Positions 1-20,000 of a stretch of 20,000 bases of DNA are shown here, piece by piece. The notes under the pieces are model-generated. The model was given only the letters and a program-made list of their open reading frames with translations, was not told the origin of the DNA and ran no database searches. The DNA lies in the IMG/VR virus record IMGVR_UViG_3300035327_000120; one strand, given 5' to 3'. The number at the start of each line of letters is the position of its first letter. Position 1 is the first letter of the stretch. The position numbers were made by a program, and so were the translations under genes. This DNA comes from an uncultured virus (IMG/VR IMGVR_UViG_3300035327_000120) (taxonomy: Duplodnaviria; Heunggongvirae; Uroviricota; Caudoviricetes).

Positions 1-336
1 CCATATTACGAGGGTCGTAAATGAGAACAGCGACAACGTTGCTATTTTGACGTTGACACTTATCTCGACGCATCTGGAGTTGCGAGGGTCATCAAACATC
101 AACTCGAACAGCCGGGACATATATATCTTAGCTTTGCCACCGTACATAGACACTTTTATGTCTTGTTTGGCAACAGAGGTCATGCCCGATATTTTACTCA
201 CCTCGACGGTCAGCACACCGGAAGGCCATGCTGACTCAATCTCAATAAAATTCGGATTGAATGCGAAGCACATTTCATCAGGATAATATGCCACGGAGTC
301 CGCTACATTCAGTATCTTAAATGTCGTAGTTCTCAT
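1..336 (-). CDS. Hypothetical phage protein, probably virion-region; 3' end runs off the window
   Basis: Not in the ORF track. ATG at 336 overlaps the TGA of 333..827 (ATGA). Frame is open to base 1: MRTTTFKILNVADSVAYYPDEMCFAFNPNFIEIE... Confidence 0.75.
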   Translation of the reverse strand, partial: MRTTTFKILNVADSVAYYPDEMCFAFNPNFIEIESAWPSGVLTVEVSKISGMTSVAKQDIKVSMYGGKAKIYMSRLFELMFDDPRNSRCVEISVNVKIATLSLFSFTTLVIW

Positions 337-827
337 TCCAGTATATTGTTTATTTCGGCAAGGCTCTCCGCAGTATAAAGCATGAGTTCCTTACTCATCA
401 GTTCTAATTCTTCATTCACAGCCGTGGTGAAAATGTCATTGAATTGCTTATCTCGGAACAGCTTTGTGCCGTCAGTCATAATCTTATGCGCAATGGCTCC
501 GGCAAAGGAGTTCAGGCCACGTTCATGCGGAGTGTATTTCGTGTTCCTCCGCTTCGCAGGGATAGGAGCAACAGATATTCCTTTGTCTATTATCCATTGT
601 CGTATGATGCCGACAAAGCCTTTGGGAACTTTACCACCGGCGCGGCCTCTCTCCATTGCGAGGAATGATTTACTGCCATACAGCGTACCAACATTACCCG
701 ACACAGACACGGTCAAAGAGTTCACTGACCGACCACTGGCATTTCTACCATAGTCGGCCATAGCCTGCGCGACCCTTTGGCGCACATTCTCTAAGTGGAG
801 TTGGAGGGTTTCTTCAATCGTTGCCAT
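333..827 (-). CDS. Hypothetical phage protein, possibly HK97 gp10-like tail/neck completion protein
   Basis: 164 aa ORF in the operon downstream of terminase. SGRSVNSL...FLAMERGRAGGK...IRQWI...IAHKIMTDGT resembles morphogenesis proteins; the family call is tentative. Confidence 0.6.
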   Translation of the reverse strand: MATIEETLQLHLENVRQRVAQAMADYGRNASGRSVNSLTVSVSGNVGTLYGSKSFLAMERGRAGGKVPKGFVGIIRQWIIDKGISVAPIPAKRRNTKYTPHERGLNSFAGAIAHKIMTDGTKLFRDKQFNDIFTTAVNEELELMSKELMLYTAESLAEINNILE

Positions 828-847
828 GCCGTTATCCTATGCACAAG

Positions 848-1333
848 TTATTGATTGCGTGTTTCGTCGGTGCAGATACTGATACCCTTTGTTTCCTCAA
901 GAGTCAGAGTAAGCACCACGCCGGTAACATTTTGGTCGAGGTGGTCATACAGCACTTGGTATAAGACATCACCATCAATAGGCTCAAAGAGTCCACTCTC
1001 GTTGAGGGCCTTGACAAAGCGGACAGCCAGACGCTTCATAGCCTCGATTATACCGTCATTCTTGGAGCCTTCAAAATCGAAATCAGTAACACAGACAAAA
1101 GCAATCTGTGTGTTCGGAGCATCTTTGACCTCGTTCCACTTGAATGTCAGAGTGCCAGAGGGCGGCAGAACGTATATCACCGTGGGCTTCTCGATTTTGT
1201 CAAGTTCCACATTAGCCTGCGCCCAGTTCATAAATCGATACTCTATCTCCGGGCCGAGGGTTTCAGCGATTGAGCGTATCTTACCCTCAACCGTGCCTAA
1301 CAATTCTTTGGTGTCAAATCCAGTATTCTCCAT
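848..1333 (-). CDS. Hypothetical phage protein (tail-terminator-like size and position, unconfirmed)
   Basis: 161 aa acidic ORF; its start shares base 1333 with the upstream stop codon. Confidence 0.6.
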   Translation of the reverse strand: MENTGFDTKELLGTVEGKIRSIAETLGPEIEYRFMNWAQANVELDKIEKPTVIYVLPPSGTLTFKWNEVKDAPNTQIAFVCVTDFDFEGSKNDGIIEAMKRLAVRFVKALNESGLFEPIDGDVLYQVLYDHLDQNVTGVVLTLTLEETKGISICTDETRNQ

Positions 1334-1935
1334 TACTTACGTTGCTTTTGTCGATTGATATATTGTTTGTTCAGGCGCTTCTCATACTCCTGCTGCTCGT
1401 TGTCATTCTTCATGCAAGTGTAGATGCGCACCCACGCCACGCTATACACCTCGTCTTGGTTGGTAATCCCCATACGGCGGGCGTACCAGTCTATGATGCC
1501 GAAAGTGCCAAAATTCAAGTCCTCAACGCCGGCGGCTATTTCCTCCGAGGTATGAGAGGGGGCAATCTCTTGGAATAACTTGTTGATACGATTAACCTCT
1601 TCCTTGACAAAGTTCATAAATCCGAACACGTCAAAGACATTCAGCGTATATACCTGCGGAGCCTCAATCCCCATAAGGATTTTGAACACCTCGGCAGCAG
1701 GGTCGGCGGTATTGGCTATGCGACTAAGGTCATCGAGTTGCCCGTAGGTTATCATGTTCAGATTGGCCGGAGTTTCTTTGCCACACACGAATGCCGGGCG
1801 TTCAGCGTGAGATAAGAGTTCCAGCAATTCTTTTTGATGTTCTTCTGTGCAGCAGGGCAAAAGCACAAGAAACTCCCCGTAGGTGGTGAGCTTCATACGT
1901 TTTCTCTTGCGTGTCTTATTCTTTGCCATATTCAA
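1333..1935 (-). CDS. Hypothetical Bacteroidales phage protein
   Basis: 200 aa ORF right after terL, with a C-terminal FGTFGIIDWYARRMGI motif. True start probably one of the ATGs just downstream of the listed TTG. Confidence 0.7.
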   Translation of the reverse strand: MNMAKNKTRKRKRMKLTTYGEFLVLLPCCTEEHQKELLELLSHAERPAFVCGKETPANLNMITYGQLDDLSRIANTADPAAEVFKILMGIEAPQVYTLNVFDVFGFMNFVKEEVNRINKLFQEIAPSHTSEEIAAGVEDLNFGTFGIIDWYARRMGITNQDEVYSVAWVRIYTCMKNDNEQQEYEKRLNKQYINRQKQRK

Positions 1936-1997
1936 AGTTACTTACTTAATACATTGCAGATTGAGTATTCCGGGAGATACTTAGTGAACGAGAGGGG

Positions 1998-3458
1998 TCA
2001 GTAGTTATCCTTTCTCTCGATACTGTATGTTGTCGGTTTGGCCGTGATTGGTGCCGGGCTGTCCTTCTGGAAAAATTCTACCATGCCGGTAAGAACATCA
2101 GGAGCATCATCGTGGCCATTGCGTCCAACTTTACGATAGCCCCGGACAGCATTGGCAAACTGCGGCCACCTCAACTCCCAGCCGACGGGGAAGAATATCA
2201 GATTTTGCACCTCGGCAGATCGGGTGAAAATCCTGACTTTCTTGTTGGCTCCCTGACGGAACGAAACAAATCTCATACCTCGTCCCACCGGACCGCCCAG
2301 CATTCTGACATTGCGCTCGACATTGCGAGCAAAGCCACGGCCGCCGTTGTTGCTCTCAATCTTCGCCATTTGGGTTTTATTCCTCATCAGCATTTCAGCA
2401 GTCTTAGGCTCCGTGTACTCCATAGGTTTGTCGGTGTAGAGAACATCAGTAACATACATACCTACCTTTGTTTCGATGTAGCAGACCGAACACAAAAAGT
2501 CAGAGCCAGTATCCGCAGTATCGGTGTAGTTCTTTCGCAGGCCCGGTTCAAGCGGTAAAGCCTCGTATGTCCGCAGGGTGTTATACATCAGACCCTCAAG
2601 AGGCTTGGGGTTCTGCATATACTGGGTGTCGAATACAAACTGATTGGCCGCCTCAATCTTGCGCAGTTCCTCAACGGTATGCTTAAACTCCCATAGGGCG
2701 CGCTCGTTGCCGTCCCCATCAAGTTCCAAGCAGGGAATACTCAAAACCTCCCATTCGTCAGGCTCCAGTCCCATAAGATAGCCGCACAGGTCGCGCTCGT
2801 GGAGCCGTTGCATGATAATGATTATCGGGGTATTTCGGGAGTTGACACGGTTACGAATAGTTGTCTCAAAATGCTGATTGACCTGCTCACGAGCATTGTC
2901 ATTCAGAGCATTATCAGGCTTAATCGGGTCGTCTATCACAATGGCGCCCCCAAAGAGGGGATTTTCTTCATCTGCACTCTCGACAGCACCAGCACCAAAA
3001 CCCGTAACCTGACCGAGAGAGGACGTGGCATAGACACCGCCACCGCTGTATGTGTCCCATCGGCTTTTCGTATCAGCACTGCGTCCAATCCTTATGTTGA
3101 ACAGCCGTTGATACTCTGGAGAGGTAACGATATTCTTCACAGCAACGGAGTTGTCGAGAGCGAGGTTGCCGGAGTATGAGAGGTGGATAAACTTTGCCGC
3201 CGGATTGAGCGCAAGCCCCATAGCAATGAAATTCTTGACCGCTATCTCTGTCTTTCCATAACGAGGAGCAATGTTAATCAGCAAACGCTTTATCTTGCCT
3301 TGCAGTACGAGGTTCAGTTTGTCGCAAATAAGTCGGTGATGTTTGCCTACGACGAAGCGTTTCCCGTTATTCAGGTGTTGGAAGAAAAACCGGGAAAAAT
3401 TCAGAGAGTCGCTGAGTAGCCATCTCCGCAATACTTCATCTGGAGCATATTCCATCAA
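1998..3458 (-). CDS. terL: Phage terminase large subunit
   Basis: Walker A LLINIAPRYGKTE, Walker B IVIDDPIKP, IIIMQRLHERDL, QYMQNP, nuclease-domain DTADTGSDFL and HDDAPDVLTG. Confidence 0.95.
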   Translation of the reverse strand: MMEYAPDEVLRRWLLSDSLNFSRFFFQHLNNGKRFVVGKHHRLICDKLNLVLQGKIKRLLINIAPRYGKTEIAVKNFIAMGLALNPAAKFIHLSYSGNLALDNSVAVKNIVTSPEYQRLFNIRIGRSADTKSRWDTYSGGGVYATSSLGQVTGFGAGAVESADEENPLFGGAIVIDDPIKPDNALNDNAREQVNQHFETTIRNRVNSRNTPIIIIMQRLHERDLCGYLMGLEPDEWEVLSIPCLELDGDGNERALWEFKHTVEELRKIEAANQFVFDTQYMQNPKPLEGLMYNTLRTYEALPLEPGLRKNYTDTADTGSDFLCSVCYIETKVGMYVTDVLYTDKPMEYTEPKTAEMLMRNKTQMAKIESNNGGRGFARNVERNVRMLGGPVGRGMRFVSFRQGANKKVRIFTRSAEVQNLIFFPVGWELRWPQFANAVRGYRKVGRNGHDDAPDVLTGMVEFFQKDSPAPITAKPTTYSIERKDNY

Positions 3459-3907
3459 TACTTGTTTTCGAGGTCTTGAATGAAGTCCTGAGCCTCCTGT
3501 TGTGTCATAGGTTTAGCAGACTGCACTGTGGCCGTGATTTCCTGACCCTCAATATATCCTCGGCTCTTGCCTTTGGTTTTGAGGTGGAATATTATTGCCG
3601 TGAGGTTGCCGTCATTGATAGCCTCGGTCAGCTTAGACTCCGTAAAGTCCAGCAGGGCCTCATCTACATCTTTGAGCATTTCGTCAAGTTCAGGGTGGTT
3701 GCTCCGCCAGTAGTAGAGCGTCCGTCGAGCGATATTGAGCGCAGCAGCCGTGGCCGACATATTGCCGGCCTTCTTGGAGTAAACCTCGGCGATTTTAGCG
3801 TAGGAGAAAGGCAGCTTGTGTTCCTCCCCCTGCGGTGTTCTGGTGTCTTTGGTCGAGTCCATTTTTTTATGTGCAAACTGTGAACGATTTTTTCTTATCC
3901 TATGCAC
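3455..3907 (-). CDS. terS: Phage terminase small subunit (alternative start ATG 3862)
   Basis: HTH (NMSATAAALNIARRTLYYW) and AIIFHLKTKGKSRGY motif; ATGA overlap with terL. Confidence 0.8.
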   Translation of the reverse strand: MHRIRKNRSQFAHKKMDSTKDTRTPQGEEHKLPFSYAKIAEVYSKKAGNMSATAAALNIARRTLYYWRSNHPELDEMLKDVDEALLDFTESKLTEAINDGNLTAIIFHLKTKGKSRGYIEGQEITATVQSAKPMTQQEAQDFIQDLENKY

Positions 3908-3921
3908 AAGTTTTTAATTCT

Positions 3922-5145
3922 TCAAACTCCTGCAAAGGGTTTCAGATATGAGAACGGAGCCGTCAGTTCACCCTTGCGAATGAGCGTTGCCCTCTCGATT
4001 ACTCGGTCGGGGTCAACGTTCATCAGAGCAGGGAAAACATGCTCCATTAACTTTTCTCCAAAGTTCGTCGACGCCTCTACCGGTATAGCGTTAGGCAGAG
4101 TGTCAACAGCCATTACGCCGACAGCAGAGCCGGACATAGCGTCCGTTTCCTCCCACTTGGCTCTGTCAATGCCGTAGAACGGATTGTCATGCGTAGAGGG
4201 ACGTACTGTCGTTTCCACGCTTCCGTTGATGTCGCAGGTAACGTCGCCTACCACATCTATTCTGGTAAAGCCGAGCATATCCATAGTGAGATACTTTGGC
4301 TGTGCCGGCGCCCAAAAGTGGCAGGGGATAAAGATTGTCGTTTTTCCTGAGAACTTACCAAAGTCCGAGCAGTACATATCAGGGTGAGCTTTGAAGTGTT
4401 CTCTGTCGTACTGGTAGCCGTCCTTTCTCTTTACGAGGTCAGAGGTCTTGGCCACGGTGAAAATCGGGTTATCTATCATTTCTTCAGGCATCGTGAGAAA
4501 TTCTTCGACTGACACATATCTCACGCCGAGTTCATTCAGGATAAACTGAGCCCCGGCAGAAGCACGGCCATTTCCAGTAACGAGAATACGAATGTCATTG
4601 AAGCGGTCATGCTCCAGTTCAGAAATTATCGGCCGGCCGAGGTTCAGAATATCGGCCACCGTGAATTTCTTATCCGGAGCAGGGAGATTGAACAGGTCGT
4701 TACGCAGTCCATACAGTCGGAGCGAGTTATACACGCCCATGACTCCAGCCCAAAAACTGAAAGACACAAGGCGCTTGCCCTCTCTGGTCAGATACTCGTA
4801 GTCGGTCAGGGTGATGTTTTTCTCAATCATCGCCCGGCAGAGATTTTGATTGTACGGTTGCATCTTTCCTATATGGGCGAAGAAGAAATAATGTTTGTCC
4901 GGGATAAGGCTCTTTATGCTGACTTCCTTAACTCCGAAAAGCCAATCACAAGAAGCCATATCCTCTGAAAGAACTGCGCCGGCTTTAATGTATTCCTCAT
5001 TCGGAAAAATTCGCAGACAGGAGGGTTGAACATATATCTCAAGGCCCGGATAGGTCGATAGCAATTTCTTGCACTGCGCCGGGGTTATCGGAGTGCGATT
5101 GTCAACAGGGATTTTCGTTTCCCTTAGAATACCTATGCGTTTCAT
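3922..5145 (-). CDS. Saccharopine dehydrogenase / lysine-ketoglutarate reductase-like NAD(P)-dependent oxidoreductase (AlaDH/PNT superfamily)
   Basis: IGILRETK..DNRTPITP, VQPS..RIF.NEEY..AGA, FGVKEV, FFFAHIGKMQPYN, DYEYL, Rossmann VTGNGRASAGA, GDVTCDINGS, MAVDTLP. Confidence 0.88.
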   Translation of the reverse strand: MKRIGILRETKIPVDNRTPITPAQCKKLLSTYPGLEIYVQPSCLRIFPNEEYIKAGAVLSEDMASCDWLFGVKEVSIKSLIPDKHYFFFAHIGKMQPYNQNLCRAMIEKNITLTDYEYLTREGKRLVSFSFWAGVMGVYNSLRLYGLRNDLFNLPAPDKKFTVADILNLGRPIISELEHDRFNDIRILVTGNGRASAGAQFILNELGVRYVSVEEFLTMPEEMIDNPIFTVAKTSDLVKRKDGYQYDREHFKAHPDMYCSDFGKFSGKTTIFIPCHFWAPAQPKYLTMDMLGFTRIDVVGDVTCDINGSVETTVRPSTHDNPFYGIDRAKWEETDAMSGSAVGVMAVDTLPNAIPVEASTNFGEKLMEHVFPALMNVDPDRVIERATLIRKGELTAPFSYLKPFAGV

Positions 5146-5840
5146 TCTGTCACCTCACTTTCCATTTGCTTTTTGGCGAGTTCCAAGATTTTGCAGAACG
5201 CCATGTTGCTTGACTTGATTTCGTATTTCTTGCGGATCTGCCCGATAAGCTGGAGGTAGAAATCCTCATTTTCATCACCGTCAACGACCATTACGATGTC
5301 ATTCTTGCCGTTCTGCTCGTTGATTATACCGACCAGTTCATCAAGCAGCTCCATGTCTTTGTGATAGAATACCACGCAGCATGAATAATGCTCGCTGGCC
5401 ACGGAGAAACTTACCCCCTCCGTGGTGATAGGCTCCAGTTCGTCGATGTTGACATGGGCAAAACTCTTGAAATCCACACTCTGAATTTCTGCAAACATTC
5501 TTTTCAGAATGCCTTTGTCATCTTCACCGTGAAGCGAGTTGTGAGAGAGTTGCAGAGCCACAATCTCGTCCGGGGTCATGTCAGCCTCATCAGCGTAGAT
5601 AACAGGTACCTCCCTGTACCGTAGTTTTACTGCGGCCCTATATCGGTGGTGGCCGGAGATAATAACATATCTCCCAGTATCGGTCTTTCGGTAACAGCCT
5701 ATGGCGCTGCTTAACCCTCCAGAGATACGAATGTTCTCCACGAGCCTGTTGAAATCATGCTCGGACATCTGATTTGCATTGACACTCGCCTCATCTATAA
5801 GGCTTATGTCAATAGAGGCTTGTTTCCATTTATTACTCAT
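5142..5840 (-). CDS. ParB/sulfiredoxin N-terminal domain protein
   Basis: NANQMS..DFNRLVENI...YVIISGHHRYRAA matches the ParB/Srx core; QLSHNSLHGEDD follows. ATGA overlaps at both ends. Confidence 0.85.
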   Translation of the reverse strand: MSNKWKQASIDISLIDEASVNANQMSEHDFNRLVENIRISGGLSSAIGCYRKTDTGRYVIISGHHRYRAAVKLRYREVPVIYADEADMTPDEIVALQLSHNSLHGEDDKGILKRMFAEIQSVDFKSFAHVNIDELEPITTEGVSFSVASEHYSCCVVFYHKDMELLDELVGIINEQNGKNDIVMVVDGDENEDFYLQLIGQIRKKYEIKSSNMAFCKILELAKKQMESEVTE

Positions 5841-7855
5841 TTCTTACGGCTTATAAACTGTTTGTACTTGGCGATAATATCAGTAAACTCTCCCTCGGTG
5901 CCGAGTTCACAAGTGTAGACTAAATGGTTTTTCTCCTGCGAAACTTTCTTGAATAGGCCACGGTACTTCATTGATACCGGATTGTGAGTGTAGACTTTCG
6001 TTTCACAAGTTACAAAGTCATCGAGGGTGCGCCGGGACAGGAATTTCTTCACCCAGCGAGATTTTACGCAGAGCAATATCAACTTGCTCAATCTCGGTAT
6101 GGCATTATTGGTGCAGAAATCAGTTACCAGCGAAATATCGTAGTCTTGCTTACTGAACTTGAAGCCGAAAGCCCCAAGCAGATAATCCTCATAGAACACG
6201 AGGAACGGAAAGGTTACTTTCGATACAATCTGTACCTTCTTGACATAATGCTTTTGCAACTGGAACACCACGTTTGCCGCGACGTGCCGGATTTTCAGTT
6301 TGGCAGGGTCGTCAATTACCAAATCATCTGGCGGCTCCTTGAAAGAGGGCATCTTCAACTTGACGGCCTTATACGTTACTGCGGCTTCCTTTTTGCGTGA
6401 ACAATAGAAAATTTTGTCGCCGACCGAGGCTATCTTCTGGAGGTGTTCATGGTAGGGGAAAGTGCTTACTAAGAACAGAGTCGTATTCTCCGGCAGAGTT
6501 TCCACGAGGTTCAGATACTCGGTTGAGTGAATTTCAAAACTCTCATTGTAATCGCTATGCTTGCGCAGGGCGCTTACTGCGGTTCTGCTTTTGCCGTAGT
6601 CATCAAAGTTAAAGAACACATCGCTGCCAACTTTTACAGCGTCATTGATAGTTCCAAGCCGGTAGTCGCAGTTGGTAAGGAACTCCACCATGCGTGTAGC
6701 CGCTTTGGTCGCATTTTGTATGGTGGTAGGCATTGCCGCCTGAATAGCCTCAAAACTCTTCTTGTAAAAGTCGGCCGATTTCAGATAGCGGCATATCTTC
6801 TTGAATACGATTAGGCAGGCGACCTGCTTAACTGGGTCGTCGCCGTTCAAATCTTCGAGGAACTGGAACGTGCTGTCATACTTGATGCGCAGACCCTCCC
6901 GGACAATCGCATACAAGATATGGTTAAACTCGTCGTTATTAAACACTATGAGTTTTTTCAACTTGCTCAATCGTACCTCGGTGGAGAATGAATAGGGATT
7001 TACGCACACAAGCTGATCGCCAGTGTTCTTCACTAAGACATTCAGCATGGATTTAGTCAAGTCCACCGCCGAGTGTGCCGTGGCACCGACGTCCATTTCT
7101 CTAATCGAAGAAAAGAATATCAGGGAGGGAGGCAACGCAGGAAGAGCCGAGGGTAACTTTATGGTCGATACCATTTGCTCTACCGTCTTTATGGCCCGAA
7201 AGTCATCTTCATTATGTTTCAGGGCATAATCTACATACCGATAGGCGAACATTATGCAGTTCATTATCTCCTGAAAATCGGTGGTGGTATTGAACAGGCG
7301 AAACTCTACCGTGCCTCTCACAAAGTAGGAAGCAATATTGACAAAGTGCCGGACATAGCCCTTGTTGTGGCTGTTCTCAAAGGCTCGTTGCAGTTCAGAG
7401 AATGATTGAGCCTTTTGCACTCTCTCGTAAAATTCCAGAGTTGGAGAGGGCCGGTATCTCTGCTCATCGCTGTACGGCGGCAAATGGCAGAGGTCTTTCA
7501 GGAGGTCGGTCGCATGGTAGGTCAGATAGTAGATGTTCTTCAGTTCATCGAGCGTTAAGTCGCCCACGAATATATGAACCTGAACGCCGCAGTCGCGTCG
7601 GGCTACCGCGCCATTTTCAGCGCAGCTTTCGACTACCTTACGGAAGGTGTCGAGGTCTTTATGGCATAGGTGCATGGGAGGCGTATTTATCTCGCCTCCG
7701 TATCTGGCCGATATAGTACCGCGTGTGCCGTCCGTGTTGTGGATTACCTCTTCCTCGTCCCAAGTGTAGTCAGAGGGAAAGTATATCTTTCTCTTCTCCA
7801 CGTTGGCAAGCTCCAGTTCTATGCCAAATGTTCTTTCTGTGATGCGTAGTTCCAT
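5837..7855 (-). CDS. 672 aa fusion: amidoligase (COOH-NH2 ligase, GCS fold) + degenerate DNA adenine methylase-like domain + Mom-like GNAT domain
   Basis: Start moved to ATG 7855 because the ORF-track extension lies inside a tRNA. N-term TFGIELE..TDGT..EINTPP..CGVQVHI..VN..GTVEFR is amidoligase-like. C-term FLVFYEDYLLGAFGF..LVTDF..IPRLSKLILL..TKVYTHNPVSMKYRGLF is like phage GNAT/Mom-like domains. Middle-domain call is weaker. Confidence 0.75.
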   Translation of the reverse strand: MELRITERTFGIELELANVEKRKIYFPSDYTWDEEEVIHNTDGTRGTISARYGGEINTPPMHLCHKDLDTFRKVVESCAENGAVARRDCGVQVHIFVGDLTLDELKNIYYLTYHATDLLKDLCHLPPYSDEQRYRPSPTLEFYERVQKAQSFSELQRAFENSHNKGYVRHFVNIASYFVRGTVEFRLFNTTTDFQEIMNCIMFAYRYVDYALKHNEDDFRAIKTVEQMVSTIKLPSALPALPPSLIFFSSIREMDVGATAHSAVDLTKSMLNVLVKNTGDQLVCVNPYSFSTEVRLSKLKKLIVFNNDEFNHILYAIVREGLRIKYDSTFQFLEDLNGDDPVKQVACLIVFKKICRYLKSADFYKKSFEAIQAAMPTTIQNATKAATRMVEFLTNCDYRLGTINDAVKVGSDVFFNFDDYGKSRTAVSALRKHSDYNESFEIHSTEYLNLVETLPENTTLFLVSTFPYHEHLQKIASVGDKIFYCSRKKEAAVTYKAVKLKMPSFKEPPDDLVIDDPAKLKIRHVAANVVFQLQKHYVKKVQIVSKVTFPFLVFYEDYLLGAFGFKFSKQDYDISLVTDFCTNNAIPRLSKLILLCVKSRWVKKFLSRRTLDDFVTCETKVYTHNPVSMKYRGLFKKVSQEKNHLVYTCELGTEGEFTDIIAKYKQFISRKK

Positions 7856-7867
7856 GCAAATAATGAT

Positions 7868-7942
7868 TGGAGCGAGAGCAGGGACTCGAACCCCGGACTC
7901 CGGCATGGTTAGCCGGCGCATTAGCCACTGTGCTACTCTCGC
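7868..7942 (-). tRNA. Non-canonical tRNA-Gly, anticodon ACC, A33, encoded CCA
   Basis: Minus strand folds as GCGAGAG TA GCAC-AGTGGCTA-ATGC G CCGGC-TAACCAT-GCCGG AGTC CGGGG-TTCGAGT-CCCTG CTCTCGC T CCA. Perfect 7-bp acceptor and 5-bp anticodon stems, TTCGA T-loop, Gly identity G1-C72/C2-G71/G3-C70/U73/C35C36. Confidence 0.93.
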
Positions 7943-7947
7943 ATATT

Positions 7948-7975
7948 GGCGTGAGGGCTATTCAACTCTCACGCC
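7948..7975. other. GC-rich hairpin between the DUF488 stop and the tRNA 5' end
   Basis: GGCGTGAGGG-ctattcaa-CTCTCACGCC inverted repeat; no U-tract on the minus strand. Confidence 0.65.
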
Positions 7976-7981
7976 GTATGT

Positions 7982-8401
7982 TCAGAGGTCATCAAACAAT
8001 GAGGGCGGCTCAATCTTCTCTGGCTTCTTGGGAGCAGGAGGAGTTGACACAAATTCTTTTATCTCTACCCCTGTCTGCTGTGTAAGATATTGAGCAAGCA
8101 GGTGCCTGTGGCAAAAGTCATCGGGCTTTTCATAGCAACATAAGGCCACATCAGAGCCGCCGCAGGTTCTCTCCAGTCTCTCTATAAACTCGTATGGGTC
8201 GAGCCGGGAGAGGATTTGCCGATATGCGTCAAGGTATTGCTGGTGTGATGCCTTTTTTACCATCCACGGTGTAGGCGCCACATCAGACATCACTACTGGC
8301 ACGGAAAGGAAGCGAGGCTGCCAACAGGCAATGCTCACAATCTTTATGCCCTCCTTTGCCAACGCTTTCGCATTGCCGAAATATGAAGTGTAGATTTTCA
8401 T
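7982..8401 (-). CDS. DUF488-family protein
   Basis: MKIYTSYF...VAPT...Y...Y..IL..LDP...DVALCCYEKPDDFCHRHLLA; ends in PSLFDDL. Confidence 0.85.
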   Translation of the reverse strand: MKIYTSYFGNAKALAKEGIKIVSIACWQPRFLSVPVVMSDVAPTPWMVKKASHQQYLDAYRQILSRLDPYEFIERLERTCGGSDVALCCYEKPDDFCHRHLLAQYLTQQTGVEIKEFVSTPPAPKKPEKIEPPSLFDDL

Positions 8402-8814
8402 GCTGATTTCTTTTTCGGGTTGATGTATTCCACGACGTCGAGGTGAAAGAGGGTCATGACTTTTTCTATGTTCCTGATCGGCATATTTCTGTATCCGTTG
8501 AAGAAAGCAGTCAGGCAGGTATTGTCGATATCGGTTTTCTCCGCAACCTCTTTCACTTTCATTCCAGATACAGCAAAATGCGATTTGAGAATTTCAGGCA
8601 GTTCCGAGGGAGGCAGAGCAGCACGGCCGGCGGTTTTTAAGCCGATAGACAATCCCAGTTCTTCCATTGCTTTGACAAACTTGGGATATGAGAGAGTACG
8701 AGAGCCATTGAGAAAAGCATTGAAATTGCTCGAAGCCACTCCAATAACCTTGCAAAACTCCCGCTGCTTAATGCCGGAGTCCTCCAACTTTTTTCTTATC
8801 GCTGTTCGTATCAT
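8398..8814 (-). CDS. Tandem XRE-type HTH transcriptional regulator, 138 aa
   Basis: Two HTH repeats (GIKQREFCKVIGVASSNFNAFLNGSR; GMKVKEVAEKTDIDNTCLTAFFNGYR). Start set at ATG 8814, just downstream of a consensus promoter. Confidence 0.85.
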   Translation of the reverse strand: MIRTAIRKKLEDSGIKQREFCKVIGVASSNFNAFLNGSRTLSYPKFVKAMEELGLSIGLKTAGRAALPPSELPEILKSHFAVSGMKVKEVAEKTDIDNTCLTAFFNGYRNMPIRNIEKVMTLFHLDVVEYINPKKKSA

Positions 8815-8835
8815 AGAGTCATTGATTTTATAGTG

Positions 8836-8867
8836 CAAAGTTAAGCAAATATTATCATTTTTACAAA
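8836..8867 (-). promoter_or_regulatory. Bacteroidetes sigma-A promoter for the modification/packaging operon
   Basis: Minus strand TTTG-N20-TAACTTTG fits the -33 TTTG / -7 TAnnTTTG consensus. Confidence 0.75.
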
Positions 8868-8951
8868 CTTTGCGTGTCTTATTTTCGTCGTTTCTAAACA
8901 ATATTTCCGAGGTTTTTGTTGGTGATTTATGAGTGCATAAGTTCTTCAAAA

Positions 8952-8983
8952 TTTGTTCTATTGCCGATTTTTGATTACTTTTG
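8952..8983 (+). promoter_or_regulatory. Bacteroidetes sigma-A promoter, plus strand, driving a small RNA
   Basis: TTTG (8952-8955)-N20-TACTTTTG (8976-8983); no credible plus-strand CDS follows. Confidence 0.75.
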
Positions 8984-9038
8984 CACTAAGTTTTATTCCG
9001 TAACAAAAGTCCTCTTACAGAGGCCATCTTTGTTTCAG

Positions 9039-9068
9039 GTTAAAACTTATTTGCTTATAAGCAAGTTT
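9039..9068. repeat. 30-bp repeat copy 1, GTTAAAACTTATTTGCTTATAAGCAAGTTT
   Basis: Identical to 18899-18928; contains the palindrome TTGCTTATAAGCAA. Confidence 0.95.
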
Positions 9069-9099
9069 GCCCGTGAGGGTCGACTTGCTTTCTTTGTTT
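9059..9099 (+). terminator. Intrinsic terminator
   Basis: AAGCAAGT-ttg-CCC-GTGA-GGG-tcg-ACTTGCTT with a GNRA loop, followed by TCTTTGTTT. Confidence 0.75.
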
Positions 9100-9144
9100 A
9101 TGGGGTGGAGAGTGGCAGAGTCTTTGCGGCTTTATCATGCCGGA

Positions 9145-9321
9145 TTACCGATTTACCCTTAAAAACCATTCTCGGTATTTCGACCATTGTCCGAGCAGCC
9201 AGTCGCACACTAAGTCCACCAGTATGAGGGGCAGAAGCACCGGGGAAAGTACGACAACTTGGAACATGAACAGGAGCTTTCGGACGCTCACATTCTTCTT
9301 GAGGATTATCTTTTTCTTCAT
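9145..9321 (-). CDS. Small predicted membrane protein, 58 aa
   Basis: Not in the ORF track. MKKKIILKKNVSVRKLLFMFQVVVLSPVLLPLILVDLVCDWLLGQWSKYREWFLRVNR; leader motif lies just upstream. Confidence 0.65.
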   Translation of the reverse strand: MKKKIILKKNVSVRKLLFMFQVVVLSPVLLPLILVDLVCDWLLGQWSKYREWFLRVNR

Positions 9322-9333
9322 CTTTGTATTGAG

Positions 9334-9350
9334 TTAAACTTATTTGCTTA
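9334..9350. repeat. Core motif copy, TTAAACTTATTTGCTTA
   Basis: 12 nt upstream of ATG 9321. Confidence 0.85.
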
Positions 9351-9368
9351 CTTGTTAGATCTGATGGA

Positions 9369-9494
9369 CTATCGCCGGTTGCTTTTATCCCACATGGGTT
9401 CTACAAACGTCGCTATCACCACGAGCAGCCCTACCCACAACAGGAGTAATATTGTGAGCAGCAAACTCGCTATTTTCTTCCATATAGTCCTCAT
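9369..9494 (-). CDS. Small single-TM peptide, 41 aa
   Basis: Not in the ORF track. MRTIWKKIASLLLTILLLLWVGLLVVIATFVEPMWDKSNRR; ATGA overlap with 9491..9838. Confidence 0.6.
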   Translation of the reverse strand: MRTIWKKIASLLLTILLLLWVGLLVVIATFVEPMWDKSNRR

Positions 9495-9838
9495 ATCGTA
9501 TCTTCTTGGCCTTTCAATCTTTCAACAACCCAAACCGCAAATTCAGCCTGCCTCTTTTCTGCCTCTTCCATTGACAGGTTGAGTGTACCGGTAAGATGCT
9601 CCCAGCCTCGCACCGTTAAAACGGGGTCGCCGTTGATGCAGATTTCAGAGAAATTGACCCCGACATCAGCCTTCTTGGTCGGTTTGCTCTCGCCGTTGAT
9701 GAGTTGAACAATCCGGTTCATCATTTCACGCGGATAGTACCTGCAATTAGCAGCCATAAGGCACATTACACCGTCGGCCGAGTAAATGAACGCACCGTCA
9801 GCCCTAAATGGAGGTTTGAATATATCAGTAACTTTCAT
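9491..9838 (-). CDS. Hypothetical phage protein
   Basis: 115 aa; FKPPF...VRGWEHLTG motif; ATGA-coupled at both ends. Confidence 0.7.
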   Translation of the reverse strand: MKVTDIFKPPFRADGAFIYSADGVMCLMAANCRYYPREMMNRIVQLINGESKPTKKADVGVNFSEICINGDPVLTVRGWEHLTGTLNLSMEEAEKRQAEFAVWVVERLKGQEDTI

Positions 9839-10152
9839 TCTTTTTCTTCGTTTACCTGTTTAACAAAATCCTCACCTCGCATCATGTCCGATATTACGTC
9901 ATCGAAAGAAGCTTGCGTCCCGTTGATGTAGTATTGAATATCAAGCATGAGTTTCTGTCGACCGTATGCCTCGAACATTTTTATTCCAGTAGGGATATTA
10001 CAATTAAACTCAAACTCCATATCGGCACTCCGGGCAATCCTATCAAGCACCCTCTTAATCTGCACTGCAACCGTGTATGGGTGCGAGGGGGAGCAAAAGG
10101 GAATATCCGTTCCAGTCATCACTTTTACTGTCTTGATTTTCGAGGGCTTCAT
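9835..10152 (-). CDS. Hypothetical protein (start ATG 10152, or 10227)
   Basis: ORF coupled to the downstream gene; the N-terminal extension covers AT-rich, intergenic-looking sequence. Confidence 0.6.
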   Translation of the reverse strand: MKPSKIKTVKVMTGTDIPFCSPSHPYTVAVQIKRVLDRIARSADMEFEFNCNIPTGIKMFEAYGRQKLMLDIQYYINGTQASFDDVISDMMRGEDFVKQVNEEKE

Positions 10153-10219
10153 GGGAGGATTGTTTTCGTTGTGCCGATATGGCGATTGTTTATCATATAT
10201 ACAAATTTTGCAAAATAAA

Positions 10220-11527
10220 TTATGCAACTTTCCGGAACAGTCCGATGTTCTCTCTAACCAGACTCAATATCTGGTCATGGTACGGGGTTGACTGATTGCA
10301 CTTACCACGCGACTGAATGACCTCAAAGGTCCGCAATGAGAGTTCAATCGTTTCAAGGCGGTTGCCGTCCTTATCACGAGCAGACAGGATTATGCAGTCA
10401 GGTCGTTTGTAGTAGCCGGCGTTGTAAACGCAATGGTGCATAGCTGCCCCTTCTTCCGCCATATCAGCAACAGAGGTAATCACGGCAATCTGTATGTTCT
10501 CATCGCCAAAACATATGCCGAAATAAGCCCCTTTCTCTTTCTTATACTCGGCCTCCCATTTGATGGCGTTTCTCTTTTGTTCCTCGGCTCTACGTTTAGC
10601 CTCTACCTTTTCCTTTCGTTTGTGGAGCCGGTCATGTTCCGCCTTTAAGTTCTTAGGGCAGACATAGTGGGCATTGTGGGTGTCGAGGTGAAAATACTCC
10701 AGTAGGTCGATATAATCAGTCCACATAGAGCCGTCCTTAACCTTATAGCCGTTGCGGTTGCATATTTTGATAGCATGGAGGTATCTGTGGCAGGAGCTTC
10801 CTCGCTTGTATTTAAAATAGTTCAGAAGCCCGTATTGGCCGGTTTTGACCAAGAACTCCGCTTCGGGGTCTTTCAACAGCGCAAGCATCAGGCGACAGGG
10901 CGGCATACCTTTCTTGGTAGCATTGAGGTTAAACCCATTGCGCTTGAATATCGGGAGAACGCTATATTCGGGATAGATATAATCAGCCCAAATATTGTAT
11001 TTCTGACCATCGTAGTCGTACCATGAATGATGCCGTGTTCTGATTTCCAAAGGTCGCCACAAGTCCCACGAGTCGCCTCCGTGCAAGGTACAAGCTCGTG
11101 CCACTATGACCTCTGTTCCGTCTGCCTTTAACCACATTTGGACTACCTCGGTAATGTGAGAATTTACCTCATATCCCTTTCTCACATTCCAGTAACACAG
11201 GAAATGCCTCACTACCTGCCAGTCTTGACAAGTGGTCAGAATGGTAAAGTATCTTTTGTCAGGACTTTTCTTTTTGGTACTACGCTGTATCTTGAGCTTC
11301 GCGCCGCAGTGAGGACAGATGTATTCGTCGCCATTATTAGGTCGAGCTATCGGATCGGGATTTCCTGACACTTGCCCGCAGTTCGTACACCATATTTCAC
11401 CCACGCTGAAATAGCCGATATACTCATGGCTGTGTGCGAAAGCGTATTGCTCTTGTTTGGCTGTGATAGGTGGCAATGTGGGGAACAAAGCAGCCACCTC
11501 TCGTTGTATCTTTGTCCGTGGTCTCAT
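10220..11527 (-). CDS. PcfJ-like domain protein
   Basis: Zn-finger C..C...CPHCG, W.DYIDLL, PKNLKAEHD, EEGAAMHHCV..Y, ILSAR...ETIEL..VIQSRGKCN. Confidence 0.9.
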   Translation of the reverse strand: MRPRTKIQREVAALFPTLPPITAKQEQYAFAHSHEYIGYFSVGEIWCTNCGQVSGNPDPIARPNNGDEYICPHCGAKLKIQRSTKKKSPDKRYFTILTTCQDWQVVRHFLCYWNVRKGYEVNSHITEVVQMWLKADGTEVIVARACTLHGGDSWDLWRPLEIRTRHHSWYDYDGQKYNIWADYIYPEYSVLPIFKRNGFNLNATKKGMPPCRLMLALLKDPEAEFLVKTGQYGLLNYFKYKRGSSCHRYLHAIKICNRNGYKVKDGSMWTDYIDLLEYFHLDTHNAHYVCPKNLKAEHDRLHKRKEKVEAKRRAEEQKRNAIKWEAEYKKEKGAYFGICFGDENIQIAVITSVADMAEEGAAMHHCVYNAGYYKRPDCIILSARDKDGNRLETIELSLRTFEVIQSRGKCNQSTPYHDQILSLVRENIGLFRKVA

Positions 11528-12111
11528 TCTTCGTCCTCCATTCCAAAGTCAAACAATGAGGGGACGGTTGACTCCGGCTCTTTCTTTTTCGCCTCCGGCT
11601 TCTTGGCTTTCGGTTTCGGAGAAGATGCCTTATCAGAGGACACATCGGCGGCCCATTCAAGACGGCGCTTTTCTTCTGCTTCAAATTGAGCCAGCGCACG
11701 GGCCTTTGCTGCGGCCTTCTCCTCCTCGGTCAACTGGATTGCATGGTTAACCACCACTTTAGCGTTGGCCGTTGGAATTGTGCCGAGGTCATTCTCATCG
11801 TAGTAATGAACTGCCATGCCGAAAATTTCATCATCAGCAAAACCGCATCGGCCCGATTTCCTGACCTCGGAAATGATGTAGTTGCAGCACTCCCTGATTG
11901 ATTTCTTTTCTTTCGCATAACTCTTGGCAAAGAGCTCATCTTCAGCAGCTCGTTTGTCAAGGTATGCCTTGATAGTTCTCTGGAACTCATCAATTTTTTT
12001 CTCACCCTTTTGGGGTTCTTCTGTGGCCTCTGCTTGAGGCTCTTCCTGTTGTGTGGTCTGGAGGGTATCTTCTTTGATTTCCTCTACTGACTGTTTAAGT
12101 TCTTCTGCCAT
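11524..12111 (-). CDS. PcfK-like protein (family that includes AcrIIA9)
   Basis: FQRTIKAYLDKRAAEDELFA..YAKEKKSIRECCNYI..EV....GFADDEIFGMAVHYYDE; ends PSLFDF; directly upstream of PcfJ. Confidence 0.88.
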   Translation of the reverse strand: MAEELKQSVEEIKEDTLQTTQQEEPQAEATEEPQKGEKKIDEFQRTIKAYLDKRAAEDELFAKSYAKEKKSIRECCNYIISEVRKSGRCGFADDEIFGMAVHYYDENDLGTIPTANAKVVVNHAIQLTEEEKAAAKARALAQFEAEEKRRLEWAADVSSDKASSPKPKAKKPEAKKKEPESTVPSLFDFGMEDEE

Positions 12112-12113
12112 GT

Positions 12114-12332
12114 TTATTCCGTTTTAGTTTTGTCGTTTACAATATTGAATGAGGTGCAGACATAATCGCCGGAGTCAAGCACGATTTCTTCCTCTCGATA
12201 CAGCCTCGATATTTCGGCGATTGCCATGTTATCCGAATTAGGAGTATCGGGCACCTCTACAGTTACGACCCGTCGGAGAGTTTCTACTATCTCCACCTGA
12301 TATTTACGGGTCTTTGATGTCGTTTCAGTCAT
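12114..12332 (-). CDS. DpnD/PcfM-like small protein
   Basis: KYQVEIVETLRRVVTVE...AI..I...Y..EEIVLDSGDY..TSF. Confidence 0.8.
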   Translation of the reverse strand: MTETTSKTRKYQVEIVETLRRVVTVEVPDTPNSDNMAIAEISRLYREEEIVLDSGDYVCTSFNIVNDKTKTE

Positions 12333-12335
12333 TGT

Positions 12336-12350
12336 AACTTATTTGCTTAT
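12336..12350. repeat. Core motif copy, AACTTATTTGCTTAT
   Basis: 3 nt upstream of ATG 12332. Confidence 0.85.
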
Positions 12351-12373
12351 GTTTGAGATTTAGGGATAGCCAG

Positions 12374-12583
12374 TTAAGCAGCCACCCATTTGTGGCCGGG
12401 ATTGAGGCATTCAAGACGTGCAATCACGTCATCAGCGCATTTTTCATGACCGACATACTCATAGTAGTTCGGTTTGGCATATCGCTCACCATTCTTCTTA
12501 ATGGGATAGAGGTACACGTCCAGTTTGTCGATATTGGCCATGTGTTTGTGATATGCAATACCGGTGAGATTACTTGCGTTCAT
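12374..12583 (-). CDS. Hypothetical protein, 69 aa
   Basis: ORF with an AT-rich leader and its own promoter candidate. Confidence 0.7.
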   Translation of the reverse strand: MNASNLTGIAYHKHMANIDKLDVYLYPIKKNGERYAKPNYYEYVGHEKCADDVIARLECLNPGHKWVAA

Positions 12584-12623
12584 TGTTATTTTGATTTAGA
12601 TGTTTTTGTTTTATTTGATAGTA

Positions 12624-12655
12624 CAAAACTAATCAAAAATTATCTTTTATACAAG
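12624..12655 (-). promoter_or_regulatory. Bacteroidetes promoter candidate
   Basis: Minus strand CTTG-N20-TAGTTTTG upstream of ATG 12583. Confidence 0.6.
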
Positions 12656-12707
12656 TTTTTGAGTAAATATTTTGGGCTTAAATGCTTGCAAATCTGATTT
12701 TTAACTT

Positions 12708-13490
12708 TTACTTGCCAAACAGCGTTTCTTTAACCGTTTGGACGATGCCATGTTTCTTGCGAGTGGGTTCTTCTCTCAATCTGTCTAATGATGATTTCAG
12801 GAATGATGCCTTTTCCTTATCCTCATCAGACAGGCCGTCATACCAGTCATCGAAAGAAATGGCGTTTTTCCTTGACTCTTCCCATTCTCTATCCCGGCGC
12901 TCCTTTTCTTCTTTCTCCCATGCCCGATTGATGTCATATTTCCTATCCTCGTAGAATGACTCCAGAGATTTCGTAATCTGCATCGGGTCGATATTGCCGT
13001 AGAATGTTTCATATTTGCCACTGCGGAGCCGAGAACAGAAGCAGATAAACTCCAGTACGTTCAGGTCGCCGTATTCCATAGCAATCTGGTCGCAGAGTTC
13101 GTCCATCTGCCAATCTTCCATTTTGGTCTTGACACCCACGAAATCGCTTACCCCCAAGAGGTGTGTCTTAATCAGGACACGGCTAACATACTCTATTCCC
13201 CACGCCTGTTCAAGCATACAGAGTGTGGGAGTTTCTTTAACATTGTTCAGAATGGAGAGGTCTCTGCACTGTATCAACTCTTTCTGTAAGTCTATCCCAT
13301 AAATTAGGGATATTTCAGTCGGTCGATGTTCAGTCCTTAGAGCCAACGCCCGTGGAGATATATCCTCCTTGCTCTGACTCAATCTTTGCGAGTGTAGTAA
13401 GGACAGACAATTTTTGACGCTGGCTTGCAGTGGTCGGTGTATATCCACCTCCGCTGATTGGCGAGTTGCCGGAGTTTTCGATACTTCCAT
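12708..13490 (-). CDS. Replication accessory protein (possible helicase loader / DUF6633-like)
   Basis: Follows the initiator; YGDLNVLEFICFCSRLRSGKYETFYGNIDPMQI motif. Start uncertain because it overlaps the initiator by 161 nt. Confidence 0.6.
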   Translation of the reverse strand: MEVSKTPATRQSAEVDIHRPLQASVKNCLSLLHSQRLSQSKEDISPRALALRTEHRPTEISLIYGIDLQKELIQCRDLSILNNVKETPTLCMLEQAWGIEYVSRVLIKTHLLGVSDFVGVKTKMEDWQMDELCDQIAMEYGDLNVLEFICFCSRLRSGKYETFYGNIDPMQITKSLESFYEDRKYDINRAWEKEEKERRDREWEESRKNAISFDDWYDGLSDEDKEKASFLKSSLDRLREEPTRKKHGIVQTVKETLFGK

Positions 13491-14301
13491 GTGTAGGTTG
13501 TAATGTCGTTATAGGTTTTCTGTCATCATATTTTCCTTCGAGGATTTTAAGCCAATTCGTACTGTTGTTGAATATCCAGTCAAAATCAGCCCGCCACCCC
13601 CTGTTGTTATCGCCTCGCATAAACGAAGATGCTTCGGCCTTATCAAATACCTGTTGCAGGGTTTCATAATCAAATCTCATTTCTTCAAAACGCACACGGA
13701 TTTTCATCTTGCGTTTATCAGACAATTTCAAAACTTTTGGCAACGAGGGGCAACGGTCATGGTAGAGCCGGAGGACAAAATCACAATCAACGTCCGGCTT
13801 CTTAGGCTTAGCCGGCGGTAGAGCAGGAGTGTCAGGAACCTGCAACTCTTCCACGATAGCATCTTCAACCAACGCCTCCGTTTCAGGTTCAATGACCTGC
13901 GACGGAGGTACAGCTTCATTTGCCGGATACATTTCAACTGAAACATTGTCGGCCGGCATTTCTAATCCCTGATACTTTTCCCAATTCAGGATTGTTATTC
14001 GTGTAACTACATTGTCTGCCTTGACCGACACTCGCCCGTCTTTAATCATTTCTCTCAATCTTGCCCGAACCGTATTCACTGCCAAATTCCAGCGTTTGCT
14101 AATATCAGTTAGGGGCATAGCTACCTGACCACGACCAACTACAACCTCAATGCCTCGGATAAAGAACGTGCGCTCCTTGCGCCATTCGGCGAGGAGCAAC
14201 AAATCAATCCAACACATGGCTTTGGTAAACTTTTCACCCAAATACCATTGTTCCTGCAATATCTTTCGGGATAACTTTATCCACCCGGTTATTTCGTCCA
14301 T
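13330..14301 (-). CDS. Phage replication initiator / replisome organiser
   Basis: N-term GWIKLSRKI...WIDLLLLA...RGQ wHTH; C-term WRADFDWIF....KILEGKY. Confidence 0.8.
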   Translation of the reverse strand: MDEITGWIKLSRKILQEQWYLGEKFTKAMCWIDLLLLAEWRKERTFFIRGIEVVVGRGQVAMPLTDISKRWNLAVNTVRARLREMIKDGRVSVKADNVVTRITILNWEKYQGLEMPADNVSVEMYPANEAVPPSQVIEPETEALVEDAIVEELQVPDTPALPPAKPKKPDVDCDFVLRLYHDRCPSLPKVLKLSDKRKMKIRVRFEEMRFDYETLQQVFDKAEASSFMRGDNNRGWRADFDWIFNNSTNWLKILEGKYDDRKPITTLQPTHGSIENSGNSPISGGGYTPTTASQRQKLSVLTTLAKIESEQGGYISTGVGSKD

Positions 14302-14323
14302 AGCCGTTGTCGTTTTGTCATGG

Positions 14324-14779
14324 TCAGTCGGTACTAAGGTAATCTGTAACTACCTTTTCAAACTCTTCAAAGGAATAGCAGACAACCCATAAATTGCCAT
14401 GCTTAATAGCGTTGGCTCCCCATTCCTCTTGTGCCGGAGATATTCGACCACCGGGCTTCTTCATTTCAATATATAGGGCGCCGTAGCCTTTTCTGGGTAC
14501 GGAGAGGCAGAGGTCAGCAACCCCTTTCCTCAACCCCTCTCTCTTTATGCGCCTGCCTTGACCGCCGGGCCGTATGCCTTCATTGGCATTATGGTAAAGC
14601 ATACCGTCGCGCCATAATTCAGGATATGTGTATTGAAACCACTGAATACACTTTTGCTGTATTTGGCTTTCAGACTCCATGCTCTGAACGAGTTTTTTAG
14701 AGGTAATAGCACTTGTGTCTTTGCCTGATATTATTGCGTCCAATAAACGCCGATTGTATGTATTGCGTGCCATAGTCAA
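14324..14779 (-). CDS. VRR-NUC domain nuclease (Holliday junction resolvase-like)
   Basis: ESQIQQKCIQWF...H.ANEG...EGLRKGVADL...LYIEMKKPGGRISPAQEEW. Confidence 0.9.
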   Translation of the reverse strand: MTMARNTYNRRLLDAIISGKDTSAITSKKLVQSMESESQIQQKCIQWFQYTYPELWRDGMLYHNANEGIRPGGQGRRIKREGLRKGVADLCLSVPRKGYGALYIEMKKPGGRISPAQEEWGANAIKHGNLWVVCYSFEEFEKVVTDYLSTD

Positions 14780-16050
14780 AAATAAACATTAGTAAGCTGC
14801 CTCTCCTGATTATCAGGACAGCCAGTAATAATATATTCTTCGGCCCTGTATTGCTGGAGGTGCAAATCCTCAACCCTGCCAAATCTTTTATAATTGCCGC
14901 AGAGGTCAACAATCCATGCCGACTCTTTATCCGGGTGTGGTCTTATGGCACGACCGACAATCTGATAGTACAATGCTAACGACATCGTAGGCCGAGCCAT
15001 AACAACTGTGTCAAGTTCAGGATAATCGAAGCCGGTAGTCAGAACACCTACATTCGTAACTACTTTAATCTTACCAGCTTTGAACTCCTTGAGTATTCTC
15101 TCTCGTTCCTTCTTGGGTGTAGAGCCAGTGATGATTGCACACCCCTCAACATATTCGCATAAAAGTTCCGACTCTTCAATAAAGCGTGTAAAAACGAGTA
15201 TTCCTTTTCGAGGTCGACCGTCCTTTGGGTGCTGGAGTCTGCGGACAATGTTAATCAAGTGGGTACTTAAATTGCGCTGGTCATATTGCGCTTTAAGAGC
15301 GTCATCGTCAAAATCCATGCCGGTACTGTTGCGCTTCAACGAAGCATGGGTCATTATTGACAAATCGAAATAGCGGAGCGTAGCGAGGTAGCCGCGTTGG
15401 AGCAGCGTCGATATGTCGACCTGATAAATGACATCATGGAAGATGCGAGGGCGCATACGAGTGAGGAATTTCAGAATACACTTATTCTCCATTCGTATTT
15501 GTCGGCTCGCTATTCTTTGGTCGAACTCCAGACTTTTTTCCTCATCTTTGGGCCGAAAGACCTGCTTGCCCTCCCAATCCAAATATTGTAATGAGGCATA
15601 GAGCCGATAAGGTGTCGCAGTCAGTCCGAGTATCTTTCTTTCGGCACAATCAAAGAATGTACGATACATACCACCCTGCGGATTGCAAGTATGGCATTCG
15701 TCAACTATGATATACCGAAAATGGTTGAAATCCTCCATATGCGCTTTCACGCTTCCTATGGTGGCAAAGGTTATTCTGCTTATCTCTTTTCTCCTAAATG
15801 AAGCCGAGTATATCGAGCAATCCTCAACACCATAACTTTTCAGCTTGGCGTAGTTCTGCTCAAGTATCTCTTTGCTTGGCTGAAATACTAATACGTTACC
15901 GTCAAGCCTATGTGCTATATCTGCTATACAAAGCGATTTCCCACTGCCAGTTGGCAGAATGAGCAAACCGTTCCTATCAGAGCCACTCCTGAAGAAACGT
16001 ATCGAGGCATCGCTTGCCTCCTGCTGGTAATCGCGTAATTGGTATATCAT
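14776..16050 (-). CDS. SF2 DEAD/DEAH-box helicase
   Basis: LRDYQ, LPTGSGKS, IIVDECH, GLTATP, VLTTGFDYP, QIVGRAIR. Confidence 0.95.
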   Translation of the reverse strand: MIYQLRDYQQEASDASIRFFRSGSDRNGLLILPTGSGKSLCIADIAHRLDGNVLVFQPSKEILEQNYAKLKSYGVEDCSIYSASFRRKEISRITFATIGSVKAHMEDFNHFRYIIVDECHTCNPQGGMYRTFFDCAERKILGLTATPYRLYASLQYLDWEGKQVFRPKDEEKSLEFDQRIASRQIRMENKCILKFLTRMRPRIFHDVIYQVDISTLLQRGYLATLRYFDLSIMTHASLKRNSTGMDFDDDALKAQYDQRNLSTHLINIVRRLQHPKDGRPRKGILVFTRFIEESELLCEYVEGCAIITGSTPKKERERILKEFKAGKIKVVTNVGVLTTGFDYPELDTVVMARPTMSLALYYQIVGRAIRPHPDKESAWIVDLCGNYKRFGRVEDLHLQQYRAEEYIITGCPDNQERQLTNVYF

Positions 16051-16487
16051 AAGTATCTTTGCGCCTGTGCTATCTCAACCTCACATTGCCGGAGCAATAT
16101 TCCTTCTTCGGCAGTAGGGAGATATATGCCGGCCTCCTTTGACGACCAGTTGCGGAAACGGTCAATGCAGACAGACATTTCTTCCACTGTTAGGTCAGAG
16201 GTCGACCGGCATACTATTCGTTCTCGGTTAGTGAATTTGTCTAATTTCCGTGCCACTATGAAAGTGTCAGGATTGACAAGTTTCTTGAAATATTCCTCCT
16301 TGATATAATCAGAAGCCTCCCCATACATCACGGCGAAATAGCCGATGATGACATGGAGATAGGCATTCTGATTAAGGGAGCGTTGTCGTTTGGAGCGCAA
16401 CTCCACTACCTCCCCGCGCTCAGCGAGTAGGTTTGCTCTGGCAAGAAAATTAGCCTTTTGCAAAGGATTGGAGTTGTCGTACAGCAT
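16047..16487 (-). CDS. NinB-like recombination protein
   Basis: RSLNQNAYLH...RSTSDLTVEEMS..IDRF......GIYLP. Confidence 0.7.
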   Translation of the reverse strand: MLYDNSNPLQKANFLARANLLAERGEVVELRSKRQRSLNQNAYLHVIIGYFAVMYGEASDYIKEEYFKKLVNPDTFIVARKLDKFTNRERIVCRSTSDLTVEEMSVCIDRFRNWSSKEAGIYLPTAEEGILLRQCEVEIAQAQRYL

Positions 16488-16493
16488 ACGTTA

Positions 16494-16958
16494 TCAGATT
16501 GGAGAGGTGAACCCGGCGCCTTGTGCTACTTGCGGTGGCTGCTGCATCGAACCCGTTGCAACAGAAGCACTGGCAACTGCCTGTGGCGCAGTACCTATCT
16601 GCGGTTGCATCTGTGCTTGTTCTGTCGCAGCTCGGCCGTAGAGTTCTATCTTATACGGGCGAATGTCATTGATGATTTTCTCGGTGCCTCCCTGCGGAGT
16701 GTACTTGCGGCCTACTATGTCAAAGTAGACAGCCACATTCTGACCTACTTTGAACTGGTCGAGGTCTCGGCACTTATCGCCGATGAACGAGAACTCCGGG
16801 GTGTTCTCATAGTCGTTCACGGGTTCGCCGGTATTCGGGTCGAAGCGGCGCACTGAAATGATGAGTGAACGCTTGATGAACGAGTTACCTGTGTTTTGAG
16901 AGGTGAGGTTCTGGGCCTCCCCGATAAAGAGAATTTGCCCGATGATGAAATTTGCCAT
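16494..16958 (-). CDS. DUF3127 OB-fold single-stranded DNA-binding protein
   Basis: Start at ATG 16958 (MANFIIGQIL); FSFIGDKC..LDQFKVGQ.V.V.FDI.GR..; Q/A-rich tail. Confidence 0.8.
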   Translation of the reverse strand: MANFIIGQILFIGEAQNLTSQNTGNSFIKRSLIISVRRFDPNTGEPVNDYENTPEFSFIGDKCRDLDQFKVGQNVAVYFDIVGRKYTPQGGTEKIINDIRPYKIELYGRAATEQAQMQPQIGTAPQAVASASVATGSMQQPPQVAQGAGFTSPI

Positions 16959-16969
16959 ATCTTGATTTT

Positions 16970-17563
16970 TTAGACTGTTAATGTTCTGTTCCATGAGAGC
17001 AATACCTCTATTGCGTCCTTTGATTTGCGAGGCACCTCCACGCACATGGAGCGCCCGTATCTTGGTTTAGGCAGCCATATAGCGAGAAGCCTTTTGGCCT
17101 TGAGAGTCGGGTTCTGACGTTCAAAGAGATATGCGTAAGTTGAGAGTTGCCACGATAAATACTCCATATCGAGTTTCGATGTGGTCTTTAGATCGACAAG
17201 AGAGAGGTCATCAAAAATTGTGTCGATTGAGCTTGCTATCTCACTTTCATCTGATACCAAATACTCACTTGCCAATGTCTTTACTCCGAGGTCTGCCTTG
17301 ATGCGCAGATAGTCCTGAACAGCAGGGGTATCGCTCGTAACTCCGAGGCTGTCTACCAGCTCAATCTGTTCATGGATATTGTGGCCATAATCTGCGGCTT
17401 TCGCCAAGACCTCTTTTGATATACCTTTGTACTTATCCTTGAAAAGGGTACGAGATAACATGGAGGTTACACCGGACAGGCTTTTCCCGTCGAGCGTATA
17501 GGTGTGGTCAAGTTCATTAAACACAACCCTTGACCTCACGAGTTCTATTGGGGCCTGTGTCAT
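16970..17563 (-). CDS. PD-(D/E)XK exonuclease (Cas4/RecB-like), partner of ERF
   Basis: VFNELDHTY....LSGVTSML...G.NIHEQIE...IASSID...LVDLKTT...WQLSTYAY. ATG 17563 gives an ATGA overlap. Confidence 0.85.
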   Translation of the reverse strand: MTQAPIELVRSRVVFNELDHTYTLDGKSLSGVTSMLSRTLFKDKYKGISKEVLAKAADYGHNIHEQIELVDSLGVTSDTPAVQDYLRIKADLGVKTLASEYLVSDESEIASSIDTIFDDLSLVDLKTTSKLDMEYLSWQLSTYAYLFERQNPTLKAKRLLAIWLPKPRYGRSMCVEVPRKSKDAIEVLLSWNRTLTV

Positions 17564-18201
17564 AATCCGAGTTCCTTTTTCTTTGTCGACATACATTGTG
17601 TGAATGTCGGGTTCTGATGTAGTGCCGAGTTGGAGTTCCAGACGTTCATAAGTGCGTCCCGGTCAGATACGCCGACAATAGAGGTCAGAGCAGCCACAAG
17701 TTCAGCCTCCTTAACCGAGTCAAGAGATTGGATTATCTCGTTGATTGTCTTGGGACGTGTTTCAGGGGGAGTTGTGGCGTCGGGGTCTTTCTGTTCTTCA
17801 GTAGGTATCAGGAGCATCTGCATGAGGGCATATTTCAATGCTATGCTCATGGCCTTATTCATTCCTTTATCGCCGGAGTCCATCGCTTCGCCGACATTGA
17901 TAGCGATTGCCTCGGAACCGTCATCGGCAACAAAATGGAACTTGATTTTGGCTCGTGTATAATAGAGGATAGTACCTTTGCCTGTTACTTTTTCTGCAAC
18001 GGTGTAATCGAGGACTTCGGGGAGAATGAAAACCCCGTTGTTGGCGAATAGGTCATGCAGCTCGTTCATTACGGCATCTATGCCTCGGAACATGAAGCCT
18101 TGCTGCTGGTTTCTGGAACTCTTAGTGATAGCTTTGGTTTCCTTCATTATGGCCGCTATTGCTCCATAAATTTTAGGTACCGTGGAGGGTTGTTCGTCCA
18201 T
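17560..18201 (-). CDS. erf: ERF-family single-strand annealing protein
   Basis: KSSRNQQQGFMFRGIDAV...GEAMDSGDKGMNKAMSIALKYAL...IPT.E..DPD. Confidence 0.88.
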   Translation of the reverse strand: MDEQPSTVPKIYGAIAAIMKETKAITKSSRNQQQGFMFRGIDAVMNELHDLFANNGVFILPEVLDYTVAEKVTGKGTILYYTRAKIKFHFVADDGSEAIAINVGEAMDSGDKGMNKAMSIALKYALMQMLLIPTEEQKDPDATTPPETRPKTINEIIQSLDSVKEAELVAALTSIVGVSDRDALMNVWNSNSALHQNPTFTQCMSTKKKELGL

Positions 18202-18265
18202 GAGTTTTATTCCGTTTGTTGTTTGTAAAATCTTGCATATTTGATAATGCGGAGATTTAGATTGA

Positions 18266-18283
18266 TTAAACTTATTTGCTTAT
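18266..18283. repeat. Core motif copy, TTAAACTTATTTGCTTAT, next to hairpin TCCGG-CC-ttgttt-GG-a-CCGGA
   Basis: In the intergenic leader of erf, about 65 nt upstream of the ATG. Confidence 0.85.
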
Positions 18284-18326
18284 GGTCCGGCCTTGTTTGG
18301 ACCGGATATTGTAATTATTGGAGGGC

Positions 18327-18593
18327 CTACTGTGTCAAAGTTTCGCAAAAATACGATGTGTTTTTCAGAGGTTTTACATTGCGAACTATATCCGCAAGAT
18401 TAAATCTCCACATGGTATTCGCGCTTCCCTCCGGCTTTGAATATCGCACCTTTCCGTCGAGCATCAGGCGCTCCAATCTTTTCTCTCCACCTACGAGCAT
18501 GACTGCTTTTCGGTATGAAACATGGAGCCTTTCAGTCCGCCTTAAAAGTGATTGATATTTTTGAGCCATAACGTCAACGGCGATTTCAGGCAT
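18327..18593 (-). CDS. Excisionase-like (Xis/AlpA-type) small DNA-binding protein
   Basis: SYRKAVMLVGGEKRLERLM.DGKVRY.K......WRFNLADIV; second gene of the early operon. Confidence 0.6.
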   Translation of the reverse strand: MPEIAVDVMAQKYQSLLRRTERLHVSYRKAVMLVGGEKRLERLMLDGKVRYSKPEGSANTMWRFNLADIVRNVKPLKNTSYFCETLTQ

Positions 18594-18880
18594 TAGTTTA
18601 TTCTTGTTACTACTACCGTGAAATCCTGCTTGTTAGTAACTGCTTCCGCGTCCCAGCCTTGTCGCATATAGTCCGACCTAAACCTTGATAAGGTGTTCAG
18701 GATAGTGGAGCGTTGCTCAATCGGGAATGTCGCTTTGTCGCCTACCTTGAGCTTGCGTAATGTGGAGGACACAGGAAGCGGTTGCACCTGTATTGGTATG
18801 GCCGTATCACCATCTCGAAGCTCCATTGGAGGTGCGCTCGGTACGCCAGTAAAAGGCGGATTTTGGGTGTTTGTTTCCAT
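18593..18880 (-). CDS. First gene of the early operon, hypothetical DNA-binding protein in the Cro position
   Basis: 95 aa, divergent from the repressor; TLRKLKVGDKATFP...VVVTRIN. Confidence 0.65.
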   Translation of the reverse strand: METNTQNPPFTGVPSAPPMELRDGDTAIPIQVQPLPVSSTLRKLKVGDKATFPIEQRSTILNTLSRFRSDYMRQGWDAEAVTNKQDFTVVVTRIN

Positions 18881-18898
18881 CTGTTCCAGATTTTCGAT

Positions 18899-18928
18899 GT
18901 TAAAACTTATTTGCTTATAAGCAAGTTT
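18899..18928. repeat. 30-bp repeat copy 2, in the early-operon leader
   Basis: Identical to 9039-9068; 18 nt upstream of ATG 18880. Confidence 0.95.
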
Positions 18929-18941
18929 TTGCTTATCTTTG
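18910..18941 (+). promoter_or_regulatory. Promoter candidate for the repressor
   Basis: TTTG (18910-18913)-N20-TATCTTTG (18934-18941). Confidence 0.65.
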
Positions 18942-18968
18942 TTGTAGTTGTTGATTATGTTTGTGATG

Positions 18969-19000
18969 CAAAGTTAGTGATAATTTTTGAATTGACCAAT
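18969..19000 (-). promoter_or_regulatory. Early (lytic) promoter candidate
   Basis: Minus strand ATTG-N20-TAACTTTG. Confidence 0.65.
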
Positions 19001-19111
19001 CAAATCTTATCATTTTTACGGTTGCAATCGCAAATAATCGCATTTTTAACATTTGGCTCCAGTCAGAGGTGCCGAGGAACTTGTTTAACTTAAAAAGATA
19101 GCGTCGTAAAG

Positions 19112-19597
19112 ATGACAGAAGAAGAAAAGGTTGCCAACTGCGTTGACGCGGCTTCCATACGCGAGCAACTGCTTGAAGCACTCCACATGACAGCAGGGGA
19201 GCTTGCTACTGCACTGGGCATAAACTACCAACGCATTTACGACCTCGGAACAGGTCGCACTAAGAAATTCAATCCCGGCATGGTTCGCCTGATAACAAAG
19301 ACTTTTCCACAGGTCAATCCACATTTCTTATATACCGGCAACGGTTCTGTATTGCTCCCAAATGGTGGCAATAATCAGAGTGCCGGTCTTGGCGCTCCAG
19401 AACTTGCTGAAATCTTGGCGATGTCTAAGAGGTTGCTTCAACTTATGGAAAGGCTTGATGCAAAAGACTCAGACCTGCGCGATCGAGAGAATAAACTTAT
19501 TGCTCGTGAGGCAGAGGTCAGTCAGCGCGAAAGGGCCGTCAATGATAGAGAACTTGAAATCCGCAAACGCGAACTTGAAAGTTCCCCAGTATCATAG
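19112..19597 (+). CDS. CI-like HTH repressor with C-terminal coiled coil
   Basis: MTAGELATALGINYQRIYDLGTGRTKK HTH, FPQVNPHFLYTGNG; divergent from the early operon. Confidence 0.8.
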   Translation: MTEEEKVANCVDAASIREQLLEALHMTAGELATALGINYQRIYDLGTGRTKKFNPGMVRLITKTFPQVNPHFLYTGNGSVLLPNGGNNQSAGLGAPELAEILAMSKRLLQLMERLDAKDSDLRDRENKLIAREAEVSQRERAVNDRELEIRKRELESSPVS

Positions 19598-19628
19598 TCT
19601 AAACTCGCTTAGGTTTCGATATTTGCAG

Positions 19629-19910
19629 ATGATGTGTAGAGAGGTACAGAATTGCGCAAGCACACGGCCTAATATATTATGGTGTAGGTTATCTTCCGAC
19701 TGCCGAGGCTGGGGCTGCCGACACCTCCGCGTGTTCCCCGACACTTTACCGGTTACAGAACATGATAGAGGCAAACTATTCTCGAAAGTCTACGCAGAAG
19801 CAGAAAAGAGGGGTATTCTGGAGTGCCCTCATTTCGTCCCCACGTTGATTGATGACGTGGTGGAAAGCGAAACCGAACTGCTCTCAATAATGAGGCACAA
19901 AACACCCTAA
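19629..19910 (+). CDS. Cys-rich hypothetical protein, 93 aa
   Basis: In-frame ATG 19629 inside ORF 19362..19910, just after the repressor stop; C..C motifs (DCRGWGC, ECPHF). Confidence 0.6.
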   Translation: MMCREVQNCASTRPNILWCRLSSDCRGWGCRHLRVFPDTLPVTEHDRGKLFSKVYAEAEKRGILECPHFVPTLIDDVVESETELLSIMRHKTP

Positions 19911-20000
19911 ATTGTCTAATTATTGTCGGACGCAATCGCAAAAACACTCCTATTACTTACAAATCAATTAGTTAGGCAAGTTTATGGAGATACTCTACGA

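Follow-up and report, generated by a model that had tools for sequence, protein, structure and literature searches.

Known uses of glycyl-tRNA outside ordinary decoding

Staphylococci carry non-proteogenic tRNA-Gly species (NP1-3) that are described as glycine donors for FmhB, FemA, and FemB, and a figure legend in the same account gives a T-loop UGC triplet as their mark (PMC7826273). They are so far the only textbook cases of non-proteinogenic tRNAs that feed non-ribosomal enzymes. tRNA-dependent DNA modification, in turn, was shown only in 2023–2026, for Mom of phage Mu acting with host tRNAs. Mom moves glycine from Gly-tRNA-Gly onto N6 of adenine in double-stranded DNA, and it takes all three Escherichia coli tRNA-Gly isoacceptors but rejects Gly-tRNA-Ala (PMC13219725); according to the authors in the peer-review file, it is too small to contact the anticodon loop. 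Two further groups of tRNAs are relevant. Nuclease-evading phage tRNAs, as described in PMC10264068, retain their decoding function and are usually found in arrays covering the isoacceptors under attack, and natural tRNAs other than those with U33 include the eukaryotic initiator tRNA-Met (C33) and Candida tRNA-Ser(CAG) (G33) (PMC5041475).

Here, we examined a tRNA-Gly-like gene in a 20,000-nt stretch of DNA of an uncultured tailed phage (IMG/VR IMGVR_UViG_3300035327_000120), referred to below as the window, which corresponds to C1:2067891–2087890 of a 4.04-Mb genome, that of a commensal gut bacterium with the phage as a prophage. Judging from comparative sequence analysis, this gene probably encodes a glycyl donor that decodes poorly and is reserved for tRNA-dependent hypermodification of DNA. 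The likeness to the staphylococcal tRNAs (PMC7826273) would lie in the plan, namely an extra paralogue that keeps its charging by glycyl-tRNA synthetase (GlyRS) and is diverted to a GNAT-fold aminoacyl-transferase, the latter step being predicted on the phage side. The staphylococcal tRNAs, however, are chromosomal, have peptidoglycan as the acceptor, and depart from the canonical form in the D/T arms or T-stem, whereas the window tRNA is phage-encoded, has DNA as its predicted acceptor, and departs in the anticodon loop (A33 and A34). Where the staphylococcal type has a T-loop UGC, altered positions 18/19, and T-stem pairs weak for EF-Tu, the window tRNA has the T-loop UUCGAGU and a D-loop GG. 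Because the staphylococcal lineage is described as restricted to staphylococci (PMC7826273), the relationship is one of analogy, not membership.

The window tRNA also resembles the nuclease-evading phage tRNAs of PMC10264068, in that the anticodon loop is where it departs from its counterpart in the host or sister element; unlike those tRNAs, it is a single tRNA-Gly tied to a modification enzyme, and its U-turn base is replaced. The initiator tRNA-Met and Candida tRNA-Ser(CAG) are, like the window tRNA, rare exceptions to U33, but they are ribosomal, have special decoding roles, lack A33, and have no link to a transferase gene. The main text of the Mom paper treats tRNA as a host resource that Mu scavenges and makes no mention of a phage-encoded tRNA, and its preprint likewise treats tRNA as a host resource (PMC13219725); the phage in the window, in contrast, encodes its own. 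In the literature, we found no description of phage-encoded carrier tRNAs or of phage tRNA-Gly genes located next to those for Mom or amidoligase-GNAT proteins.

The locus thus appears to join two known kinds of system, non-proteogenic tRNA-Gly and tRNA-dependent DNA modification, in a phage-encoded variant that would be new. If this is true, phages would be able to supply the amino-acid donor for DNA chemistry themselves, and a class of phage tRNA would be explained beyond arguments from codon usage. An odd tRNA-Gly by a GNAT-fold gene upstream of terminase would then be a simple genomic marker in the search for new pathways of DNA hypermodification among phages of the gut and the environment.

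A tRNA-Gly-like gene with A33 and A34

ARAGORN detected a single tRNA in the 20-kb window, a tRNA-Gly at positions 7868–7942 on the minus strand with the anticodon acc read from position 34. Rfam RF00005 matched 7871–7942 on the same strand with 51.3 bits (E-value 1.4e−08), above the gathering score of 29. An earlier note, made from the sequence alone, had described a cloverleaf with an encoded CCA and the loop U32-A33-A34-C35-C36-A37-U38; the sequence, the Rfam match, and the Gly-ACC isotype assigned by ARAGORN all agree with that description. The acceptor stem is GCGAGAG/CUCUCGC, followed by U73 and the CCA end. The D-arm, GCAC-AGUGGCUA-AUGC, contains the GG and has one mismatch (C13.A22), the anticodon stem CCGGC/GCCGG forms five of five pairs, the variable region is 4 nt (AGUC), and the T-arm is CGGGG-UUCGAGU-CCCUG, with the pairs C49-G65, G50-U64, and G51-C63. 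The anticodon loop, UAACCAU (7905–7911, minus strand), keeps the length of 7 nt and A37 of a decoding-competent loop, but it has A33 for the near-universal U33 and, at the wobble position, A34 instead of the standard G, U, or C34 of tRNA-Gly. The single-sequence minimum-free-energy fold showed no cloverleaf (z −2.48), as is usual for tRNAs, and the structure was judged by covariance models.

The identity set read by bacterial GlyRS comprises G1-C72, C2-G71, G3-C70, U73, C35, and C36. This set is complete in the tRNA at 7868–7942. The GlyRS of the host is of the dimeric type (TIGR00389, 509.6 bits), and no glyQ was found in the host genome. The CCA end at 7868 is separated by a 12-nt gap from the ATG (7855–7853) of the next ORF, and this start is supported because homologues of the encoded protein align from residues 1–8; the tRNA does, as first proposed, end 12 nt before its likely user.

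An IMG/VR contig (44 kb, identical) and a second genome carry the same tRNA (L003, L083/L236), and the loop UAACCAU is also kept in a relative with a 94% identical enzyme (L084), although two other positions of its tRNA differ. The A33/A34 loop is therefore neither a one-off mutation nor a sequencing error, outcomes that the earlier note had listed among those that would refute it. U33 is present in 53 of the 54 tRNAs of the genome, the tRNA at 7868–7942 being the sole exception. When other genomes of the family were sampled by DNA search, this tRNA was found in 1 of 300; 31 other matching family genomes gave weak matches, and in the 10 of these that were fetched as loci, the genes were ordinary tRNA-Gly genes of the host, all with a canonical loop. 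Four metatranscriptome runs from one study contain the stretch as contigs of 8–22 kb, unbroken over 5000–9000, which shows neither transcription nor RNA ends.

The tRNA lies in a conserved phage cassette

The long ORFs around the tRNA are all minus-strand phage genes, among them those for the small and large terminase subunits, Erf, a helicase, a replication initiator, and PcfJ/PcfK (Pfam and PHROGs). The first gene of the cassette encodes a DUF488-N3a protein (7982–8401, minus strand; Pfam); it lies directly upstream of the tRNA slot and precedes the tRNA in all 12 related loci examined. Between its stop codon and the 5′ end of the tRNA is an 8-bp hairpin at 7948–7975 on the minus strand (GGCGUGAG, 12-nt loop, CUCACGCC; no U-tract), which may be a candidate processing or stability signal. 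The likely tRNA user, a 672-aa fusion at 5837–7855 (minus strand), contains the Pfam domains Amidoligase_2 (50–205), DAM-like-phage2 (269–410), and GNAT-phage-like (519–653). Downstream of it are a ParB_N-like protein, a conserved member of the cassette (5142–5840, minus strand; Pfam and PHROGs), and an AlaDh/PNT-type, saccharopine-dehydrogenase-like enzyme (3922–5145, minus strand; Pfam), whose gene closes the cassette ahead of those for the small and large terminase subunits.

Pfam annotation of 12 diverse loci showed a fixed order of DUF488-N3a, tRNA(s), an optional extra enzyme, the fusion enzyme, and the ParB_N-like protein. The optional enzyme was octopine-dehydrogenase-like, alanine-racemase-like, or DUF4417. 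After the ParB_N-like gene, the cassette ended with an AlaDh/PNT-like enzyme in the close clade or, in its place in more distant relatives, with an ATP-grasp Ddl-like ligase, and terminase followed.

Gly-like tRNAs accompany the fusion enzyme

We collected 103 loci with full-length homologues of the fusion enzyme, 79 from IMG/VR (among the best 80 of 467 matches) and 24 from species-representative genomes. A same-strand Gly-like tRNA was present upstream of the enzyme gene in 80 of these 103 loci, with the viral part drawn from those best 80 matches; ARAGORN called 78 of the 80, and a covariance model built from the 78 added two more (L088 and L090). In the same set of 103 loci (viral ones from the best 80 of 467), the distance from the tRNA to the start of the enzyme gene was at most 50 nt in 20 loci, about 506 nt in one, and 601–1600 nt in 59. 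Because the cassette order is fixed, the far-off tRNAs share the slot of the close ones, with one gene inserted. No Gly-like tRNA was found within 3 kb or the available flank in the other 23 loci, four of which end early upstream.

The association was also counted by protein clusters, with viral loci again limited to the best 80 of 467 matches. At 90% protein identity, there were 45 clusters, 27 with a tRNA and 20 of those 27 with at least one aberrant loop; at 70%, there were 25 clusters, of which 14 had a tRNA and 12 had at least one aberrant loop. Two Gly tRNAs were present in 47 of the 103 loci (viral loci from the same best 80), typically one canonical and one odd, and these pairs at many phage loci resemble the staphylococcal split into proteogenic and non-proteogenic tRNA-Gly as described in PMC7826273. 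Standalone GNAT-phage-like matches from Deltaproteobacteria and others (L107–L146) had no tRNA by ARAGORN.

A second homologue of the enzyme is encoded in the same genome (42% identity, C1:848700–850709), with a tRNA-Gly(UCC) 885 nt upstream. This sister tRNA, which belongs to a second prophage, has the architecture of the window tRNA and the canonical loop UUUCCAA, differing from UAACCAU at positions 33, 34, and 38. Both enzyme genes (2/2) thus lie less than 1 kb from a tRNA-Gly; over the whole 4.04 Mb of the genome, the Gly tRNA calls number 8.

Charging positions are fixed and decoding positions vary

Fifty unique upstream tRNAs were aligned with MAFFT without structure fitting, and the two covariance-model finds brought the set to 52 (viral sequences from the best 80 of 467 matches). 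G1, C2, G3, G10, C35, C36, U54, C70, G71, C72, U73, and the first C of CCA were invariant in 50 of 50 tRNAs, as were two G-C pairs of the T-stem next to its loop. With these 50 sequences placed on the cloverleaf, 96.8% of stem cells paired and 16 of 21 pairs changed on both sides; none of 500 shuffles reached the observed pairing and covariation, and slid controls paired at 38–55%. Pairing and compensatory changes beyond those of the shuffles indicate that the related tRNAs are evolving, functional RNAs.

Meanwhile, positions 32, 33, 34, and 38 and the loop length (6–8 nt) varied. The alignment extends to the relatives what had been proposed for the window tRNA, that is, that every position read by GlyRS is kept and that the changes fall on decoding positions and spare charging positions. 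U33 was combined with U, C, or G at 34 in 21 of the 52 unique tRNAs and with A34 in 10 (A34 loops in the relatives include AUACCAU, UUACCAA, CUACCUG, and AAACCAU); 13 were without U33 (loops UAACCAU, CAUCCAG, CAUCCUG, CAGCCAG, AAACCAU, UGUCCAU, and CCUCCAG), and 8 had anticodon loops of 6 or 8 nt. The T-loop had UGC for UUC in 19 of 52 and the D-loop GG was absent in 22 of 52, a likeness to the staphylococcal non-proteogenic tRNA-Gly as described in PMC7826273. Only 14 of the 52 were canonical in the anticodon loop, T-loop, and D-loop together. These 14, with the 23 of 103 loci that have no Gly-like tRNA, show that a private odd tRNA is not obligatory.

The loop CAUCCAG, which has A33, was kept in loci whose enzymes are 57, 55, 47, 45, and 25% identical to that of the window, with all five anticodon-stem pairs replaced. 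Its retention across lineages while the stems change points to selection, not simple decay. Across the homologues, the stems covary and both U33 loss (13/52) and A34 with U33 (10/52) recur, but UAACCAU itself occurs only in close relatives (enzymes 94–100% identical, two tRNA sequences), so that the case for selection in the window lineage draws on few sequences.

The fusion enzyme compared with Mom

The C-terminal GNAT-fold domain of the fusion enzyme had phage Mu Mom as its top structural neighbor, tied with generic GNATs. The middle domain (pLDDT 89.7) gave only weak Foldseek matches (E-values 4e−3 to 3e−2), and the top 16 of these were mostly E. coli Dam, DpnM, and Mcbe1. In sequence, the Pfam Mom family (PF25680) did not match the 672-aa fusion at E-values up to 10, the GNAT-like domain matched none of the PDB sequences, and its hhalign probability was 0.07 with Mu Mom and 0.09 with a profile of 20 Mom sequences. 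These comparisons gave no sign of sequence kinship between this domain and solved structures or Mom. The enzyme of the window differs from Mu Mom (PDB 8BV8), to which it is unrelated by sequence, also in being a three-domain fusion with amidoligase and Dam-like parts inside a larger cassette.

Odd tRNA-Gly genes beside mom genes

In a reverse search, IMG/VR was scanned with a degenerate pattern of the D-arm and a CANCCAG loop. The pattern was found in seven viral loci, two of them known amidoligase loci and five new. The five new loci contained two tRNA sequences and two Mom lineages that are 27–32% identical to each other. A Mom gene (PF25680) was present in all five, with E-values of 1.9e−43 and 1.5e−49 in the two scanned with Pfam and by tblastn in the other three. 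The 3′ end of mom abuts or overlaps the tRNA in these loci, and terminase genes follow.

We then took the best 80 of 506 Mom loci, most of them with 61% identity or more to a Mom from the reverse search. Among these best 80, 32 had a tRNA within 1.5 kb, and it was Gly-like in 32 of 32 cases and lay just downstream of mom, on the same strand in 14 and on the opposite strand in 18. The 22 unique sequences from this set of 80 comprised 8 without U33, 8 with 8-nt loops, and 6 that look canonical; loops were thus aberrant in 16 of 22, and one, CAACCAG, has A33-A34 as in the window tRNA. By gene order, this putative class of odd tRNA-Gly is linked to the one enzyme family with proven use of Gly-tRNA in DNA modification. 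The occurrence of the same odd tRNA type beside true Mom genes suggests that the amidoligase/Dam-like/GNAT fusion belongs with Mom in function.

A proposed private glycyl donor and its alternatives

As a private glycyl donor, the tRNA would be transcribed in the DUF488/tRNA/fusion-enzyme operon just upstream of the terminase genes, excised by the tRNA-processing enzymes of the host, and charged by the host dimeric GlyRS through the kept G1-C72, C2-G71, G3-C70, U73, C35, and C36. With no U-turn nucleotide at A33 and a poor wobble base at A34, the charged tRNA would rarely be used by the ribosome and would stay available. The GNAT-like domain would accept the glycyl group carried at the 3′ terminus and attach it to phage DNA, probably to an adenine presented by the Dam-like domain; phage Mu Mom, the only enzyme for which this transfer has been demonstrated, uses host Gly-tRNA (PMC13219725). 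The amidoligase domain and the ParB-like and AlaDh/PNT-like neighbors would then elaborate the adduct, and the opine-/saccharopine-type dehydrogenases and ATP-dependent ligases suggest that the glycyl group is extended or condensed further. The sequence confirms the caveat of the earlier note that the T-stem and D-loop GG are normal, with no obvious EF-Tu antideterminant; given these and a normal T-loop, EF-Tu may still bind, and exclusion from translation would rest on the anticodon loop alone. The proposal in that note of a non-ribosomal glycyl carrier is favored by every comparative test, including the structural match of the GNAT-fold domain to Mu Mom (tied with generic GNATs), the Gly-like tRNA at 80 of 103 loci (viral ones from the best 80 of 467), the invariant identity set beside varying decoding positions, and the Mom-side tRNAs.

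On a broader reading, to which we give an even chance of being right as a whole, phages would have repeatedly evolved private, ribosome-blind tRNA-Gly cofactors: A33, A34, the 6-/8-nt loops, and, in some lineages, the UGC T-loop and loss of G18-G19 would be selected translation anti-determinants that leave GlyRS charging intact; the cofactor class would serve both true Mom and the sequence-unrelated fusion and would reserve a glycyl pool for DNA hypermodification; and the cassette would build a larger glycine-derived adenine adduct, chemically undescribed so far.

Alternatively, the tRNA could be a decoder that still reads Gly codons (GGU, perhaps more) and whose loop was mutated to escape a host anticodon nuclease or other tRNA-targeting defense. 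That mutations in the anticodon loops of phage tRNAs block VapC/PrrC-type nucleases is a published concept (PMC10264068), and the window tRNA still has a loop of 7 nt with A37, with nothing unusual in its elbow or T-stem. Furthermore, the tRNA slot of the distant clade is sometimes occupied by arrays (Met, Asn, Lys, Arg, Ser, and Ile), in which 8 of 21 unique non-Gly tRNAs are without U33; these (Lys, Asn, Ile, Ser, and Arg) have 7-nt loops and proper anticodons, and five Met tRNAs are canonical. Such non-Gly tRNAs are not explained by the carrier model and show that decoding need not be lost along with U33, whose absence may have another cause. However, the 6-/8-nt loops and UGC T-loops are confined to the Gly-like tRNAs, and in the sister tRNAs these features, together with missing G18-G19, are hard to square with decoding. 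U33 is described as near-invariant in elongator tRNAs (PMC5041475), the window has a single tRNA, and the prophage has no GGU enrichment. Nor does escape from a nuclease predict the specificity for Gly and for the enzymes, seen at 80 of 103 amidoligase-GNAT loci (viral ones from the best 80 of 467) and in 32 of 32 tRNAs beside Mom genes (best 80 of 506). This is the strongest of the competing explanations, but we consider it unlikely.

It is quite improbable that the tRNA is a passenger with no carrier role, either a captured tRNA-Gly in neutral decay or punctuation for RNase P/Z between the DUF488 and enzyme messages. Such a passenger would fit the position in a 126-nt intergenic gap inside the operon with a hairpin before it, the three loop positions that separate UAACCAU from the canonical sister loop UUUCCAA, and a public annotation in which a 694-aa ORF spans the tRNA; but all 50 aligned tRNAs share C35, C36, U73, and the first three pairs of the acceptor stem while the stems covary, and a passenger explains neither the Gly-only tRNAs beside Mom genes (best 80 of 506) nor the retention of CAUCCAG across deep divergence. 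Finally, conversion of A34 to inosine, which would make the tRNA an ICC decoder of GGU, GGC, and GGA and a broad-range translational helper, has next to no credence, in that TadA-type deaminases do act at A34, which recurs in the relatives, but bacterial TadA specifically requires the loop of tRNA-Arg(ACG), a context absent from the window tRNA (A33 and C36), the missing U33 stays unexplained, and the host GCC, UCC, and CCC tRNAs already cover GGN.

Two other candidates were rejected. The gene is not an attP or integration remnant, as it is full length, lies mid-operon, and has no integrase nearby. Compensation for codon usage was rejected because there is no GGU enrichment, with GGU making up 22.7% of Gly codons in the window genes versus 22.0% in the long ORFs of the host, and because the host has three tRNA-Gly(GCC) genes. 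The remaining tRNA-Gly genes of the host itself are one CCC and one UCC. Elsewhere in the genome, a separate truncated copy of tRNA-Gly(CCC) resembles an att duplication.

tRNAs and Mom-family genes in related phages

In the larger related phages (loci L025, L030, L032, L033, L034, and L039), the position that the tRNA-Gly holds upstream of the enzyme gene in the window is occupied by tRNA arrays, which lie about 1.1-1.7 kb ahead of that gene. The Met tRNAs of these arrays are all canonical, and U33 is absent from 8 of the 21 unique non-Gly array tRNAs, namely those for Lys (C33), Asn (C33 and G33), Ile (A33), Ser (C33 and A33), and Arg (G33), plus one undetermined. The loss of U33 in non-Gly tRNAs is not accounted for by the model of a private, poorly decoding glycyl donor for the DNA-modification enzyme; nuclease evasion is one possible explanation, and additional carrier tRNAs are another.

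In a large set of near-identical viral contigs (L041-L082), tRNA-Gly occurs as a rule in tandem pairs (e.g., L042:1748-1900). One member of the pair has the loop AUACCAU and a UGC T-loop and lacks the D-loop GG, and the other is canonical, with the loop UUCCCAA (UUACCAA in four loci). In the first tRNA copy of L059, the loop reads AUACGAU, a change of C36 to G that would abolish Gly identity.

A Mom-family gene overlaps an A33 tRNA-Gly by about 12-15 nt in two uncultured phages (L148:2847-3562 and L149:2534-3234), representing two lineages; in one lineage the gene and the tRNA share a strand, and in the other they are convergent. In both lineages, the small and large terminase genes follow directly downstream, and the pair shares its genomic position with the amidoligase cassette of the window.

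Related features in the genome containing the window

Outside the window, the contig that contains it carries the cassette once more, in a prophage-type version (G000:C1:848700-851668) that encodes an amidoligase/Dam-like/GNAT homologue with 42% identity. A tRNA-Gly(UCC) with the canonical loop UUUCCAA is located 885 nt upstream of this homologue. The gene layout is identical in the viral loci L012 and L013, in the order tRNA, alanine-racemase-like gene, enzyme, and ATP-grasp Ddl-like gene. Elsewhere on the contig, a truncated tRNA-Gly(CCC)-like copy and an intact tRNA-Gly(CCC) lie about 9.7 kb apart (2176803-2176875 and 2186531-2186604) and have the 3' half in common; the truncated copy looks like an att duplication left by an element inserted in that tRNA gene.

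Sequences flanking the window tRNA

At its longest, the enzyme ORF spans 694 aa and begins with an ATG within the window tRNA (extension at 7856-7921). An NCBI-derived protein cluster on record, with 192 member sequences and 97% identity to the window's enzyme, is also 694 aa long, and the enzyme CDS in the public annotation therefore seems to run through the tRNA gene. On the other side, the stretch that separates the DUF488 stop codon from the tRNA contains an 8-bp hairpin (7948-7975, minus strand) whose loop is 12 nt long and which lies 5 nt ahead of the tRNA 5' end; the hairpin has no U-tract and could serve in processing or stability.

Follow-up and report, generated by a model that had tools for sequence, protein, structure and literature searches.

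A predicted small RNA gene of a Muribaculaceae prophage with a seed complementary to tagged leaders dispersed over the element

Introduction

To our knowledge, immunity based on antisense RNA is known from a handful of enterobacterial phages, and one operon is controlled in each of them. The c4 RNA of P1 and P7 (immI; Rfam family C4, RF01695) is cut from the transcript that carries its targets and controls a single operon, icd/ant, through two short loops. The CI RNA of P4 is processed from the leader that it regulates and acts by premature termination within one operon. The OOP RNA of lambda and the sar RNA of P22 are encoded in cis: each overlaps a single target gene and is perfectly complementary to it over a long stretch. 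The excerpts of a 2025 review of phage-derived small RNAs that we draw on mention P1/P7 c4 and cover lambda OOP and P22 sar as phage antisense RNAs (PMC12197685). They also describe STnc6030 of the Salmonella prophage BTP1, a 786-nt antisense RNA encoded in cis to one structural gene, the tailspike gene, which is expressed in the lysogen and silences this lytic gene of an incoming related phage by base pairing, with escape mutations in the paired region (PMC12197685). Neither the string "Bacteroid" nor an example from the Bacteroidota occurs in these excerpts (PMC12197685). A literature search on RNAs of Muribaculaceae and Bacteroides phages found no description of the RNA or of the tag reported below. 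Muribaculaceae are an abundant, little-studied family of gut bacteria, and as hosts they lack Shine-Dalgarno pairing.

Here, we describe a locus at positions 8952-9099 (+ strand) of the window, by which we mean the whole 20,000-nt stretch of viral DNA that was analysed. Its sequence gives good support for a gene of a predicted small RNA of ~112 nt, carried by a temperate phage of mouse-gut Muribaculaceae. The RNA contains a seed that is the complement of a short tag found in many leaders of the same phage.

This locus resembles P1/P7 c4 in that a small structured phage RNA faces leader sites upstream of start codons, where trans action and lytic repression are our proposal, and in that a few specificity bases change together in RNA and targets, among heteroimmune types in c4 and among five types here. 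Unlike c4, this RNA combines a promoter and a terminator of its own with a single linear seed and at least 15 dispersed targets; it is convergent to the operon with its nearest targets instead of being processed from a target transcript, and its host phylum is Bacteroidota, not Proteobacteria. The C4 covariance model (RF01695) finds no match in the window or in the 351 nt around the locus, and the joint change of seed and tags is a functional likeness to c4, not evidence of homology. With P4 CI the locus would share an RNA, not a protein, as the proposed immunity factor and the recognition of repeated short sequences in the phage's own leaders, whereas the gene stands alone here, convergent to the early operon, and its tags extend over ~73 kb. 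Like OOP and sar, the RNA is short, has a promoter and a terminator to itself and lies antisense to early transcription in a regulatory region of a temperate phage; unlike them, it overlaps no conserved CDS, and its conserved part is a seed of 11-14 nt that is matched at distant sites. STnc6030 is similar in being a prophage RNA with base pairing to lytic genes of phages (expression and silencing are proposed in our case), but here a short seed RNA is combined with many tagged leaders. Given the lack of a model match, its own promoter and terminator, the dispersed targets and the absence of target-gene overlap, the RNA is not a member of the c4, P4 CI or OOP/sar families. It does show the generic traits of trans-acting small RNAs of the seed type: its own promoter and intrinsic terminator, conservation across relatives, and a seed that is the most conserved part, is predicted to be unpaired and is complementary to sites near several start codons.

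Architecture of the RNA locus

The window lies inside a Muribaculaceae prophage in which nearly all genes are on the minus strand. The positions of its integrase gene (G000:C1:2012748-2013968) and of the start of a host pseudouridine synthase gene (2087874) limit the element to ~75 kb. Its genes encode, among others, a large and a small terminase, a ParB-like protein, an amidoligase and a tRNA-Gly. The RNA gene is located between the end of the early block, whose last ORF is 9145-9321, and the next block, and it is convergent to the early block. Beyond the RNA locus, this early block encodes PcfJ/PcfK-like proteins, a replication initiator, a VRR-NUC-like nuclease, a helicase, NinB, SSB, an exonuclease and an Erf-like annealing protein. 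Downstream of the RNA locus, no gene of the antirepressor type was detected. The features of the locus and its immediate neighborhood are as follows:

8398..8814, minus strand: gene of a Cro/C1-type HTH protein, which is the divergent neighbour of the RNA gene only in this lineage
8836..8867, minus strand: promoter TTTG-N20-TAACTTTG, back to back with the RNA promoter, with the HTH gene and the packaging block downstream
8952..8955, plus strand: -33 element TTTG of the small-RNA promoter (pattern TTTG-N18-22-TAnnTTTG)
8976..8983, plus strand: -7 element TACTTTTG of the small-RNA promoter (TAnnTTTG, Bacteroidetes type)
8988..9099, plus strand: predicted small RNA of ~112 nt, its 5' end placed from the -7 box
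8988..9048, plus strand: 5' stem-loop, at the base of which the RNA 5' end is paired with the first bases of the tag complement
9044..9057, plus strand: seed, the complement of the leader tag, AACTTATTTGCTTA
9059..9099, plus strand: intrinsic terminator, a hairpin at 9059-9090 with a GTGA loop, followed by the T run TCTTTGTTT at 9091-9099

In relatives, a ParB-like gene takes the place of the HTH neighbour. The RNA is predicted to end at 9099, 46 nt before it would reach the stop of ORF 9145-9321.

The initial annotation of this DNA had assigned a consensus promoter and a GNRA terminator to the plus strand, and both were recovered. The promoter, TTTG-N20-TACTTTTG, is of the Bacteroidetes and not of the E. 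coli type: it is a full match to TTTG/TAnnTTTG, which we take to be the promoter type of this phylum, and it is absent from the output of a sigma-70 scan of the window. Four TTTG/TAnnTTTG matches, this one included, occur in the window compared with 0.41 expected, and four or more were reached in none of 200 shuffled sequences. The terminator is the hairpin with the GTGA loop listed above.

The region 8988-9099 is predicted to fold with an energy of -35.0 kcal/mol, compared with -19.5 ± 2.9 kcal/mol for shuffled sequences (z = -5.3; none of 200 as good), and scores 82.1 bits with the covariance model R1. Several pairs of the stem are G-U on the plus strand, where the opposite strand would have A-C mismatches. 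The 14-mer AACTTATTTGCTTA spans the foot of the 5' stem and an open stretch, with positions 9049-9058 unpaired in the predicted fold. A search of RNA-library runs found the sequence in 24 of them, and four metatranscriptome runs were compared with the whole window; as these consist of assembled contigs, their depth, flat over all 30 window bins, is uninformative on transcription.

The RNA gene in related phages

We collected variants of the locus by exact-pattern scans of viral, genome and metagenome collections, from the regions upstream of the neighbouring ParB-like gene and with a covariance model. Three chance pattern matches in unrelated sequence (L125, L140, L133) and one locus at a contig edge (L143) were left out before counting, which gave 26 distinct variants, with Muribaculaceae or close Bacteroidales named as hosts. 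Every one of them (26/26) has a TAnnTTTG box at a distance of 54-98 nt upstream of the seed, with variation in its two middle bases and in the spacer, and a TTTG is found at N18-22 from the -7 box in 11 of 27 variant rows. The T run is on the plus strand throughout. The genomic position is kept as well: the locus converges on the end of the early block, and its promoter and the next one stand back to back. A second copy of the RNA is present in the own genome of the prophage (G000:C1, ~852.66-852.83 kb), with both promoter boxes retained around a different spacer, a different stem-loop sequence and a terminator that shows compensatory changes.

The succession of stem-loop, open seed and terminator was predicted for all 16 variants that were folded, and in 15 of these the plus strand was more stable than its complement (means of -42.2 versus -35.3 kcal/mol). 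For the terminator, an alignment of 17 sequences has 93.0% of its cells paired, compared with 33-58% when the partners are slid, and four of its 11 pairs show changes on both sides. Its covariation score of 0.271 exceeds that of the shuffled alignments (0.175 ± 0.016; none of 500 as high). The invariant columns of the alignments A1 and A3 are those of the seed, and the terminator loop is the only other invariant primary sequence. The top of the 5' stem-loop differs in sequence among the variants; this variable element could not be aligned by MAFFT, and its conservation is judged from single-sequence folds, without a pair count.

A protein-coding function of the locus finds no support in these variants. 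The initial annotation had stated that no plus-strand CDS is present; this has to be qualified, since a mechanically called TTG-start ORF (8916-9227, 103 aa) crosses the unit, but it does so in this window only. No reading frame is conserved on either strand: all three plus frames contain stops in 15 of 16 variants, and the same proportion holds for the minus frames.

The covariance model finds the RNA in six of 151 genomes of the family, the own genome included, and a BLAST search with the locus gave matches in 21 of 401 family genomes, again including the own genome. Only G026 matches over the full length, while G171, G279 and G091 match the part comprising seed and terminator; the other matches inspected are limited to the 20-45 nt next to the promoter, or to a terminator or coding sequence that is unrelated. 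No Rfam family could be assigned: a cmscan of the whole window (E ≤ 1) returned the tRNA and two sub-threshold chance matches, and a scan of 351 nt around the locus (E ≤ 10) three unrelated matches of 15-20 bits, far under their gathering scores. Taken together, the promoter box, the fold that is kept despite sequence drift, the covariation in the terminator and the greater stability of the plus strand support a real RNA gene, and the stand-alone plus-strand unit suggested by the initial annotation is thereby strengthened.

Copies and placement of the leader tag

The seed AACTTATTTGCTTA has five exact copies in the window, at 9044, 9337, 12336, 18269 and 18904. All five are on the plus strand, in agreement with the uniform orientation claimed earlier. 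The chance expectation is 0.21 copies, and five were reached in none of 200 shuffles. In the sense of the mRNA, the tag reads UAAGCAAAUAAGUU and comprises 11-14 nt. The copies outside the RNA gene, together with two promoter elements at the early leader, are:

9337..9350, minus strand: leader tag 15 nt before ATG 9321 (58-aa ORF, last gene of the early block)
12336..12349, minus strand: leader tag 3 nt before ATG 12332 (72-aa DpnD/PcfM-like protein)
18269..18282, minus strand: intergenic tag that immediately follows a GC-rich hairpin, 67 nt before ATG 18201 (Erf-like annealing protein)
18899..18928, minus strand: extended tag, complementary to the RNA over 30 nt, in the leader of the first early gene (ATG 18880)
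18910..18941, plus strand: rightward promoter TTTG-N20-TATCTTTG, facing the repressor-like gene 19112-19597
18969..18976, minus strand: TAACTTTG, the -7 box of the leftward early promoter; this promoter and the rightward one are face to face

The complementarity of the RNA to leaders is thus borne out by exact 14-mer copies and, at the first early gene, by the expected 30-nt identity (9039-9068 versus 18899-18928, 100%). This extended tag is the third-best R1 match in the genome, with 36 bits. Four start codons had been named as lying downstream of the 14-nt core. For three of them the distances are 15 nt (ATG 9321), 3 nt (ATG 12332) and 23 nt (ATG 18880), but the tag is not adjacent to the fourth, ATG 18201, from which it is separated by 67 nt. 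At the early leader, the -33 element of the rightward promoter 18910-18941 is the TTTG of the tag; the arrangement TTTG-N20-TAnnTTTG is found at this leader in four other lineages as well, five in total, with a spacing of exactly N20.

The initial annotation had envisaged four targets within ~10 kb, which is too few. In the own genome, G000, AACTTATTTGCTTA occurs at ≤1 mismatch 25 times in forward and once in reverse orientation, compared with no match for a reversed-pattern control, and all 25 forward copies are located in two prophage areas. At ≤2 mismatches, this prophage contains 16 tag sites between 2014033 and 2086794, the RNA's own included, and the second prophage region contains 17, one of which is the RNA copy of that region; the opposite strand has no tag in either of the two. 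The RNA of this prophage therefore faces 15 tagged sites besides its own, up to ~63 kb away and spread over ~73 kb. Some "long" copies extend the match to the RNA into the 5' arm of the terminator stem; one of these follows the integrase gene, and similar copies are found in other lineages.

In the type I lineage, to which this phage belongs, 27 of 33 tags precede an ATG by 9-24 nt, whereas a TAnnTTTG box within the 80 nt upstream is present for only nine of the 33, indicating that the type I tag follows start codons and not promoters. The core AGCAAATAAGT, the central 10-11 positions, carries 1.8-2.0 bits per position, and the flanks are unconserved. Downstream of the tag on the mRNA strand, an A-rich stretch is followed by the ATG. 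Across eight phage regions, 116 tags are on the gene strand and three on the opposite strand, and variation is located at the first and the last two positions of the 14-mer. The ORFs of the plus strand, including those for the integrase, the repressor-like protein, a GmrSD-like protein and the defence-like inserts, carry no tag in their own orientation.

The 14-bp duplex of seed and tag has a predicted energy of -15.9 kcal/mol. For the whole RNA, duplexfold gave -52.8 kcal/mol with the targets compared with -42.8 ± 7.5 kcal/mol for the background, values that are dominated by unrealistically long interior loops. Three observations sit less easily with pairing. There is no tag in the packaging block (window 1-8400 and ~7 kb beyond). 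Substitutions in the tag that G-U pairing tolerates outnumber those it does not by 21 to 9, and by 10 to 6 in the core, which is no clear enrichment given a T-rich motif and non-independent copies. In predicted leader folds, the tag is no more accessible than its surroundings, with an unpaired probability of 0.57 for both tag and flanks and a more open tag in 14 of 27 leaders.

A role of the tag as an enhancer that pairs with 16S rRNA was also considered and rejected: no 6-mer or longer word of the tag complement occurs in the 16S gene, and the tag-16S duplex of -7.8 kcal/mol does not differ from that of shuffled tags (-8.0 ± 1.6 kcal/mol). In its own right, the tag could serve merely as an address label, could help ribosomes to load where leaders lack Shine-Dalgarno pairing, or could in addition be a DNA site.

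Seed types and their matching tags

The initial annotation had suggested looking for covariation of RNA and targets in related phages, and such covariation is found. The seeds fall into five types, and in the phages examined for each type the tags match the version of their own RNA:

Type I, AACTTATTTGCTTA: G000 (two regions), G026, G405
Type II, ATCTTATTTGCAT: G091, G171, G279, G404, G406-G408, G027, G088
Type III, TTTCTTATTTGCA: G401, in seed and tags
Type IV, TTATTATTTGCA: G410, with a C-to-A change at an otherwise invariant C
Type V, TCTTTATTTGCA: G110, with a 1-nt insertion common to seed and tags

The seed of G091, G171 and G279 is ATCTTATTTGCATT, and these genomes contain 15, 12 and eight copies of this version at ≤1 mismatch, respectively. 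The copies share a single orientation in G091 and G171 and are divided four to four across the contigs of the fragmented G279 assembly. The tag version of the window, by comparison, has at most two copies in each of the three genomes, none of them exact, whereas G026 has both the seed and the tags of the window's version. In G410, the type IV word is present in the RNA and at 13 further sites, all 14 on one strand, and it ranks first in an unbiased count of strand-biased 10-mers. Six type V copies are located on the contig and strand of the RNA in G110, where the common version is missing. G403 is less uniform, with one further tag on the RNA contig, which differs after the core, and mixed tags elsewhere in the assembly. 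G409, which contains the RNA as does G410, has tags with the common core and other flanks.

What this covariation means has to be stated with care. Because the seed of the RNA is itself a copy of the tag, the covariation shows that the copies within one phage are kept alike, not that they pair, and taken alone it is compatible with a role of the tag at the level of DNA or protein.

Proposed mechanism

Based on these observations, we propose as the most likely reading, to which we give slightly better than an even chance, that the RNA acts in trans as an antisense RNA, pairs with the tagged leaders and lowers their expression, thus serving as a phage-type-specific factor of immunity or timing. 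The RNA would be transcribed rightward from a host-type promoter (sigma-A, TTTG/TAnnTTTG), and its own intrinsic terminator would end the transcript. Between the 5' stem-loop and the terminator, the complement of the 11-14 nt tag would be exposed. Its presumed targets are the 15 tagged sites, which are located in 5' leaders or between cistrons and typically precede the start codon by 9-24 nt, and the strongest pairing, over 30 nt, is expected with the leader of the first early gene. Pairing may lower expression by hindering ribosome loading on leaders that lack a Shine-Dalgarno sequence, or because the duplex is cleaved. In this way, one RNA could hold down many lytic genes in the lysogen and likewise those of superinfecting phages that share its tag type. 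The genes of the opposite strand (integrase, repressor-like gene, defence-like inserts) have no tag. During lytic growth, early read-through would run into the convergent RNA promoter and produce the full complement of the RNA, and the RNA could thereby be switched off.

A more far-reaching version of this proposal is tentative, and we think it rather doubtful: a single RNA, instead of a network of protein operators, would silence all units of its own phage type that carry the address label, in the lysogen as well as upon superinfection. The at least five specificities would then represent heteroimmunity groups, and release would be brought about by early read-through, through promoter occlusion and the full complement.

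Alternative explanations

A serious rival, although we regard it as unlikely, is that the tag acts mainly at the level of DNA or transcription, either as an operator for a repressor or activator of the phage or as an ops-like loading site for an antitermination factor on the non-template strand; the RNA would then merely hold one copy, and its own function would be unrelated or secondary. Some tag copies do resemble DNA sites, which counts against our main reading: many tags of types II-IV directly adjoin the -7 box of a consensus promoter, at positions of about +1 to +14; in G406, eight promoters have a pair of copies spaced by 66-67 bp, one upstream of the -33 element and the other at the start site; and the conserved rightward promoter at the early leader has the TTTG of the tag as its -33 element. 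Internal cistrons of G406 that have no promoter are tagged as well, however, and for type I a promoter box within 80 nt (9/33) is the exception and an ATG at 9-24 nt (27/33) the rule. A protein-site model accounts equally well for the type-specific covariation, but the tag is non-palindromic and without dyad symmetry, its orientation is strict (116 to 3), and no NusG-like, sigma, antiterminator or RNA polymerase family was detected among the prophage proteins scanned (31, 54, 11 and 65 proteins). Such a model also leaves unexplained why a structured, separately promoted RNA keeps only the complement of the tag invariant and unpaired. A second alternative is a role of the RNA mainly in cis, to which we assign a low probability. 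According to this explanation, the convergent promoter and terminator at the junction of early and late blocks would block or modulate read-through from the early operon into the HTH gene and the packaging block, by transcriptional interference and by pairing with the RNA so produced, and the matches to distant leaders would be incidental. The conserved position, with the last early gene converging on the locus and the next promoter back to back with that of the RNA, would suit such a function, for which lambda OOP and P22 sar are precedents. A pure cis role does not need sequence conservation, though, yet the seed is invariant while the rest drifts and changes in step with distant tags in five types, and no conserved CDS is overlapped on the opposite strand.

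The RNA might also pair with the tags and activate, stabilising the 5' end of the mRNA or aiding translation, as a helper of the lytic phase and not as an immunity factor. In types II-IV the tag is at the extreme 5' end of the mRNA, where a duplex could protect from 5'-end-dependent decay, and the sign of the effect is not fixed by the sequence. We nevertheless consider activation quite improbable: no inhibitory structure that pairing could open is predicted to enclose the tag (unpaired probability of 0.57, as for the flanks), the RNA promoter is a plain host-type consensus that is expected to be active in the lysogen, and the tag is missing from the genes on the strand that is expected to be expressed there. 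Finally, the locus might contain no RNA gene at all and represent a decayed minus-strand copy of a leader and gene start, an explanation to which we attach hardly any probability. It takes its appeal from type I, where the minus strand has the order of tag, A-rich leader, ATG and an ORF of 13-14 codons. The match to the early leader had indeed been described as extending over the start codon, and a minus-strand ATG is present inside the RNA locus, but in the window it opens an ORF of only 13 codons and it is restricted to the type I variants (4/16). In types II-V, no minus-strand ATG follows the RNA's copy of the tag, and the peptide of the type I ORF differs between the two copies of G000, which argues against a decayed gene start. 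The conserved plus-strand promoter box, T run and G-U pairs point in the same direction.

Implications

If the trans-acting antisense reading is preferred, the locus may be regarded as a new variant of phage antisense-RNA control. This is well supported for the gene and its network of complementary sites, and proposed with respect to expression and effect. One free-standing RNA faces at least 15 tagged sites over ~73 kb, compared with one operon in the known cases. If the pairing holds true, the tag type would provide a simple rule for mutual immunity among the prophages of these bacteria, and the tagged leaders would offer a handle on translation start in the Bacteroidota. One RNA and one tag of 12-14 nt might then also serve as a compact programmable switch for gene control in Bacteroidales.

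The genome G000 itself carries two prophage regions of the same tag type. Their coexistence would not be predicted by simple mutual exclusion and thus counts against the main reading; double lysogens of one immunity type are known.

Promoters associated with the tag sequence

At the early leader, two predicted promoters face each other within window positions 18910-18976, with predicted start sites ∼15 nt apart:

18976-18969, minus strand, –7 box of the leftward early promoter (within 18910-18976)
18910-18941, plus strand, rightward promoter, whose –33 element is the TTTG of the tag, the short motif that precedes many phage genes

This face-to-face arrangement, again with the TTTG of the tag as –33 element, was found in five lineages. 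The promoter pair at 18910-18976 has the look of the phage's genetic switch.

In G406, another genome carrying a type II RNA and tags, we identified eight near-identical promoter cassettes (L170-L173). Each contains a pair of tag copies spaced by 66-67 bp, of which one precedes the –33 element and the other sits at the start site (for example, 23105/23171, 27137/27204, and 66104/66171). One such double-tag pair is present in G091, a further genome of this kind. Within the window, three minus-strand promoter-like regions (8825-8867, 12613-12652, and 18998-19019) resemble each other beyond the two promoter boxes and belong to the repeat families D6 and D7. In the promoter-like region at 8836-8867 on the minus strand, the spacer holds TATTTGCTTA, which is the core of the RNA seed in opposite orientation.

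A long tag copy next to the integrase gene

A long copy of the tag is located at G000:C1:2014029-2014054 (stretch L147 of the prophage in its own genome, G000), 65 nt past the integrase stop codon on the plus strand; its 26 nt are identical to the seed region of the RNA. An integrase transcript reaching 2014029-2014054 would carry the same anti-tag sequence as the RNA, the complement of the tag, at its 3′ end. The last gene on the minus strand has a stop codon that overlaps with this long copy.

In the RNA-library run X5, one contig fuses the sequence immediately left of this integrase-side copy (G000:C1:2014028) to window position 18900. The contig passes through the 26-nt repeat TTAAAACTTATTTGCTTATAAGCAAG, so that the ∼72.8 kb between both copies are skipped. 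An assembly artefact may be unlikely given the shortness of this repeat. The sample could instead contain a related element, a recombinant form, or a derivative that has undergone the deletion.

Additional RNA-like loci

A second region of G000 (C1:729927-862663) contains 17 tags of the same type as those of the first prophage and a paralogous RNA gene at 852.66-852.83 kb. It consists of two parts separated by ∼75 kb free of tags, and may be either one interrupted prophage or two elements. In stretch L171 of G406, positions ∼31590-31730 harbor two more seed-like words with a hairpin between them; a second, short hairpin and then a T run come after these words, and the final 24 nt are identical to the seed and terminator arm of the RNA. 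This locus may encode a second, shorter anti-tag RNA or be a remnant.

Other genes of the prophage

The following genes were identified in the prophage:

Window 7868-7942, minus strand, tRNA-Gly gene (ARAGORN anticodon ACC; Rfam tRNA score 51.3 bits), overlapping the mechanical start of an amidoligase-like ORF
L149:6057-6368 (G000:C1:2054057-2054368), minus strand, tagged gene whose 103-aa product contains a WYL_2 domain (E = 1.6e-16)
L148:9087-19302, minus strand, reverse transcriptase adjoining a 2726-aa protein
L148:7259-7862, minus strand, HicA/HicB pair
L149:11042-12847, plus strand, GmrSD-like nuclease
L147:9510-10226, minus strand, protein with a Tad2-like (Thoeris anti-defence) domain

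Pfam describes WYL_2 as an Sm-like SH3 beta-barrel; that a phage protein of this Sm-like kind could act as an RNA partner is pure speculation.
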